Assembly (NCBI GenBank): GCA_963733055.1
Contig: CAVTBR010000003.1
Location: 712,460-776,459 of the forward strand
Direction of reading: 5' to 3'
Length of the DNA stretch: 64,000 bases
DNA from: Candidatus Bathyarchaeota archaeon
Lineage (GTDB): Archaea; Thermoproteota; Bathyarchaeia; 40CM-2-53-6
The notes under the pieces were generated by a model that was not told the DNA's origin, searched no databases, and saw nothing but the letters and a program-made list of their open reading frames with translations. Numbering within the stretch: position 1 is the stretch's first letter; every line of letters starts with the position of its first letter. The translations under genes were made by a program, and so were the position numbers. Shown piece by piece: positions 1-64,000 of the stretch.

Positions 1-746
1 ACCATCTGTTCGTAAACAAAACGCTTAGCGTCAAGCACCGGCATCTTCCAGTTGATGGCGCATGTGCTCAGGAGCTCCACGAATGCGAACCCTCCGAGGG
101 CTTGAACTTTGAATGCGTTCTCCACGGATTTCTTTGCATCGAGCAGGTTCTTTATCGTGTACACTTTGCCCCTTTGGCTAGAAATCTCTTGAACCGCCAG
201 GCTCACCCGTTTGACGTATGAGGCGCCATCCATTCCCGCAACGAGCTTTGACGCGTCCAGCTCTGTTCCAGTTAGATGGGCGTCTCTGCCGAACGGCGTT
301 GTGCTTGTAACCTGGCCTTCCAGGGTTGTGGGCGCCATTTGCCCTCCGGTCATCCCATAAATTGCGTTGTTCACAAGGAATATCGTAATCGGTGTCCCTC
401 TCTTTGCCGCGTAGACAAGTTCTAAAAGCCCGATCGAGGCCGCGTCCCCATCACCCTGAACCGTAAAAACCGTCAACTCAGGCCGTACATGTTTCAAACC
501 CGCGGCCACTGCCGGCGCCCTCCCGTGTGCCGAGACTACATGATCGAAGTTGAGGTAGTTGTAGGCGAGAACACTGCAACCGACCGAGTCGATCATCACG
601 GTTTTCTCACGTACACCTAAATCGTCAATCGCCGCAGCTATCAGCCTCGTAAGCGTGCCGTGTTCGCAGCCTGCACAGTAATGCGTCGGGGTATCGGTTA
701 ACGACTTCAGTTTTCCAACTTTAACTCGGAGCGCTAGTTGGCTCAT
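1..746 (-). CDS. vorA: 2-oxoacid:ferredoxin oxidoreductase beta (TPP-binding) subunit, Vor-type; runs off the window edge
   Basis: Manual translation from ATG at 746: MSQLALRVKVGKLKSLTDTPTHYCAGCEHG...HGRAPAVAAG...QGDGDAASIG...NNAIYGMTGGQMAPTT (TPP-binding motifs); start overlaps the stop of the alpha gene. Confidence 0.9.
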   Translation of the reverse strand, partial: MSQLALRVKVGKLKSLTDTPTHYCAGCEHGTLTRLIAAAIDDLGVREKTVMIDSVGCSVLAYNYLNFDHVVSAHGRAPAVAAGLKHVRPELTVFTVQGDGDAASIGLLELVYAAKRGTPITIFLVNNAIYGMTGGQMAPTTLEGQVTSTTPFGRDAHLTGTELDASKLVAGMDGASYVKRVSLAVQEISSQRGKVYTIKNLLDAKKSVENAFKVQALGGFAFVELLSTCAINWKMPVLDAKRFVYEQM

Positions 747-1819
747 ACCGCGACCACCTCCAACCTCCTTAGTTTGCTCTCTATCTCTGCTTCAGTCGGT
801 ACGAGACCTCCCCATTTTCCTAGAAAATCAACAGTAACATCGCTGCCAACCGCGAGCTTCACATCCTCAATCATTTGTCCTGTATTCAGCTCGACGACTA
901 GGAATCGTTTACCTTCTGACGCAAGTTTCTTGAGTTGTAATTTGGGAAATGGCCACAGGGTTATCGGCCGGAAGAGTCCGACTCTCATCCCTTTGGAGCG
1001 CAGCTTGTTAACTACGCCTTTCGCTATTCGGGAGACGATTCCGAAGGCCACGATGACCGTCTCGGCGTCTTCAGTTCGGTATTCTTCGAACATGACATCG
1101 TTTGCTTCGGCGTTTCTGTATTTCTCGAAGATTCTTCCAATGTGTTTGAAGTGCTTCTGCTGGTCGAGTTCTAGCGAATTGAGAATGTGAGGCGCTCTAT
1201 CCTTTGCGCCCGTGGTTGCCCAGGATGACACGTCATACTGTTCGGGCGTGAATTCCGGGAATTCTACATCTTCCTTAAGCTGTCCAGTAAATGCATCGCT
1301 GAGGATTAGGACTGGGTTTCTGTACTTGAAAGCCAGATCGAACCCGACTCTCGGCAGGATAGCCATTTCCTGGACCGTTGCGGGTGCAAGAACGAGTAGG
1401 TGGTAGGTCCCGTGACCACCACCCTTGGTTGACTGGAAATAGTCACTCTGTTCCGGGCCGAGGTTTCCTAACCCCGGTCCCGCTCTGCATATGTCAGCTA
1501 CTAAGAATGGGAGTTCCATGCATGCTGCATATGAGAGACCTTCCTGCTTCAAACTGAAACCTGGGCTCGATGTCGCGGTCATTGCCCGGGCACCGCCTGA
1601 GGCGGCGCCGATTACCATGTTAATTGCTTCGAGTTCGCTTGCGGCCTGGAGGAAGAATTTGTACTCTGGATACTTGTTGCCGCCAAATTCTTTCGCCAGT
1701 GTTTCCGGGATTTCGCTTGAGGGCGTGATCGGATACCCGAAGTAGGCGTTGAGTCCTGCTTCCAATGCGCCGTATGCGAGGGCTTCGTTTCCTTTCAAGT
1801 AAACTCGTTTCTTGGCCAT
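743..1819 (-). CDS. vorB: 2-oxoacid:ferredoxin oxidoreductase alpha subunit (3-methyl-2-oxobutanoate dehydrogenase VorB type)
   Basis: KGNEA, GYPITP, QAASE, TATSSPGFSLKQE, RAGPGLG motifs. Confidence 0.92.
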   Translation of the reverse strand: MAKKRVYLKGNEALAYGALEAGLNAYFGYPITPSSEIPETLAKEFGGNKYPEYKFFLQAASELEAINMVIGAASGGARAMTATSSPGFSLKQEGLSYAACMELPFLVADICRAGPGLGNLGPEQSDYFQSTKGGGHGTYHLLVLAPATVQEMAILPRVGFDLAFKYRNPVLILSDAFTGQLKEDVEFPEFTPEQYDVSSWATTGAKDRAPHILNSLELDQQKHFKHIGRIFEKYRNAEANDVMFEEYRTEDAETVIVAFGIVSRIAKGVVNKLRSKGMRVGLFRPITLWPFPKLQLKKLASEGKRFLVVELNTGQMIEDVKLAVGSDVTVDFLGKWGGLVPTEAEIESKLRRLEVVAV

Positions 1820-2071
1820 CTATGCTTTCACCTGGATTTCGCTGATGGCAAAGTCTGGGCAGACCCAGTAGCAGATTGCGCAACCGGTGCACTCTCCCCT
1901 TGTTCCCCGATAAGAGAACTCGACTGGGTGGAAGCCAGCATGGTTCAGCTTTGTTGAAAATTTCAAGTTACCTTGTGGGCATGTAACGACACAGAGCTCG
2001 CACGCTTTGCATCGCTCTTCAAGAATCTTAACGTCGGCTCTAGGTTGAAGCACGGTTGTTACCTGGCTCAA
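1820..2071 (-). CDS. 2x[4Fe-4S] ferredoxin (delta subunit of the oxidoreductase)
   Basis: CxxCxxCxxxCP twice; in operon with the alpha and beta genes. Confidence 0.9.
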   Translation of the reverse strand: MSQVTTVLQPRADVKILEERCKACELCVVTCPQGNLKFSTKLNHAGFHPVEFSYRGTRGECTGCAICYWVCPDFAISEIQVKA

Positions 2072-2499
2072 ACTTCTAAAACCTCTTTCTTCTCGACAAA
2101 ACTCTCCAAGAGGTAACGCAGCATGGCGTAATGTTGTTCCTCATCCAACGCTAACATTGTCAGCAGGGTCTTCAGGTGCGGATCCCGAACCTGAGATGAG
2201 GCGGACGTGAACAGTCGCAAGGCCTTCTCCTCCATGTCCATGAGCTCAAGAATATCCTTCCGAGTTTCACCAATTGGGGCGAGTGCTTCCCATTTGTCGC
2301 TCGCTAGGTAGCTGAGGGCGCAGCGGATGACGTCCGCGTGCTGCATCGAGTCCCGCATCAATTTGGCGTAGAGAAGTTTTGCAACACTGTGTTTGGTTTC
2401 TCTTACCTTTCGGGCGTAGACTTCGGTCTCGTGTTCTTCATGATCGAGCTGACCTTTTAGCAAGTCCCCGAGTTTTTGGTTCAGCATAATCCCGACCAC
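2068..2499 (-). CDS. Ferritin/rubrerythrin-like four-helix protein
   Basis: E...DSxxH and E...DEEQH diiron-type spacing; first gene of the vor operon. Confidence 0.65.
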   Translation of the reverse strand: MVGIMLNQKLGDLLKGQLDHEEHETEVYARKVRETKHSVAKLLYAKLMRDSMQHADVIRCALSYLASDKWEALAPIGETRKDILELMDMEEKALRLFTSASSQVRDPHLKTLLTMLALDEEQHYAMLRYLLESFVEKKEVLEV

Positions 2500-2676
2500 G
2501 AGAAAATGGCGGGGTAATTACAATTAGAAGTTCTGCTGCTATTCTATATATTATACTGAGACGTCCGTGGACATAGCTGAATACATCACAGGGTTCCTGC
2601 AGGAGATATGCGAACCAAAAAGCATCCCCATTTCTAAACCTCCTATCCGCTTCAGTAACTCGGAAGACATACTGAA

Positions 2677-3891
2677 CTATCGTGAAGGCGGCGCTCGAGG
2701 GTCCTTAAGCATTAGCGCCACCAGTAATGTCAGTGCGGCAGGTATCATGGCGTTCAACGCAACAGCTCTTCCTACTCCTATGACGAAAAGAGATGCCGTG
2801 ATTATTGGCGAAATGACGGTGGCCACTGACTGGGATGTCGTCGTGAGCCCGAGGGCGGTCCCGGTCCTGCCCTTGCAGGTATCAACCATTAGCGCTTGCA
2901 TAATTGGGAAGATTGCGCCGCTGAAGAAGCCCATCATAATGGCAACCAACAGATCAAGGATCAGATTTGAGGTTGCGAAAAAAAGCGCATACGACAATAT
3001 CACGGCAAGGGAAATTGAAGCCAACAATCTGTTCCTACGCCAAAGATCCGACGCTCCACCTAGGACAAGTTTACCGATTCCTCCCGAAATGAAAACTACT
3101 GCCGCGAAGAGGGCGGAGGACAATATCCCAAAATGCATGACTTTAAAGAAATAGTAGGGCAAAAACACCACTTGCCAAACGGAAGCCCAGGTCGCCAAAA
3201 GCGCAAAGGCCATCATGAGAATTACGTTCCTTTGTCTGAGAAGCTTCAAGGCGTCGCTGCCCAGTCTTATCCGTGCAGAATCATTACCAGACGAGGAAAA
3301 TTTGCTTTTCAGCCCGACTACACCAGCGATTACTAAGAGACCTAGCGACGGCGCAGCGAAGAAGGCAGTTCGCCAGCTTCCTGAAAGAGCGTAGGCGAGG
3401 CCTCCCAATGAGAGACCGGCAACGCTTCCCGCATCAAAACCAATATAGAATATGCCCAAAGCCAGTCCCTTGCGCTCCTTGAAATATGATGCAACCGCAG
3501 CCATAGCAACGGGCCAGAAGATTCCCTCACCGAAGCCGCTCACGAGGCGAAAGACAAACGCTTCGAAGAAACTCGACGCCAGTCCTATCAGCCCTGTGAA
3601 CAGCGTGAACACCACTAGACCGACGATCAAGACGGACCTTCTTCCATACCTGTCCGACAGGTGACCTGCAAGGAAAACGAAACACAGAACACCAATGTAT
3701 TGAGCTGAACCGAGGAGACCGATTCCGTAGTTCGTCAACTGAAGATCCGGAATCATCAGCGCCAACACGGACGCGAGGACAGTTCGGTCAGCGGCGTAAA
3801 CGGCGTAACCGACGGTCATGATCAGTAGGAATAGAATTGAGGACCAGCGGTAGTTGAGCCATTTGGCTCGAAAGGCGAGTATTCGAGACAA
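2677..3891 (-). CDS. MFS transporter
   Basis: GHLSDRYGRR motif A, about 12 hydrophobic segments; TTG start at 3891 chosen to avoid overlap with the upstream gene. Confidence 0.88.
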   Translation of the reverse strand: MSRILAFRAKWLNYRWSSILFLLIMTVGYAVYAADRTVLASVLALMIPDLQLTNYGIGLLGSAQYIGVLCFVFLAGHLSDRYGRRSVLIVGLVVFTLFTGLIGLASSFFEAFVFRLVSGFGEGIFWPVAMAAVASYFKERKGLALGIFYIGFDAGSVAGLSLGGLAYALSGSWRTAFFAAPSLGLLVIAGVVGLKSKFSSSGNDSARIRLGSDALKLLRQRNVILMMAFALLATWASVWQVVFLPYYFFKVMHFGILSSALFAAVVFISGGIGKLVLGGASDLWRRNRLLASISLAVILSYALFFATSNLILDLLVAIMMGFFSGAIFPIMQALMVDTCKGRTGTALGLTTTSQSVATVISPIITASLFVIGVGRAVALNAMIPAALTLLVALMLKDPRAPPSR

Positions 3892-3910
3892 ATCGGCTGC
3901 TCTCTTTTGC

Positions 3911-4696
3911 CTAGGTTGGAACGGGTATGGCATTTGCCATAGCCATATCCGATAGGGTGTACTTTCTGAGGTTCGCAACCTGGGTTGGCGTTAGGATCGT
4001 ACATGCGAAACCCCAATGAAACGAAATCCAGTCTCCCTTCTTCGCTCCAGCTACGAAACTCTTCCCCTGAACTTGCGCAAGAACCTTCGTCATCGTCGGC
4101 TTTCCCAAATTCAATACGCCGTTTACCCGCTGCAAAGGCTCATAATCGACAACCAGATTACCGCTCTCATCCGCCTCCAGAACTCTCCCCCATGAGATAC
4201 GGCATTTGTCCATCAAGCCCCCAACCGCCTCGTCCTTCCCCGCACCGCTCGCGAGGGCTTCGGGAGCAGTCCCCATTGTGGAGAATGAGTTGAACACGTG
4301 AAGGGCGTGGTGAGGAAATGGAGCGAAAGTTTTGGTTTCAAAGAATTTCTTGATATGTTCTTTGGGGAATTTTGACTTGAATCTGGCTGCGAGATGGTCG
4401 TAGAAGTCTCCGGGGGAGATCTTCTGAAGATAATCGTTGCCGATCCAATACGCCTCCGCGGCCCTGTAATCTAGGGGATCCTGGGCTCCGAGTGATTCGG
4501 CTATGAATCGGATGTATGGGTAAGCGGCTTTGAAGCCCCTGAGGGCGTCGATCAGTTGCTCGTTGCGCGTGTTGCTCAGGCAGGAATCGAATAATACGTC
4601 ATTTTCGTCTGGGCCGCAGTAGCCAAGACGATTGGGCATGAAGCTGTGCCGCGCCGCCAGAATTGCGCCATCCATCAGATTGGGTCTCGTCTGCAA
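3911..4696 (-). CDS. DUF6390-family protein (hydrogenase-maturation associated)
   Basis: ARHSFMPNRLGYCGP, EAYWIGN, PHHALHVF, CRISWG, SFHWG motifs; directly downstream of hypC. Confidence 0.75.
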   Translation of the reverse strand: MQTRPNLMDGAILAARHSFMPNRLGYCGPDENDVLFDSCLSNTRNEQLIDALRGFKAAYPYIRFIAESLGAQDPLDYRAAEAYWIGNDYLQKISPGDFYDHLAARFKSKFPKEHIKKFFETKTFAPFPHHALHVFNSFSTMGTAPEALASGAGKDEAVGGLMDKCRISWGRVLEADESGNLVVDYEPLQRVNGVLNLGKPTMTKVLAQVQGKSFVAGAKKGDWISFHWGFACTILTPTQVANLRKYTLSDMAMANAIPVPT

Positions 4697-4701
4697 ATCT
4701 G

Positions 4702-4941
4702 CTATGACTCCTCCGAGTCAATACCCCGAATCATCTTCCACAAATCCAAGGTCTCCAATGCCTCTTTCTTGGAGAGCACCTTGATGGCAAAACCACCTTG
4801 CACGAGAACGTAACTGCCGAGATTCGGCTTTACAAGAGAGACGTTGACATTGTCTCTGATTCCATCCTGGCCATAGTCCACTGAGGCAAATTCCCCAGTT
4901 ATCGCCACTACTTTTCCAGGATAAGTGAGGCACAAGGCCAA
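4702..4941 (-). CDS. hypC: HypC/HupF hydrogenase assembly chaperone
   Basis: (M)CLTYPGKV...V.Y...G.YVLV..GFAI pattern. Confidence 0.85.
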   Translation of the reverse strand: MALCLTYPGKVVAITGEFASVDYGQDGIRDNVNVSLVKPNLGSYVLVQGGFAIKVLSKKEALETLDLWKMIRGIDSEES

Positions 4942-5096
4942 CCGCTGATGGAAAAATCTGTAGGCGACCTATATGTCTGTAATGCCAATTCCCAAAGGTG
5001 AATTCGGTAGCCGTTGTCACAAGGCTTCTGATTGTGAGAATTCAATAGGTACTTTCTTAACCCGTAGCTCTCAGAGCAACAACAGATGGAAATGCC

Positions 5097-5786
5097 TTGG
5101 CAAAACCAGTCGAAGTAGTGACCTCCGCAGAAGGGGAGGTTTTCGATGTGGAACTCGAAGTCAGCATACTCAGAGAAAATGATCGATTAGCGAAAGAGAA
5201 CCGGAGCAGATTGGATGCGAAGGGGGTTCACGCGGTAGATGTTATGGGCTCCGTTGGTTCGGGTAAAACTTCCCTGATTAAGTCGATGATTTCCCGACTC
5301 AAGAAAGACCTACGAATTGCCGTCATTGAGGGCGATGTCACGACCACGATTGACTCGGACATTATCTCCTCAGAAGGTATACCCACGGTTCAAGTCAACA
5401 CGGGTAAAGAATGCCACCTTGATGCGAACCTTATTCGAAAAGCGTTGAATAAAATCCCCCTTGATACGCTTGACTTGATCTTCATTGAGAACGTTGGAAA
5501 TCTCATCTGCCCGGCTGAGTTTCCGTTGGGGTCGGACAGGCGGCTAGTGGTCATTAGTGTAACTGAGGGCCCCTACATGGTCCTTAAACATCCGATGATG
5601 TTCCGGGACGCAGCAGTGGTTGCGATCAACAAGATCGACGTTGCGGCAGCTATGGGCGTCGACCCAGACAAACTCAGCTCTGATGTCGCTCACATCAACC
5701 CTCGAGCGGCCACGGTTCACACAAGCTGCAGGAACGGGACGGGCATTGCTGAGGTTATTGAGAAGCTTGGGCTGAAGAATAGGTAG
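5097..5786 (+). CDS. hypB: Hydrogenase nickel incorporation GTPase HypB
   Basis: GSVGSGKT, CHLDA, ENVGNLICPA, NKID. Confidence 0.95.
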   Translation: MAKPVEVVTSAEGEVFDVELEVSILRENDRLAKENRSRLDAKGVHAVDVMGSVGSGKTSLIKSMISRLKKDLRIAVIEGDVTTTIDSDIISSEGIPTVQVNTGKECHLDANLIRKALNKIPLDTLDLIFIENVGNLICPAEFPLGSDRRLVVISVTEGPYMVLKHPMMFRDAAVVAINKIDVAAAMGVDPDKLSSDVAHINPRAATVHTSCRNGTGIAEVIEKLGLKNR

Positions 5787-5789
5787 AGG

Positions 5790-6206
5790 GTGCTTCACGT
5801 GCATGAGCTTGCGATTGCAACTTCACTGACTGAGGCACTTTTAGAACTGGTCAAGGAACGCTCTGCAAGTAAGGTCTTGGAGGTTCAGCTAAAGGTTGGG
5901 AAGCTTCGGGTTCTATCGATCGAGCAACTGAAGTTCTCCTATGAGATACTGTCCAAAGGCACGGCATTAGAAGGATCGACCTTGAATGTTGAAGAGACGC
6001 CGGGATTTGCGAGATGCACAAACTGTAACTATGCTGAAAAACTTGAAACTGACGATCTCTCATTCCACTTTAGCTTACCACAAATGACCTGCCCTCGATG
6101 TGGGGTGAATTTGATCCTAGAAGGGGGAGATGAATGCCTCATAACGAGAGTTCGCATGGTAGCTCCATCAGCCAGCTCTGTGATGTCGATGAATGGGCAC
6201 GACTAG
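5790..6206 (+). CDS. hypA: Hydrogenase nickel metallochaperone HypA
   Basis: HELAIA N-terminus, CxxC and CPxC zinc site. Confidence 0.93.
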   Translation: MLHVHELAIATSLTEALLELVKERSASKVLEVQLKVGKLRVLSIEQLKFSYEILSKGTALEGSTLNVEETPGFARCTNCNYAEKLETDDLSFHFSLPQMTCPRCGVNLILEGGDECLITRVRMVAPSASSVMSMNGHD

Positions 6207-6328
6207 TCGAACAAGTATTCGACAATGCAGATAGTTCTCTATATAGAATCACGGCGAAATATATAACAGCGCAGGAGGACGACCCTCCACAAGAATGACG
6301 AGCCAGAAATAACTACAATGAAGCTTGA

Positions 6329-7432
6329 GTGAAGGATTTGGAAATCAGAAAGGTACAACGTGTCGGCCACTCAACCCTAACGGTTTCCTTGCCCCGGGAT
6401 TGGGTAAGGCAAGTTGGTCTCAGACGGGGCGGTGTCGTTACACTTCGACTTTCCGAGTTCGGAGAGTTAGTCGTCACTCCAGGCAGCGAGATGGAGTCCG
6501 ACGAAATGACCGTTTGCAAGATCAATGCCGACGCTTGCAAGGACAGCGAACTTCTCGCCAGAATGATTACAGGCAACTACATCCTGGGACGCGACACGAC
6601 CATCATTTCCTCCACTACGGATCTAACTGCTGAACAAATCAACGCCATCCGCAACTCAACAAGACGCCTAAGCGGATTAGGTATCGTCGAACAGACTCCT
6701 AAGGAGACAGTAATCCAATGCTTCCTCGACCCGTCAAAGTTCCCCATCACAGGCCTCCTCTCACGACTTCACAAGGTCGCCGTTTCAATGCTGGAGACAG
6801 CACTACAAGCATTGATGGAACGCAAGTTCTCCCTCGCGCTAGAGGTTCTGGAGCTTGAAAACGAAGCAGACAGATTATATTGGCTGATACTACGCCAGAT
6901 CTTCCGCGCGATCTCAAGGATTCCATTGTCACGACATGTCGGTATTGAGTCCGCCACACATGCCGTCGGTTACAGAGCTGTCTCAAAATACCTAGAGGAG
7001 ACAGCCGACTGCAGCGAGTCAATGGCCAACCACATATTAACCATCGCTGAAGAGAGATACACTGAATATGTTTCAATTATTGATGCAGTGTGTAAGTTCG
7101 GAGTCGAAACACTTGCGACCTCGAATGGTGCGATGAACTCCTTCAGCCTGTTGGATGTAGAACTCGCAAATCGTACCATTGAACAATCCAAGAGACTAGA
7201 AGAGGAACAGAAGAAACTCATTGACCTGGTTATCTCATCCGTGCAGGATCGGAAGCTCTGCCTTGTGCTCAGAGGAATAGTTTGGGACCTCGCTCGAATC
7301 TCCCACCTATCACAAATGGTCTCTGAAGTAGCTTTGAACCGATATCTTGAAAGCAACACTGAAGTCTCTCAATTCTGGAAAGAGCGCAAGAGCGGGGGAG
7401 ACATTCAATACCTGAAGAAGATAGCAACCTAA
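6329..7432 (+). CDS. AbrB-PhoU phosphate uptake regulator
   Basis: N-terminal RKVQRVG.STLTVSLP..W (AbrB/SpoVT) plus two PhoU repeats (ExEADRLY). Confidence 0.88.
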   Translation: MKDLEIRKVQRVGHSTLTVSLPRDWVRQVGLRRGGVVTLRLSEFGELVVTPGSEMESDEMTVCKINADACKDSELLARMITGNYILGRDTTIISSTTDLTAEQINAIRNSTRRLSGLGIVEQTPKETVIQCFLDPSKFPITGLLSRLHKVAVSMLETALQALMERKFSLALEVLELENEADRLYWLILRQIFRAISRIPLSRHVGIESATHAVGYRAVSKYLEETADCSESMANHILTIAEERYTEYVSIIDAVCKFGVETLATSNGAMNSFSLLDVELANRTIEQSKRLEEEQKKLIDLVISSVQDRKLCLVLRGIVWDLARISHLSQMVSEVALNRYLESNTEVSQFWKERKSGGDIQYLKKIAT

Positions 7433-8886
7433 ACTCGTTTTTTGACCCAAAATCATTAGCAGTCATCGGCGCCTCCGCAACCCCGAGCAGAATAGGGTAT
7501 GCAATTGCGGAGAACATGGTCACAAACCGAAACAGGGGCATCTTCAAAGGCCATGTCCACCTAGTCAACCCAAAGCATCATGAGATCATAGGCGAGAAAT
7601 GCTATCCCACCCTATCAGCGGTACCTGACAAGGTTGAAACAATTGTAGTTGCCATTCCCGCTCCCGGTGTGCCTGCAGCAATTGAGGAAGCGGGACAATG
7701 CGGCGCCAAAGCAGCGATCGTAATATCCTCAGGATTCGCGGAGGTCGGATATAGAGACCTAGAAGAGGAACTCGTGAAGGCGGCAAGGAAATACGATTTG
7801 CGAGTAATAGGCCCGAACTGCCTCGGAATATACGACGCATACACGGGAATGGATACCCTCTTCCTCCCGGAACACAAGTTCCTCTCTGACGGCCGCGAAG
7901 TCGTCGCCACTCCTCGCCCAAGACGAGGGTCGGTCTCGTTTCTCACCCAAAGCGGAGCTTTCGGAGCGGCGGCTCTGGATTACATGGCCGGACATGCCAT
8001 GGGAATTAGAGGGTTCGTGAGTTATGGAAACAGATGTGACGTAACCGAAGATGAACTTCTTGCCTACTTCGGGAATGACGCTCAAACGAAAGCGATTCTA
8101 ATGTATGTTGAAGGGCTCGCGCGTGCAAGAGATTTTCTCTTCACAGCTAAGGAGACATCGAAAAAGAAACCTATCGTAGCCCTGAAAGCAGGAAAGACCG
8201 AAGCGGGCACAAGAGCAACGGCGTCTCACACCGCCGCTCTCGCCGGGATGGACCAGATTTACGACGGCGCGTTCAAGCAAGCCGGGATTATTCGAGTACG
8301 AAATGTTGAGGAGCTTTTCGACTTCGGCCGCACGTTGGCTCTACAACCCCCAACCTACACGAAAAACATGGCAGTCATAACGAACGCCGGCGGGCCTGGG
8401 ATAATCGCGACCGACGCCTTAGAAGAATCGGGACTCATCGTGCAGAAATTCCCGGAACGCATCATGGCAAAATTCTCTGAGTACAAAGAGAAGAAGCTAC
8501 TCCTCTCAGTTCAATCAGGTTTCAACCCAATCGATCTCTCAGCAGAAGCCACGAGCGATATGTTCGCCTTAGTAGTATCGACTATTCTGGAAGATCCGGA
8601 AATTGGAGGACTAGTAGCCATATGCCTACACCACGCACCAACCATACTCGACGACGTGCCCGAGAAACTTGCGAAGATAATCCCGAAATATGGAAAACCT
8701 GTAATGGTGTGCGACATGGGGGCGACGGAAATGGCGCAAACGATGAGAATGTCGTTTGAGAAACATGGCCTTCCGGCATACTCGGTACCGGAAAGAGCCG
8801 CACGCACGCTCTGGGCTCTTAGCTACTATGGAACTTATTTGTTGGAGCATGGTGTCGTAGGGAAACGAGAAGAGATTACCGCTTAG
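7408..8886 (+). CDS. acdA: Acetate/acyl-CoA ligase (ADP-forming) alpha subunit
   Basis: FFDPKSLAVIGAS lies in frame upstream of the first ATG (7516); IGPNCLG, QSGA, SHTAALAG, NPIDLS; 5' start uncertain. Confidence 0.88.
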   Translation: MPEEDSNLNSFFDPKSLAVIGASATPSRIGYAIAENMVTNRNRGIFKGHVHLVNPKHHEIIGEKCYPTLSAVPDKVETIVVAIPAPGVPAAIEEAGQCGAKAAIVISSGFAEVGYRDLEEELVKAARKYDLRVIGPNCLGIYDAYTGMDTLFLPEHKFLSDGREVVATPRPRRGSVSFLTQSGAFGAAALDYMAGHAMGIRGFVSYGNRCDVTEDELLAYFGNDAQTKAILMYVEGLARARDFLFTAKETSKKKPIVALKAGKTEAGTRATASHTAALAGMDQIYDGAFKQAGIIRVRNVEELFDFGRTLALQPPTYTKNMAVITNAGGPGIIATDALEESGLIVQKFPERIMAKFSEYKEKKLLLSVQSGFNPIDLSAEATSDMFALVVSTILEDPEIGGLVAICLHHAPTILDDVPEKLAKIIPKYGKPVMVCDMGATEMAQTMRMSFEKHGLPAYSVPERAARTLWALSYYGTYLLEHGVVGKREEITA

Positions 8887-8900
8887 GAAGATTCACCCTC

Positions 8901-10058
8901 TTGCCCGTTGCTGCGTTACCGAAATATGTCGACGAACTAAAAATACGGCCGCTCGACAATCTGGTTACGCCGCTCGTCGAGTCCCCTCCAGATGTCACAT
9001 TATCCAAAATCCTAGGGATGATGCAAGATCGGGCAGTCTACGAAGTCTTCTTCCCCGAAGGCACTAGATGCGGCATGATTTCAGAGAGAGAAGTCCTCAA
9101 GGCGCCAAGTATCGAGGCGACAAAAATCTCAGCCTTGGTTGTGTACGTACCCGTTCTCAAGAAAGAGGCAACAGTCGGGGAGGTCGCCAGATTGATGGCG
9201 GACTATAGAGTTAGAGCAGCGCCAATCTCAGACGGTCGGAAGATCATCGGCCAAGTAAACTGCACGACCCTTCTGCACGAACTAAAAGGAAGAATTGGGG
9301 GAGACCTCAAAATTACCTCAATAGCTACGGAAAACCCAATCACGATCGAAGAGGACGATTCAGCCGCAAAGGCGAAGGATCTTCTGGTAAGAAAACGCAT
9401 TGATCATTTGCCCGTAATCAAGGAGAAACGAGTCGTAGGACTGCTTACCTCATCCCACATCGTTTCCAGATTGAGATCGCCCGAGCGTGTCGGTAGCAAG
9501 TCCATTAGGCCCGACACAAGACACAGTTTGGGCTTTCGTTCTGGAGATGCCATGGACCCTACTCCGCTCACGTGTCCCCCAGACACCACCGCAGAACACG
9601 CACTCGAATCCATCCTCAAGGCCGCCAAGACGTGCACATTGGTCACCCAATGGGAAGAACTCCAAGCAATATCCACTCAGCGAGACTTCATGACCCTGCT
9701 AGCCGAAATCGAACCCGCCCCCGAGTTCCCGATATTCATCGTCGGCCTACCCGAAGACCCATTCGAAGCCGAAGCTACTAAGACGAAGTTCAAACGGGTA
9801 GTCAATCAACTACACAAGGTCTTTCCAGATATTCTCGAAGCGAGGTCGGTCATAAAATCAAAATTCAAAGCTGGAAGAGAAAGAGGCCGTTATGAAGTTA
9901 CGGTTCAGATCCGAACTCCCGTAGATTCTTTCAGCTACTCTGATGAAGGCTGGGAACTCGCCGCGCTATACGACCTTATAACGGACAGGCTTAAACGCCT
10001 GATGACCCACAAGCAGAAACCGCGGCGAACTCGTCAGAGGGAAAACCCAGAAGCCTAA
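8901..10058 (+). CDS. CBS-domain protein with C-terminal HPF/RaiA-like domain (putative ribosome hibernation factor)
   Basis: Four CBS-like repeats, then FIVGL...FKRVV...YEVTVQIRTP...EGWEL..LYD...RLKR with a beta-alpha-beta3-alpha HPF-like pattern. Confidence 0.7.
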   Translation: MPVAALPKYVDELKIRPLDNLVTPLVESPPDVTLSKILGMMQDRAVYEVFFPEGTRCGMISEREVLKAPSIEATKISALVVYVPVLKKEATVGEVARLMADYRVRAAPISDGRKIIGQVNCTTLLHELKGRIGGDLKITSIATENPITIEEDDSAAKAKDLLVRKRIDHLPVIKEKRVVGLLTSSHIVSRLRSPERVGSKSIRPDTRHSLGFRSGDAMDPTPLTCPPDTTAEHALESILKAAKTCTLVTQWEELQAISTQRDFMTLLAEIEPAPEFPIFIVGLPEDPFEAEATKTKFKRVVNQLHKVFPDILEARSVIKSKFKAGRERGRYEVTVQIRTPVDSFSYSDEGWELAALYDLITDRLKRLMTHKQKPRRTRQRENPEA

Positions 10059-10092
10059 TCAAGAATCGCAAAAACTCTGGAGACACGACCAC

Positions 10093-12120
10093 TTGCTATT
10101 ACCGACCAGGATGAGACGCGTCGAGATAATTGTACCGAAGAGAAACTTCGAAGACGTGATGCTCTACCTCAGAGAGCAGAATACTATCGAACTGCTTGAC
10201 GTCAAGGAAATGATCAAAGGGTATGGCGGAGGCGTTACTCCAACTCCTCTTTCGGATAGGCTATATCGGCTTACGACTCTGGAATCGAAGATCAATTCCG
10301 TAATCGCAACGCTCGAAATTACCGGAACCCGCGCAAAGCCGGTCTCAGTCGAACGACGAGTCTCCGACGAACAGTTTGCCGAAGTTGAAAAGAAAGTATC
10401 CGATTTAGAATCGCGGGTAACAGGCCTCACGAATGAAGCACAGACCCTCGAAGCCCTCGTCACGTACGCAGAACATCAAGTTAATCTGAGCATTGAAGAG
10501 ATAATGAAGATTGACGACGTAAACTCCCCCGAAGGCCGACATAAGCTCGAGGAGATCATCACTGGCATCTTCCAGACATTGAAACCGACGGAACTCAAAG
10601 TTTCAGGCCCGCTGGAAGATATTGTTCAATCGAAAGCGTTGGAAGAGGCGGTTGTCAAGGATATTTCAGACAATGTTACCAAAATTTTGGAATCGAAACG
10701 AGACTCCGCCGCAATCGCCGAGACCATCACCAGCACGTTAGGCCTGAAACTGAAATCAATTTCACGGAAAAAGAACCTCAGGTACGAAGCGGCAAGCAGA
10801 ATCGAAGCCGCGCGAACGCGACTCAAGGAATTGAAAGCGAACCTTGCCGAGATCAGCCACGCAGACGGAGAATACCTGCTGGTACAGAGGGAAGTCATCG
10901 GCGCGGAAAGAGCACTCGAGCAAGCAAAGGGCTACTGCGGAAAGACGGAATCGACATCCATGATCGAGGGATGGATACCGTCCTCAAAAGTGAACAAGAT
11001 TAAGGACGGACTCAAATCGATATGTGCAGACGAAGTAATCGTCAAAGACTGGCCCGCCAAAAACGCCCCAACACAGCTCCAAAACCCCAAGGGGCCAATC
11101 TTATCCACATTCGAGAAACTAACAGTCGGCTTCGGAGTACCAAAGAGCGAAGAGATCGATCCCACCATTCTATGGCTCGTAACCTACCCGCTCTTCTTCG
11201 GGCTTATGTTCGGTGACGTAGGCAACGGAATTGTAGTAATAATCGCATCAAGCATCATTTACTTCTACAAGAGAAGGGGATTGAAGATCCCAGACAACGC
11301 CTACGGAGGAATGGGCGGCGTCTTCAGCATGGTAATCGCCGGTTCACCCTTATTGATTCTGAGCGGCTTCGCGTCCCTATTTGTTGGATTCCTGTACGGA
11401 ACAATATTCGGAAATGTGGAATGGTTTAAGATGGTTACCGGCCTCCCTGGACCCCTCTGGTTCGAACCATTCAGCAACATACGACTAATGCTGAGATTAT
11501 CCATAACGATCGGCGTAATTCACATAATGTCCGGCATGATACTGAAGATAATAGACAAGCTCTACGTCCGAGATTACCGCGAAATGATTTCCGGCCCCTT
11601 GGTTTGGCTATGGTTCTACGGAGCGTTCGGTATCACTTTGTTACAATACGGGTTGCGCTTCCCCAACTACCTCTTCAACCCGAACAACGGCATGAACATA
11701 TTCTTGATTATGGGAGTCCCTCTCATCGCGATGCTGGTAGCAAAGTTCTGGGCTGTAGGACCAATGGGTTTGATGGAGGCCTTTGAAGCGTTGCTCGCAA
11801 CCTTGTCCCACACAATATCCTATGTTCGAATACTCGCAATGAAACTCATCGAGGACGTATTCTTCCACTTATTCCTTGGAGTACTAGTCTTCTTCATGGC
11901 TTGGGGAAACCTAGCCGGCGACGCCCTCGGATACATACTCTTCGCGGCTCTAACAACAATACTAATCATGATACTAGAGACCGCTTTCGTGTTCATGCAG
12001 ACTCTTCGACTTCACTGGGTAGAGTGGTTCCTCAAATTCTACGAGGGAAGCGGTATCGCATTCAAACCCTACGGCATCATCAGAACCTACACCCGAGTTC
12101 AGACCGACCTCCCCTCGTAA
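10093..12120 (+). CDS. atpI: A/V-type ATP synthase subunit I (a)
   Basis: EIDPT, FFGLMFGDVG, SYVRILA (conserved Arg), LRLHWVEWFLKFY. Confidence 0.93.
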   Translation: MLLPTRMRRVEIIVPKRNFEDVMLYLREQNTIELLDVKEMIKGYGGGVTPTPLSDRLYRLTTLESKINSVIATLEITGTRAKPVSVERRVSDEQFAEVEKKVSDLESRVTGLTNEAQTLEALVTYAEHQVNLSIEEIMKIDDVNSPEGRHKLEEIITGIFQTLKPTELKVSGPLEDIVQSKALEEAVVKDISDNVTKILESKRDSAAIAETITSTLGLKLKSISRKKNLRYEAASRIEAARTRLKELKANLAEISHADGEYLLVQREVIGAERALEQAKGYCGKTESTSMIEGWIPSSKVNKIKDGLKSICADEVIVKDWPAKNAPTQLQNPKGPILSTFEKLTVGFGVPKSEEIDPTILWLVTYPLFFGLMFGDVGNGIVVIIASSIIYFYKRRGLKIPDNAYGGMGGVFSMVIAGSPLLILSGFASLFVGFLYGTIFGNVEWFKMVTGLPGPLWFEPFSNIRLMLRLSITIGVIHIMSGMILKIIDKLYVRDYREMISGPLVWLWFYGAFGITLLQYGLRFPNYLFNPNNGMNIFLIMGVPLIAMLVAKFWAVGPMGLMEAFEALLATLSHTISYVRILAMKLIEDVFFHLFLGVLVFFMAWGNLAGDALGYILFAALTTILIMILETAFVFMQTLRLHWVEWFLKFYEGSGIAFKPYGIIRTYTRVQTDLPS

Positions 12121-12216
12121 CACGCAGAACTTGCGGTTGAACCTCGAACAGATGCGGCTTCTGTTTATATTGCCGTGTCGCTGGCGTACCAGACACAGCG
12201 ATAAGGTGAATCTCCT

Positions 12217-13539
12217 ACGAGTGCATCAAGCGCAGTTCAGGTCCAAGCAATAAGCGACATTGTCGCGGAACTACAGGAATATGGCCTGACCCGAAATGAA
12301 GCCCGAGTACTCGTCTTCTTAGCGAAAACGGGCCCGTCAAAAGCCAGCGAGGTCGCACGAGCTGTCCTGATCAACCGAACAGAAACCTACCGAACCATCA
12401 GGAACCTTCAGAGGCGCGGCCTCGTGGAGGCAACACTTGAGCGACCCGTACGATTACAATCTGTCCCCTTTGAGCGATGCTTGAGCATTCTCATCGAGGA
12501 ACGAAAGGCGAGGCTGAGAATTCTCGAACAGCGGGGAGAAGCCCTACGTCGCCAATTTGACGTTGTTCGCATAGAGCCCGTGACCCACGAAGTGGAACGG
12601 TTTCAAGTAGTGGAAGGTAGACTTCGAATTGAACAGAGACTGCAGGGCATGTGTTCGCAGGCCCAAAAATCAGTCATGACAGTTCTTTCCCCCTCAGAGA
12701 TGGTCAGGGCCGATACCGCCGGCCTCTTTGACATGCTAAACCAGGCTGCGTCAGGCGGGTTACGCGTAAGAGTGATTACTTCGATAGTGAAACCGAACCT
12801 CGAGATAGTCGAGAAACTCCCGCAACACGTTGAGATTCGACACTTGGACCTGAAAGCAAAGCCGATTCCGAGAGTTTCAATTATTGACGACAGCGAGGCT
12901 CTATTCGAGATAAGCACTGCTGATGACTCGCCCAGAATGGAAGAAGAGGTCGCGCTGTGGATCAACAGCCGCGCATTCGTGCGAAACCTTCAAGCCTACT
13001 TTGACGAGATGTGGACCTCTGCGACACCCTCCGAAGCTCGGATTGAAGCTTTGCGAAAGGGCATTCCTCCAGACGAACTCAAAATCTTCAAGGGACGAAA
13101 CGAAGTCAACGGAAAGCTCAATCAAATGATCGAATCCGCCGATAAGAGCGTTGAGATCTGGACGACGATGAGGGGAATTCAGGCTCTCGCGGACTTCCAT
13201 TTCGCGCAGTTGAAAGAGGCAAAAGGGCGCGGAGCGAAGATTCGTATCATAGCGCCGATCACAAGCGAGAACACGGAAGGAGCTAGGAAACTCGTCCCGG
13301 TCTCCGAATTGCGTTACTCCGAGGCGCTTGGGCCGACAGGAATGGCTATCGTGAATCAACGAGAGTTAATGCTCTACGAGAGGTTACCGGACGACAACAG
13401 CCCGGATGTGGGAGCTGATGTTGGATTTTGGACTAACAGTACTCGGTTCACTGAAACTATGAGTCGAGCGTATGATGCCATGTGGAAAGGGGTGTTTACA
13501 ATCTACACGCCAAAGCGTCGCGGGTCTCAGAGTAGATAG
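12217..13539 (+). CDS. TrmB-family transcriptional regulator with two effector (PLD-like) domains
   Basis: In-frame HTH upstream of the called GTG (LQEYGLTRNEARVLVFLAKTGPSKASEVARAVLINRTETYRTIRNLQRRGLVE); two repeats ending F..MW; start uncertain. Confidence 0.82.
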   Translation, partial: TSASSAVQVQAISDIVAELQEYGLTRNEARVLVFLAKTGPSKASEVARAVLINRTETYRTIRNLQRRGLVEATLERPVRLQSVPFERCLSILIEERKARLRILEQRGEALRRQFDVVRIEPVTHEVERFQVVEGRLRIEQRLQGMCSQAQKSVMTVLSPSEMVRADTAGLFDMLNQAASGGLRVRVITSIVKPNLEIVEKLPQHVEIRHLDLKAKPIPRVSIIDDSEALFEISTADDSPRMEEEVALWINSRAFVRNLQAYFDEMWTSATPSEARIEALRKGIPPDELKIFKGRNEVNGKLNQMIESADKSVEIWTTMRGIQALADFHFAQLKEAKGRGAKIRIIAPITSENTEGARKLVPVSELRYSEALGPTGMAIVNQRELMLYERLPDDNSPDVGADVGFWTNSTRFTETMSRAYDAMWKGVFTIYTPKRRGSQSR

Positions 13540-13577
13540 ACCGAAAATACTTTCATGAATTTACATAGGCGCTGTAT

Positions 13578-14447
13578 TTGTCGCGCCCGAAGTTCGGCCT
13601 CCAGCTTCCGCAGGATACTCCCAATCCGGACCATCTCATTGAGGTGGCCAAAGAATGCGAGGCCCTTGGATACGATAGCGTTTGGGCATATGACCACCTT
13701 TCTCCTTACTGGCTTCCCTCAGGCAGAGCCATGGAATGCTGGACCCTGCTTTCCGCCGTCGCGGCTCGGACGTCAAAGATTAGAATTGGAAGCCTCGTAA
13801 CGAATGTAAATCTGCGCAATCCCGCATTACTCGCAAAGATGACGAGCACAGTCGACTGCATTAGTGGGGGGAGGCTGATTGTCGGATTGGGTCCCGGTGA
13901 TAGAATGAGTGCGCATGAAATGCAAAGCCATGGCTATCACTTTCCGTCGCTTGAACGGAGAATAAGTCGCCTGAGGGATACAATCCTTATCTTGAGAGAG
14001 ATGTGGACTGGCGAGAACATCTCGGTAGTCGGCAAAACATCAGGGGTATCGAATGCGCTGAGCCTACCGGAGCCGAAACAAGAACCTGGACCACCAATTT
14101 GGATTGGCGGGAAACACCATATGATTCTAGATCTTGTCGCCGAGCTTGCGGATGGATGGAATTATTGGGACTTGGACAAGGGCCTCTTGGAAGAACGCGA
14201 GAAGTATCTGTTTGCAAAATGTGCAGAGTTCGGTCGCTCCCCCGAAGATCTGCTGAAGTCGTGGGCTGGAACGGTTGACAACGAGGTGAGGCGATCCTAC
14301 AACAAGTCAATGATGGTTGATAGCATTAGGAGAATGCTGTTGTCGAAGACAAGCAAGTATACCGATTATTTCATAGCTTCTTTTGGCCACGAATCCGACC
14401 GCGAGGCTTACGAGGCATTCGCGGAGGCTGTGAAATCACTCGCCTAA
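13578..14447 (+). CDS. LLM-class flavin/F420-dependent oxidoreductase
   Basis: GYDSVWAYDH, RNPALLAKM, SGGRL, PPIWIGG, ADGWN. Confidence 0.9.
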   Translation: MSRPKFGLQLPQDTPNPDHLIEVAKECEALGYDSVWAYDHLSPYWLPSGRAMECWTLLSAVAARTSKIRIGSLVTNVNLRNPALLAKMTSTVDCISGGRLIVGLGPGDRMSAHEMQSHGYHFPSLERRISRLRDTILILREMWTGENISVVGKTSGVSNALSLPEPKQEPGPPIWIGGKHHMILDLVAELADGWNYWDLDKGLLEEREKYLFAKCAEFGRSPEDLLKSWAGTVDNEVRRSYNKSMMVDSIRRMLLSKTSKYTDYFIASFGHESDREAYEAFAEAVKSLA

Positions 14448-14460
14448 TGGGGGTTGGATT

Positions 14461-15200
14461 ATGAACCTCTCTGAGCAGCGGACGACCAAGACTAGGCAGA
14501 TTACGTTGGCTGCGGTCTTTGCGATCGTATACTTCATTCTAAGGAGCGTGCCCACGTTTTCGATGATTGAGTTGTCTGGACAGTTTACGGCGGGAGACTT
14601 TCTGTTGACAACTATCGCTTTAGTGGCGGGGGTTTGGAGCGGAACAATCGCGGTTTTGGTCGGAACTATAATCGCTTACCCGGTGAGGCCTCCTATTTTC
14701 TTTGGGTTGGATTTTCTTCCTGGCGTTGTGAACGTTTTCGTGGCTGCGCTTCTAATTTCAGGGCGACGCAGAATTGCCCAAGCTGTCTACGTTCTGATCT
14801 TGGCCGCATTTCTTGTAAGCCCGTATAGCGTATTCTATGGCTACGACCATGTCCCCTACGTGTGGCTTCACCTGATCGCTCTTATCGTCCTCCTATCTCC
14901 TGCGGCCTCTCGGATACCCCGTGGTTGAACAAGGGTGGATATTTCGGAGCTGCCGCCATTGCAACCCTAGCTTTTGTGGGCACCATGGCGCAACACCTTG
15001 TGGGTGGAATATTGTTCGAAACCGTAGTGGGGTTCGTGGGAGGAGTTTCACCCGCTAAGTTTGCGCAGATCTGGGGAGTAGTATTCTTCCTATATCCGGA
15101 AGAAAGACTGATCATTCTGACGATATCGACGATTCTAGGTATCGCAATATTCAACGCCTACCAACGGTTGCTCCCTCACACTACGAGAGGAAGACAGTAG
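14461..15200 (+). CDS. ECF-type transporter S-component-like membrane protein (frameshift near 14920)
   Basis: Two overlapping hydrophobic ORFs (14461-14928 and 14862-15200) join into one protein ending ...GTMAQHLVGG...YPEER. Confidence 0.65.
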
Positions 15201-15325
15201 GCTATGCGAGCTGAGGGCCCGAGCAGGACAAAGTCTGAACGACCTCTCCCGTTCCGCGGTTAACTCCTGTAACCATATTAGAGTGCGGAAACCTATCCTC
15301 TTCTTGATGTAGGTAAAACCGCTGG

Positions 15326-16375
15326 GTGGAACGGATTATGGCCAAACGCCCGATGAAACTCTTCGAACGGTTGCTAGATACTGACGTGAAGGCAGACCTA
15401 CTTACGCTCTTTCATAACAATGCCAACATGTCTGAGACTCCGGAAGGACTGGCGAAGAAGGTTGGACGGAACCCAGTCGAGGTCCAGCGTGAGCTCGAAG
15501 ATTTAGTGGAACTTGGAATTCTGAAGAAAGTTGAGGTTTACTCGTTTGGAATGGACCGAGATAAGGAAATACAAGACGCGATTTCAAAGCAACTAGCTCT
15601 CGGAGAGATCGTTGGACCCGGCGGAGCAGTTAGCGGCACCGGCGTTAATGCAAGACAAGTTCCTAGGATCAGATCAGGGATCGAGATCATAGACAAGATG
15701 CTTCCCGATGGATTACCCTCTACATGCACGATCGTCCTACTCACCGATCCGGGGGCTGGACCAGAGAACGTTGTGGCGCACATGGTCGGTCGCCAAATCG
15801 AATCTGGGAAGACCGTTCTGTACATCACTTTGGATAATTTCCCACCCAACATTCGGCAGAGCGTTCACGCGCACGTTACTCAGGGAACTACTGACTGGTC
15901 GTCTCTTGTGTTTGTCGATTGCTACTCGAAGACGGTCGGCGTCGAGAGTGAAGAGACGCACGCGGTTGATCCGGAAAACGTGACAGCAATCAGCATCGCA
16001 ATATCGGACGTGATGGCGCGCAGTGCAGTGTCACTGATCGTGGTTGACTCATTCAACACCTTGATACGCAAAAGAGGGGGCCATTCGGCGATTGAGTTCT
16101 TGCGCGTCCTCGTGGCTAGAACACGGCAGGCGAAGTGTCTTTGCCTAGTCACTATGAATCGGAAGGCCTTTCATCCGGCCATCGTCGCTTCGGCGCAGGA
16201 CATTGTGGACGGAGTTATCGAACTTAAACTGGACGAAGAAGCCGAAGGGATCGCCACGTCGCTTCGGATTCTTAAGATGGTTGGGGCAAAACATTCCACC
16301 GCTTGGGAGCGGTATACGATTTCCGATGACGGTGAATTGGTTTCAGCGGCTCCGGATACAACTGAAAAAACTTAG
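15326..16375 (+). CDS. wHTH fused to KaiC/RAD55-like ATPase domain (degenerate Walker A)
   Basis: N-terminal HTH (LAKKVGRNPVEVQRELEDLVELGIL); SGIEIID, DPGAGPEN in place of GxxGxGKT, VDCYS, VVDS, DGVIEL, LRILKM. Confidence 0.8.
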   Translation: MERIMAKRPMKLFERLLDTDVKADLLTLFHNNANMSETPEGLAKKVGRNPVEVQRELEDLVELGILKKVEVYSFGMDRDKEIQDAISKQLALGEIVGPGGAVSGTGVNARQVPRIRSGIEIIDKMLPDGLPSTCTIVLLTDPGAGPENVVAHMVGRQIESGKTVLYITLDNFPPNIRQSVHAHVTQGTTDWSSLVFVDCYSKTVGVESEETHAVDPENVTAISIAISDVMARSAVSLIVVDSFNTLIRKRGGHSAIEFLRVLVARTRQAKCLCLVTMNRKAFHPAIVASAQDIVDGVIELKLDEEAEGIATSLRILKMVGAKHSTAWERYTISDDGELVSAAPDTTEKT

Positions 16376-16382
16376 ATGTGGT

Positions 16383-17500
16383 CTAGCTCATCTCTTTCAA
16401 TTTCGCTGGTAGGTACTTGTCGACTATGTAGGCTAGGCCGTAACGGCTGAAAGCCTCCTGCTCCGATTTACGTTTGTTCTTCAGGAACGACGCAATCTCC
16501 TTCTTCCACAATTTCCCATCGTATCGAGGATCCTTCTCAAGCTCGTAGAGGCGTTTTATGTCAAGATCGGTTAGTGGGTCACTTGGGAGTTTGTAATTAA
16601 CGATATCCGAGGCATGAACTCCGCACCATTTGGCGTCTGGCGTGTTTAGGTCCCGAAGGTGTGCTGCGTTCGCTGAACCCGAGATTATGACGTTGGCGAT
16701 GTGCATTCCCCAAGGATCCGCAGTCGCAGAATATGTAACATGGTAGCTTCAGCTCTCTATTCATTCGCCTTATCAGAGATCGAGTTGCGCGAGGAGCCTG
16801 GCCGGCTGTGTGAATCAATATTGCCCTGTGCTTCTCATGAACCCGCTCTTCGATGAAACGAGTGAACAAGCCACCTTTCTCGATGGCAATTATCTTGTCG
16901 GCACCACAATCACCGAATTCGGCATTTGTCGAGCGCGGGGCCGATCATCATTCCGTCGGGATGCGAGGCAAGGTTAAGTTCCTTCCCCTCGTAACCTCGC
17001 ACGGTATACCGAATTGTTAAGTCGCCGAATATTGCGCTCCGTTCTTCGGGAAAGACGTTGAAATCTTCCCTAGAGTGACCAATCACTGTTTCTAGATCAG
17101 TGATTATGTCATCGCTTTCTGCCTGATCGGCGAAGCTCATTTCATATGCCTGGGCAGAATAGAAGACGTCTCGAAGGGTTGAGGTTTTTCCTTCGCTGGT
17201 GAGTTCGTCGACGAATGACCCAGTCCAGACAAGTTGGGTTAACGGCCGGACGTGTCTGATGTTGCGCACGCTTCGTCTTACGAAGTGATCTCCAAGAATG
17301 TACTGCCGAGTCTGTTGATCGTAGTGGATGTTAGTGATAGATCGGCTTGGCATGCGGACTGAGGGCCACTGTTTCTGAGACAGTTGCGCGTAGATTTGCT
17401 CGCCAAGGTCCTTTAGGGTACCCTGGACGACGCGTTTCTTTTCTTCGATTCGGCTAGGCGTCTTGGATGTCTTCGTCGCTTTCGTCGCTTTCTTCTTCAT
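16383..17500 (-). CDS. top6A: DNA topoisomerase VI subunit A (two apparent frameshifts)
   Basis: STLRDVFY (catalytic Tyr), [14 protein letters not shown] distributed over three consecutive ORF fragments; follows top6B. Confidence 0.9.
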
Positions 17501-19010
17501 GGCTTAGAACACTCTTCAGTAACAACGAAACGTCGGGCTGCTTACTTTTTCTCGCAAGCTTCGTGGAGAATAAGGCAATTTTCGGAAGGTACTTTTGGAA
17601 TACGTCAAGCCTGTGCTTGTCGTGGGCGATATTGATTTTCTTTGATAGGAATAATGATAGTCTCCGAGCGACCTCCCTTAGCGCGTTTAATATTTCGTGT
17701 TCGACATCAGGCCTGTCCGCGATGAATTCCTTCCCAACGGTCTTGTACGGTACTTTGGTGGAGCATATGTGAACGAAAACTGCGATCGGCATGTCGGGGG
17801 TGGCCTTGTAATGCTTCCAGTCGACTTGCGTATTGACTACCTTCCAAGAGACGTCGCTTGCTTCATCGAAGAGCAGGGGGATCTTGTTGGCAAACCTAAA
17901 CAATTTGATGCCGCCGCCGGCCTCAATCTGTCCACCATACGCAATCCCAACCTCAACTATGAAGGGGAATCCGGCGTAAGCTGAGGGTTTTCGTTGGTAG
18001 ACGGCGATGAATTCTGGGGAAAGCTCCTTCTTTATCCCAGCCTCCAACAATTCCTCGCCCAACGGAGAGAGGCAGCTGGCGTCAGGAGCTAGGAACTTGT
18101 AATTCTTCATCCCGTTCACGAGGGTGACGATTTCCTCCGGGGTGAGTTTCTTAGGGTTCTTCCTCGTCGCGAGGTTGACCGTTTGGAGGAACGACGTGGC
18201 AATGGTTCTCCCAACCCGATGGAAATGAGTTCGCATGAAATTCACGAGCGTCCTCTCGTTGGTTAGATCGATTAGGCGCTTCATGGTTTCGACGTCGACT
18301 CCGTGTGGGTGGGGTAAGGTTTCTTCAGGCGGTTTCGGCATCTGGGTGGTAATGCGATCAAACCTGTACAGCCTGCCTCGCGGATCAACGTAAGTCACGG
18401 TGGCGTAGGGGGCGACGATCGCGGTCTCCATTAGGTAATCTAGAATTTTCGACATTGCACGGGTGTAATCTGCTTCTGTGGAGAATTCGATTACGGCCCC
18501 GTGCCATCGGTTCTCGTTCGGATGGGTTTTGTGTTTCAAAACCGTGGGCTTGTTCTTCTGTATGTCAATAATCAGATCGTATTGATGGATCTTCGTCGGA
18601 CCGGTGCTCGACATTATAGTGGCCGTCCCATGAGTGGTGATTTGGCCGTAGAGGATCGCCATCTTCCCGCCCAAGCCGAAGGTGCCTCGAGTCTGTCGGA
18701 GTTTGTACTTTGATCCGAAGAGCACCTGGCCGAAGGCTGATGGAATTATGTCGTGAGGTATGCCAATCCCATTATCTTCAATATGCACCCTGTAAATGCC
18801 GGGCCCATCAGTGGGCCCCGACTCGTGCGAAATGCGCAGATATATGTCGGGCGGAATTTGTTTTGTTTCACACGCGTCCAGAGAGTTTTCAACTAGTTCA
18901 CGGATGGTTGAATAGATCGCCCGAGTTGGATTTGTGAACCCCGCGATGTCACGGTTCCGGTAGAAGAAGTCTGCCGCAGAGATTTCCTGGAATACTTCTT
19001 GCAGCGCCAT
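17454..19010 (-). CDS. top6B: DNA topoisomerase VI subunit B
   Basis: ELVENSLDA, DNGIGIP, QTRGTFGLG, RFANKIPLL (GHKL ATPase). Confidence 0.97.
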   Translation of the reverse strand: MALQEVFQEISAADFFYRNRDIAGFTNPTRAIYSTIRELVENSLDACETKQIPPDIYLRISHESGPTDGPGIYRVHIEDNGIGIPHDIIPSAFGQVLFGSKYKLRQTRGTFGLGGKMAILYGQITTHGTATIMSSTGPTKIHQYDLIIDIQKNKPTVLKHKTHPNENRWHGAVIEFSTEADYTRAMSKILDYLMETAIVAPYATVTYVDPRGRLYRFDRITTQMPKPPEETLPHPHGVDVETMKRLIDLTNERTLVNFMRTHFHRVGRTIATSFLQTVNLATRKNPKKLTPEEIVTLVNGMKNYKFLAPDASCLSPLGEELLEAGIKKELSPEFIAVYQRKPSAYAGFPFIVEVGIAYGGQIEAGGGIKLFRFANKIPLLFDEASDVSWKVVNTQVDWKHYKATPDMPIAVFVHICSTKVPYKTVGKEFIADRPDVEHEILNALREVARRLSLFLSKKINIAHDKHRLDVFQKYLPKIALFSTKLARKSKQPDVSLLLKSVLSHEEESDESDEDIQDA

Positions 19011-19067
19011 TAGGGTTCGACTACCTTTGCGGGCGTGTGGAATAAAGCTGATGATGGTTTCTGCGTG

Positions 19068-19640
19068 TCAACTCGGTGGCTTTTGCCACAGCTCAAGGGT
19101 TTCTCTCTTTTTGCTTTCACTCTTTATCTTTCTAAGTAATTTGTACACGGTGGAATGCTGTTTGCCTTTCAGTAAGAGTTCTATTGCTTCTCTTGCAGCA
19201 GTGACCGTCTCATAATCGCCGAGCATCGAGATCGTATGCCCGTAAACTGACACTTTTGCATCGGTCATTTCCTCCAGTAATCTACGAATCTTTCCTTCGC
19301 GGCCGATCACGCGCCCTTTCAGTCGAGAGATGTCTCGGTCATTCTTGCCGAAAGTTTCTCGCAAGTCAATAATGTCGAGCACTATGTCGTCGTCGGTGAG
19401 TGTGAGTGCGCGTTCGGGTGAAAATCCTTCGAGCAATTGCGAGAACTACGTCACGCGCCCGTAGGATTGTGGTTGGATCATCTGAATCTTCGCGCGGACG
19501 ATCTCGATCACGCCGCTCTCACTTTGAACGAGAAGCTTCACCTTGAACGCATTCTCAATTTCGGATTTTGTTGTCCCATCTCTTCCAATTAAGACGCCCA
19601 TGCGTTCATTCGGAATAGTCGTGCTAATTCTTGTCGACAT
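19068..19640 (-). CDS. KH-domain pre-rRNA processing protein Dim2/Pno1 (frameshifted)
   Basis: GVLIGRDG and GRVIGREG KH motifs on two fragments; GFSPERA; canonical position next to rio1. Confidence 0.85.
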
Positions 19641-20421
19641 CTTCCCCTGTCACCCATTTCGTTAGCCTTTCGATTGGAGGTACGCCAACTCCGATCTTCG
19701 AGAAGTATTCATTCATTCGTAGCAGATCTCTTTCAAGAAAAGTATTCGCCATAGGGTGTTCAATGGTCACTGCTTGTGCAAAGTCGAAGATTATCGGGTT
19801 GAGATCCACCATCATTATGTTGTACTCGCTCAGGTCGCCGTGAACCAGATGCGCCTTCTGGTAAAGGAGCTTTACTGCTTCAGCTACCTTGTCGTACACT
19901 CGTGCTGGATGGTTTAATGGGGTTTCCCTTAGCAGGGGTGCGGGTTCTCCTTTCTTCCCGATAAATTCCATCAGTAGCACATTGCCTTCAACCTTCAACG
20001 GGGTTGGGACACGTATACCGACCTCGGCAGCTTGCTGTAAGTTCCTGAACTCCTTCAACGCCCACAAGTTGACTAATGAACGTGTGTCTTTTCTTGTGCT
20101 CTTGAACCTTTCATCACCTTGAATGTACATCATTCTGCCCTTCAAGAATTCCGCGGAGGTCGTCAGGTAAATTTTGATGGCTACGAGCTTTCTTTTTCTC
20201 CCGACGCCCCAGTATAGCCGCGACTCTTTCCCAGCGCGGACGACGCCGTTGATGCTGTTAATGTAGCCGCGGTTAAGTAAGCGGTAGACGATCATGAGTG
20301 TGGATCTATCGAACACTTCTTCGAGGGTGTCCATTTCTTCGCTGCGTTTGTCCCTCATCAATCGTTTTGTTTCATATTGCGCGACTCTCCTTCGTAGCTT
20401 TCGCTCGGCCCACGGTTCCAT
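19624..20421 (-). CDS. rio1: RIO1 serine/threonine kinase
   Basis: GKES, AIKIY, KEFRNL, HGDLSEYN, DFAQAV. Confidence 0.95.
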   Translation of the reverse strand: MEPWAERKLRRRVAQYETKRLMRDKRSEEMDTLEEVFDRSTLMIVYRLLNRGYINSINGVVRAGKESRLYWGVGRKRKLVAIKIYLTTSAEFLKGRMMYIQGDERFKSTRKDTRSLVNLWALKEFRNLQQAAEVGIRVPTPLKVEGNVLLMEFIGKKGEPAPLLRETPLNHPARVYDKVAEAVKLLYQKAHLVHGDLSEYNIMMVDLNPIIFDFAQAVTIEHPMANTFLERDLLRMNEYFSKIGVGVPPIERLTKWVTGEDVDKN

Positions 20422-20438
20422 CTAAGACACCTTGGATT

Positions 20439-20753
20439 CTATGCGAGGATGCGTCCTTGACTTCGTAGCACGTTGGCCTGGCTTTCCGTATAACGCCAGA
20501 GAATGTCGCCCCGCGAGTCCGTCTGGAAATCCCAGGGCGCGACAAGTACGGTATCCCCGACCTTGATCCATACCCGACGTTTCATTTTCCCCCTGATGCG
20601 ACACACTCTTTCGTGACCGTCCGCACATTTCACCATCAGTCGGTCATAACCTAGCATCTGAAGTACGACGCCGAACATCTGCCCCTCGCCGGGCAGCACC
20701 ATTTCCCTGAGGTCTCCCTCACTCAGGACCTTCTTCTTACCCACACATTCCAC
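20439..20753 (-). CDS. eif1a: Translation initiation factor aIF-1A
   Basis: CADG.ERVCRIRGKMKRRVWI..GD.V.V.PWDFQ. Confidence 0.96.
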   Translation of the reverse strand: MECVGKKKVLSEGDLREMVLPGEGQMFGVVLQMLGYDRLMVKCADGHERVCRIRGKMKRRVWIKVGDTVLVAPWDFQTDSRGDILWRYTESQANVLRSQGRILA

Positions 20754-20862
20754 CGAGTTTTGTTCTGCTATCAGCCCAGGACACTAAATAAGCATTTTAA
20801 CCCCGCGTTAGCAACCCACGGTGGACCAACCGATACCCCATACAACCGGCCTGAAACCTGCG

Positions 20863-21171
20863 TCACATTTTGACGATTTGCACGTGGGGGACGCCGCTAA
20901 TGTGAAGGATTGCGGTTGGATCGACGAGACTCTGTTGAACGGCCGCTTGCACTATTGTCTCGCCTACGAGGTTAGCGATGTCCGCGGTGTCTATGGCCGC
21001 TAATGCTTCTCCAACGCTGGCGCGGTTTCCTTGGTAGAAATCTGGTTTGACTTCGAGCTTTAGTTTTCCCTCTCGAAAAGTCTCACCGAGAAGTTCGGTA
21101 TCACACGCTGCCACTAACGTGTGCTTTGCGTCTTTGATGACCCTTAGGAATACCTCAGTCAGAGGATGCAC
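20863..21171 (-). CDS. DUF424 family protein
   Basis: LVAACD.ELLG..F, FY.G, ANLVGE, GVPHVQ. Confidence 0.88.
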   Translation of the reverse strand: MHPLTEVFLRVIKDAKHTLVAACDTELLGETFREGKLKLEVKPDFYQGNRASVGEALAAIDTADIANLVGETIVQAAVQQSLVDPTAILHISGVPHVQIVKM

Positions 21172-21174
21172 TTC

Positions 21175-21618
21175 CTAGAATGGTAGTATCGAGGACCGGG
21201 CACCGCAAGCCTCGCAACGAAGGAACAGGTAACGTCCCTCCTTCTCGACCTTAGTGTCAGGCCTGTTGCAAATCGGGCAGATGACAAACCTCTTTGCATA
21301 TATGTTGAGTAGCCGCGTGACTGTTTGTACGTCGAATCTACCCTGGAAGATTGCTCTGCCGCCATCCAAAGACGCTGCTGTCGCTAACTCTCTAGAGAGG
21401 AACTTCAGCAGGTGATGTGGGTCACGGTTTATTTTGCTACTGATATCGCCAAAATTCTGGAGAATAGTCCTACGTCCCATCCTAATTCCGACAACCCTCG
21501 GAATCTCAAACCTCTCTCCAGTACCCACAGACTTCGGTAGAGTCGAATACGCCCTATCCAGGAGCTTTGCATAATCCGCGCTCATGACTAATTCCTGACG
21601 CCCCTTGTGAAGCGCCAT
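21175..21618 (-). CDS. eif2b: Translation initiation factor aIF-2 beta
   Basis: Y..LLDRAY, RFEIP, CPICNRPDT, CEACGA zinc ribbon. Confidence 0.95.
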   Translation of the reverse strand: MALHKGRQELVMSADYAKLLDRAYSTLPKSVGTGERFEIPRVVGIRMGRRTILQNFGDISSKINRDPHHLLKFLSRELATAASLDGGRAIFQGRFDVQTVTRLLNIYAKRFVICPICNRPDTKVEKEGRYLFLRCEACGARSSILPF

Positions 21619-21777
21619 ATTTCTTGATTCCCCTTAAAGAAAACGTTAATGGGGACACGCGCCAAGGTTGGGAAAGCATTTGGAGGGGCAGATACTAACC
21701 ACAAACAACCCGACGGGCAGTAAAGGCTCAGACCACCTTCCCTGGAATATATCTGCCACGAGTGGAGGCGAGGACTA

Positions 21778-23421
21778 TTGACACGATGGATCATCAATTC
21801 TGCTTGGCCCTACGTTAATTCCGTTCCCCATCTGGGCACATTCATTCATCCACTGTATGCTGATGTGTACGCTAGATACTTGCGCCTCAAAGGTGAGGAC
21901 GTCATAGCGGTCACTGGCTCGGACGAACATGGGACTCCCATCGAAGTTGAAGCCATCAGGAAAGGTGTCCCACCAAAACAATTGACCGATCAAATACACA
22001 ACCAGATCCTCCAATTTCTCGATGCATTCAATATTCGCCTTGACAATTATACACGGACTGAAAATCCCGTTCACATTCGGTATACGCAGGATTTGTACAG
22101 GAAGGCGTACGAGAACGGGTACATATACACTCAGAACGTCAACCTACCGTATTGCCAAACCGACCAAAGATTTCTCCCCGATCGATTCGTGGAAGGAACG
22201 TGCCCTCACTGTGGCTACGAAAACGCAAGAGGAGACCAATGTGACTCATGCGGCCGAGTTTTAGACCCTCTTGAGTTAGTGAAGCCACGATGCGTCTTCT
22301 GCGGTAACACGCCGACGATAAAATCATCAACTCACTGGTTCTTCGACCTACCCAAATTTCGCGACAAACTCTACGCCACAGTCAAGGATAACAAACAGTT
22401 ACCGGAAAACGCACGCAACTTCTCGTTGAGATGGCTCGAGGAGGGTTTGAAACCCCGCTCAGTGACACGGGATAACAAGTGGGGAATCCCAGCCCCCTTC
22501 CCCGGCGCCGAGGGTAAAACGATCTACGTCTGGTTAGAAGCCGTACTAGGCTATGTCTCCGCCGCCATAGAGTGGGCGGAAAAGTCTGGTAAACCCGAAG
22601 CTTGGAAGGACTACTGGTTCTCGCAAGAAACCAGGAATGTCCATTTCATTGGCAAAGATAACATTCCGTTCCACGTGATCATCTTCCCCGCGCTCCTGCT
22701 CGCAACACACGACCCTTACGTCCTACCCTGGCAGGTTTCCTCGACCGAATTCATATTGTTTGATGGAAAGAAGTTCTCCAAAAGCAACAAAATCGGTGTG
22801 TGGATCGACGAGGCTTTGAAAGTCGCGCCCGGTGAGTACTGGCGGTACGTGCTGATTGCAATAAGACCGGAAGCCCGGGACGCGAACTTTACTTGGCATG
22901 AGTTTGAAACGCACGTGAATTCCGAGTTGAATGATGTTCTCGGAAATTTCGTTCACCGAACCCTCACTTTCGTGAATAACCAATTCGAAGGAGTAGTGCC
23001 CGAACCTGGCACATTCGACGAGAAGGATGAGGCGATTAGGAAGGAGATTGAAGAGGCTCCGTCGAAGATCGCGTCACAGCTGGATCACTTCCAGTTGAAG
23101 GGAAGCTTAGCGCAAACAATAGAATTGGCGAGGACGGGGAACCAATACCTCAGCGAACGCGAACCATGGCACCTGATCAAAACAGACCGCACCAAGACCG
23201 CGACCACGCTCTACCTAGCGACTCAACTCGTAGGATCACTTGCAATCCTGATTTCACCGTTCTTACCCGAAACTGCGAAGGGAATTGGCGAACAGCTCAA
23301 TCTAAGTACGAACCTGACAGGTAGCTGGTGGGACGCGGGCAAACTACGCGTCGAGGCGGGGCATAAGATAGGGAAACCCGTCCCCTTATTCCATAAGGTC
23401 AGCGTTTCCAAATCACAATGA
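21778..23421 (+). CDS. metG: Methionine--tRNA ligase (no C-terminal tRNA-binding domain)
   Basis: AWPYVN.VPHLG, GSDEHGTP, zinc knuckles, GKDNIPFH, KFSKS. Confidence 0.97.
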   Translation: MTRWIINSAWPYVNSVPHLGTFIHPLYADVYARYLRLKGEDVIAVTGSDEHGTPIEVEAIRKGVPPKQLTDQIHNQILQFLDAFNIRLDNYTRTENPVHIRYTQDLYRKAYENGYIYTQNVNLPYCQTDQRFLPDRFVEGTCPHCGYENARGDQCDSCGRVLDPLELVKPRCVFCGNTPTIKSSTHWFFDLPKFRDKLYATVKDNKQLPENARNFSLRWLEEGLKPRSVTRDNKWGIPAPFPGAEGKTIYVWLEAVLGYVSAAIEWAEKSGKPEAWKDYWFSQETRNVHFIGKDNIPFHVIIFPALLLATHDPYVLPWQVSSTEFILFDGKKFSKSNKIGVWIDEALKVAPGEYWRYVLIAIRPEARDANFTWHEFETHVNSELNDVLGNFVHRTLTFVNNQFEGVVPEPGTFDEKDEAIRKEIEEAPSKIASQLDHFQLKGSLAQTIELARTGNQYLSEREPWHLIKTDRTKTATTLYLATQLVGSLAILISPFLPETAKGIGEQLNLSTNLTGSWWDAGKLRVEAGHKIGKPVPLFHKVSVSKSQ

Positions 23422-23427
23422 GGTTTC

Positions 23428-24059
23428 TTGATGCCTTTACTTAAGATAGACATGCACGTTCACACAGTTAGATCCCCCGACGCCCACACAAAGCGCGAAG
23501 ACCTACCCGCTATCATCAAGAGTAAAAGGTTAGACGGCGTTGCGGTGACGGAGCATAACGTCTTTGATCCGCCCGCGTTTGACGATGCCCTGATTTTGCC
23601 GGGTGTGGAAATCAGTTCGCGTGATGGGCACATCATTGCTTTGGGCATAAGGGAAATGATACAACCGGGGCTCCCAGCCGACGATACAATTCAAAGAATA
23701 CATGAACAAGACGGCGTGGCCATAGTCCCTCACCCATACGACCCCGTAAGCAAGTGTGTCAAACTCGCCCGTTTGAAGACAAGGCCAGATGCCGTTGAAA
23801 CAGTGAACGCCGATGCCCTCTCGTTCTATCTTTCAAACTGGCTTGCGGAAGAGACTCCGTCAGATTCAAGGTTCCCCAGGTTGGAAGCAGCGATTCCCAT
23901 ATTCCCCAAACCATCGGAGACGCCTACACCATAGTCGATGCCAAATCCAGAGACCTCAAAGACATACTTGACGGGATAAGATCTGGCAAAGTTAGGGCAG
24001 AAGGACACGCTACTTCTATCAGGAACAAGATGCGAAAGCTAAGCTACAAATTCCGCTAA
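23428..24059 (+). CDS. PHP-domain phosphoesterase (frameshift near 23860)
   Basis: DMHVHT..SPD, TEHN, PHPY; GSSDSH continues in a shifted frame to TAA at 24057-24059. Confidence 0.8.
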
Positions 24060-24232
24060 TCCATATCCTCAATCTGGTCCAGACCCAGGTCGATGTCTAT
24101 TCTTTCATCTTCTCCAGCCTCAAGTTCCATCTCCCATAACTCAAAATGCAATTTCCTTCGCGGCCGAGGTTGAACCTGTTGAATTCTCTCACTCAGGCGA
24201 TTCGCCGTGTGGCTGTCGAGTTTCAAGTACAC
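24056..24232 (-). CDS. Small hypothetical protein with acidic C-terminus (58 aa)
   Basis: Manual ORF GTG-YLKLDSHTANRLSERIQ...EDERIDIDLGLDQIEDMD; fills the intergenic gap; below the track cutoff. Confidence 0.35.
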   Translation of the reverse strand: MYLKLDSHTANRLSERIQQVQPRPRRKLHFELWEMELEAGEDERIDIDLGLDQIEDMD

Positions 24233-24443
24233 ACCTTCGCCTCTCGAGTTCTATTCTGAACTCGGACGTCATCGAGACATATTTGCGAGGAGGCGCCTCA
24301 TTGCGGTTGCACACGCTGAGTAAAGAGTAGAATGAGCAGTTTCCCAAGCTCATAGGTGTGTTATCTGTCGAAGAAATAGCGAAAGCACACTGAACGCTGG
24401 GAGGCTAATTGCAATACGAGTGACTAATTGCGCTAGGCGCTAA

Positions 24444-24731
24444 CTAGCCTCCGCCAACCGGTGGGATTATCGCCAAGACGCAACCATCAGTTAACACCGT
24501 TGAGGGGCCGCTGAGCGCGGAAATTGGCTTGTCGCCCACTAGAATCTGAATGGAGCGTCGCAAATCATCGCCTTTAGAATCGTAGATATACTCTCTGAAT
24601 TGCTTGCCATGCATCTTGACCAGTAGATCGAGCAGATTCTGCACCGTGCCACCCTGGGGTAGGTCTAGCGTCTCCTCACGCAACCCGACCAACTCCCTGA
24701 CGGTAGCGAAAAATCGCACACTCACCTTCAA
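24444..24731 (-). CDS. MoaD/SAMP ubiquitin-like sulfur carrier
   Basis: V.VRFFATVRE...PPVGGG C-terminus. Confidence 0.9.
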   Translation of the reverse strand: MKVSVRFFATVRELVGLREETLDLPQGGTVQNLLDLLVKMHGKQFREYIYDSKGDDLRRSIQILVGDKPISALSGPSTVLTDGCVLAIIPPVGGG

Positions 24732-24766
24732 ACCGAACTCCAGCCTCCCTTCCGCTAAGCAAGTGT

Positions 24767-26263
24767 CTATTCTGTCGCGTGCGCCGCCCACGTTAACTCC
24801 ATCGTCTTTGGTCGATTCGCCTTCGCTTCATCAATTCTCGTGACGCTGGCTGCGTGTGGGCTAGTTTTCGGTTGATCGGAGTTTGAGTACGCTTCTGCGC
24901 TTATCTTCTCGAACGCGGATATCATCACGTCGAGTTCTAACTTACTCACGGTTTCAGTCGGTTCAGCCATCATCGCCTCTTCCACGATAAGGGGGAAATA
25001 GACGGTGGGAGGGTGAATGCCGAAGTCGAGGAGTCTCTTCCCGACAAGTAAAGCTGTCACTCCCGTATCTTTTGCAAGCCCCGAAGCCGATAGCACGAAT
25101 TCATGCTTCCTCGGAATGCCCTCTGCATATGGCAACGAGAAACCTTTGATCTTTCGAAGTTTCTGAGCCATGTAGTTGGCGTTAAGAACGGCCGTCTCGG
25201 AGGCGGTCACTAACCCTTCTTTACCATGCAAGAGAATGTAAGCATAGGCACGGAGGACTACGGCGGCGCTTCCATGGTATGCCCTCACCTTTCCGATGCT
25301 CTTCGGTCTGTTGTAATCTAGATAGTACTTCGAGCCGTCGAATTCGACTGTGGGCACTGGCAGGTAATCCGCGAGACTGCTCATCACTCCGATCGGACCG
25401 GCACCTGGACCGCCTCCACCATGAGGAGTAGCAAACGTCTTGTGAAGGTTAAGGTGGACGATGTCGAAACCCATGTCCCCTGGTTTCGCTTTGCCCATGA
25501 TGGCGTTTAGGTTAGCACCATCGTAGTACAAGAGTCCGCCCGCCTCGTGAACGATACGAGTTATTTCGAGGATTTCGCGTTCGAAAATGCCGAGCGTGTT
25601 TGGGTTGGTTATCATCAGGCCCGCCGTCTTGGGTCCGACCGCCCCTTTCAAGGCCTCAGTATCGACGCAACCACTGGAGTTGGAAGATACTTCCACGACC
25701 TTGTAACCAGCCATGGCTGCGCTTGCTGGATTAGTTCCGTGCGCGGAATCCGGGACAATTATCTCATCACGGCCCAGATCTTTCCTGTCGCGGTGGTAGG
25801 CTCTCATCAGCATTAGACCCGTGTACTCTCCGTGAGCGCCAGCGGCGGGCTGCAGCGTCATCTTCTGCACCCCGACGATCTTAGAGAGGGAATCCGCCGC
25901 CTCGTACAGAAGCTGGAGTATACCCTGAACGGTCCTCTGATCCTGGTACGGATGAAGCTCCTGGATCTTATGGGACGCAGCGAGAAGATCACAAATCTTC
26001 GGATTATACTTCATCGTGCAGCTTCCAAGTGGGTACAACCCAAGATCGACGCCGAAATTCTCCTGAGAAAGTCGGGTGTAATGACGAATTACATCAACCT
26101 CAGAAAGCTCCGGAAGAGAAGGCGGATTCGAGCGTCTCAGCTTTTTCGGGATGGTGGCTAGTGCTGGTGATGGGTCTGAGGATTGTTTGTGGAAACCGAT
26201 TTGCCCGTGCCCTGATAGTGATTTGATTGGCGGTTCGTCCCATCGGGCTTGAGAGTACACCAT
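24767..26263 (-). CDS. gcvPB: Glycine dehydrogenase subunit 2
   Basis: PLGSCTMKYNP, HGTNPASA, NLHKTFATPHGGGGPG. Confidence 0.96.
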   Translation of the reverse strand: MVYSQARWDEPPIKSLSGHGQIGFHKQSSDPSPALATIPKKLRRSNPPSLPELSEVDVIRHYTRLSQENFGVDLGLYPLGSCTMKYNPKICDLLAASHKIQELHPYQDQRTVQGILQLLYEAADSLSKIVGVQKMTLQPAAGAHGEYTGLMLMRAYHRDRKDLGRDEIIVPDSAHGTNPASAAMAGYKVVEVSSNSSGCVDTEALKGAVGPKTAGLMITNPNTLGIFEREILEITRIVHEAGGLLYYDGANLNAIMGKAKPGDMGFDIVHLNLHKTFATPHGGGGPGAGPIGVMSSLADYLPVPTVEFDGSKYYLDYNRPKSIGKVRAYHGSAAVVLRAYAYILLHGKEGLVTASETAVLNANYMAQKLRKIKGFSLPYAEGIPRKHEFVLSASGLAKDTGVTALLVGKRLLDFGIHPPTVYFPLIVEEAMMAEPTETVSKLELDVMISAFEKISAEAYSNSDQPKTSPHAASVTRIDEAKANRPKTMELTWAAHATE

Positions 26264-26268
26264 CTAAT

Positions 26269-27669
26269 TCAGCTCCCCAAAATGACGCGAAGCTCATCAG
26301 CGAGCATGTCGATATCGCGGTGTGTGTGAACCTCTGTGAAGCAGTAGAGTGCGGTCTGCCCCAGTTCGGGGAAGCGTGTGCTCAGGTCAAGTCCACCTTG
26401 AATTCCGGCAGTTAAGAGAGCGTCATTTATCTCCGAAACTCTTTTCCCCGTATTCCCAAACTTCACGGTGAATTCCATGTAATGAAATGCCTTGAATGCC
26501 GGTGCCTTTACCCCCGGCAGCTTTCCAATCTGCTCGATTGCATAGTTTGTCCTATCAAGAATTGTTGCGCTGAGATCTGTGATTCCTTCGGGGCCGAGCA
26601 TGGACAAGTACATGGCTGCGGCGAGGGCGAGTAACGCTTCGTTCGTGCAGATGTTCGAAGTTGCCTTTCCTCGCCTGATGTGCTGCTCTCGGGTCTGTAG
26701 CGCCATACAGTACGCGTCCTGTTTACCGTCTTGAGTTGTAGTTCTCCCGATGATGCGTCCCGGCATCTGCCTGAGCAACCCCTGGCCCTTGCAGGCAAAG
26801 ATGCCGAGCAGAGGTCCACCGAAGTTCATGTGATTCCCGAGGGGCTGTCCCTCTCCGACACAGATATCGGCGCCCAACTCTCCGGGCGGTTTGAGCGCGC
26901 CTAGTGAGATTGGTTCGCATCCAATTACAAATAGCGCGCCTTGATCACGGGTCAGCTGGGCGATCTCGTCGCAGGATTCTTCTACGAAGCCTAGAAAGGA
27001 TGGAAACTCGACGTAAACCCCAGCGGTTCGGTTTGAGAGTCTCCGTCTTAGCTCAGAGAGGTCAACATTACCCGTCTCAAGATCTTGCGGCACTTCGACA
27101 ATCTTGATGTCCGCAGGGTCGCAGAAGGTTTTCAGTGTCTGTAAGCGCTCCGGGTGGATAAAGTGTGGAACAATGAATTCGTCTCGGCCGGTTGCGCGTG
27201 ATGTCATCCGCGCGGCTTCACCTAAAGCCGTCGACCAATCGTAAAGGGAACTGTTCGCGTAGTCCATTGCGGTGAGATCGCAGATTAGGCTCTGGTATTC
27301 GAACAGGGATTGGAGCATCCCCTGAGAGATCTCAGGTTGGTAGGGAGTGTAGGAGGTTAGAAATTCTCCACGACTGATGACCGCGTCAATTGCGGCAGGC
27401 ACGTGATGGGGCCAAACCCCTGCACCTAAGAATGATAGAATGTCACGCGTCGATTGATTCTTGGACAACAAGCCTTCAACGTACCGTCTTGTTTCAATCT
27501 CAGAAAGCTTCGACATGATTGGCAGTTCTGCTTTGGATCTCAATTGAGTTGGAATATCGTTGAAGAGCCCGTCTATGGATTTCACACCAATATCGGCGAG
27601 CATCTTTCTCTGTATCTCTCGATCACTATTGGGCATGTATGGATGAACTTGCGACACTTTGACAACCAC
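26269..27669 (-). CDS. gcvPA: Glycine dehydrogenase subunit 1
   Basis: YTPYQPEISQG, TREQHIRRGKATSNICTN. Confidence 0.96.
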   Translation of the reverse strand: MVVKVSQVHPYMPNSDREIQRKMLADIGVKSIDGLFNDIPTQLRSKAELPIMSKLSEIETRRYVEGLLSKNQSTRDILSFLGAGVWPHHVPAAIDAVISRGEFLTSYTPYQPEISQGMLQSLFEYQSLICDLTAMDYANSSLYDWSTALGEAARMTSRATGRDEFIVPHFIHPERLQTLKTFCDPADIKIVEVPQDLETGNVDLSELRRRLSNRTAGVYVEFPSFLGFVEESCDEIAQLTRDQGALFVIGCEPISLGALKPPGELGADICVGEGQPLGNHMNFGGPLLGIFACKGQGLLRQMPGRIIGRTTTQDGKQDAYCMALQTREQHIRRGKATSNICTNEALLALAAAMYLSMLGPEGITDLSATILDRTNYAIEQIGKLPGVKAPAFKAFHYMEFTVKFGNTGKRVSEINDALLTAGIQGGLDLSTRFPELGQTALYCFTEVHTHRDIDMLADELRVILGS

Positions 27670-27772
27670 TCAAGGACCTTTACGAAATCGGTTCATATTA
27701 TTTGATTGTGGTCACCTCTCGAAAACAATCACCGCCCCATTTGCCAACAAATCCATTTAGCCCGCGTGTGTC

Positions 27773-28558
27773 ATGGTAGCATCGGACCGAAGTTCCTTGA
27801 GTTCAAGAAGAAGCGCCCCAACTGCGGCGAAGAAGCGCTTGCTAGGACGTGGCACCTACGTTGAGAAAGGCGCTCAATTGCTTGGCAATGTGCAGATCGG
27901 GGAAGGCGTGTACGTCGATGCAAACGCGGTCCTCTACGGCCCGATAACGGTCGGAAAGCATAGTTACATTGGACCAAATTGCGTGATAGGATTTCCAGCC
28001 TCTACCGAGCTCAACCAAATGACGCGGTCCCGCAAGATCGAATCAAAGAAACCGACCTTGCTCGGGGAGAATTGCACGGTGCGATCAGGAACCACCATCT
28101 ATTCCGACGTAACCGTAGGGGACAACGTGTCCTTCGGCCACAACGCAATGGTAAGGGAGAACGTCACCATTGGTGGCATGTCGAAGCTTGGCACTAACGT
28201 CGTTGTTGACGGAAGTTCGAGGATTGGCAGTCGAGTTTCAATTCAGACGGGGGTCTATGTCTGCACCTACTCAACAATCGAAGATGGTGTATTCCTCGGC
28301 CCATGTTGCGTTTTCACGAACGACAAATTCGTCACACAGAAACCCTACAAGTTGATCGGTCCCACTGTGAAGAAAGGGGCAAGTATTGGTGCGAATGCGC
28401 TCCTATTCCCAGGAGTAGTCATTGGAGAAGGAGCGGTGGTAGGTTCGCAGGCCATGGTAAACACCGACGTTCCCCCTCGAACCGTCTTTGTGGGAATCCC
28501 CGCGAGGAAAATCAGAGATTTACCCGACGATTGGCACACATCTCTCTTGCAGGATTGA
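27773..28558 (+). CDS. Hexapeptide-repeat (left-handed beta-helix) N-acyltransferase
   Basis: Repeated [IV]Gxxxx hexapeptides, FTND, GASIGANA, GIPAR. Confidence 0.88.
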   Translation: MVASDRSSLSSRRSAPTAAKKRLLGRGTYVEKGAQLLGNVQIGEGVYVDANAVLYGPITVGKHSYIGPNCVIGFPASTELNQMTRSRKIESKKPTLLGENCTVRSGTTIYSDVTVGDNVSFGHNAMVRENVTIGGMSKLGTNVVVDGSSRIGSRVSIQTGVYVCTYSTIEDGVFLGPCCVFTNDKFVTQKPYKLIGPTVKKGASIGANALLFPGVVIGEGAVVGSQAMVNTDVPPRTVFVGIPARKIRDLPDDWHTSLLQD

Positions 28559-28653
28559 ACTTCGAGAGTCAGCAGAATGAATAAATAGCGAACGTCCCAA
28601 TCACGGCGATGTTCAGTTAACATTACCCCGATGAAAGCGAGGCTAAGCTGAGG

Positions 28654-30373
28654 TTGAATTCGAAGTTCATAGTACTTACCTTACTCTTGGTGCTCGCGTT
28701 CATCGCTGCCGTTCCAACCCATGCCCAAAGTGCACCGGCTCAATTGACGATAGATATTTCCAGACTAGCGGCCATCGGACAATATGGCGTTGTACATATT
28801 CTCGATAACTTCACTGTCCGGAACACCGGGGGGTCAACCGCCTCATACCTAGATTTTGGTGTGCCCGCCTCTTACAGGGCCGACTTATTCTATGTTGACG
28901 CGACAGATAGCCAAGGAAAAACACTCGTCTTGGATACGAATGTGAACGGGACGGCCGGTTTCTATTGGATGCGAGTTCACTTCGCTAACCAACTCCCCGG
29001 CAACTCGACATATCGATTCACAGTGGTCTCCATCCTGGGTCACATCATCACAACCGCCCCGAACGGACTTTTGTACAATTTCACAGCCGCCCCAGTGCTT
29101 ACGCAGGACGTGAGGCAAGCCAATGTCACGCTACTTGGAGCGGTTGGGTCAAGTTTTGCGGTCGCCCAAAATTCAACCTACAAGCAGGTCAATGTCGCGG
29201 GACAACCCGCCCTGGTAAAAGACTACCAGCCTTGGAAGGCGTACTCTACGGATACATTCGTCGGGCCTTACCTCACGGTTAGCCAATATCTTCTAGACAT
29301 CTATTCTGCAGAGCGGGACATCATAATAGGCAATTCAGGCACTCTGAGTATTCGCGACACGTACAACCTCCATAACTACGCGATCCCGATCACCAGCCTA
29401 ACGATCACACTTCCTGACGGCGCGACTAACGTTATGGCGCATGACCTTGTTGGTTCAATGTGGACGACCCCCGAGAACCCAAGCGCACCATACCAAGTAA
29501 GCGTGGCTCCTAGATACGGCGAGGGAATTAGGGGAAATGAGAACTTCACATTCAGCCTCACTTACGACCTCCCCCAATCCCAATACCTCAAACAAGTGAG
29601 CTGGTGGGGGAACTACAATCTCACAGTCCCTATGCTGAACAACCGCGAGGATTTCATATTTGACAATGCTACGGTCAAGATCATCACGCCGAGTGGCGTA
29701 AAGATCGATAACGTCGTCCTTCCTTCCTCGAACCCAATCTCGCCAGCACCCCAATACGATCCTGTGCAAAGTCGAATCCAAATTCTAGGAGTAACCGTCT
29801 CGACCAACGTAACGCTCGGCGTCTTCTTCAGATACATCCCCTTCTGGGCTGCATTCGATTATTTGCCTTGGTTATTGGGTCTCGAAGTGGCATTTGCCGC
29901 AGTAGTTCTAACGGTCAGAGCCAGACGAGGACCGGAACTTGCGATCCCCATCCCTGTCGAGAAACTCAGAGAGTTCGTGGGCTTGTACGATGAGAGGATT
30001 TCGCTCTCGAAGAGAGCTCGTTTCGATGGAAGAGGAGGTCGCGAGGGGCGGAATGGTCAAGCATGAGTTCAGAAGGAGAACGAAAGTGATGGAATTGAGG
30101 CTTGATGAAATCAACAAGTCGCTCATGGCGGTTAAGGCGGAGATCAGGGCGATCAGCCAACACTATGACGAATTGATCCGACGGATAGACAGGGCTGAAG
30201 CCGAGATTCAAGTCTCTAGAAGCAGCTTGAACCAAGTGAGAGGTCAATACCGATCAGGAAAAACGACGAGGGAAACTTACGATGCGATGGTCAACGAACT
30301 CACCAAGCGCATTGATCGAGCCGAGGGAACGGTCGAAACGATTTTGATCACCCTCAGAGAAGAAGCCCGCTAA
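28654..30373 (+). CDS. Ribophorin I (OST1/RPN1)-like membrane protein (frameshift near 30010)
   Basis: Signal peptide; two repeats of R...I...G.V.I.D.(F/Y).(V/L).N; PRY...F...Y..P; one TM; cytosolic coiled coil continues in ORF 29939-30373. Confidence 0.7.
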
Positions 30374-30436
30374 ACCTAAAGCCTGACTTGTTCCACAGGT
30401 TCTTTAGCCCGCGTCGACGCCAATGGAATCCATCTC

Positions 30437-31699
30437 GTGTCCCAGATGTCCAACCAGGTCACAGTCTCGAAACTTCAAGATTGGCTGAGGAATTCCTTAG
30501 GCTCGAACCTCTCCCAAGCGGAAAGAGAACGGGACAAACTCATTTCGGAGATTAACCGAGGAGTTGATTCCCTCAGACAGTCCTGCGGCCAACTCACACG
30601 AAAAGCCGAGCAAGACATGGAAACCAAGAGGGACAATAGAGCACAATATAGGGCTTCGAAAGCAGTAGCGAGGCTCACGAGCATCATACCTGACATGTGC
30701 AAAGACTTCAACATCCCGACCGTAAAGGACTCAATGAGCTTGAGAAACCTACAACGGGACACATCAAAGATAGCATCGGAAGCCGCTCGAACCAGAGAGG
30801 AATGGTTACGACAAATCAGACCCTACTACATCCTAGACATGATGACGTTGGGCGGCAATATTGACAAACTCCGGAGGCTCAGCGACGAACTCCACAATTT
30901 TCTCATGGGCCGCGGCGCGCTCCTTCGCTCGCTTGAGGATATTCGAGAGAAAAGCGACTCTTTGAGCAAATTACAAGCATCCGAAGAGCTAGCCGTGTCT
31001 CAGAGAAAATCCCTAGAGGACAGGCTGAAGGAAACGGACCAATTAGACGAATCGTTGAGGCTTCAAGCTGAAACGGTTCGAGGAAACCCAAAGGTCACGA
31101 AGTTTCTTGAAATCGATTCGGAATTGAGAAGGCTGAGAGGGGAATTGATTAGAACTGGCTTCAGTAGGCTCGGCCGACCGCTGAAGAAACTCACGTCAAT
31201 TTCGGAACGCGGAGATTACCCGCTTCCAGTCGAAGTTCGCGAAAGCGCAAAAGAGTACATCAAGAAACCCTTCACAACCTTCCTCGCAGAACCAGAAGGG
31301 TATCCTCGTTTGAAATCGGTAATGTCAGCCTTGTCCGGCGCAGTCTCTTCGGGCAAACTTGCACTGAAGCAACGCGAAGCGAAGAAAGTCATAGAACGAT
31401 CCGAACAGGTCACCTCCGAAAACTCATTGTCGAACCTTCATGAAAGTGCGAGGAAGGCCAAATTGACCTACGACCAAATACTCTCCGATCAGGAAACGAA
31501 GGCGTTAGTGACAGAGCTCAAGGATCTACGCAGGAAGGGGAAGGAAAACCGCGCTGCGCAAGACGAATTAAAAGCGGAACTGGAACGAGCAATCCAAAAC
31601 GAGGATCATTCACGTGAGCAAATCATCTCGCTCTTACACGAAATAGAAGGCTTTGTTCGTAAACTTGTCGGCACCGATTTGAAGCTTCAACTCGAATAG
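30437..31699 (+). CDS. Hypothetical coiled-coil protein
   Basis: 420-aa ORF rich in L/E/K/R heptads; no recognised motif. Confidence 0.7.
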   Translation: MSQMSNQVTVSKLQDWLRNSLGSNLSQAERERDKLISEINRGVDSLRQSCGQLTRKAEQDMETKRDNRAQYRASKAVARLTSIIPDMCKDFNIPTVKDSMSLRNLQRDTSKIASEAARTREEWLRQIRPYYILDMMTLGGNIDKLRRLSDELHNFLMGRGALLRSLEDIREKSDSLSKLQASEELAVSQRKSLEDRLKETDQLDESLRLQAETVRGNPKVTKFLEIDSELRRLRGELIRTGFSRLGRPLKKLTSISERGDYPLPVEVRESAKEYIKKPFTTFLAEPEGYPRLKSVMSALSGAVSSGKLALKQREAKKVIERSEQVTSENSLSNLHESARKAKLTYDQILSDQETKALVTELKDLRRKGKENRAAQDELKAELERAIQNEDHSREQIISLLHEIEGFVRKLVGTDLKLQLE

Positions 31700-31704
31700 C
31701 GATA

Positions 31705-33535
31705 CTAGGTTAAGACTCGAATTCTCTGTTTTGAGACGAGAGCGCGCAAGAGGCTCCGGCCTAGATCGGACTTCTTTGACACTCTGATCTGACCCTTCTT
31801 CCCAATTGTTGCTGAGAATAGATACTGGTCGCCGACGTAGACATTAGCAACCGTTCCAGTTAGGCTTTCATCGAAAACGATGTCAATCCGATTACCTACC
31901 TCCCTTATCTCGTACCTCGTTTCTTTTCCGGACGAACTTGGAGCGAGAGGCTCCACATCAATCTTAACCCCGAGCTTCTCCTCGAGTTTAGTGACCGTCA
32001 CGCCCTTCTTGCCGATGAGGATCGGAACAATGTCGTTGTCGACTCGGACGACGGCTCGATTGTCGGATACCAGTGTTACCTCAGCGTTGGGATCGAAATG
32101 CCTGATCTCCTGAGTTATCCTTTCCTCCGCCAGCTTCCGCGCCCCGCTTACCGTTCGCTTGATTTCGCTGACTGGAATTATCACGTTCTCTTCGCCGAAC
32201 GTGTAGATCTCGAATCGAAGGTTTCCTGTCTCGAAATCGTTTACCTCAACCACAGGCCTAGCTAAATCCGCCTCCGTCATTCCGGTTGGAACCTTTACGG
32301 TGAGGTTCAAGGTGAATAGGTCGCGCACCTCTCCATACTGGATGAAGATTACCGTGTCGATTATGTGAGGGATCATGCCTAACTCTACTCGCCCAATGAA
32401 GCGTTGGATAGCGTTGATAGCCTCACTCGCGTGAACGACGCCGATCATGCCCACTCCGGCCAAACGCATGTCCGCGAATATCATGAAATCCTTACTCTTC
32501 CTCACCTCGTCGAAAACAGTGTAATCAGGCCGCACGAGGAGCAGGATTTCCGCGGTCTTCTCGAAATCGCCTTCCAACGGGCCGTACTGGGTTATCTCAG
32601 GTCCAACCTGCAGATCCCTTGGAGACTCGAGCGTCTTCACGATCTTGCTCTTTTTCAAGTAGAATTCCGCCAGGGACGAGGCGAAGGTCGTCTTACCGGA
32701 ACCTGGCGGCCCCGAAATGAGGATACCTTCGGCACCTGTTGCGAGACGCTCCATGAGCTTCTCGGAAAGCTTGTAGTCTTGTAGGGTGAGGCTTACGACC
32801 GGGCGTACGATGGTTACTTCCAAACCGTCCGATAAAGGCGGACGGGTAATAGCGACCCTGAACCGGCCGAGCTGAATTACCATGGCGCCGCCGCGGTTGA
32901 TTTCGACGAACCCCTCATCGCTTACACGGGTGGCCTCCGTGACTTCTCGAATTATCTGTTCAACTTCCTGAACCGTGCTGAGGCTTTCGGACAGGGTAAC
33001 CAGTTCAAATTTGCCCGGTTTACCTCTCTTCGCTAGCGGTTTCGTCCCTTCCTTCAAGTGGATACTGGAAGTGTCGGGGGTGAAGAATTTCTCAAACGCG
33101 AGGCCGGTCAGTTTAACCTCGCCTGGGATGTGCTTGACCTTCACGCCCGCGGCTTCTGCCGCCAAGGCTTGCACGTAGTCCGCGGTCAGTAGGGTTCCGT
33201 TCTCAGTTTTCGCGACATCGGTGATTAGGGCGTCGAGGCGGCCGCTTCTGGCGAGCATAATGTCGTTGTAGCCGGGTCGCTCCCCCAAGAATGTGAGTTT
33301 AATCCCCTTACTCTCGCAAAGAACTCTTAGTTTCTTTATTTCTTCTAACCCAATGAAGCCTGTTTCGCGACCTTTCGAAGCTTGAGCTTGCAGTTCATCT
33401 AGGACCGCGCGGTGGGATGATAATTTCAACATCTCCCAATCCTTCCTTCTCTATGATGGATGGCACCTTTCCGTCGATGATTATCGATGTATCGGGAACG
33501 AATTTCTCTGTCAACTCTAAATCCTTACGCGCCAT
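31705..33535 (-). CDS. PINA: PIN-domain ATPase with C-terminal KH (frameshift near 33415)
   Basis: VPDTSIIIDG (PIN) in upstream frame; GPPGSGKTT, ESPRDL, LLVRPDYTVFDEVR, KH IGKKG. Confidence 0.92.
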
Positions 33536-33628
33536 GACTAGAGAACTCTCCATAAAAACAGTACCAACCGAAACAGGCGATTGAGAATCGAACATCTATT
33601 ATCGATGAACGCCTCGGAACTGTAAGCG

Positions 33629-34157
33629 ATGAAGTTGGAGCAGCGAATCTCATCCAAAAGCGTGTACAACGGCAGAATCCTCAACCTACGTCTTGACGAG
33701 GTAAGGATCGAAAACGGGAAACTCGCGAGCCGCGAAATCGTTGAACACCGAGGAGCCGCAGCCATAGTGCCTATTCTTCCGGGAGGCAACGTGATCCTCG
33801 TCCGTCAGTACCGATACGCCGTCTCCGCTGAACTCCTTGAGATCCCCGCTGGAACGTTAGAGCGCGGCGAGGACCCGAAGGTCTGTGCGGGACGAGAGTT
33901 AGAGGAAGAAACAGGGTACACTTGTCGAACCCTTGTTAAGATTCTGGAATGCTTTGTAGCACCCGGCTACAGCACCGAGAAGATCCACATTTACTTGGCC
34001 AAAGACTTGACGAAGACGCAGACGAGATTGGAAGAAGATGAAAACCTTACCGTTGAAAGTTTCCCATTCCAAACGGCCTTAGAGAAGATCCGGACCGGGG
34101 AAATACGGGACTGCGAAGACAATAGCCGGTCTTCAAGGCACAGCAAAACTACTCTAA
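33629..34157 (+). CDS. NUDIX hydrolase (ADP-ribose pyrophosphatase type); 3' frameshift near 34112
   Basis: RQYRY, EIPAGTLE.GE....A.RELEEETG Nudix box; DAKTIAGL continues in a shifted frame. Confidence 0.9.
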
Positions 34158-34738
34158 TTCACAATCCCGATCTTGAAAAAATCAGGGTAACCGGCGGATA
34201 TCATTCTTGAGACATTGTCTCGAAGATGGTCTATGTTCACACCGAAATGTTCTGAATGATGATCAGACAATTTACTTTGGGCCCGACGCATCACGCTGAG
34301 AGTAACCGCCAGTTCATTCTTTTGTAAATGAACGAGTGCGGCGGCGAGAAGGATTAGGCCCTGGAGTATCTCCTTATCAGTTCCGGCAGCCTTCAACCAT
34401 GCCGACTCCAGTGCTTCGTGGCTTTCCCAGAACCTCTCATCATTGAAGAACTGAAGTCCCTGTCGAATCGCATCCCCGGGTTCCATTTGCGGGCTTGGGA
34501 TGTCAAGCTCCCTTAGAGTAAGCAGTGGCCCTAACTCGTTCTCTAGAGACTTCGTTGCTTGCTGCAGATTGCCCTTTGAGTCTAGCAGCAGATCCAACTC
34601 CACAGCTGAGCTACTAACTCGAAGATTCCCAACATCTCCGCCAAACTCCTTCACCACCCGGTATGATCGCAGCGTCAAATCTCTCGCATCCTTAGGCGCA
34701 AACTGTGATCGATTCGATAGCCTAAGCAGGAATCTCAT
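34154..34738 (-). CDS. DUF309 domain protein
   Basis: FN..RFWESHEALE..W, QGLI..AAA..H. Confidence 0.85.
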   Translation of the reverse strand: MRFLLRLSNRSQFAPKDARDLTLRSYRVVKEFGGDVGNLRVSSSAVELDLLLDSKGNLQQATKSLENELGPLLTLRELDIPSPQMEPGDAIRQGLQFFNDERFWESHEALESAWLKAAGTDKEILQGLILLAAALVHLQKNELAVTLSVMRRAQSKLSDHHSEHFGVNIDHLRDNVSRMISAGYPDFFKIGIVN

Positions 34739-34829
34739 CGAGACACGCCTGGCACTCTAATTGAGAGTGGGGGTATTTGACAACAGCTATAACGATGTGC
34801 AAGGGTGTCACCCGTGAATCGGTTCGGAG

Positions 34830-35252
34830 TTGCAATCCAAGGTGTCAACAACGCAGGAGTATGTGATTGACGGGAATGATTTCAATAAGAAACTCGATCC
34901 CTTGAACCTTGAAGCTTTCCAGCCGACGGGTGAACTCCACCAAATGTTAACCGGTCAAGTGTTCGAAGCCGTTGAGAAGAAAGTCATTAAGGGATTGGCT
35001 GACGAGATTGAGAAGACTAAACCTCAAACAGTTCGATTCGTAAACCTTGAGGCCCTAGCTACGGGCCCACACAAAGCCTACCTATACCCAATATGCGGCT
35101 CCCTCGCCGCCCTCATCGAGAACCTCAAGGCTAAGGGAATTCAGGTTACCGGCACAATCCAGAACCCAATGCTGTTACCATGGCATTTGGTTGCAAAGCT
35201 AGACGCGAACTTCAAAGGCATACCAGCCCCAGGACAAATCGAACCACCCTGA
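34830..35252 (+). CDS. Hypothetical protein
   Basis: 140-aa ORF with normal composition and no competing frame. Confidence 0.6.
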   Translation: MQSKVSTTQEYVIDGNDFNKKLDPLNLEAFQPTGELHQMLTGQVFEAVEKKVIKGLADEIEKTKPQTVRFVNLEALATGPHKAYLYPICGSLAALIENLKAKGIQVTGTIQNPMLLPWHLVAKLDANFKGIPAPGQIEPP

Positions 35253-35332
35253 ACCCAATCCTAGAAAGGCCTGGACCTACGTGAGAAACGGTTAATTGTG
35301 AGCTTGAAAATTCATCACACGAGGAAACAGAT

Positions 35333-35794
35333 TTGTCAGTTGATGTAGGCCAAAAAATGTTAGACTTCCAACTTCCGGACCAGAACCGAAAGCAAAGGTC
35401 ATTGAAGGAGTTTCAAGGAAAGAAGGTAGTCTTAGCGTTCCTCCCGGGAGCGTTCACGGGCGTATGCGATAAAGAGATGTGTACGTTCAGGGATTCTCTG
35501 CAAAACCTGCCGGGTCAGGTTGTTGCGGTCAGCGTGAACGATCCGTTCACGAACAAAGCTTTCGCGGACGCGAACAAGCTACAGTTTCCAATACTCAGCG
35601 ACTACATGAGAGAGACGATCAAGAAACTGAACATCGTTCACAACGATTTCGCAGGATTGAAAGGATATACCGCCGCGAAGAGAGCCGTGTTCGTACTAGA
35701 CCCTTCTGGGACGGTTCGCTACAGGTGGATATCGGACGACCCTGGGAAGGAACCAAACTACGACGAAGTCAAATCCGCCTTAGCCAAGCCCTAG
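35333..35794 (+). CDS. Peroxiredoxin (AhpE/BCP-like)
   Basis: PGAFTGVCDKEMC, KRAVFVLD..G. Confidence 0.92.
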   Translation: MSVDVGQKMLDFQLPDQNRKQRSLKEFQGKKVVLAFLPGAFTGVCDKEMCTFRDSLQNLPGQVVAVSVNDPFTNKAFADANKLQFPILSDYMRETIKKLNIVHNDFAGLKGYTAAKRAVFVLDPSGTVRYRWISDDPGKEPNYDEVKSALAKP

Positions 35795-36384
35795 ATAAAC
35801 CAGTGACTTAGAAAGCGGGTGTCCGACACAGCGGATGACACCCTGATTTTTCCGGACTCGAAGGGTTAACCCCGCCCCCTCCTCTCGCTAGTAGGGCGTT
35901 GAGTCCCTCTTCAATAGGACACTCAGGCGTGCTCCCATTAACAACTCGAGGCAACCACGGGATTGAAATGGGTTCCAGTTGGATTCAACTGTGTCCCAAT
36001 TCAGCCGCATTGTGATATGGGTACCTACCACACACGGTTCGTCCCGTGCCGAAGATAATTGTAGAGCGCACTCTGGCACGATCTGGTGCAACTATGGCAC
36101 AGTTCTCAGCCGCCATCCCCACTCTACTGAATGAGGAGTGAGTAGGTTAAGGCTGCGCGCCGGATTCGCATGATCATGTGAAGGGGGTGCTTTGACGGAC
36201 GGTTTCTTGGGTTTGCTCTATCTGAGTTTGGGTTTCGAGTAAAGTTAATTTAGAGACCTCACAATTTTCCTTGTCAAGGTCGAGCCGTTGAGAAGGAATA
36301 GCCTTCCATAGCATTCCGAACCGATTTTTCCTAGAATTATCTGGACCCATTTGCGTTTCTTTGCTTGGAGGCCGGTTTTGATGC

Positions 36385-37305
36385 ATAGGGGGAATCGCCT
36401 TCCAGTTTGGGAGGGCAACTAAGCGCAGCTACTTCGGTAACGAAATCTCAAAGCAGCCACTGAAGACTCAAGAAATAACCGAGTCTTGCATTACTACAGG
36501 TTTCGACTTTCATTTCATCGATGCCGAATGGCAAAGAAACTACATGCCCCCAAGCGAACTAGACTCCTTACTCAGTTGGGTTGAGGAACTAGAATCTAAC
36601 CTAACGATCGTCGTAACCGTCAATGCGAGGCATCGATCCGCCTTCGATCTGATCGCCGAATACACTGAATCCATGAGACAGCACGATAATGGCGGGCTTT
36701 GCTTTGTCGCAGGTAATCCCACGTACCTATGCGAAGAGGAATGTGAGTTGGATGGCGAATCTAGAATCCTTGAGCTAGTCAAAACAAGTCGAAGTAAGCT
36801 TCCTTCCGCTCCCATATTTCTCGGATCTGAAGTCATGCATCCGTCGTCATTGCAGGTTGCGGCTAGTTACAACGTCATTCCGTTCATGCTTCTCGGTAAG
36901 AGGACGATGAGCACGTTAGCAGAGCGAAATTCCACCGACGGAGTCTCAGAATCGGCCGTCTATTGTCCCGCCTACTTATCCGCGCACAACGAAAAGAAAC
37001 TAGTGAAAGCACTGGGACCCTATGCTCTTAGGCGAAGATGGGTCAGGAGAATGTTGAGAGAACGAGGATTACGGGTTGCGGATGTCAAGTCTCAGATCTC
37101 GAACGGTGGATTGACTGAGAGGACGACTGAGAGTTTGCTCGCGAATGCAATACGCGAGCTCGCCCTGTGCAAGGGAGATCATGCTGAACAAACCCTTCGC
37201 GGCCTTTCATCGTTGGGAGTGAGGTACGCCGCGGTGCTACAGGCGGAGGATAGTGGGGAGGAATTTGAACATCTCCGCAGGCTCGCGACTCAATTCAGTA
37301 ATTAG
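36385..37305 (+). CDS. Hypothetical alpha/beta (TIM-barrel-like) protein; start uncertain
   Basis: Frame is open from about 36385 (IGGIAFQFG...FHFIDAEW) into the called ORF 36544-37305; possible indel in the G5 run after ATG at 36381. Confidence 0.55.
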   Translation: MGGIAFQFGRATKRSYFGNEISKQPLKTQEITESCITTGFDFHFIDAEWQRNYMPPSELDSLLSWVEELESNLTIVVTVNARHRSAFDLIAEYTESMRQHDNGGLCFVAGNPTYLCEEECELDGESRILELVKTSRSKLPSAPIFLGSEVMHPSSLQVAASYNVIPFMLLGKRTMSTLAERNSTDGVSESAVYCPAYLSAHNEKKLVKALGPYALRRRWVRRMLRERGLRVADVKSQISNGGLTERTTESLLANAIRELALCKGDHAEQTLRGLSSLGVRYAAVLQAEDSGEEFEHLRRLATQFSN

Positions 37306-37320
37306 AAAAATGAGAAAAAA
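37306..37320 (-). terminator. U-rich archaeal terminator of hsp20
   Basis: TTTTTTCTCATTTTT on the minus strand about 20 nt after the hsp20 stop. Confidence 0.5.
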
Positions 37321-37339
37321 GGCGGGAGGAGGGATGGGT

Positions 37340-37948
37340 TTAGTCGATTTTGATTTCTTTGCCCTTTGGTCTAGGTTGGGTTTTGCGTAGGGTGATTTCT
37401 AGGACGCCGTTGTTGTATGAGGCCTTGGTGCTGTCGGGGTCTACGCCGGTCGGTAGTTGAACTTCCTTGTAGTACTTGTGGTTCGGTGAATCCACTCTGA
37501 TCGTTAATGCGTCCTCGTTGATGCTGGTCTTTATGTCGGACTTCTCGACGCCGGGTAGTTCCGCAACTACGCGCACTTGTGCTTGTTCGTTGATGACATC
37601 GACTAAGGGTTCACGGGTTTCTTTTGGTTCCAGGGCTGGTTGCTGCATGCCGAATGCGCCTGGGCGTCGGGATGGTTTCACGTTGCCGAACTCTTGTACG
37701 TTGGGCTTGCCGTCGGGGCCGATAGACATGGAGTAGCCGTAAACGAAGGGGCCGTACTGCTTCACGGTTGAACCGTCAGGTAGCTTTCTCTCAGTCATCA
37801 TGTCCTTCGGCATACCCTTGAGCATGTCCTGGAACATGTTCTCGAACATCTCATCGACGTCGCCGAACCAGCGGTCCATCCAACCGAAAGGAGACTGCCT
37901 GCCCTTTCGTGACCTAAACCATTCGGGAAGGAATTCGTCTGAAGACAT
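37340..37948 (-). CDS. hsp20: Archaeal small heat shock protein Hsp20
   Basis: GPFVYGYSM.IGPDGKP...EFGN, REPLVDV, AELPGVEK, ASYNNGVLEI; SD GAGGTGA upstream. Confidence 0.96.
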   Translation of the reverse strand: MSSDEFLPEWFRSRKGRQSPFGWMDRWFGDVDEMFENMFQDMLKGMPKDMMTERKLPDGSTVKQYGPFVYGYSMSIGPDGKPNVQEFGNVKPSRRPGAFGMQQPALEPKETREPLVDVINEQAQVRVVAELPGVEKSDIKTSINEDALTIRVDSPNHKYYKEVQLPTGVDPDSTKASYNNGVLEITLRKTQPRPKGKEIKID

Positions 37949-37977
37949 TTTCTTAATTCACCTCTGATAGGCTAGTT

Positions 37978-38025
37978 TGTTACCTTTAGTAACAGTCCGA
38001 TATAAATATTGTTACGTAAGGTAAC
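37978..38025 (-). promoter_or_regulatory. hsp20 promoter: TATA box flanked by two GTTAC-N5-GTAAC palindromes (putative heat-shock repressor operators)
   Basis: TGTTACCTTTAGTAACA at 37978-37994; TTTATA (minus strand) at 38001-38006; GTTACGTAAGGTAAC at 38011-38025. Confidence 0.7.
38012..38019. repeat. 8-bp target-site duplication TTACGTAA, copy 1
   Basis: Identical 8-mer immediately outside element ends at 38012, 40864 and 43658. Confidence 0.85.
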
Positions 38026-38081
38026 GTCAAGTCCTCGGTTGATAGGTTAGTTTCTTGTTGTTGTAAAAAAGCGGTTGATAA

Positions 38082-38651
38082 CTAGGACTTTGACTTAGGT
38101 CGGAGTAGAAGTGCGTCGGTCGTATCTTGCCTAATATCTGTAAGGCCCTTTCTTATCGAGGACTTATACGCATCGGAATATCGAGCATATCGGTTGTTGA
38201 GCGAATCGAAAACTCGAAGGTGCTCATCATCATAGCCAACTACTGTGAACATATGCTTGTTGCCATTAAGTTGGCCCGTGTAAACATCGTGCGATGGAAC
38301 GGAGATTATGTAAGGTAGTCCGTCATCCACACCTTTTTCCAGAGCGATAATTAGGTCTTCGAATGTCTTGAAGTCGGATGCGGGAAAATGTTTAGGCGTT
38401 CGTGACCAAGCTAAGTCTTCATGCGTCGAAAGAGGCGGCTCTGTGTAAGACAAAAGCCCAATGTCTGACTCAGGTTTTCGCATTCGTGCATTACACGCTG
38501 ATATGAAAACTTCAGAAAGCGCATTTTGGTTTATCTTCGAATCAGGTACGTGATAACGCGTAACGGCTTCAACATTCGCAAATGTACACCACCACCAATC
38601 TGCTTGCCGTACGCCGAAAGGGAAATCGTCGAACCTTGGTATGCACTTCAT
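38082..38651 (-). CDS. Cargo: papain-like C39-type cysteine peptidase
   Basis: Q..WWWC (Gln/Cys), HMFTVVGYDD (His), VFDS (Asp); ATG at 38651 overlaps the transposase stop (ATGA). Confidence 0.7.
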   Translation of the reverse strand: MKCIPRFDDFPFGVRQADWWWCTFANVEAVTRYHVPDSKINQNALSEVFISACNARMRKPESDIGLLSYTEPPLSTHEDLAWSRTPKHFPASDFKTFEDLIIALEKGVDDGLPYIISVPSHDVYTGQLNGNKHMFTVVGYDDEHLRVFDSLNNRYARYSDAYKSSIRKGLTDIRQDTTDALLLRPKSKS

Positions 38652-39802
38652 GTAAGCTCTTTCATGTTTCTTGCTTCTTTTGCGTTTTGGATGAGCGTTA
38701 GCCACTTGTTTTCACCGCTTATGGTTATTCCCGCTACTTCTGCCGGAGTTTTGCCGTTCAATGCCGTGTGTGGTCGTATGTAGTTGTGAAATAATTGATA
38801 GCCCCTAAGTATGGGACTGTCGGGCTTTTCGAGGGTACGCATTACACGTTCTCGGTCACGGATTTCCCCGTTCATGCGTTCCATTTTGTTATTGTGAACC
38901 GTTCCATCGAAGCGTATGTCGCGTATGTGTTCGGGACGATTCGCTAGTTTGCTTGTGTAGAACTCGTCGTTGAATGCTTCATGAAAGTTAGGCGCACCGT
39001 CAGTAATGAGGGTTCTGGGGTTCTTGTGTGCGATTGCCTTAGCTTGTTTAAACAGCGGTCGAATGTCAGCCGAATACTTGGTATCGGCTACCTCTTGCGC
39101 TATCCAGAAACGGGTTTGGTCATCCATTAGAGCGTAGAGATATTTCATGTTGCCATGAACTTTCAGAAAGAGTTCATCGGCTCTCCAAGTATCGCTTACC
39201 TGCGGTGTGATTTTGTCTAAGTATTTCTCCATCAGAGCCGTGTATTTCTCAATCCAGTTGTAAACGGTTTGGTGGCTAACCTGAGTGCCCAACAGTCTGA
39301 GTGACCGAGAAGTATTTCTGAGGCTCTCACCGGAGAAATAAAGTTGCATAGCCGTTGTGATAGCTTGCGGGTTGTGCTTCATGCGCTCGAAACCTAGATT
39401 CACGCTAAAGGTTCTATGACAATCCGCACAGAGGAATCGCTGAATGTCGCCGTACTTGTTGTGTCTGCACCCGAACTTCTTCAGGTTTGAGGATTGGCAG
39501 AATAGGCAGGATGTAATCGAAACGGGTTCAATCACGTTTTCTTTGACTTTCTCCCTTATCCTGAGGCTGAACTCTACAGCCCAAATGTGCTTACATCTTA
39601 AAATCTGGTGAAGCTCTGAGGCTCGGTAGTGGAAATCTAAACAATCACAAATCCATGAACCGTTCTCGCGACGAATAACATCATACATTCCATGTCCGTT
39701 CTGAGAAGCTACCTTGTAACTGCGCTCATCCATGCGCTGAATTTGGTTTGGTTTCTCAGCGATTAGTCGGCCTCTTTCTTCACGGGAGAGAACTGTTTGC
39801 AT
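38648..39802 (-). CDS. IS6-family (IS240-type) DDE transposase with N-terminal SWIM finger and Zn ribbon
   Basis: CDC..CKH (SWIM); CxxC..QRFLCxxC; HTH; WRADE, ITDG, HNNKMER, NYIRPH. Confidence 0.92.
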   Translation of the reverse strand: MQTVLSREERGRLIAEKPNQIQRMDERSYKVASQNGHGMYDVIRRENGSWICDCLDFHYRASELHQILRCKHIWAVEFSLRIREKVKENVIEPVSITSCLFCQSSNLKKFGCRHNKYGDIQRFLCADCHRTFSVNLGFERMKHNPQAITTAMQLYFSGESLRNTSRSLRLLGTQVSHQTVYNWIEKYTALMEKYLDKITPQVSDTWRADELFLKVHGNMKYLYALMDDQTRFWIAQEVADTKYSADIRPLFKQAKAIAHKNPRTLITDGAPNFHEAFNDEFYTSKLANRPEHIRDIRFDGTVHNNKMERMNGEIRDRERVMRTLEKPDSPILRGYQLFHNYIRPHTALNGKTPAEVAGITISGENKWLTLIQNAKEARNMKELT

Positions 39803-39811
39803 CGCTTTCAC

Positions 39812-39863
39812 GGCTACGATACTGTAGCCTAAGTTTAATATAAGGCTTACTACGATATCGTAG
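39812..39863. promoter_or_regulatory. Divergent promoter with paired CTAC-N6-GTAG operator-like sites
   Basis: GGCTACGATACTGTAGCC (39812-39829) and CTACGATATCGTAG (39850-39863), 36 bp apart, around the AT-rich core TTTAATATAA. Confidence 0.7.
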
Positions 39864-39874
39864 CTCTGAGAACA

Positions 39875-40057
39875 ATGGTCAGAAGAGAGATACTCGGCAA
39901 ATCCGAGCGTAAAGTACTAGAGGCATACTTCAACGGTAAACGAATGAAAGGATACACAACGCTCTTCACCCGAATACGGCAACTCGGACTAACCGCAATA
40001 ATCGAGGGATGTGAACACGATCTAGCTTTGTTGAGAAAGTTGAAGGGCGTACTCTAG
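39875..40057 (+). CDS. Conserved 60-aa transposon accessory protein (putative DNA-binding regulator)
   Basis: About 34/60 residues identical to the ORF at 42535-42726 (manual alignment); same position relative to the transposase. Confidence 0.85.
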   Translation: MVRREILGKSERKVLEAYFNGKRMKGYTTLFTRIRQLGLTAIIEGCEHDLALLRKLKGVL

Positions 40058-40748
40058 CCTAGAACCTGTGCTTCAACGCTTCCATTAGGTGTAGGCTTAA
40101 GTTCGATATGATGTAACTTGCCGTCAACGCTTGTTCTCAAAGTCAGCCTGAAAGGGGTTAGGTCTAGTCCAGATGCACCGGAAGCAACTCCCAAGAAGAT
40201 TGTATCAACGCTTTCGATTGTAAAGGCTAACAGTACTGTAGTTTGCCCGCCGTTTCTAGGAATTGTCTCTCTAGATACATGATGGATTCTGTCTCCACGG
40301 AAAGCAATTGTATATGGTTGATGTTTGCCCGCTGTTATTTCCAAATCACCTTCAGGGATGTGCGCATAGGTCAGTGGAAGCTCAACTGGGAAGAAATGCT
40401 TACTTGGCGGTGTCGCAGCCGAGGGAACATTAGTCACGGTACAATCCTTCGCGTCTGCCCTCCCGTTGTTTTGCAATTTCAGATACGTGAGGAACGCTTT
40501 CTTTGGGCCAAGGTTACTAACCTTACCCTTCTCATCTAGAAATGTCACATTCTTCGTTTGATATTCCATTGGAGGAAGGGCTTCAAACTTTAGCTTCGGT
40601 TTTAGAAAAAAATGCGATAGACTAGCCAAAATGCTGGTATCCCAAAAAGGATACCAGTCTCTATAATCAAAATCAACTCCCCCCAACTCGCTAAGGGAGG
40701 AATCCCCGCTGTCGTCGTGGTCGCATTTTGTAGGGGAAACATGGACAT
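40054..40748 (-). CDS. Cargo: N-terminally membrane-anchored beta-rich protein (frameshift at T7 run near 40606-40612)
   Basis: ATG 40748 gives MSMFPLQ...ELILIIETGILFGIPAFWLVYRIFF; one extra T joins it to LKPKLKFE...LKLQNNGRADAKDC of the called ORF. Confidence 0.6.
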
Positions 40749-40863
40749 CTTCTGTTCCGATTCCATATTTAACGCCTCTTAAGAAAGAAGCTGATTTCGA
40801 GCCATCAACCGAAATTTTACAACGAGAAGAACTAAGGCTATCAACCGTCATCTTGACGTTACC

Positions 40864-40871
40864 TTACGTAA
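40864..40871. repeat. 8-bp target-site duplication TTACGTAA, copy 2 (centre of 24-bp perfect palindrome 40856-40879)
   Basis: ACGTTACC-TTACGTAA-GGTAACGT junction between units 1 and 2. Confidence 0.9.
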
Positions 40872-40967
40872 GGTAACGTTACCTTAACGGTTGACGGCTC
40901 AAATTCTTGGTGCTGTTACCGTTCGGTTGATTTACCGCCAAGCCTCTCAAGCAGACAGGGCTTACTC

Positions 40968-41336
40968 TTGTATGCTTACGCTATCGGCACTACCATATTG
41001 GGAATCGTGGCAGGTGTATGTGCCGCTTTATTCCAAAAACGCAAAGAAAGCGTAGATGACGATATTGGATACCTAGAAGTTGGACAATGGTCCGCTCAAT
41101 TGTTTACCGTGGAGCATTTCAATGAGCGATTTGCTAACTATCACATCTACATAGACCCTAGTACAATACCAAACACGCCAGAGGCGACAATGACAGCCCC
41201 CTATGCTGCTTGCAGATATTTTCTAAGTAGGTTGAAAGCAATTAGAGACACTAGACGATTCACAGTTACCCTTTCCACCATTATCGCTGCTATTGCGATA
41301 GGCACAGCCGCGATACTATTCGCGTTTGGATTTTGA
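40968..41336 (+). CDS. Cargo: small two-TM membrane protein
   Basis: Hydrophobic N- and C-terminal segments; convergent with the transposase. Confidence 0.65.
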   Translation: MYAYAIGTTILGIVAGVCAALFQKRKESVDDDIGYLEVGQWSAQLFTVEHFNERFANYHIYIDPSTIPNTPEATMTAPYAACRYFLSRLKAIRDTRRFTVTLSTIIAAIAIGTAAILFAFGF

Positions 41337-42458
41337 TGCGTTCTGAATCAGCGTTAGCCACTTATTTTCGCCCTCAACTTTGATTCCTGCAACTTCCGCA
41401 GGTGTGCGACCTTTCAAACCCTCGTGCGGTCGAACAAAGTTGTGATAGATTTGCATACCCGTTAGAATTGGTGTATCAGGAATCTCAAGAGTACGCATGA
41501 CCTTCTCACGGTCCCTGAGTTCTCCGTTCATTCTTTCCATCTTATTGTTGTGGACTTGACCGTCAATGCGGATTTCTCGTATGTGTTCGGTTCCCGTTGG
41601 AGTCCAGAATTCTTTCTTGTACGCTTCATGGAAGTTTGGTGCACCGTCAGTTATCAGTGTCTTAGGTTGTTTACCTGCAATGTGTTTTCCGTGTTGAAAG
41701 AGTGAGCGAACATCAGCCGTGTACTTTGTATCGGCTACTTCTTGGGCTATCCAGAAGCGGGTTTGGTCATCCATGAGGGCATACAGGTATTTCATGTTCC
41801 CTTTCACTTTAAGAAATAGTTCATCCGCTCGCCATGTGTCAGATACGTTCGGTGTGATCTGGTTAGCGTAGTTCTGCATCAATGTCGTGTATTTCTTTAT
41901 CCACATGAAAACCGTCTTGTAACTCACCTGAACCCCAAGCAACCGTAGCGATCTAGCCGTATTCCTAAGCGATTCGCCTGAGAAGTACAACTGCATCGCG
42001 GTCGTTACTCCTTGCGGGCTGTGCTTCATCCGTTCAAATCCAACATTCACGCTGAAGGTGCGATCACAACTCACGCATAGAAAACGTTGAATGTCACCGT
42101 ACTTGTTGTGGCGTATGCCGAACCTTTTCAGAGCCTTATCGGAATGACAGTAAATGCAAGCAGTAATTTCGACAGGTCGAATGATTACGTTCTCCCGTAC
42201 CTTTTCTCGTAGCTGCTCGCGAATTTGACAGGCGATGATATGTTTGCAGCGAACAATATGTCGTTGCTCTAATGCGCGGTAGTGGAAATCTAGGCAGTTA
42301 CATAGCCACGAACCGCTTTCTCTATGGACTACATCATACATTCCATCCCCACGCTGAGAAGCGACTTTGTAGTGACTTTCATCCATCTGCTGGATTTGGC
42401 TTGGATTCTCAGCGATAAGTCGCCCCTTTTCTTCACGGGAGAGAACCGCTTTCTGCAT
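41316..42458 (-). CDS. IS6-family DDE transposase with SWIM finger and Zn ribbon (unit 2)
   Basis: Same architecture and motifs as 38648-39802, clearly diverged in sequence. Confidence 0.92.
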   Translation of the reverse strand: MQKAVLSREEKGRLIAENPSQIQQMDESHYKVASQRGDGMYDVVHRESGSWLCNCLDFHYRALEQRHIVRCKHIIACQIREQLREKVRENVIIRPVEITACIYCHSDKALKRFGIRHNKYGDIQRFLCVSCDRTFSVNVGFERMKHSPQGVTTAMQLYFSGESLRNTARSLRLLGVQVSYKTVFMWIKKYTTLMQNYANQITPNVSDTWRADELFLKVKGNMKYLYALMDDQTRFWIAQEVADTKYTADVRSLFQHGKHIAGKQPKTLITDGAPNFHEAYKKEFWTPTGTEHIREIRIDGQVHNNKMERMNGELRDREKVMRTLEIPDTPILTGMQIYHNFVRPHEGLKGRTPAEVAGIKVEGENKWLTLIQNASKSKRE

Positions 42459-42472
42459 GTCTTTCTACCTAA

Positions 42473-42523
42473 TGCAATATTGCTGCATAAGTAATATATA
42501 ACACTTACTGCAATACTGCTGCA
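42473..42523. promoter_or_regulatory. Divergent promoter with paired TGCA-N7-TGCA operator-like sites
   Basis: TGCAATATTGCTGCA (42473-42487) and TGCAATACTGCTGCA (42509-42523), 36 bp apart, around TAATATATAA. Confidence 0.7.
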
Positions 42524-42534
42524 CGGGTGATAGA

Positions 42535-42726
42535 ATGGTCCGAAAACAGATACTAGGCGATTGGGAACGCAATATCCTAGAATCATATCTGAAAGGCGAG
42601 AAACTAAAAGGCTATACAGCGTTGTTATCTAGAATACGAAGCATGGGATTAAAGGCAATCATTGAAGGGTGCGAGCACGATTTGGTGATACTGAAACGCC
42701 TCGCCAAATCTGAGGCGACAATGTGA
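42535..42726 (+). CDS. Conserved 63-aa transposon accessory protein
   Basis: Paralog of 39875-40057 (shared AIIEGCEHDL, KGYT, RIR). Confidence 0.85.
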   Translation: MVRKQILGDWERNILESYLKGEKLKGYTALLSRIRSMGLKAIIEGCEHDLVILKRLAKSEATM

Positions 42727-43397
42727 GTAAATACATGCTTGGAGTAAGCCGGTTAAGGCTCGCCATTTGCGCGATCGTCATTTTATGTATCGGTGCAAGT
42801 CTATTTATTGAAGGCGGAATGTACCCGAAGGCAACTCTCTATTCGCTTAACTATAGCTACCTAAGCTATGCCTTTCTCGCTCTTGCGTTTGTTTTCATAT
42901 CTCCAACTATCTTGAACGCAGCTAAAGCGTGGAGAGCGATAGTCAACGATCTTGCAACTAAGAGAAAACTGGGCAAAGATGATTGGAATATCGAGGAGAC
43001 GCGTGGAATCTTTGCTCTGGGCATCATAGGGACCATCATAGTGGTGAGAACGGACAAAAACGTAATCGCCATGGATTCTACTGGGTACTTGTTGTTTGCC
43101 ATGAATGTCATGTTGGCCTGTTGGGTAGCCTATTCAATTTGCATGGCAATTGCACTACCTAACGAGTGGATTAGTCAACGAGTAAGAATTTGGAGTTTCC
43201 TAAGTGCTCAACTGTTATTTGTTTTCGGTGTCGTAATAACTGTCGCCGTTGGTTTGACGGGTTTTGTGACATATGTTTTAAGTGATTTCAAGGCAACTCC
43301 TCTTTATCCTTGGATAATCGGAATAACCGTTTGCCTTTCAAGTTTCGGAGTTGCCTTGCTTTTCTTCGAACCGAGAGAAGAATTTCAGACCGCGTAA
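42723..43397 (+). CDS. Cargo: multi-pass (about 6 TM) membrane protein
   Basis: Highly hydrophobic 224-aa ORF, translationally coupled (GTGA) to the accessory ORF. Confidence 0.7.
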   Translation: MSKYMLGVSRLRLAICAIVILCIGASLFIEGGMYPKATLYSLNYSYLSYAFLALAFVFISPTILNAAKAWRAIVNDLATKRKLGKDDWNIEETRGIFALGIIGTIIVVRTDKNVIAMDSTGYLLFAMNVMLACWVAYSICMAIALPNEWISQRVRIWSFLSAQLLFVFGVVITVAVGLTGFVTYVLSDFKATPLYPWIIGITVCLSSFGVALLFFEPREEFQTA

Positions 43398-43517
43398 TGT
43401 TAAGCCGCTTGAGCACGAGAGAATCCCGATGACGACTAAAGGTTGCAGATTATGGTTCACTATGATGTAGACTGTGCCAATCACAAGTAGGAAAAGCGAA
43501 CAAAAGAACGCTCCCAA
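43338..43517 (-). CDS. Possible small hydrophobic cargo ORF (59 aa)
   Basis: TTG-GAFFCSLFLLVIGTVYIIV...LVVIGILSCSS; overlaps the 3' end of the opposite gene by 60 bp. Confidence 0.25.
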   Translation of the reverse strand: MGAFFCSLFLLVIGTVYIIVNHNLQPLVVIGILSCSSGLTLRGLKFFSRFEEKQGNSET

Positions 43518-43657
43518 ATAGAAATCTCGTAACTCCTTCTTGTTCGTTCACTTTTACGCTTCTATTCCTCCTTAGTCTAGACCGATAGAATCCTTCCATC
43601 AACCGGACGGTAACAGTTGGATTCTATCCAGTTTTCAACCGTAGAGGTAACGTTACC

Positions 43658-43665
43658 TTACGTAA
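43658..43665. repeat. 8-bp target-site duplication TTACGTAA, copy 3 (centre of 24-bp perfect palindrome 43650-43673)
   Basis: ACGTTACC-TTACGTAA-GGTAACGT junction between units 2 and 3. Confidence 0.9.
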
Positions 43666-43725
43666 GGTAACGTGAAGTTCACGGTTGATAGGATATGCTG
43701 TGAAAAATCGGTTGATACTCTCTCA

Positions 43726-44199
43726 CTAACCGTGAATACGATGTTTCAGCCAAAATTGAATTGCCACGGTTAATCCAGCGGCTATGAATAATCCTATGAT
43801 GGCTCCAATCTGCCCATCAAGAAGATAGCCACCCACAGGGAATATAATTCCGAGAATGCTGAATGTCGCAGTTCTCCAAGACGAGATTTGTGTCTGACCT
43901 ACGTAAACCGACTTACCAGTAAGGAATGTGTAACCCACCAAGATAATGCAATAGCCAGAAAAGAAAACCACCCAAGACACTACTTCGTAGGACGCACCAC
44001 CAATGAAATGAATACTGGCGGAAACGATTCCCGAAATCAGGAGCGCTGCAAGGTAGATTGGTGAAGTCTTGAACTTAGACTTTGGCGCTATCTTACCCGC
44101 ACGATCGTGTTTAGAGGAAAGCGGGGCTTGGCAGACAGTGCAGTAGCTGTATTGATCGCTGACTTTTGACCCGCATTTTCCGCATTTAACGGTGCGCAA
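43726..44199 (-). CDS. Cargo: zinc-ribbon plus 4-TM membrane protein
   Basis: CGKCG...YCTVC N-terminus followed by four hydrophobic segments. Confidence 0.75.
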   Translation of the reverse strand: MRTVKCGKCGSKVSDQYSYCTVCQAPLSSKHDRAGKIAPKSKFKTSPIYLAALLISGIVSASIHFIGGASYEVVSWVVFFSGYCIILVGYTFLTGKSVYVGQTQISSWRTATFSILGIIFPVGGYLLDGQIGAIIGLFIAAGLTVAIQFWLKHRIHG

Positions 44200-44269
44200 C
44201 GATTTGACTTCGAACTAGTGCTTTGAGCTGCGTTCTGAATTAAGGTTGATTCCTTCCTGACATAGTAGG

Positions 44270-44674
44270 CTAGAATGGATGCTTTGGCCTGTCCTTGATC
44301 GCGTAATATGGCTTTTGAAAGTGTAGAAGGATTGCGACCGCCACAACTAATACGACTAGAATGAGAATCGCTAGATAGTCGAAATGGGTAAGCGTTGCTG
44401 TTGCGTTCGACGAAACGGTGATGGTACGAACTACCGTATATTGACTCTCAGCGGTGATGCATCCTTCATCAAAACCACATGGAACAGTTGCCACCGTCTC
44501 AGGTACAACGTAAGTAAAACTAACAGCTGTGCCTAGAGTTGTTGTCTGTGAAGTCATCGACTGAAGAGAGGATTGAAGAAGCAATTCAAAATGACCGAAT
44601 ACAAGCAAAACAGCAACTACGGCTAGAAGAAAGAGATAGCGACGCAGATGCGACTTCGGCGGCGGTCTCATCAA
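44270..44674 (-). CDS. Cargo: two-TM protein with Thr/Ser-rich extracellular linker
   Basis: N- and C-terminal TMs; start overlaps the stop of the transposase fragment. Confidence 0.65.
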   Translation of the reverse strand: MMRPPPKSHLRRYLFLLAVVAVLLVFGHFELLLQSSLQSMTSQTTTLGTAVSFTYVVPETVATVPCGFDEGCITAESQYTVVRTITVSSNATATLTHFDYLAILILVVLVVAVAILLHFQKPYYAIKDRPKHPF

Positions 44675-44990
44675 ATCCTAGAACCAGTAGCATTCTTAGA
44701 AGCGTTTTGTATTAGAGTTAACCACTTGTTTTCACCGTCAACTGTGATTCCTGCCGCTTCACTTGGAGTGTGACCGTTTAACGCTTCATGTGGACGAATG
44801 TAGTTGTGGAAGATTTGCATACCTGACAGAATCGCTGTATCGGGCTTTTCTAAGGTGCGCATGACCTTCTCTCTTTGGCGGAGCTCGCCGTTCATGCGCT
44901 CCATCTTGTTATTGTGTCGAACATCATCAAACGCAATATCTCCGATAGGTTCGCTTCGTGCTTCTAGCCGAGTTGCGTGGAATTCTTTCC
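44671..44990 (-). pseudogene. 3' fragment of IS6-like transposase
   Basis: KEFHATRLEARSEPIGDIAFDDVRHNNKMERMNGELRQRE...NKWLTLIQNA aligns to the C-termini of the two full copies; similarity lost beyond about 44990. Confidence 0.88.
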
Positions 44991-45240
44991 TTTTCCGGCA
45001 TGGTTCAAAACTGCGTTTCGAAGCTGGAGAAAATCCCGCTTAGATGGATTGGTCAAGAGCGATTCCACTTAGTAGAACGGAACGGCAGTTGGTGGAACAC
45101 TTCGGAGGGTGTTTTTCTCGGACGACCTGATACTTTGACGGAACGATTCAAGGACTTTGAAGGCTTCAATGCGAGGTTTTGGGTTTCAAAGTGAGGTTTT
45201 TGCGATTCAAGATGGCGGCGCCGCGGCGCGTGATGTTGCC

Positions 45241-45570
45241 ATGCCAGATCATACCACCAAGGAGTTCAATGATGAAGTCAAATTGGCTATTGATAATGCG
45301 ATCTACACGCTACTAGGGCAGCAGGTTCTCAGGGCTGTATACGATCACTTGAGAGAGCGTTACGATGTAACGGGAGATGAGCTCCCTTATCGGTTGGACA
45401 CCTTGTTCGAGACGCTTGAAGCCACTTTCGGGCTTAAGGGTGCATTAACCCTTGGCCGAGTGATCGCGAGGTGCGTTTATGCTCGAATGGGACTGAGATT
45501 CATCGAACTACCAAATTATACACTTCAGGATTATTTGGAGCGCGCCAAGCAGCAATTAGCCCTAACGTAG
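45241..45570 (+). CDS. Small helical protein, DUF3227/NitrOD5-like
   Basis: AID..I..LLG..V..A.Y.HL...Y....DELPYRLD.L...LE..FG pattern. Confidence 0.6.
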   Translation: MPDHTTKEFNDEVKLAIDNAIYTLLGQQVLRAVYDHLRERYDVTGDELPYRLDTLFETLEATFGLKGALTLGRVIARCVYARMGLRFIELPNYTLQDYLERAKQQLALT

Positions 45571-45990
45571 TACCCAACCTAGGTTCTCTGGAGGTGACTG
45601 AAGCGCCAACAGATTTTGTGTTGAATCCTTCGGCTGGTAACTAACATCTTCATTTGGTGGTTGCGGCTGCATGAGGTCTTCGGCGAGTATGCGCTTCAAC
45701 TCTTCGACGTGCTCTGTGAAAGTGCGCTCGATCTTAAGGTCTAATGGAACATTCGCTTTAGCGTACAGTTTCTTGACTATCACCCTTCCCAAGGTCTCCC
45801 CTCCAACTCCGAAAGCGCCCTTAAGGGACGCAAACAGGGTGTCCAAGCGGTAGGGCATCTCATCACGAGTGATTCCAAGAAACGCCTGATAATGGTACCA
45901 AAATGCTGCCGTTACTCTGTTTCCCAAGACTTCGGAAATAGCTTCGTCTACAGAATCAATGAGAAGATCATTGAAGTCAGTAAGATGCAT
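45562..45990 (-). CDS. Small helical protein, DUF3227/NitrOD5-like (paralog of neighbour)
   Basis: Shares FND, DE.PYRLDTLF..L...FG..G.TLGRVI...YA with 45241-45570. Confidence 0.65.
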   Translation of the reverse strand: MHLTDFNDLLIDSVDEAISEVLGNRVTAAFWYHYQAFLGITRDEMPYRLDTLFASLKGAFGVGGETLGRVIVKKLYAKANVPLDLKIERTFTEHVEELKRILAEDLMQPQPPNEDVSYQPKDSTQNLLALQSPPENLGWVLR

Positions 45991-46071
45991 TCTTGGCAAG
46001 GAGAAAAGGCAAATAAGATTACTCAAAATCTTGCAGTTAAGACTTGCGTAAACTCAAGCTTCTCTTCTCGG

Positions 46072-46446
46072 TTATTCGCCGAGGTACGTCGATCCCAGCA
46101 TTCGAATGAGGTCTGAAACTGCGCTAACGAACGGAGTCGTTACTTTCGGATCGTAACTCAAGATTACGATGAGTTTCTTGACCCTGAAGAATACGAGGAG
46201 GACCTTGTCGTACCTAATCGTCACCGACTCCAATGCACCGAGTATAACCTGTAGCTTCTCCGCAGCGTCGACGAGAATGGGCGGCATTATTTGAATGAAT
46301 CTGCGGTCATCCTCCTCGGCGGACACACTTTCTACTCCTTCTCGCATTTTCGAGAGGACGACGTGAAATTGGCTGTCTACAATTCCAACGTACCGAAGCT
46401 TGCCGTCCCGTCTAAATGCCTCATTCGCGAATTTCTCGACGTCCAA
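46072..46446 (-). CDS. Roadblock/profilin-fold small protein (DUF6659-like)
   Basis: LRYVGIVD......MREGV.S, LG.LE...IRY.KV....F. Confidence 0.6.
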   Translation of the reverse strand: MDVEKFANEAFRRDGKLRYVGIVDSQFHVVLSKMREGVESVSAEEDDRRFIQIMPPILVDAAEKLQVILGALESVTIRYDKVLLVFFRVKKLIVILSYDPKVTTPFVSAVSDLIRMLGSTYLGE

Positions 46447-46548
46447 GCCTCAAACCGCCTACCATTTGGCTGATGATCTGGGTATTGAAGGTTGGTTATG
46501 CGTCACTTGCAAGGGGTTTGCCATCGAAACGGCTGCTAAGACGGTTGG

Positions 46549-46731
46549 TTAGGCGACAATGCGCCCGCCACACCTGGCGCACACGGGAAGGGAGTTTTGT
46601 GTGGAGGGTTGGCGGAGGTTACCGTCACATGTGCATATCCCAAGCGGACCCCTTCCTTCCTTGGACGAAGCCAAGCCCCCCCTCTTTTCGGCTGGCAGCC
46701 GAGGAGGAATGCTAAACCTTTTTGCTTCCAT
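46549..46731 (-). CDS. Small zinc-ribbon protein (60 aa)
   Basis: SD GAGGAGG before ATG at 46731; CTC...CARCGG. Confidence 0.4.
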   Translation of the reverse strand: MEAKRFSIPPRLPAEKRGGLASSKEGRGPLGICTCDGNLRQPSTQNSLPVCARCGGRIVA

Positions 46732-46891
46732 GCCTCCTCGGCAACTCCAGTGTGACAAAAAGATATGTGGAAATACTCGAAAAACGGATTCAAATAAGCG
46801 GTTAACGTCCAATTTTGCTCAGGTTAAGCAGAAACAACATAAATTAAAGCAATTGTAGCCAAAAAATAAAATGTTATTCATGTATTACTCT

Positions 46892-47614
46892 TCACCCGCT
46901 TGCCTGGTTCATCCGTAACATTATTCCTTGGTCCAGTATCTGAAACGGCATCCATACCTCCGGGTGACTGCCGAGACGATACTTGGTTATCCTGAGCATC
47001 CGTTCCAAACGTTCCCCCGCTTCAATTTTCATCTCCACAATGAGGTCGAAGAGTGAGTATAGTTGAGCAAGTGTTGAAGGGGAATGAATACCCGAGGTTA
47101 AGGATACGACCGCGGACCCATGTTGCCTAACCTTAGCTAAAACGGAGGGAACGAGTCTAAGCGCCGTCTCTTCCCCGATCGTGCTAATCAAAGTTGACAG
47201 CGAATCAAAAATGACAATACTCCACCCGCTACCAAGCTCCTCGTAGAATTTCCGAATAGCAATCTGGACATCTGTAACGTTTAATGGGCAAAGCCTGCTT
47301 CCAAACTGCGTGTCGGTATACTCTTGGTTCCCGTCTTCCAACCAAGAGTACATATCCACCAATCTCAAGTTTGTTCGAATGTATTCCTGAACATCCCACC
47401 CATGCCCCAACATACGTTCCACTATTTGAGCGGACGAACGCTCGGTTGACATGTAGATCACTTTGCGTCCGGCCTTGAGGAGCTCGTACGCATACTGTTT
47501 GCACAACACCGACCTTCCGCTCCCAGGCGGTCCCAAGTAAAGGCCCACAATATGCGGATCGGCCTCTCGGATGCTTAGTAGTTCTCGCATCTCACTAGTC
47601 AAAGGAGGGTTCAT
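46892..47614 (-). CDS. KaiC/RAD55-like ATPase
   Basis: GPPGSGRS Walker A variant, STE, VDMYS, IFDSLS, LRITKYR..H. Confidence 0.85.
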   Translation of the reverse strand: MNPPLTSEMRELLSIREADPHIVGLYLGPPGSGRSVLCKQYAYELLKAGRKVIYMSTERSSAQIVERMLGHGWDVQEYIRTNLRLVDMYSWLEDGNQEYTDTQFGSRLCPLNVTDVQIAIRKFYEELGSGWSIVIFDSLSTLISTIGEETALRLVPSVLAKVRQHGSAVVSLTSGIHSPSTLAQLYSLFDLIVEMKIEAGERLERMLRITKYRLGSHPEVWMPFQILDQGIMLRMNQASG

Positions 47615-47798
47615 AGTGCAATCTTCTCGAAAGGATTCCGATACACCTTCAAATTCGTTCTATAACCAACCGCCGTTCGCGAATAAAAATAAACCACAAA
47701 ATGACGCTCAATCACAAACACACAACCCTCACTGCAATGGCCGGGCGCAATCCGAGCGTTGCTCTCAAATAGCAGACGAGTTTCATCCGACTCCGCTC

Positions 47799-48311
47799 AT
47801 GACCAAGGATCTTCTCGGCGAGGTATTCGATCTCATTTATTCGAAGAACAGAACGGAAGAAGCAATTCTGAAGCTCAACTCTGTAATCAAGTCCTCCCCG
47901 GAAAACAGTCGAGCCATCGCACTCAAGGCATACGCACTCAACAAATTGGCCAATCTCCACAAGGAGTGGCAATATTCGAAATTGGCTTTGGAATTTGCCG
48001 AACGGGCATTGTCATTAAACCCCAACGACGACATCGCATTCACAAGTCAAGGCTGGGCTCTGATCGACTTGGGCAGGGCGAACGAGGCGATACCCGCGCT
48101 GAATCAGGCTACGAGGATTAATCCGAACAATGAATTTGCGTGGTACAACCTGGCTTGGGCCCAATACCTCACCGGGAACGCGCTTGCCTCAACGGAATCC
48201 ATCCGCAGAGCTCTCGCTCTCAGTCCTAACAATCCGATCCTAAGACGGGGCAAGGAGATGATGCAGAAAGGCGAGGTGCCGAAGCATTTGAGGAAACGTT
48301 CTCAGCAGTAA
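47799..48311 (+). CDS. Tetratricopeptide repeat protein
   Basis: Repeated A...L.P.N..A...G/L.A TPR pattern; likely ATG at 47799. Confidence 0.85.
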   Translation: MTKDLLGEVFDLIYSKNRTEEAILKLNSVIKSSPENSRAIALKAYALNKLANLHKEWQYSKLALEFAERALSLNPNDDIAFTSQGWALIDLGRANEAIPALNQATRINPNNEFAWYNLAWAQYLTGNALASTESIRRALALSPNNPILRRGKEMMQKGEVPKHLRKRSQQ

Positions 48312-48323
48312 GCTCTAGGCCGA

Positions 48324-49814
48324 CTAACCTTTGGTTACGCCGATTGGAGTAAGGCGGGCGACTTTGGTTGCTATGCCGAGTTGGTGGCTGACTTCGGCTA
48401 CGCTGTCGACGTTCTTGTAGGCTTCGGGGGCCTCCTCACTTACGGTTCCTATGTTCTCGGCTCTGATCATGATTCCTTTCTTACTGAGCAATTCTTCGAC
48501 GGCACTCGCGGGGTTCCTTCTCTTCGCCGCCGCGCGGCTCATGAACCTCCCCGCTCCATGCGCCGTCGTCCCGAAACTAAGCTCCATCGACTTCGGCGCC
48601 CCTATCAAAACCCACGATGCGGTACCCATGCTTCCCGGGATAAGGACCGGTTGCCCAATGTCACGATATTCGGATGGTATGGCTTGGTGGCCTGGGGGAA
48701 AGGCCCGAGTCGCCCCTTTCCTGTGAACGTAAACCTTCTTCATTCCCCCATCAACCGCATGCTCCTCAATCTTCGCGATGTTGTGGCATACGTCGTAGAT
48801 CAAGCCCATGTCGAGCTGGTCCGCTGATTTCCCAAAAATCTTCTCAAATGATTCCCTGGTCCAATGGGTGATCATTTGCCTGTTTGACCAGGCGAAATTT
48901 GCCGCGCAAGACATGGCACCGATATAATCTTCAACCTCATTACTCTTCGCCGGTGCGCAGGCCAGCTGCCTATCGGGCAACTTGATCCCGTATTTCTGAA
49001 TCGCGTGTTCCATAACCCTGAGGTAATCGCTACAAACCTGATAGCCGAACCCCCTGCTGCCGGTGTGAACTAGAACTAGCACTTGCCCTTCTTTTCGAAT
49101 TCCAAGTTTCTCCGCTACGGGCTGATCGAAAATCTTGTCCACCCTTTCTATCTCGAGAAAATGGTTGCCGCTCCCTAAGCTTCCAAGTTGGGGTGCACCA
49201 CGTTGCTTCGCAACCCCAGACACCTTGTCCGGATCAGCTGTCTCCATGCACCCGTTCTCCTCACAGTGCTTCTGATCCTCAGCCCAACCATAACCATGCT
49301 CAACAGCCCACTCCACCCCCTCTCGCGTGACCTTCTCCAAATCTCCCTGTGAAAGCCTCCCAACCTTCCCACGACTCCCCAAACCAGAAGGAACATTCAC
49401 AAACATAGTATCCAGCAACTTCCCCAAGAAGGGCCGAACATCCGCCTCCATCAGATTCGTCCTGATCAATCTGACGCCACAATTTATGTCATAGCCGATT
49501 CCGCCGGGGCTTACGACGCCTTCGTCGTAGTCGCTTGCCGCTACTCCTCCTATTGGGAATCCGTATCCTTCGTGGCCGTCGGGCATTGTGATTGCCCAGT
49601 TGTATAGGCCTGGTAGCGTCGCCACATTGGCGCATTGTTGGAGTGTGGCGTCTGTTCGCATTTTCGCGATGAGTGCGTCGTCAGCGTATATTCTCCCAGG
49701 CACTGTCATTCCCGGTTGAGAGTCCTTCGGAATCTCCCAGACGTACTTGTCGATCTGTTTGAGTGCAACTTGCTGTGAGGCTCGGCCGTATGCTGGTTGC
49801 GACATTTTGGCCAC
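48324..49814 (-). CDS. rtcB: RNA-splicing ligase RtcB
   Basis: MPDGHEGYGFPIGG, GYDINCG, GSGNHFLE, HTGSRG, HRKGATR, HGAGR. Confidence 0.97.
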   Translation of the reverse strand: MAKMSQPAYGRASQQVALKQIDKYVWEIPKDSQPGMTVPGRIYADDALIAKMRTDATLQQCANVATLPGLYNWAITMPDGHEGYGFPIGGVAASDYDEGVVSPGGIGYDINCGVRLIRTNLMEADVRPFLGKLLDTMFVNVPSGLGSRGKVGRLSQGDLEKVTREGVEWAVEHGYGWAEDQKHCEENGCMETADPDKVSGVAKQRGAPQLGSLGSGNHFLEIERVDKIFDQPVAEKLGIRKEGQVLVLVHTGSRGFGYQVCSDYLRVMEHAIQKYGIKLPDRQLACAPAKSNEVEDYIGAMSCAANFAWSNRQMITHWTRESFEKIFGKSADQLDMGLIYDVCHNIAKIEEHAVDGGMKKVYVHRKGATRAFPPGHQAIPSEYRDIGQPVLIPGSMGTASWVLIGAPKSMELSFGTTAHGAGRFMSRAAAKRRNPASAVEELLSKKGIMIRAENIGTVSEEAPEAYKNVDSVAEVSHQLGIATKVARLTPIGVTKG

Positions 49815-49893
49815 TCTTGGAACGCGTGAAACAGGTTCGCGCTCTATTTAAGCTTCGACAGGTCTTATTGAAAAATAATTTCTAACTCCAACG

Positions 49894-50355
49894 TCATTTC
49901 GGTCTCAAAGTTCTTTCGAACATTCGAATTGCGTTCTCTTGCTCCAAACTCTGTATCGAGCCCGGACGTTTTTCCCTCACCTTGTTGATAGCGTCATCCG
50001 CGGTCATCCCCTTGTGGACCAAGTAAGCTGCTAAAACCGTCCCGGTTCTTCCCATACCCTCGGCACAGTGAACGACCACGGGTTTCGATTGAGCGTTATG
50101 CGCGTCAATGAACTGAATAATCTCGTCGAGTTGAACCAGCGATGGCGCGCCTGAGATGTGGGAGTGGAGGTACGCAAAGCCCAAACGGTTAACCGGTTCT
50201 GGGTAGAGCGGCGTTCCGGTAAGAGAGATTATCGCCTTGACTCCTTCGCTTCTAAGTCCGTTTAGTTCAGCCTCGGACTCCGGCCTGGCACACCCGGCAA
50301 GCTTGGATTCTACGACCCAACTGAAATTTCTGGGAAGGACTATTCGCTCATCCAA
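49894..50355 (-). CDS. Dual-specificity (CDC14/DUSP23-like) phosphatase
   Basis: NFSWV, HCAEGMGRTG CX5R motif. Confidence 0.92.
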   Translation of the reverse strand: MDERIVLPRNFSWVVESKLAGCARPESEAELNGLRSEGVKAIISLTGTPLYPEPVNRLGFAYLHSHISGAPSLVQLDEIIQFIDAHNAQSKPVVVHCAEGMGRTGTVLAAYLVHKGMTADDAINKVREKRPGSIQSLEQENAIRMFERTLRPK

Positions 50356-51109
50356 ACTTGACCACCTCTAATGAACCGGCTCCGGGTGAAAGGTAAAGGC
50401 CTGTGCGTGCCGGATGAACCAAAAATCCCTTAGATTGCCATCCACCGCAATTCGCAACCCTATGCTTCGAATCGATTCCAGGAATGTGAGTGTGGCCAAA
50501 GATCACCCAGTCTTGGTCCGGGACACCGGCTATACGTTTCCAAGCCCTCTCCAAACTCAACTTCGAAATGAACCTGTCCCAGCCGTGGCCGATTGCTCCT
50601 TTCAAACTTAGGTCATGACCATGATAGGCCACCGCCCGTATACCGTTGAAGTTTAAGATTGCACATCGGCCGACCGGAACGAGACCGGACCCATCAAATA
50701 AGGCACGGTTTTCCGGGGACGGATCGTGAGGGGGCGAACCATCGACGAAGAACGCTTTTGCAGATAGTGCATCTAAACCAAGAATGTCACTAATCGGGTG
50801 AGCCGAGACTCTACTCAGGATCTTCTGTGCGTCGTCGGGTGAATCGAATAGGTCGCCGACAACAATTAGATTAGAAACGCTGCGGTCCTTCAGTAGCTCA
50901 TGCAACACCGCAGAGTACGTGAAAGGTGTGTCCGCTCTTAGGTGTAGATCTGAGATGAAGAGAGCATTCCCGTCAAGCTTGAAGACTGTCGCGGTGTGCA
51001 TTGGATTTAGTTCCGGCATGAAGGGATAAAGGAGAAAACGAAAGTTCATGACAACGGCGATGAGCGCTGCGGTTACGATTACAACCGCCAACAAACCTAA
51101 CGCTTGCAT
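50348..51109 (-). CDS. Membrane-anchored calcineurin-like metallophosphoesterase
   Basis: N-terminal TM; ISDLH, GDLFD, HGH, GHTH. Confidence 0.85.
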   Translation of the reverse strand: MQALGLLAVVIVTAALIAVVMNFRFLLYPFMPELNPMHTATVFKLDGNALFISDLHLRADTPFTYSAVLHELLKDRSVSNLIVVGDLFDSPDDAQKILSRVSAHPISDILGLDALSAKAFFVDGSPPHDPSPENRALFDGSGLVPVGRCAILNFNGIRAVAYHGHDLSLKGAIGHGWDRFISKLSLERAWKRIAGVPDQDWVIFGHTHIPGIDSKHRVANCGGWQSKGFLVHPARTGLYLSPGAGSLEVVKFG

Positions 51110-51361
51110 TACCGAACTCCCTTGTGTTTCTTTGACTCAACTCTCTCACTCTCAATTCGTGCTTTGAGTTAAATCCACGCCTTAACACACGCAGGAGGTT
51201 AAGTGTCCCAAGGATCTTGTTCACAAGATATTGCGACCAATAATCTCAAGCGCACTTGTTTGCTAGGCTAGGCGCGAAGATTGACAAATCCGCGACTCAT
51301 AGACTTACAAGAACCGAATGGTATCGAAAAAGTTCTCAATCAATGCTGAGAAAAACCAACA

Positions 51362-51862
51362 ATGACAACCCTACACCCAAAGTACCCTGCGGCACGAAAA
51401 CAGTTGATTTCCTTCCTGCAAACGGAAGGATTCAGGGTTCATCCGGAGGAGGTGTACTGCCCGGACGCGAAACATTGTTGGGTGGACGTGGCTGCCGTCA
51501 AAGGCCAAGATTATTGGGCTTTTGAATACAAGTCTCGCACCGATTCAATAAAGCGTGGGCTGGATCAGTGCAATTCCTACGCAAAGGCCTTCAATTTTGT
51601 GGTACTCGTAGCGGACCGGAATCGCGCAACCGCAAGCCCATATTTCGGCAACTTCAAACAAAATGGCTTCGGCGTATGGTCACATGTCGGAATCATATTC
51701 CATCCGCTACTCAAACCAAAACGGAGACTGGCAGCCAGGAATAGCAGGGTTGTTGTCGAGCGCCAGTTTAGGCGGATATTAGGAGAAACTGAGCATCTTG
51801 AAGACCGAAAAGTATCAGACTGGTTCCCTACCCGTATTGAACCAAGACTAGTAGACGCATAA
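51362..51862 (+). CDS. PD-(D/E)XK nuclease-like protein
   Basis: E....VDVAA......FEYK....GLDQ..Y. Confidence 0.7.
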   Translation: MTTLHPKYPAARKQLISFLQTEGFRVHPEEVYCPDAKHCWVDVAAVKGQDYWAFEYKSRTDSIKRGLDQCNSYAKAFNFVVLVADRNRATASPYFGNFKQNGFGVWSHVGIIFHPLLKPKRRLAARNSRVVVERQFRRILGETEHLEDRKVSDWFPTRIEPRLVDA

Positions 51863-51878
51863 GTGTCTGCGCCGAAAG

Positions 51879-52625
51879 TTAGTCTGCGTGACCATTGTTC
51901 CAGTTCGTAATAACACCGAGAGCTTCTGTCAGACTTCCGACCCTTGCGTCCGGGTTCACGAAAGACATACCTTCGATCGGTTTGCGAAGTATATGAATCG
52001 AACGCATTCCCATCCTCTTTGAACCCACGACATCCGCTTCCATTGAGTCACCCACAAAAATCGAATCAGATGCCTTCACTCCCAAGGAACTCAAAGCCTG
52101 AGTGAAGATTTCTTGGCGCGGCTTCCTGATCCTCAGCGCAGCAGAACTCAGAATGGTCTTGAAGAATCCGTTTAGGTTACGCCGTTCTAATATCGCGTGC
52201 ACAGCATAGTCGCTCTTTGCGTTTGAGACTATCCCCATGACGTAACCCTGCCCCTCGAGGGCGGCTAGTGTTTCGATTGTATCGGGGTAGACCTGCCAAG
52301 ACTCAATTTCCGGTTTGAAGAACTCAACCATAGCATTCGTTGGCAGTTCCATGCCTTGATGCTCTAATCCGGACTTCGTTAGAGTCTTTGAGATGATTTC
52401 TTCCATCGGAATCTCAATTTTACGTAAGTTCGCTTCGTCGGAGGCGTGGTTGAATTGTTTTGCGAATTTTTTCGCGAATTTCTCTGAATCCAGTTTCAGA
52501 CCTTGCGTGCTAAGATAGTTGTAGAGTTGTTGGAGGTTCGCTTGGAAGATATCCTCCCAGGGTCGGTCTAGGTGTACCAACGTGTCACCGAGGTCGAGAA
52601 AGACCGCCCTGACCAACGCTATCAC
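51879..52625 (-). CDS. HAD-family hydrolase
   Basis: DLGDTL, VSN, RKP, VGDS..AD. Confidence 0.92.
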   Translation of the reverse strand: MIALVRAVFLDLGDTLVHLDRPWEDIFQANLQQLYNYLSTQGLKLDSEKFAKKFAKQFNHASDEANLRKIEIPMEEIISKTLTKSGLEHQGMELPTNAMVEFFKPEIESWQVYPDTIETLAALEGQGYVMGIVSNAKSDYAVHAILERRNLNGFFKTILSSAALRIRKPRQEIFTQALSSLGVKASDSIFVGDSMEADVVGSKRMGMRSIHILRKPIEGMSFVNPDARVGSLTEALGVITNWNNGHAD

Positions 52626-52737
52626 GAGTCTACGGAATGCGGTGGGTAGAGGCTCATAACTCTTCGTGACCGTTCATCTGAACAGCATTCAGTTGTTTTA
52701 AGTAGGGTTCCATCCCTCAGGCTCATGGTGTCTATGG

Positions 52738-54078
52738 ATGCCGAACGGTCCAAGTGGAGTAACTTTCTACGGGGGCGTGGGCGAGATCGGTGGAAACAAG
52801 ATTCTCGTCGAGGACAAGGGTTCTCGCATTATGCTGGATTTCGGAATGAGTTATGCCGACCGACGCCGATTCTTCGTTGACCCTATTCTGTCCCCCGGCG
52901 ACGAAAAGGATCTGCTTGAATTCGGAATACTCCCCGACATAAAGGGAATTTACGCATTCGAAGAATCCACACCATCAATCAACGCGGTTTTCCTCTCCCA
53001 CGCCCACGGAGACCACTGGGGCTACATCTCATTTCTGAAGCGAGAAATCCCGATTCATTGTGGGGAAACATGCGCACGAATTCTTGAATCAGCATCGGCA
53101 ACAAGGGTTAGGCACTTCGAGTCGGACATTAGAGGAATTCATTTTGAAACATTCAGGACCGGCAAGACGGTTACAGTAGGGACTATCGAGGTGACCCCCT
53201 GCCACGTTGACCACTCCATTCCGGGAGCATATGGATTCATAGTGAGAACTTCTCAGGGCACTGTTGCTTACACGGCCGATTTGAGATTGCATGGAACGAA
53301 ACCACAAATGACCGGAGATTTCCTTGACCTCGCCGCCAAGTCCGATCCTAGAATCCTTCTCGCCGAAGGAACGAATATCTTAGGCGGCGAAGTAACTAGC
53401 GAAAGCGAGGTCAAATCAAAACTCAATCAGCTAGTCTCCAGCACGAAAAGCTTAGCCTTAGCTAATTTCTCGAATGTTGATGTGGATAGAATTCGCACCT
53501 TTTTCGACGTGGTGAAGGAAAACGATAGGGTGCTTGCTATCTCGTTGAAGCAGGCGTACCTCCTGAACCAACTGTCATCTGACCGGGAGCTGAACCTACC
53601 TAACCCGCTCGAGCGAGATGACAACATCGCCGTATTCAGGAGGGCGAAGAAGAGGTATTATGATTGGGAGGAAACCGTCATGGAGAAAGCCAGAACCATC
53701 GACAGTGAAGAGTTAAGGAGGGACCAAAGAAAGTTCGTCGTCGCTTTCTCGATGCCAGATTTCAAAGAGCTAGTCGACATTAGACCAAGTGCCGGAAGCA
53801 TATTCGTACTTTCAACCTCCGAACCATTCAACGAAGAACAAGAGTTCGAGTTTGAGAGGTTACGGAATTGGCTCGACCATTTTGGCCTTCCGATGTATCA
53901 CATACACTGCTCAGGCCACATAATGCCTAGCGAGCTGAAAAGTAGTATAGAAAAAATCAAACCCCGTCGACTATTCCCAATTCACACAGAGTACCCCGGC
54001 CTGTACGCCAAGTACCTAGCCGACACGGCCAAGATTGAAATCCCATCACGAGCGCGATTATTCGAAATAGCCGACTAG
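52738..54078 (+). CDS. Metallo-beta-lactamase / beta-CASP RNase J-like protein
   Basis: GGVGEIGGN, SHAHGDH, VDHS, HCSGH, PIHTE. Confidence 0.88.
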   Translation: MPNGPSGVTFYGGVGEIGGNKILVEDKGSRIMLDFGMSYADRRRFFVDPILSPGDEKDLLEFGILPDIKGIYAFEESTPSINAVFLSHAHGDHWGYISFLKREIPIHCGETCARILESASATRVRHFESDIRGIHFETFRTGKTVTVGTIEVTPCHVDHSIPGAYGFIVRTSQGTVAYTADLRLHGTKPQMTGDFLDLAAKSDPRILLAEGTNILGGEVTSESEVKSKLNQLVSSTKSLALANFSNVDVDRIRTFFDVVKENDRVLAISLKQAYLLNQLSSDRELNLPNPLERDDNIAVFRRAKKRYYDWEETVMEKARTIDSEELRRDQRKFVVAFSMPDFKELVDIRPSAGSIFVLSTSEPFNEEQEFEFERLRNWLDHFGLPMYHIHCSGHIMPSELKSSIEKIKPRRLFPIHTEYPGLYAKYLADTAKIEIPSRARLFEIAD

Positions 54079-54593
54079 TAGTCGCGCTCGAACTCAACCC
54101 TAAGCGTCATACCCTTGAGTTCCTGAGCCATCGTCTTCACTATGTCAAGTTCCACCGGCATCCTGCGAGGCTGTCGCCCGGTGAGAATGACCTTAGTCTC
54201 TGTGCTTCCGTCGGGAATCCAAATTGTGTTTATGGTTAGAATTGAAAGAGGGCTAAAGAGATCTTCGAGGAACTCTCGGTCGTCGCCACCATAGCTAATC
54301 AGCTTAACACGCTTGCCGAACGTATCGCCAAGGTCTTTGACGATCTTCGCCCCACCTCCAAGCAACCTCGGAACATCCTTCCTATCCACCAGAACTGCCA
54401 ACATTCCGTCTGCTTCAACAGAACGATGGTAAGTCACATCCTGAAGAACAGGGTGTTCCTTCTCCAGTTCCACCATACGCTGGATTACCTTGAGGTCTAA
54501 TTCAGTTATCTGACCTTTCTCAAGCTTCTCCTCACACCTGCGGCAGAGGATGCCCGACTTCACACAAAATGCATCCAGAATCGTCTTTACCAT
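54075..54593 (-). CDS. Archaeal NusA-like KH protein (zinc-finger NusA2 type)
   Basis: FCVKSGILC..C N-terminus, KH-like GGGAK, P......IW.PDG. Confidence 0.75.
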   Translation of the reverse strand: MVKTILDAFCVKSGILCRRCEEKLEKGQITELDLKVIQRMVELEKEHPVLQDVTYHRSVEADGMLAVLVDRKDVPRLLGGGAKIVKDLGDTFGKRVKLISYGGDDREFLEDLFSPLSILTINTIWIPDGSTETKVILTGRQPRRMPVELDIVKTMAQELKGMTLRVEFERDY

Positions 54594-54819
54594 TCACTTT
54601 CAACTATTATCTGAATCCTACACTTCGTCAGCCAGTACCGCACTCGCGAAACCGGCGTCATCTTACAGGACGACACCGCGCAACCTATTTGAACAATTTG
54701 GTTACGAAAAATATGTTTGACTAACAAATCATGTTTCCAGTCAACCCCGAGGGCGTTGAAGCGATTTTATTACCGAATCCCCAGTCTAGGTCACGCGAGG
54801 TTTCGGGACGGTAATTGGC

Positions 54820-55965
54820 TTGAAGCTTTTCGAATATGAGGCTAAAGAGATCGCACGGCAATACGACCTGCCAGTGCCCCGCGGGTTTATCGCGTCTACC
54901 TCGGTCGAAGCAAGAGACGCTTACATGCAGCTAGGGAGGCCATCGATGATTAAGGCACAGGTACTCGTGGCCGGCCGCGGAAAAGCTGGCGCAATCAAGC
55001 CCGCTTCCAACCCTGAGGAAGCAGAGCGGGTTGCGCAAGCAATCCTCTCCATGACTGTGAAAGGAGAAAAGGTTGCAAAGGTGCTCGTGGAGGAGCAGTT
55101 AGCGAGCAAGTACGAACGCTATGTGAGCATAGTTGTTGATCGAGGGTCCAAATGTTACACGATCCTCTGTTCAACGGAGGGCGGGGTCGACATCGAGGAG
55201 GTAGCCACATCACACCCGGAAAAAATCATCCGGTACAAAATCGACCCGCTACTAGGTTTGCAAGAATTCGAAACTAGGACGGTCGCAAAGCGACTGGGTT
55301 ACTCCGGGAGTCAAATGGCTCAAGTCGCGAGTATCGTCGGAAAACTCTACCAGATCATGCTTCAATACGACGGCGAACTCATCGAATCAAATCCCCTGAT
55401 CGAGACAAAGGCGGGCGATATTGTTGCCGCAGACCTCCGAATACTTGTAGACGACAACTCACTATTCAGACAGAAGAAATTCCTAGAACGTTCCAAGACT
55501 TTGGAACCGGATATGACCGACCTCGAGATCAATGCAAGGGAGAAGGGACTTGCGTTCGTTGAGCTGGGAGGAAGCGTAGGGATAATCGGGAATGGAGCTG
55601 GCCTGGTTATGGCAACTTTGGACATGATCATAGACTACAAGGGTGAACCGGCCAACTTCTGCGATGTCGGAGGAGGCGCCAGTGAAGAACGAATCGCGGC
55701 CGCACTAGAAATTGTCCTCGCGAACCCGAAAGTCAAGGTTCTACTCATCAACATCATGGGAGGAATCACGAGTTGCGACGACGTAGCCCGGGCCATTCTA
55801 GACATCCAGAAGAGGATGGGCATATCGACACCTATGGTCATAAGGCTGGTTGGCACAAACGAGAAGGAAGGACAGAAGATACTTGCAGCAGCTAACATCC
55901 CATCGCTGAACAGTATGGAAGAAGCGGCCGAGAAGGCCGTCTCGCTAACTTCAGGAGCGTCCTAA
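54820..55965 (+). CDS. sucC: Succinyl-CoA synthetase beta subunit
   Basis: MKLFEYEAK, KAQV..GRGKAG, GNGAGL.M.T.D, PANF.DVGGG. Confidence 0.96.
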   Translation: MKLFEYEAKEIARQYDLPVPRGFIASTSVEARDAYMQLGRPSMIKAQVLVAGRGKAGAIKPASNPEEAERVAQAILSMTVKGEKVAKVLVEEQLASKYERYVSIVVDRGSKCYTILCSTEGGVDIEEVATSHPEKIIRYKIDPLLGLQEFETRTVAKRLGYSGSQMAQVASIVGKLYQIMLQYDGELIESNPLIETKAGDIVAADLRILVDDNSLFRQKKFLERSKTLEPDMTDLEINAREKGLAFVELGGSVGIIGNGAGLVMATLDMIIDYKGEPANFCDVGGGASEERIAAALEIVLANPKVKVLLINIMGGITSCDDVARAILDIQKRMGISTPMVIRLVGTNEKEGQKILAAANIPSLNSMEEAAEKAVSLTSGAS

Positions 55966-55966
55966 C

Positions 55967-56848
55967 ATGGCGATTCTAGTCGGCCGCAGGACCAAGGCCA
56001 TAGTCTGGGGAATAACGGGTTCCCAGGGACAATTCCACACACAGCTAATGCTCGAATACGGTACAAAAATTGTCGCCGGAGTCACTCCCGGACGAGGCGG
56101 CCAAGAAGTTCACGGCGTCCCTGTATTTGACACAGCACGGGAAGCCATTGAGAAGATAGATGCTGACGCGGCCATCATCTTCGTGCCGGCCCCCTACGCC
56201 AAGGATGCCGTGCTCGAAGCGTTAGCTGCAGACCTAAACCCAGTCGTGGTCATCACTGAGGGAATCCCCGTTAAAGACGAAATTCAGATGATGGAAATAG
56301 CAAAACAGAAAGGCACCACCATCATTGGCCCCAACACACCAGGAATCATAACACCCGGCCAATGCAAACTCGGCATCATGCCCAGCCACATCTTCAAACC
56401 GGGAAAGGTAGGGTTAGTATCGAGAAGCGGGACCCTAACCTACGAAATCGCAGCAAGCCTCACAAACGCGGGCCTCGGGCAATCAACCTGTCTTGGCGTC
56501 GGCGGGGACCCAGTAGTCGGGATGAGTTTTGTCGATGTCTTCACGATGTTCAGAAAGGACACGGCAACGAAAGCTATCGCAATGATCGGCGAAATCGGAG
56601 GTAACGCCGAAGAGATGGCGGCGGAATATGTCAGGAAGACAAAGTATCCCAAACCCATCGTAGCCTACATAGCGGGCCGCGGGGCTCCGGCGGGAAAAAG
56701 AATGGGCCATGCAGGCGCAATAATCACTGGTAAGGCCGGTACCGCTGACACCAAGATAGAAGCACTCAGAGCAGCGGGGGTTAGGATCGCACTGAAACCC
56801 GGCGAAATTGCGAAACTCATCAAACGACCAAAGCTTACCCTAAATTAA
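55967..56848 (+). CDS. sucD: Succinyl-CoA synthetase alpha subunit
   Basis: GVTPG.GG, ITEGIP, SRSGTLTYE, MGHAGA. Confidence 0.96.
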   Translation: MAILVGRRTKAIVWGITGSQGQFHTQLMLEYGTKIVAGVTPGRGGQEVHGVPVFDTAREAIEKIDADAAIIFVPAPYAKDAVLEALAADLNPVVVITEGIPVKDEIQMMEIAKQKGTTIIGPNTPGIITPGQCKLGIMPSHIFKPGKVGLVSRSGTLTYEIAASLTNAGLGQSTCLGVGGDPVVGMSFVDVFTMFRKDTATKAIAMIGEIGGNAEEMAAEYVRKTKYPKPIVAYIAGRGAPAGKRMGHAGAIITGKAGTADTKIEALRAAGVRIALKPGEIAKLIKRPKLTLN

Positions 56849-56891
56849 CAAGTATTACCTCTAGAGGCTGCATTCAGAAAGGTAGTCTCTA

Positions 56892-58205
56892 TTGCTGAAA
56901 CGCACGCACTACACAAACGAACTCGAGAACGCTACAGGCACGGTCGTTTTAGCGGGATGGGTTCATGACATCAAGGATCTTGCCCGGATAAGGTTCATTT
57001 GGCTGAGAGACAGGGGCGGCGTAGCTCAGGTCACCATCTCGAAATCAAGTGCCCCTCCTGAAGTCATTCAGGTCTCCGAGAAGCTTGGTAAAGAGGATGT
57101 CATCGCCGTTGAAGGCACACCGGTCCAGAAACGAATTGCTAAGGTAGGTTCAGAAATTACCCCAGCGAAAATTGAGTTGATCGTCAAAGCGCTAGCAGCC
57201 GCGCCGCTCGACATGTCGGGAAAAATCGAATCGAACCTCGACGCCCGCCTCGACTGGCGCGTCATCGACCTCAGGAGACCTGAGAACCTCGCAGTATTCC
57301 AAATCCAATCCAAGTTGGTAGAGGGAATGGTGGAATACCTGAAACAGCATGGCTACCTTGGAGTCTTTACTCCATGCCTACTCGGCGGCACTTCGGAAGG
57401 CGGGGCTGAAGTCTTCAAGACCGACTACTTTGGCAAAGAAGCATTCTTGCGCCAGGATCCTCAGTTGCATCGGCAGTTGTGCATCGCGGCCGGCTTCGAT
57501 AAGATCTACGACCTCGGCCCAAACTGGAGGGCGGAATTATCCCACACAACTCAACATCTATGCGAGCATAGGGTCATGGCGGTTGAATTCGGTTTCATGA
57601 ATGACGAGACAGACATGATGAGAGTCGAAGAGGAAATGGCAGTCGCGGCGTTGAAGAAAGTTGAAAGAGACTGTTCCCGCGAACTAGAACTACTAAAAGT
57701 CGAAGCGAAAGTCCCCGCGACACCGTTTCCTGAGATGCGCTACCCTCAGATCTACGAAATCCTCGAAGAGTACGGGAAGAAGATACCTTACGGCAATGAT
57801 ATTGGAAAAGAAGGCGAAAGCCTACTCGCAAAACACGTTCAGGAGAAACATAAGACGCATGCTTTCTTTGTCAACAGGTACCCTTCGAAAGTCAAGCCGT
57901 TTTACGTAATGCGGGTCGATGATGATTCGCAATGGGCGAGGAGCGTCGACCTCGTGTACGGAGGCATGGAACAATCATCGGGAGGACAGCGCGAACACCG
58001 TTACGATAGGCTCATGGCACAGATAGTGGAGCAGAAGATTGACGCTGAAGGGATAAAGTGGTTTACCGAACCCTTCAAGTTTGGCGTCCCACCACACGGC
58101 GGCTTCGCCCTAGGAATCGAGCGATTCACGATGGCATTTCTCGGCAAAGAGAACATTCGGGAAACAACACTCTTCCCGAGATCTCCAGAAAGGCTGATTC
58201 CATGA
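56892..58205 (+). CDS. aspS: Aspartate--tRNA(Asp/Asn) ligase
   Basis: OB-fold GWVH..LRDR, EGGAEVF, QREH, PPHGGF.LG.ER. Confidence 0.95.
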   Translation: MLKRTHYTNELENATGTVVLAGWVHDIKDLARIRFIWLRDRGGVAQVTISKSSAPPEVIQVSEKLGKEDVIAVEGTPVQKRIAKVGSEITPAKIELIVKALAAAPLDMSGKIESNLDARLDWRVIDLRRPENLAVFQIQSKLVEGMVEYLKQHGYLGVFTPCLLGGTSEGGAEVFKTDYFGKEAFLRQDPQLHRQLCIAAGFDKIYDLGPNWRAELSHTTQHLCEHRVMAVEFGFMNDETDMMRVEEEMAVAALKKVERDCSRELELLKVEAKVPATPFPEMRYPQIYEILEEYGKKIPYGNDIGKEGESLLAKHVQEKHKTHAFFVNRYPSKVKPFYVMRVDDDSQWARSVDLVYGGMEQSSGGQREHRYDRLMAQIVEQKIDAEGIKWFTEPFKFGVPPHGGFALGIERFTMAFLGKENIRETTLFPRSPERLIP

Positions 58206-58401
58206 TTGCGTGAGAGCGACTGAGCCTTCTGGGTCAGTCGTCATTCTCAGCGCCGAGGATTCCTAACTTGCAGGCTTGCGGACTCCACGAATGTTGGGAC
58301 TCGTCACAAACAGACAAGATTCGGGGAGCTGGAGAATCAACAACGGTTATTATCCGCCCGCTCCTCGCTGATCACAAAGAGAGAGTCTGAGGAGTAGAAT
58401 C

Positions 58402-59568
58402 GTGGTTTCAAAAGACGAAGTGATGGCATCCCTGAAGGATGTCATCGACCCAGAACTTCACATCTCCATAGTCAACTTACAAATGGTCAAGGATGTTGAG
58501 ATTCAAGGGGATAGGGTCAAGGTTCTCATCGCATTGACAGTTGGTGGTTGCCCTCTGTCAAAGACAATATCGACAGATGTCGAAAATGCCGTCACAAAAC
58601 TCCCAGGCGTCAAAACGGTTAACGTCGAAACGACCGTTATGACCAAGGAAGAGCTCGGTCAGTTACGATCTAAGATACAAGGTCAGATGGCTGCGGCACA
58701 AGCCCAGAAGCCCGGTTCCCCGATGCCCCCCGGAATTAACCGGCTTGAGCGAAAAGGTATCCGAAACGTACTCGCCATAATGTCCGGGAAAGGGGGCGTC
58801 GGCAAATCTTTCGTCACCGCATTTCTAGCCGTCCAACTGACCAGGATGGGTTACAAAGTAGGCATTCTTGACGCCGACATCACAGGCCCAAGCATCGCAA
58901 AGATGTTCGGGTTGAAGGGCCCACTCTTCGTCACTGCGGATAAGCACGTGCTGCCGGCGGTAACGCGAACCGGCATCAAAGTTGTTTCAATGAACTTGAT
59001 TCTCGAAGAACCGCAAATGCCTGTGATTGTTCGTGGCCCAATCATAAACAGCGTCATTCGCCAAATGTTCCAAGACATAGAATGGGGAGACCTACACTTC
59101 CTCCTAACGGACCTCCCTCCGGGAACCTCGGACGCTCCGTTGACCGTTTTTCAGTCACTACCCTTGCAGGGCGTGATCGTTGTTACAACACCTCAGGATT
59201 TGGCGTTGATGGTGGTTGCGAAGGCGATCAACATGGCCAAGACTCTGAGTGAGCAACTGAACGCAGTGAAAATCCTTGGCCTAATTGAGAACATGAGTTA
59301 TGTCATATGCCCACACTGCGGCGAGAGATCAGATATCTTCGGCCATAGCAAGGCGCCTGAGGCAGCAAAACAGGCTGGGATCCCCTTCCTCGGAAAGGTC
59401 CCGATTGACCCCGACATAGCAAGGTTGGCCGATGAGGGTAAGATAGAAGATTACAGCAACCCTTTGTTCGAGGAAGTCACTAGAGCTATCAGGGTAAATG
59501 CGACCAGGCTTCTTGAACCCATACCAGGGGCTATGCCGATTGCATGGTCCGAACAGAAGGCGGGCTGA
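58402..59568 (+). CDS. Mrp/NBP35 (ApbC) Fe-S carrier ATPase with N-terminal DUF59
   Basis: DPEL, SGKGGVGKS, DLPPGTSD, ENMS..CPHC. Confidence 0.94.
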   Translation: MVSKDEVMASLKDVIDPELHISIVNLQMVKDVEIQGDRVKVLIALTVGGCPLSKTISTDVENAVTKLPGVKTVNVETTVMTKEELGQLRSKIQGQMAAAQAQKPGSPMPPGINRLERKGIRNVLAIMSGKGGVGKSFVTAFLAVQLTRMGYKVGILDADITGPSIAKMFGLKGPLFVTADKHVLPAVTRTGIKVVSMNLILEEPQMPVIVRGPIINSVIRQMFQDIEWGDLHFLLTDLPPGTSDAPLTVFQSLPLQGVIVVTTPQDLALMVVAKAINMAKTLSEQLNAVKILGLIENMSYVICPHCGERSDIFGHSKAPEAAKQAGIPFLGKVPIDPDIARLADEGKIEDYSNPLFEEVTRAIRVNATRLLEPIPGAMPIAWSEQKAG

Positions 59569-59627
59569 ATTGGTCGGACTAAGATTAATAGGGAAGCGAA
59601 ACGCGACTAGTCCTAACTTGACATGAG

Positions 59628-59942
59628 GTGATTAAGAAGTTGGTCACTAAAGATGAAGTCATAACGGTGCTCAAGGACTGCTACGACCCGGAAATCCCCC
59701 TCAACATCTGGGACCTCGGCTTAGTATATGGCATCGACCTCAACGAGGACGGTAACATTGGAATCAAAATGACGCTAACAGCCCCTGGCTGCATGATGGG
59801 CGGTATGATCGCGGAAGAAGTGAAGTCGAAGATCAAGGCTATGAACGGTGTCAAAGACGCTAAAGTAGAACTAGTCTGGGACCCACCATGGAGCCCAGAC
59901 AAAATGAGCGAAGAAGCAAAGGCCCAAATGGGAATCTCCTAG
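59628..59942 (+). CDS. DUF59 / SufT-like Fe-S assembly protein
   Basis: YDPEIP.NI.DLGL.Y, MTLTAPGC, WDPPW..D.MS. Confidence 0.92.
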   Translation: MIKKLVTKDEVITVLKDCYDPEIPLNIWDLGLVYGIDLNEDGNIGIKMTLTAPGCMMGGMIAEEVKSKIKAMNGVKDAKVELVWDPPWSPDKMSEEAKAQMGIS

Positions 59943-59963
59943 GCATTTCCTCAATTCAGCGAA

Positions 59964-59973
59964 TTTTTTTTTT
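59964..59973 (+). terminator. Poly-T terminator
   Basis: Run of about 10 T some 20 nt after the DUF59 stop. Confidence 0.6.
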
Positions 59974-60102
59974 GAACGAAAGCAAGCCGAACCTGTCCAA
60001 CGCAGTCTTAGGCCGCGTGAACTAAGGCGAAGCTCTGGAAGCAGAGTCTTTCATGCGTTATCGTCACGTCCTGACCGGAGACGAGCTAACACTTGGTATG
60101 CT

Positions 60103-60681
60103 TCAAAAGAACTCGGACTCTACCCTGATCAAATCCTGTTCGTTGGTAGCGGATGCGTACGCTGCTAGGGGTTGCTCGTTGAGTGTTAGAAAAGTCGGTC
60201 CCCATTTGTAAATTGAAAGTAATCGTGTAGCTCGTTCTTGAAAGCCCATTATGTAGAGACTTGCGGCCAAGGCCTCCAGCGAGGACAGCTTATGCGGCTT
60301 CGCGTAATTGACCGGGTTTGAGGCGAGCAGGGTGGGAAGGCGTCTCCCCTCGCCTGGTAGTCGAAAGCCGAATGTGGTTTCGACTCTCTCCCACGAACAA
60401 TCGATAGCGGCCAATCCGTGCTTCAAAGCCTCTACTCTATCTCTGTTGAGAAGAAGTTCGGTTGCGAAGGGATTCAGAACCAGGCAGTTCCGCGGTACTT
60501 GTCTTGCATTGTAGAGCGGCCGCGCGAGCCTGAATTTGACAAGTTTCGCCGCTGTGCATTTGCTCGGATCGTCTTGCCGTAGCTGAAGCACATAGATTTG
60601 TGGTGATTGGGGAACTTGCTCGTGAGAGTTGATCTCGCGAGGATTCAGTGCAACCGTTTCTGGTGAATCTCCTTGTGGCAC
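60103..60681 (-). CDS. tsr3: 16S rRNA aminocarboxypropyltransferase Tsr3
   Basis: DDPSKCTA, IDCSW, R.LP.LLA.NPVNY, KWG.TFL.LN; true start may be slightly downstream. Confidence 0.93.
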   Translation of the reverse strand: MPQGDSPETVALNPREINSHEQVPQSPQIYVLQLRQDDPSKCTAAKLVKFRLARPLYNARQVPRNCLVLNPFATELLLNRDRVEALKHGLAAIDCSWERVETTFGFRLPGEGRRLPTLLASNPVNYAKPHKLSSLEALAASLYIMGFQERATRLLSIYKWGPTFLTLNEQPLAAYASATNEQDLIRVESEFF

Positions 60682-62180
60682 ATCGGGTCGTTCAAAACTT
60701 TCGAGATGTATCTGAGAAGATCAGTTGCAGTTAGATGGTAACCCAACTGTTCTTCTGCAAGGTCCCCCGACGCGCCGTTAACGAATGCTCCAGCGACGGC
60801 AGCTCTAAAGCTGTTGACCCCTTGAGCCATGAAACCCGCTACGACACCTGAGAGCACGTCTCCAGTACCGCCGACGGTCATTCCAACGTTGCCGGTCTCG
60901 TTCAGCTTTACACGTGCGCCATCCGATATTATGTCCGTATCTCCTTTCAGGAGAATAACGGCTCCGCATGTTGTTGAGAAAGTTTTGACCTGGTTGGACT
61001 TGGTTCTCAGGTCCCTTGAAACAGTCTGTCCCGAAACGGACTGAAACTCTCCTGCGTGCGGAGTGAGCACCGTCGAGTCGTCAAACAACTTCTTCTTAAC
61101 AACTCCGAGGCCCCTCAACGCGTCTGCGTCAACTAGGAGGGGTTTCTTCAATTCTCGAACAATCTGGATGATTCGGCGAACAGCGGAGGCGGCCTTGGGG
61201 CTCTGCCCCAATCCCGGCCCCACAGCAACTGCAGTAGCTCTTTCAATGTGCCCTCGCAGGGTTTGGATGTGGGTGACCGCTAAATTCTCGCCCGAAAGTT
61301 TGATCGAGATTAAGTCTGGTGAATGGGCAGCGATCACTTGGGCTGTCTTTTCGGGGGCTGCGACGAAAACGAGATCCGTTCCGGTGCGGTATGCCGCGAG
61401 AGCAACGAGGGATGGAGCCCCGGTGAAGGTTTCGCTCCCACCAATGACCAGTAACCTGCCGAACTGTCCCTTATGCGCCTCAGGTGACCTTCTGATCCTA
61501 ATTGCTTCAACATCTCCCGGGCCAGCGTAAATGGCTGCTTCAGGTGGAATACCAATGTCGGCGACAGCAAGCTCACCGCAGAAATTTGCTGCCTTCGTGA
61601 GCCCACTCTTCATCGCGTGAAATGTCACTGTTACGTTGGCGTGGACAGCCTCGCCCAGAGCTTCCCCTGTGTCGGAATCTACCCCGGTGGGGACATCTAC
61701 TGCCAACTTGAAACCTCGGCTTGCGTTGATTACCTGGACAGCCTTCAAGGTTGGTTGGCGAAGCTTACCCCTAACCCCCGTTCCTAGCACGGCATCTACT
61801 AACACATCGGAATCCGATTCAGAGAGGGATGATGAGTCTCTGCACTCCTCGATCTTCACCGATGAAGACATTGACTTCAAAGCGAGCCAGTTCTGGAGTA
61901 CAATGGGATCGGAGATGGTTCTCCCATCTCCTATCAGCCTCAAAGTGACCTTGAACTTCCTTGCCGCCAAATGTCTGGCGGCAACCATCCCGTCGCCACC
62001 ATTTCTCCCTAGCCCAGAGTAAACGAGAACCGAACTACCAGCCCCAAACCGGGCAGAAATCGCGTCTGCTATAGATCGGCCGGCATTCTCCATCAATTGA
62101 AGAGTTGAAACCCCGAGGTATTCCGAGTTTCTGTCCAAGATGCTTGCTTCAAGTGAATCTGTGCGCGAATCATGTAACAA
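60645..62180 (-). CDS. nnr: Bifunctional NAD(P)HX epimerase/dehydratase
   Basis: LMENAG, G.NGGDG, DAVLGTG, HKG..G, DADAL, TPHAGEF, GGTGDVL; TTG start about 62180 preferred over 62366. Confidence 0.93.
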   Translation of the reverse strand: MLHDSRTDSLEASILDRNSEYLGVSTLQLMENAGRSIADAISARFGAGSSVLVYSGLGRNGGDGMVAARHLAARKFKVTLRLIGDGRTISDPIVLQNWLALKSMSSSVKIEECRDSSSLSESDSDVLVDAVLGTGVRGKLRQPTLKAVQVINASRGFKLAVDVPTGVDSDTGEALGEAVHANVTVTFHAMKSGLTKAANFCGELAVADIGIPPEAAIYAGPGDVEAIRIRRSPEAHKGQFGRLLVIGGSETFTGAPSLVALAAYRTGTDLVFVAAPEKTAQVIAAHSPDLISIKLSGENLAVTHIQTLRGHIERATAVAVGPGLGQSPKAASAVRRIIQIVRELKKPLLVDADALRGLGVVKKKLFDDSTVLTPHAGEFQSVSGQTVSRDLRTKSNQVKTFSTTCGAVILLKGDTDIISDGARVKLNETGNVGMTVGGTGDVLSGVVAGFMAQGVNSFRAAVAGAFVNGASGDLAEEQLGYHLTATDLLRYISKVLNDPMCHKEIHQKRLH

Positions 62181-62359
62181 ATGAGTCCCGAACTCTCGGA
62201 CCACCGAATCTGGTAAATGTTGTGGAAGGTTCCGTTTTATCCTGTCGACCGGTAACTCATCTGCATCGACTTTCAGTATTGCCCTCAGTCCAGTCCCTAT
62301 TCTATTGCAGAAACCCTTTTTAGCCGTGCCCTGAAAGAATCCACTACGAGGTTTCGCAT

Positions 62360-62596
62360 TTGCCACTCGCCTTTGTTCTGATTAACGCTGAGATCGGTTC
62401 GGAAGACGAGGTTCTCAAGGAGCTACGGAAACTAAGTAACGTAAAGGAATCCTACGTCGTCTACGGCGTCTACGACGTAGTGGCCAAGGTCGAAGCCGAA
62501 TCAATGGATAAACTCAAGGAAATCGTAACCTGGAAGATCCGCAGGCTCGATAAGGTCCGATCAACTCTTACGATGATAGTTGTCGAAGGAGCCTAA
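62360..62596 (+). CDS. Stand-alone Lrp/AsnC ligand-binding (RAM) domain protein
   Basis: AFVLIN...G.E..V, VYGVYD, IR....V.STLT. Confidence 0.92.
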   Translation: MPLAFVLINAEIGSEDEVLKELRKLSNVKESYVVYGVYDVVAKVEAESMDKLKEIVTWKIRRLDKVRSTLTMIVVEGA

Positions 62597-62617
62597 ACTC
62601 CTAACCGCTAACGGGGC

Positions 62618-63979
62618 ATGCCCGTTAGAACATCAACAGGGCTATGTTTAGTGAAACTGCACATTGGAATCGACGACACAGATTCCAGGAAAGGCGGCTG
62701 CACAACCTACATCGGCGCTCTCTTAGTCGATGAATTCTCTCAACAGGAAATCAAATTCACGGATTACCCTAACATCATTCGCTTAAACCCCAACATACCG
62801 TTCAAGACCCGAGGCAACGCGGCAGTAGCCCTGAGGATCGAGATCCCTGACGCGACTTACGAAATGGTTCGAGAAATTGTGATCCGCACCGTAGAAGAGA
62901 ATTGCCGGCTGGGAGATGAAGGGACTGATCCAGCAATTGTAATGCTGCAGGGCAACCCCACAAGTCGGATAAAACAGCTTTCGGATGCAGCTCTAACAGA
63001 CATTATTCCGATTCGTAAGGCGCTACTCACGTTGAAGCACCCTAACGCGTCAGCGATTTGTTATGGCAGTGGACTTGGCTTGGTCGGAGCTCTATCCGCG
63101 ATAGGGCAAACGTTGAACGGCGACCACACCTTCGAGCTGGTTGCTTACAGGGAGAAGGGGAACTGCGGCACGCCGAGGCGTGTCGATCACGCTTCGGTGG
63201 TCAGGATGGATAGGATGACCAGGCCGGAAACGTTCAACAGCTATGATGCGGATAACAAGAGGATGCTTATTGCGCCGCATGGGCCGGATCCTGTGTTACT
63301 TGGCTTGCGAGGGGAAACCCCGGAGGTAGTTGTTAGAGCGTTTAAGCTCATCAGCATTCAAGAATCTGTCGAGCGATGGGTAATATTTCGCACCAACCAT
63401 GGGACCGACGCACATTTCCTACGAACATCCCCCGCCCAACGCATCGAACTTAACCAACCGGTCAAACTAAGTGGACAAGTATCCGAACGACCCACACGAA
63501 TCTCTGGAGGGCACGTCTTCTTCAAACTCAAGCACAAGAATAGGATTATTCAGTGTGCGGCGTTTGAACCGACTGGGAAGTTCAGGGCAGTAGTTGCGAG
63601 CCTGGTTCCAGGAGACCAGGTCACGGTTTTCGGCGGGGTAAGAAGGAACCAGCGCAGGCATCCGCTCACAGTGAACCTTGAAAGACTTCTAATTCGTCAA
63701 CTAAGCGATGATATTGCAATCGAGAATCCGAAGTGCTCTCGTTGCGGAAAACACATGAAATCCTCAGGCGCCGGTCAAGGGTTCAGATGTGCGAAGTGCA
63801 AACTAGTAGCGCGAAACGAATCGAAACAGGTTCTTCGAAACCGCAGGATGATTCAGCTTGGGGTATATCTTCCCGATAAGAAAGCGCAGAGGCATTTAAC
63901 AAAGCCTCTCTCCCGCTATGGAATTGAAAAGAAGAGGTGGGGCAAGGAACCGCCATCAGGGCTCTGGCACAGACCTTGA
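62618..63979 (+). CDS. tiaS: tRNA(Ile2) agmatinylcytidine synthetase
   Basis: IGIDDTDS..GGCTT, RLNPNIPFKTRGN, TNHGTD.H, FEPT, C-terminal zinc ribbon, RHL.KP. Confidence 0.96.
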   Translation: MPVRTSTGLCLVKLHIGIDDTDSRKGGCTTYIGALLVDEFSQQEIKFTDYPNIIRLNPNIPFKTRGNAAVALRIEIPDATYEMVREIVIRTVEENCRLGDEGTDPAIVMLQGNPTSRIKQLSDAALTDIIPIRKALLTLKHPNASAICYGSGLGLVGALSAIGQTLNGDHTFELVAYREKGNCGTPRRVDHASVVRMDRMTRPETFNSYDADNKRMLIAPHGPDPVLLGLRGETPEVVVRAFKLISIQESVERWVIFRTNHGTDAHFLRTSPAQRIELNQPVKLSGQVSERPTRISGGHVFFKLKHKNRIIQCAAFEPTGKFRAVVASLVPGDQVTVFGGVRRNQRRHPLTVNLERLLIRQLSDDIAIENPKCSRCGKHMKSSGAGQGFRCAKCKLVARNESKQVLRNRRMIQLGVYLPDKKAQRHLTKPLSRYGIEKKRWGKEPPSGLWHRP

Positions 63980-64000
63980 CTTCACAGTCAGGCTGCGCTG

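Follow-up and report, generated by a model that had tools for sequence, protein, structure and literature searches.

Ty3 inserts at Pol III start sites via TFIIIB and Tf1 inserts at Pol II promoters; IS30 inserts next to its own inverted repeats and Tn7-like elements are found in tandem at their attachment sites. The IS6 family, as described in a review (PMC7986276), is characterized by 8-bp repeats, by tips with GG and by a cTGTt motif, and the same review gives ~800 bp as the size of the elements and a single passenger-carrying member. As to archaeal heat-shock repressors, the site of HSR1 is given as CTAAC-N5-GTTAG in PMC9133787.

The locus described here lies in a 64-kb (64,000 nucleotides) stretch of Bathyarchaeota DNA that was analysed as a whole and is referred to as the window; it comprises hsp20, a gene for a small heat-shock protein, and a tandem array of transposons that reaches into the hsp20 promoter (Table 1). 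The explanation that we consider probable, taken as a whole, is that insertion would follow the geometry of TATA boxes, that elements would stack at the site chosen in this way and that the tip of one clade would have been remodelled so as to rebuild the hsp20 operator.

Table 1. Coordinates, in the window, of the hsp20 promoter and of the transposon array
Feature	Coordinates	Strand	Remarks
hsp20, small heat-shock protein	37340..37948	-	202 aa; Pfam HSP20, E 5e-13
Downstream operator O_down, GTTACCTTTAGTAAC	37979..37993	.	exact GTTAC-N5-GTAAC
Putative TATA box of hsp20, ATTTATAT on the hsp20 strand	38000..38007	-	from sequence alone; conserved in relatives
Upstream operator O_up, GTTACGTAAGGTAAC	38011..38025	.	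exact motif; chimaera
Target duplication, copy 1, TTACGTAA	38012..38019	.	nearest the promoter
Element E1, 2844 bp	38020..40863	-	from repeats, ends and transposase
E1 passenger ORF	38082-38705		Peptidase_C39-like, E 1e-05
E1 transposase	38648-39811		387 aa; Pfam DDE_Tnp_IS240, 52.8 bits (cut-off 27)
E1 ORF without family	40054-40851		
Target duplication, copy 2, TTACGTAA	40864..40871	.	E1/E2 junction
Element E2, 2786 bp	40872..43657	-	
E2 ORFs without family	40968-41336; 42723-43397		
E2 transposase	41316-42458		380 aa; 72% identical to E1 transposase
Target duplication, copy 3, TTACGTAA	43658..43665	.	E2/E3 junction
Element E3	43666..44985	-	truncated on the far side from the promoter, left end intact
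E3 ORFs	43726-44199; 44270-44674		the first with a zinc ribbon

The hsp20 promoter and the putative heat-shock regulon

The segment 37978–38025 is the putative core promoter of hsp20, whose product matches the NCBIfam model of archaeal Hsp20 with 183.8 bits (cut-off 140), and in this segment the TATA box lies between two 15-bp palindromic operators. Read on the hsp20 strand, the order is GTTACCTTACGTAAC, AAT, ATTTATAT, CGGACT, GTTACTAAAGGTAAC, the forward-strand TATAAA at 38001–38006 being read as ATTTATAT from 38007 to 38000 and the four nucleotides CAAT (38011–38008) separating the TATA box from the target duplication. O_down, within the stretch TGTTACCTTTAGTAACA at 37978–37994, lies 6 nt downstream of the TATA box and is found at the same position in the hsp20 promoters of 17 out of 19 relatives; we infer its position with respect to the transcription start, and there it would occupy the place where RNA polymerase sits. 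O_up is composed of host DNA (38011–38019) and of the tip of an element (38020–38025). Exact GTTAC-N5-GTAAC sites number two in the window, the expectation from 100 shuffles being 0.00. A previous sequence-only reading had placed this motif on either side of the hsp20 TATA box, had ascribed the GTAAC that closes the second site (38021–38025) to the transposon terminus GGTAAC (38020–38025) and had noticed near-consensus sites at the internal junctions of the array: its coordinates all proved correct, the terminus does supply the half-site, and the two one-mismatch sites that it named are both present.

The 2.88-Mb genome holds eight exact GTTAC-N5-GTAAC sites, compared with three for a reversed-pattern control, and seven of the eight belong to heat-shock genes: two to hsp20, two to the gene of the AAA ATPase cdc48, one on each side of its TATA box, one each, just after the TATA box, to a thermosome gene and to the gene of an M48 protease (HtpX-like), and one to the grpE–dnaK spacer, 18 nt upstream of dnaK. 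The eighth site (C2:46315) adjoins another element array, and no clear gene was found downstream of this site or of its look-alike in L065. When one mismatch is allowed, the scan of the genome yields noise (63 sites versus 75 for the control) except for a few sites beside TATA boxes; two more thermosome paralogues have sites of this kind. The arrangement operator–TATA–operator, with 30–32 bp between the operator starts, recurs at cdc48 in the same genome and at hsp20 in two element-free genomes of another family, and in a sister genus it precedes a winged-helix gene that is followed by hsp20.

The suggestion that the motif is a heat-shock operator is borne out by these data, since in one and the same genome it stands upstream of all four genes that the sequence-only reading had singled out (hsp20, thermosome, cdc48 and dnaK) and since element-free relatives, belonging to other genera and families, have it at hsp20, likewise as O_up–TATA–O_down. 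GTTAC-N5-GTAAC is, to judge from the genes at which it stands, the putative operator that marks the heat-shock regulon of this Bathyarchaeia lineage; a putative operator and a regulon are in this way defined for an uncultured archaeal lineage that is abundant in soil and peat. Between the operator pair of cdc48 and the start of this gene, which it overlaps, there is a 46-codon ORF without family (C1:383116–383256 of G000, corresponding to L044:2117–2257) that may encode a leader peptide or else a small protein belonging to this regulon.

By analogy with the Phr and HSR1 systems the operator is presumably bound by a dimeric winged-helix repressor. No orthologue of HSR1 or Phr was found in the genome with HTH_20, the Phr model, PDB and the sister-genus neighbour of hsp20 as queries: the best match to the Phr model NF053602 reached 32.7 bits, the cut-off being 320, and sub-cut-off matches to the same model were also given by 12 out of 14 control genomes. 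The best Phr-like candidate (C2:429630–430283; E 3e-19 with PDB 1ULY and 3e-7 with 2P4W) has no operator upstream of its gene, and none of the 19 HTH_20 candidates has an upstream site with fewer than two mismatches. In two sister genera (L188:135–881 in G023 and L189 in G024) hsp20 is the second gene, behind that of a 248-aa protein, and the promoter of the pair has the same two operators. This protein, with a winged helix (HVO_A0261_N-like) at its C-terminus, is a candidate regulator of the heat-shock response, the two genes being arranged like hsr1–hsp20; used as a query, it retrieved no homologue from the window's genome.

The transposon array and its family

The boundaries of E1, E2 and E3 were set by the logic of an 8-bp target duplication, and TTACGTAA is merely the target so duplicated. 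The length of the duplication was proved independently, in the same genome, by a 585-bp copy between CCAGTATG repeats and by a 3.7-kb copy between CATCTGAG repeats, the latter lying itself in a tandem array. The 585-bp copy (C2:505890–506474 of G000) is MITE-like, with GGTAAC tips and without transposase, and is situated amid further ends.

E1 and E2 are bounded by GGTAACGT...ACGTTACC, with two CGGTTGA(T) repeats per end, and the internal junctions read ACGTTACC-TTACGTAA-GGTAACGT. A right (outer) end of E3 was looked for and not found, and of its transposase only the C-terminal part is left, matching residues 283–377. The DNA of the three elements is 68–75% identical over the reported repeats, and their passenger ORFs are unlike one another, most of them matching no family. 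The best NCBIfam match of the E1 transposase is IS6, with 109.8 bits, under the cut-off of 125. In transposases of this family the N-terminal part would bind zinc and be accompanied by an HTH and a DDE domain; a Pfam search with the N-terminal 200 residues returned SWIM at E 0.76, and we take the N-terminus to be possibly SWIM-like from the CxC...CxH pattern seen in the sequences.

TTACGTAA occurs five times in the window, 0.50 copies being expected: those at 38012, 40864 and 43658 are the junctions of the three tandem elements, and those at 52420 and 57902 are inside the ORFs 51879–52625 and 56892–58205. The 8-mer was considered as a target in its own right and discarded; 31 of its 34 copies in the genome are unoccupied, in keeping with the earlier surmise that it may not suffice alone, and the duplications of the family vary widely in sequence.

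Between the array and the TPR/RtcB genes, at 45157–47614, the window holds three ORFs without family and a KaiC-like ATPase gene. All of these are present in G013 and absent in G002, where TPR abuts the hsp20 promoter, and they may be cargo or the remains of older insertions. An inverted repeat of 56 nt, 75% complementary, with its arms (45376–45431 and 45809–45864) 377 nt apart, is found just past E3.

Transposases of this family occur widely in Bathyarchaeia and in Nitrososphaerota, and they are met in some Asgard records. From 82 transposase matches, representing about 75–77 loci, 28 complete copies with an 8-bp duplication were obtained, mostly with GGTTCTG-like tips; the relatives are 2.0–5.0 kb long, their tips begin with GG throughout, and most of them read GGTTCTGT. 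Two contigs with typical elements, L101 and L114, are titled 'bacterium' and 'Saccharibacteria' and are probably mis-binned archaeal contigs.

Ends were called from a profile score of at least 9, a match beginning at model position 3 or before and a GG tip, while ends less than 70 nt from the edge of a locus and duplicates were dropped. The genome contigs gave 110 distinct ends, i.e., 34 end–8 bp–end junctions and 76 host flanks, and a TATA-like hexamer starts 11–15 nt from the tip in 28 of these flanks, compared with 2, 4, 2, 2, 3, 2, 1 and 3 in eight control windows further out; in these counts, as in those that follow, genomes that are related do not make independent samples, and insertions counted separately may in some cases be orthologous. 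Since the set of TATA-like motifs had been picked after seeing examples, only the replication on metagenomes, run with the script unchanged, is a clean test: 76 new loci gave 106 ends (33 junctions and 73 host flanks), and the hexamer is found at 11–15 nt in 20 of the 73 flanks, with peak offsets of 13–14, the control windows yielding 2, 0, 1, 1, 0, 1, 1 and 0.

The genes behind the TATA-adjacent insertions are of unrelated kinds: SufB and TBP were each met twice, along with an SSB-like protein and others. The promoters of sufB (L075, L097) and tbp (L107, L122) are occupied in different genomes, of Nitrososphaerota and of other Bathyarchaeia, and are possibly hot spots comparable to hsp20. Among 36 complete elements, 22 have a TATA-like box on at least one side, five are internal to arrays and seven have none; where a complete element has one junction and one host flank, the TATA box is on the host side in 12 cases out of 14. 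The orientation of the elements shows no bias with respect to the TATA box (13 versus 11), and stacking is seen also at sites with other 8-mers.

The 12 nt upstream of the TATA box are left unchanged by the insertion, so that the core promoter stays whole and an identical target is formed anew; as the latter comes to lie beside the promoter, an array is predicted to grow on its promoter side. Where an hsp20 array has two elements or more, the transposase match is full-length in the copy closest to the promoter and a mere fragment in the most distant one (six cases out of six), the order of decay being not perfectly monotonic in the array of G017.

Element tips, the hsp20 operator and competing explanations

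With a profile of 48 ends, an element end was located at the identical place in 15 of the 18 genomes of the genus that have hsp20, and a probable remnant was recognized by eye in one more (G012). G002 and G003 have no element end at hsp20 and no transposase within 20 kb, and in both the hsp20 promoter is directly adjoined by TPR and RtcB, two genes that are found past the array in the window. Here the TATA box is preceded by GTTACC-TTTAGTAA-A, the native GTTACC occupying the exact place of the element tip in the occupied genomes. G002 and G003 likely represent the empty site, which could itself be a remnant left by a deletion; the outer half-site that, according to the sequence-only reading, should precede any insertion is found there.

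Arrays of two to five elements are present in G000, G011, G017, G014, G004 and G019. Their members are 60–80% identical to one another, and within one array the junction 8-mers are identical or one base apart. A clean outer junction showing the displaced native half-site was found in none of 13 arrays or remnants, the outermost element being always truncated. In the G004 array (L036) one distal junction has TTACGACA, the reverse complement of the array 8-mer TGTCGTAA, which suggests an inversion between elements; junctions of this type can be produced by replicative intramolecular events, a hint of cointegrate movement.

The nine GGTAAC-tipped transposases in a tree of 35 rows form one group (support 85/85), and the tip is a single change in 81% of the bootstrap trees. 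The group is nested in a well-supported clade of Bathyarchaeia; GGTTCTG-like tips are found in the remainder of this clade as in all other parts of the tree, and the GGTAAC tip is therefore derived. The promoter-side tip is GTTACC at 15 out of 15 occupied promoters of hsp20, at three out of seven of htpX and at none out of eight of one thermosome gene. The htpX promoter is occupied in seven genomes out of 13, at the same offset, and the remaining four tips are CAGAACC; the GGTAAC tip there yields GTTAC-N7-GTAAA, by which no canonical operator is recreated. The thermosome promoter is occupied in eight genomes out of 15, and its upstream operator is gone in these eight and kept in five element-free genomes; loss of O_up is thus tolerated at least at this promoter. 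At the thermosome promoter the 8-mers of different species bear no relation to each other, and those at hsp20 end with GTAA in 15 cases out of 15 and vary in the first four positions, as would be expected of a half-site joined to a spacer. Taken together, the tips and the 8-mers at hsp20 speak for an operator that is kept intact, be it through selection or through targeting.

In the sequence-only reading it is the operator that constitutes the target. Worked out as the targeting of pseudo-ends, this would mean that a GGTAAC-type transposase would take the GTTACC half-site, or the tip of a resident element, as an end of its own and insert into the adjacent 8 bp, and stacking would result from the recognition of ends and not from the TATA box. 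We hold this to be unlikely. It would account for the native GTTACC placed directly beside the would-be duplication in the likely empty site of G002 and G003, for the GCTACC, one mismatch away from GTTACC, that directly adjoins the duplication of the 585-bp copy, and for the frequency of end–8 bp–end junctions (34 out of 110 and 33 out of 106 ends); it would also agree with the presence of the operator at eight of the eight TATA-adjacent host flanks of GGTAAC tips versus two of the 40 of other tips, a comparison confounded by lineage, the other tips coming mostly from operator-less lineages. Elements with other tips, however, share both the TATA offset and the stacking in lineages that have no operator, and CAGAACC-tipped elements use the same position at the htpX and thermosome promoters. 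Furthermore, 17 of the 25 host flanks of GGTAAC-tipped ends in both sets have neither TATA box nor operator, and growth on the promoter side only, as suggested by the gradient of decay, fits guidance by the TATA box, whereas recognition of ends would act on both sides. Thus, of the claim that the element mimics and targets a repressor site the first half is supported, the tip being derived and supplying the half-site in all 15 occupied hsp20 promoters, while the second is unnecessary to account for the choice of site, since operator-less lineages of the family also insert at a fixed distance from the TATA boxes of unrelated genes.

It seems very improbable that the situation at hsp20 is a historical accident, i.e., one ancient insertion inherited vertically and diversified in place, with a fortuitous likeness between GGTAAC and the half-site and a rebuilt site devoid of function. 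All the occupied hsp20 promoters do belong to one genus, common descent explains some of the occupancy, and a match of 5–6 bases between tip and half-site is not improbable in itself. Yet G000, G019 and G013, whose Hsp20 proteins are 95% identical, have ends of different subfamilies beside the promoter (CAACCG versus CCAAACG repeats), which argues for repeated insertion, and an accident is also at odds with arrays of up to five elements so diverged from each other, with the invariance of GTAA next to a spacer that varies while the thermosome-promoter 8-mers have drifted apart, and with the absence from hsp20 of any GGTTCTG-type tip, though such elements occupy the htpX and thermosome promoters of the same genomes. 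That the palindromes belong to the transposon system, for instance as transposase-binding sites derived from old copies, and not to a host operator is scarcely credible: the half-site equals the element tip and element remnants lie near several heat-shock promoters, but the motif is present at promoters beside which no element end was found (cdc48, thermosome and dnaK), as well as in families of the order that have no element at the site, and O_down stands on that side of the TATA box which faces the gene and which no element has ever occupied.

In the explanation favoured here, insertion by TATA geometry followed by stacking and tip remodelling, the targeting signal is most likely the geometry common to the whole family rather than the repressor site. 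Three diverged members of what would be a large IS6-related family, each ~2.8 kb long and with passenger ORFs, would have settled upstream of hsp20, every insertion placing the duplicated 8 bp so that they end about 3–7 nt above the TATA box; the box and the adjoining upstream bases would be left intact and the target would be recreated next to the promoter. Newcomers would enter in the space that separates the TATA box from the last element, and the older copies would move outward and decay, with the result that every junction in the array would bear the same 8-mer. At hsp20 the fixed position would fall within O_up and the insertion would displace the outer half-site; in the clade that occupies hsp20 the tip would have changed from GGTTCTG to GGTAACG, whose complement would restore GTTAC at the right spacing each time. 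We infer that the chimaeric operator rebuilt in this manner binds the repressor, that it is kept by selection or by targeting, and that the transposase in some manner senses the TATA region.

A bolder reading, tentative and on the whole rather doubtful, is that a widespread IS6-like archaeal branch reads promoter architecture in order to land and that the tips of one of its clades have become a working half of a repressor site, allowing stress promoters to be colonised again and again with their control left in place. If this is true, a transposon end would mimic a cis-regulatory element. Sensing may then proceed through DNA bent by TBP/TFB or, in the GGTAAC clade, through the repressor–operator complex, and transposition would possibly be favoured when promoters open in heat shock. 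A self-regenerating target would explain tandem arrays of diverged elements, which could in turn record the history of transposition at single promoters, and a tip that is at once the end of a transposon and one half of an operator of the host would make the co-evolution of mobile DNA and regulatory sites directly testable.

Comparison with known systems

No description of the size, targeting or stacking of this transposon family was found in the accessible parts of the literature, and the words TATA, promoter and tandem are absent, by term search, from the accessible text of a survey of archaeal IS elements (PMC13343696). So far as the literature searched goes, this would be the first prokaryotic IS family to choose a position just upstream of archaeal TATA boxes, a strategy known from eukaryotic retroelements.

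With the IS6/IS26 elements (IS26, IS257, IS240) the elements of the window share the 8-bp target duplication and the GG tips; their DDE transposase is of the IS240/IS6 type to judge from Pfam, its NCBIfam IS6 score staying below the cut-off. They differ in their ends, which read GGTAACGT, with a GGTAACG tip and without the internal cTGTt motif; in their size, the family measuring 2–5 kb, and in their passenger ORFs, E1 and E2 having two each beyond the transposase; in the transposase itself, which has ~380 aa and an extra cysteine-rich N-terminal part; and in having two subterminal repeats per end, a fixed TATA offset and the habit of stacking.

Like Ty3 and Tf1, these elements insert close to core promoter elements and at a constant distance from them, which provides a safe site where genes are not broken; here, however, a DNA transposon of a prokaryotic IS family is at work in Archaea, and the likeness is one of insertion position. 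With IS30 and the Tn7-like elements the array has in common the head-to-tail accumulation at one site, with abutted ends and a short spacer, whereas here it is the regenerated 8-bp duplication that forms the spacer, the members are diverged and a neighbouring TATA box is the common denominator.

As to the operator, the likeness to Phr of Pyrococcus furiosus and HSR1 of Archaeoglobus fulgidus would lie in a palindromic site at the promoters of hsp20 and of the AAA+ gene cdc48, positioned to block the transcription machinery, and in the case of HSR1 also in the same 5-N5-5 form. Unlike in these systems, no Phr equivalog and no autoregulated regulator gene were found in this genome, the half-site is a different one, the putative regulon also has thermosomes, htpX and dnaK, and two operators clamp the TATA box.

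Follow-up and report, generated by a model that had tools for sequence, protein, structure and literature searches.

Insertion sequences of the IS6 family have been regarded as short elements (about 0.7-0.9 kb and at most some 1.7 kb) that encode only a transposase and are unspecific in their targets. Tn7-like elements, which insert at attTn7, and recombinase-type elements rely on dedicated target selectors or recombinases to recognize their sites, at the 3′ end of a gene or in a tRNA gene. Among eukaryotes, the integrase of the retrotransposon Ty3 contacts TFIIIB, and P elements land at Drosophila hsp70 promoters. To our knowledge, how archaeal transposons choose their targets has received little study. 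The available part of one account of the IS6 family (PMC7986276) gives inverted repeats of 15-20 bp with GG tips and a cTGTt..caaa motif, archaeal members of 700-750 bp and, within that part, only one member with one passenger gene. Tandem casposons and site re-use have been described as well (PMC6563490, again in the part available).

The window analyzed here is a stretch of 64,000 nt from Candidatus Bathyarchaeota archaeon (contig CAVTBR010000003.1 of assembly GCA_963733055.1, positions 712,460-776,459 of the forward strand). It contains an array of three different cargo-carrying DDE transposons, related to IS6 and belonging to a family found in Bathyarchaeia and Nitrososphaeria, which starts 5 bp upstream of the TATA box of an hsp20 gene (37340-37948, minus strand; 183.8 bits to the archaeal Hsp20 model NCBIfam NF041800, cut-off 140). 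The box, TTTATAT on the minus strand, lies at 38000-38006, and nucleotides 38007-38011 separate it from the promoter-proximal copy of the duplicated 8-mer TTACGTAA (38012-38019); further copies lie between units 1 and 2 (40864-40871) and between units 2 and 3 (43658-43665). GGTAACG directly follows all three copies, just as an earlier note on this DNA had placed three element ends after an identical 8-mer, and CGTTACC directly precedes both internal ones. The window holds five copies of TTACGTAA against 0.50 expected (0 of 100 shuffles reached five); those at 52420 and 57902 have no GGTAACG or CGTTACC neighbors. Five nucleotides downstream of the TATA box is an operator-like palindrome, GTTAC-N5-GTAAC (37979-37994), a putative repressor site, which is kept in orthologous hsp20 upstream regions and has only eight occurrences in the 2.88-Mb genome. 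Beyond the array lie conserved host genes for a TPR protein (47793-48248, plus strand) and RtcB (48327-48803, minus strand).

Units 1 (38020-40863, minus strand, 2844 bp) and 2 (40872-43657, minus strand, 2786 bp) are complete, both being bounded by inverted ends, and they follow the common plan that the earlier note had recognized: end, cargo, transposase gene (minus strand), ORF of 60 or 63 codons (plus strand), cargo, end. The inverted ends of unit 1 (38020-38079 and 40804-40863; 68 nt, 79% complementary) each carry two CGGTTGA subterminal repeats; those of unit 2 are 57 nt long and 91% complementary. Unit 1 encodes a 207-aa C39-like peptidase (38082-38705, minus strand; Pfam PF13529, E 1.2e-5, 26.4 bits with a cut-off of 24), a 387-aa transposase (38648-39811, minus strand), a small divergent protein of 60 aa (39875-40057, plus strand) and a 265-aa protein with no family match (40054-40851, minus strand). 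The transposase has an N-terminal CxC..CxH motif, a Zn ribbon (29.1 bits to the NCBIfam IS1/IS1595 Zn domain, cut-off 28) and an IS6-like DDE domain. Unit 2 encodes a 380-aa transposase (41316-42458, minus strand), the 63-aa small divergent protein (42535-42726, plus strand) and two cargo proteins with no family match, one of 122 aa (40968-41336, plus strand) and one hydrophobic, of 224 aa (42723-43397, plus strand). The two units differ in transposase (72% identical), subterminal repeats and cargo (different Pfam families, or none), and no repeat shared by them was found outside the transposase genes and ends; the earlier view that this is not a tandem duplication is thus upheld. Unit 3 (43666-44990, minus strand) is truncated. 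Its left end is still there, as are two cargo ORFs (43726-44199 and 44270-44674), but of the transposase only residues 283-377 in the C-terminal part remain, ending at 44985, which agrees with the right limit of 44990 drawn previously. The small protein of unit 1 is kept in ten aligned copies (57-88% identical) and is modeled as three helices (pLDDT 89); family and fold searches with it gave no match.

Relatives were gathered with the transposase as bait (the best 80 of 325 and the best 80 of 415). Each unit lies between inverted ends that have GG tips, are 55-68 bp long and carry two subterminal repeats, and it encodes a transposase of ~385 aa and the divergent 60-aa three-helix protein. Among the loci listed, all 237 kept ends have GG tips, and identical 8-mers flank 43 of 67 paired and 14 of 23 solitary units. 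Those units that have a full transposase, 55 in number, are 2.0-5.3 kb long, and the median of all 67 is 3.1 kb. The 100 of 145 non-redundant cargo ORFs that were scanned matched 30 Pfam families, and the cargo includes methylases, Mrr-type nucleases, and PIN and TIR proteins. A unit and its cargo move as one and make an 8-bp duplication: the promoter-proximal unit of array L024 and a solitary copy (L025) that is flanked by the duplication ATCCCGAG agree at all of 2748 bp, so TTACGTAA itself is not the target. There is also a second, untargeted insertion mode, seen in short non-autonomous elements with unrelated 8-mers (C2:505890 and C2:506527).

The kinship with IS6 rests on an IS240-type DDE domain (PF13610; 52.8 bits for the unit 1 transposase and 53.8 bits for a second one, cut-off 27), on the GG tips and 8-bp duplications, and on the tips of the wider family, which resemble the IS6 consensus; the Nitrososphaeria-type ends read GGTTCTGTCAAG, and the units of the window read GGTAACG, without cTGTt at the tip. 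The IS6 model NF033587 is the best-scoring one in NCBIfam, yet its scores (109.8 bits for unit 1, and 97 bits) lie below the curated cut-off of 125. Unlike IS26, IS257 and IS240, the present elements are 2.0-6.0 kb long across the family with several cargo genes each, their ends are far longer and carry subterminal repeats, they have an extra N-terminal domain and a conserved partner gene, and they insert in register with a promoter.

Of the 18 hsp20 loci of the genus, 16 are occupied by an element end, which adjoins the 8-mer followed by CAA[T/A]A and TTTATAT; two loci are empty. The occupied site bears out the earlier note's idea that independent family members entered one base position repeatedly and built a gene-accumulating array, although occupancy across one genus partly reflects shared ancestry, which makes the number of independent hits lower than 16. 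Each array repeats its own species' 8-mer at every junction (TTACGTAA in seven loci, TGGCGTAA in two, AGTAGTAA in two and five others in one each). Unit content and number vary from species to species, and units 1-3 have no close counterpart in the arrays of species whose hsp20 DNA is 91% identical. The distance from hsp20 to the TPR and RtcB genes is 0.3-1.5 kb in genomes with an empty site, and the arrays between them range from 0.3 to >13 kb. Orthologs of hsp20 are present in 85 of the 105 genomes of the order.

The feature that stays constant where the 8-mers differ is the register to the TATA box. When flanks were clustered for independence and scanned for TTTATAT with up to one mismatch, the box started exactly 5 nt past the duplication in 17 of 106 clusters among the loci listed, and at every other offset from 0 to 45 in only 0-3 clusters each (Poisson P ~1.6e-23); a reverse-complement control was flat, with no peak. 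Insertion thus favors places where exactly 5 bp separate the duplicated 8 bp from a TTTATAT box downstream, and does so in both tip lineages (6 of 44 and 11 of 62 clusters). Among the loci listed, the outer flank is visible for 22 arrays (counted by source plus spacer); 20 of these have the box at offset 5, and the remaining two have a looser TATA box plus operator; solitary elements have it on exactly one side in nine of 23 cases and on both sides in none. The other 14 solitary elements and 89 of the 106 clusters have no box at that offset, the TATA-like box of arrays L031 and L043 is 2 nt out of register, and L083 and L045 have none at the visible flank. From their sequence and conservation these boxes probably act as promoters; a crude test for outward ORFs did not separate TATA flanks (10 of 17) from other flanks (50 of 78).

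The lineage with GGTAACG tips also shares the operator. In the promoters it has chosen, those of hsp20, htpX and a thermosome gene, GTTAC-N5-GTAAC follows the TATA box at a distance of 5 bp, in line with the earlier suggestion that other heat-shock genes might be hit. The operator is present at six of six strict TATA flanks of GGTAAC-tip elements versus one of 11 for other tips, and in the window's own genome all three sites with the composite motif (hsp20, htpX and C2:46315) are occupied. Same-site targeting, the core of the earlier claim, stands, but the 8-mer is not what is recognized; insertions at unrelated sites with other 8-bp duplications, which the earlier note had named as refuting it, rule out strict sequence specificity, but not site targeting.

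It seems quite likely that these IS6-related cargo transposons, three different ones in this array, integrate in register with a promoter and that repeated hits consequently stack. The duplication would leave one 8-mer unbroken beside the gene, along with the TATA box and the 5 bp between the two, so that the same register would be open to the next hit; the next element would enter between the promoter and the resident element, giving units head to tail with identical 8-mers between them. The promoter should remain usable after insertion, and at hsp20 the element tip GTTACC would rebuild the upstream operator half-site. The newest unit would tend to lie nearest the promoter, with older, decayed units farther out. 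In the hsp20-anchored sample, the proximal unit has an intact transposase in six arrays. Five of them, the window's own array, G042, G044, G049 and G001, have only transposase fragments in the farthest unit seen, and the last unit of the sixth, G043, extends past the contig end. G001 also has an intact, inverted copy at the fourth position that is 100% identical to the proximal one, the two bracketing two units, so a strict order of newest nearest the promoter is broken there. Such inverted identical copies, together with the spacers of reversed orientation in L019 and G049, are indirect hints of replicative intramolecular events, IS6 elements being known for replicative transposition through cointegrates.

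The register may be read either by the transposase on DNA or via a complex of TBP, TFB and repressor on a poised promoter. More tentatively, and with somewhat less than an even chance of being right, the transpososome could read the archaeal pre-initiation complex (TBP and TFB on the TATA box and BRE), which would fix the position of the staggered cut at exactly 5-13 bp from the TATA box, on its upstream side; in the Bathyarchaeia lineage a heat-shock repressor on GTTAC-N5-GTAAC, whose half-site the tips copy, might contribute.

A rather unlikely alternative to promoter-register integration is that the transposase, bound to a resident end or an end-like host sequence, captures the newcomer and cuts the adjoining 8 bp, the promoter being merely the chance landing place of the first copy. 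IS911 and IS30 target inverted repeats, and IS26 has a targeted conservative mode. Among the loci listed, 112 of 237 unique ends lie exactly 8 bp from another end; both empty hsp20 sites have a tip-like GTTACC immediately 5′ of the 8-mer; the identical copy in G001 sits inside its array; and arrays L019, L021 and L017 have no visible TATA flank. However, the nine solitary elements at the TATA register have no end nearby, 20 of 22 arrays with a visible flank end at a box at offset 5, and htpX and other targets lack an end-like sequence 5′ of the 8-mer. The inversion of the G001 copy is also what would be expected had a resident copy attacked the promoter-proximal 8-mer through a replicative event within the same molecule, a mechanism described for the IS6 family in the available part of the same account (PMC7986276).

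It is much less probable still that survivorship alone is at work, with random insertion and selective retention in harmless intergenic DNA upstream of promoters. Untargeted copies are indeed known (L025 and the two short elements), and insertions within genes would be purged, but selection cannot produce a single-base register such as the 17 flanks at offset 5, nor can it account for the re-use of one 8-mer, which in places serves five or more different units, or for the occupancy of all three composite operator sites in the genome. Finally, TTACGTAA is palindromic, enriched in the window and used in seven of the 16 occupied hsp20 loci, but as a recognition sequence it is rejected, since the 8-mer differs between species and arrays (seven others at the nine remaining occupied hsp20 loci, and unrelated ones such as CTGTTGAG, GCCGAAAG, CATCTGAG and TCATTTAT in other arrays) and only three of its 34 genomic copies, all in this array, flank element ends; it is almost certainly wrong, as are a tandem duplication, given the differences between units 1 and 2, and a chimeric assembly, since dozens of separate assemblies show like architecture.

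With integrons the array has in common that unrelated cargo gathers at one fixed promoter-side point, with signs of a polarity in which the newest is nearest the anchor, but the array has no IntI-type tyrosine recombinase (none among its ORFs), attI or attC, and its units are delimited instead by inverted transposon ends, each of them bringing a DDE transposase of its own. Since the anchoring promoter faces away from the stack, the cargo is not driven by it. The fixed distance to a promoter element to which TBP and a TFIIB-like factor bind recalls Ty3, and the favored heat-shock promoters recall P elements, the target gene being left intact as with both; Ty3 differs in that a TBP/TFB contact of the archaeal elements is hypothetical. 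Tn7-like, casposon and tyrosine-recombinase elements likewise re-use one chromosomal site and form arrays of different elements, whereas the present sites belong to several different genes and have the register to a TATA box in common; in place of the multi-protein TnsABC core and target selector of Tn7-like elements, each unit has one transposase and the 60-aa protein, and units 1-3 contain no AAA+ or TnsA-like gene. No comparable promoter-register choice of insertion site was found described in the archaeal literature.

These elements broaden the IS6 family, adding members that carry several genes, a partner protein and long structured ends. A single-base TATA register in two archaeal classes would make promoter-guided integration outside eukaryotes directly testable, and would be a natural "safe harbor" rule for archaeal genomes. 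As a by-product, hsp20, htpX, CDC48 and a thermosome gene, with the operator GTTAC-N5-GTAAC in common, form a candidate heat-shock regulon in these uncultured archaea. In Bathyarchaeia of soil and peat, the stacks account for the origin of variable islands beside conserved stress genes. If the elements do read the pre-initiation complex, this would be an archaeal counterpart of Ty3/TFIIIB targeting, and stress-gene promoters would be polar, integron-like platforms that gather defense and accessory genes while the promoter stays unbroken.

The window carries three head-to-tail, cargo-carrying IS6-like transposons at 38012-44990. It contains five copies of TTACGTAA (0.5 expected); three of these (38012, 40864 and 43658) are directly followed by GGTAACG, and CGTTACC lies directly before both internal copies. 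Unit 1 (38020-40863) has inverted ends of 68 nt with 79% complementarity, unit 2 (40872-43657) has inverted ends of 57 nt with 91% complementarity, and the truncated unit 3 retains only a left end, two cargo ORFs and transposase residues 283-377. Units 1 and 2 have the same gene order: end, cargo, transposase (-), 60/63-aa ORF (+), cargo, end. The copy positions, inverted ends and common gene plan confirm the stack of TTACGTAA-spaced units that the earlier note had described. The unit 1 and 2 transposases are 72% identical, and a repeat comparison of both units found nothing else in common besides the ends. By alignment, an end comprises the GGTAACG tip and subterminal repeats ~17 and ~50 nt in; the repeat word is element-specific (CGGTTGA in the window, CGTCAGC or CGTTTGG elsewhere in this genome).

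Both transposases score above the cut-off for Pfam DDE_Tnp_IS240. Their top NCBIfam family is IS6, yet they fall under its curated cut-off (109.8 bits versus 125), and NCBIfam places an IS1/IS1595-type zinc ribbon at residues 102-136. A SWIM finger reading of the N-terminal CxC..CxH motif was set aside as a by-eye likeness (Pfam E 1.2, 9.2 bits). The 60-aa ORF adjoining the transposase is conserved in ten aligned copies and its product is modeled as three helices (pLDDT 89); at a cut-off as loose as E 10 it has no match in Pfam or NCBIfam, and the model has no PDB match reaching E 0.001. Gene position makes this small protein a putative regulator or partner. In the divergent spacer between transposase and small ORF (39812-39874 and 42459-42534) a unit-specific repeat flanks a TATA-like box on both sides (CTACGATA twice in unit 1, TGCAATA[T/C]TGCTGCA twice in unit 2), and these repeats may be binding sites of each unit's own small protein.

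The transposase has many relatives in assemblies of Bathyarchaeia and Nitrososphaeria (325 matches in species genomes, 415 in metagenomes), and the source genome (G000) encodes four full-length transposases along with about ten fragments. Loci from 79 of the 325 genome relatives and 78 of the 415 metagenome relatives were analyzed, all collected with the transposase as bait except for the hsp20 set. An end-profile search of the collected loci and the source genome gave 262 ends, 237 of them unique, from which 67 units of 0.6-6.0 kb (median 3.1 kb) were paired. A full transposase is present in 55 of the 67 (2.0-5.3 kb) and none in seven, which are short non-autonomous forms; the flanking 8-mers are identical on both sides in 43. 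Non-autonomous derivatives, bounded by ends of this family and by perfect 8-bp duplications, lie at G000:C2:505890-506474 (585 bp) and 506527-507151 (625 bp), with 52 bp between the two, and at L077:12021-12618 (598 bp). One genome carries two 100% identical copies of a 2748-bp element, a solitary one flanked by the duplication ATCCCGAG and one within an hsp20 array (locus L024); since these copies are identical at separate sites, the cargo travels with the element. A cargo scan of 100 of the 145 non-redundant ORFs gave 30 Pfam families, each in one to three ORFs, including DNA methylases, Mrr-type nucleases, PIN, a TIR effector domain, DUF3800, glyoxalase and GNAT; the window's cargo consists of a C39-like peptidase and proteins without a family match.

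Stacking is a trait of the family. The spacing x in CGTTACC-N(x)-GGTAACG peaks at 8, the remaining peaks being echoes of those junctions, and 112 of the 237 unique ends lie 8 bp from a neighboring end (92 of 153 GGTAAC tips, the window's lineage, and 20 of 84 other tips). At least 15 distinct spacers each mark a separate array.

The outer flanks of these elements show a fixed register. TTTATAT, with at most one mismatch, was sought outward from every non-abutted end in 106 independent flank clusters, the 17 hsp20 flanks being merged into one. It starts exactly 5 nt past the 8-mer in 17 clusters and in 0-3 at each other offset (Poisson P ~1.6e-23 for the offset-5 peak); the peak is present in both tip lineages, and a reverse-complement control shows none. 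Of the 22 arrays whose outer flank could be seen, 20 terminate at an offset-5 box and two at a looser box plus operator. Manual reading also found the box at L030, L080 and three sites in the source genome; exceptions are L031 and L043, which are off by 2 nt, and L083 and L045, which have no box. Solitary elements have the box on one side in 9 of 23 cases and on both sides in none of the 23, and this one-sidedness favors a directional promoter feature over a symmetric target preference of the transposase. The whole body of evidence is comparative, and the TTTATAT boxes are putative promoters; as a check on this, outward-reading ORFs did not discriminate (10 of 17 TATA flanks versus 50 of 78 other flanks). 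The source genome has two TBP genes (C1:1496076-1496591 and C3:574915-575427) and three TFB genes (C3:215794-216723, C1:1571381-1572304 and C3:41004-41555), and congeneric genomes show as many as 12 TBP domain matches, corresponding to about six genes.

In the window the box (38000-38006, -) belongs to hsp20 (37340-37948, -), and arrays adjoin hsp20 in loci of six other species in the transposase-baited set. In an hsp20-baited search, an element end stands at [8-mer]+CAA[T/A]A+TTTATAT upstream of the gene in 16 of 18 loci and two are empty, these counts coming from one genus whose loci are not independent. The syntenic order is hsp20, array, (Cys-rich gene), TPR, RtcB. The 8-mer at hsp20 is species-specific (TTACGTAA seven times, TGGCGTAA and AGTAGTAA twice each, five others once each), and each species' 8-mer recurs at its own array junctions, here and there with one mismatch or reversed. 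The smallest array is a ~40-nt end remnant and the largest exceeds 13 kb, with at least five units; no close counterparts of units 1-3 were found in arrays of species with 91%-identical hsp20 DNA. From the differing 8-mers, sizes and unit content, therefore, the hsp20 arrays were built and turned over independently. At the two empty sites (L111 and L112, in genomes G046 and G053) 3 nt, not 5 nt, separate the 8-mer equivalent from the TATA box; this 2-nt difference may be the ancestral state or may be the reason for vacancy.

At the far, distal side, no clean flank (the array's 8-mer beside host DNA) was found in the hsp20 arrays examined, and the distal units are all truncated. The segment 46060-47037 (roadblock-like and KaiC-like genes, between array and TPR) is common to the two closest species only, at 73-80% DNA identity; because it is shared with them, the array's distal edge lies between ~44990 and 46060, with no recognizable element end. 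Just past unit 3 are two convergent, overlapping paralogous ORFs, 45157-45570 (+; 137 aa) and 45562-46026 (-; 154 aa), which share a ...PYRLDTLF...LGRVI... block.

Target duplication would leave one 8-mer, 5 nt and the TATA box beside the gene; since the promoter-side 8-mer and the register would be kept, a repeat insertion under the same rule would fall between promoter and resident unit, and repeated insertion at this register would give the observed stack. Polarity was judged on the hsp20-anchored sample only, loci baited with an intact transposase being left out as biased. Six arrays have a proximal unit (nearest the promoter) with an intact transposase; for five of these, the farthest unit visible has transposase fragments only, and in the sixth (G043) the final unit runs off the contig. 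A further eight hsp20-anchored sites contain decayed units or remnants and nothing else. The L024 copy of the 2748-bp solitary element is likewise a proximal unit. An exception is G001, where unit 4 is an exact inverted copy of unit 1: the two 2644-bp units (C4:833793-836436 and 841457-844100; L023/L022) are 100% identical and bracket two other units of an hsp20 array. A reversed array spacer occurs once each in L019 and G049. IS6 intramolecular replicative transposition inverts the intervening DNA (PMC7986276), and the inverted copy and reversed spacers fit such an event into the proximal 8-mer. A public soil run, with 16% of the sampled words, ~200-bp contigs and low depth, bridged no junction and gave one weak joint with a 25-letter side, below the threshold of trust; no RNA run was listed as containing the sequence.

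Ends attracting ends could contribute to stacking, but this fails to account for solitary copies at the TATA register or for arrays anchored where no end-like sequence stands. Survivorship alone, in which insertion is by chance and harmless copies are retained, cannot produce a register exact to one base. Three other readings are contradicted: recognition of TTACGTAA itself by the difference in hsp20 8-mer between species, tandem duplication by the divergence of units 1 and 2, and misassembly by the same architecture in dozens of separate assemblies.

The elements are related to IS6 by transposase, GG tips and 8-bp duplication, but they depart from that family in curated score, size, transposase-only content and short repeats (IS6 features per PMC7986276). 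As in integrons, cargo accumulates at an anchored point. Ty3 and P elements aim their insertion at promoters, and the elements here share that kind of target while belonging neither to these nor to the integrons. Archaeal tandem re-use of one site is known for casposons and recombinase elements (PMC6563490, whose IS tables might list members of this IS6-related family). Full-text literature searches at main-text level gave no description of archaeal stacks of such elements or of targeting to a TATA register.

The promoters used by the GGTAAC lineage have a further feature. The palindrome GTTAC-N5-GTAAC begins 5-6 nt downstream of the box in all six strict TATA flanks of GGTAAC tips and in four looser ones; of the 11 flanks with other tips, only one has it. 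It occurs at only 8 places in the 2.88-Mb source genome, where the composite motif (TATA box, N5, operator) is found three times. All three sites identified there are occupied: hsp20, htpX (C3:639690) and C2:46315, the last by an intact 3.7-kb unit with decayed sequence after it. At the CDC48 promoter of this genome the operator is spaced differently and there is no element, and an other-tip array lies at the rps17e promoter, without the operator. Targets in other genomes are htpX (L029 and L200) and a thermosome gene (L193 cluster). Operator-like palindromes (window 37979-37994 and 38005-38024; G000:C1:383049-383094; G000:C3:639690; the L029, L193 and L200 flanks) lie just downstream of the TATA box at hsp20, htpX, the thermosome gene and, with another spacing, CDC48, and at times upstream too. 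Empty hsp20 alleles have a native upstream half-site GTTACC, whereas occupied alleles have the GTTACC of the element tip instead, so that the upstream palindrome is rebuilt. We take the set of hsp20, htpX, thermosome and CDC48 genes to be comparable to the Phr regulon of Pyrococcus. GTTAC-N5-GTAAC is a putative heat-shock repressor site and a candidate operator for a regulon of heat-shock genes in these uncultured archaea.
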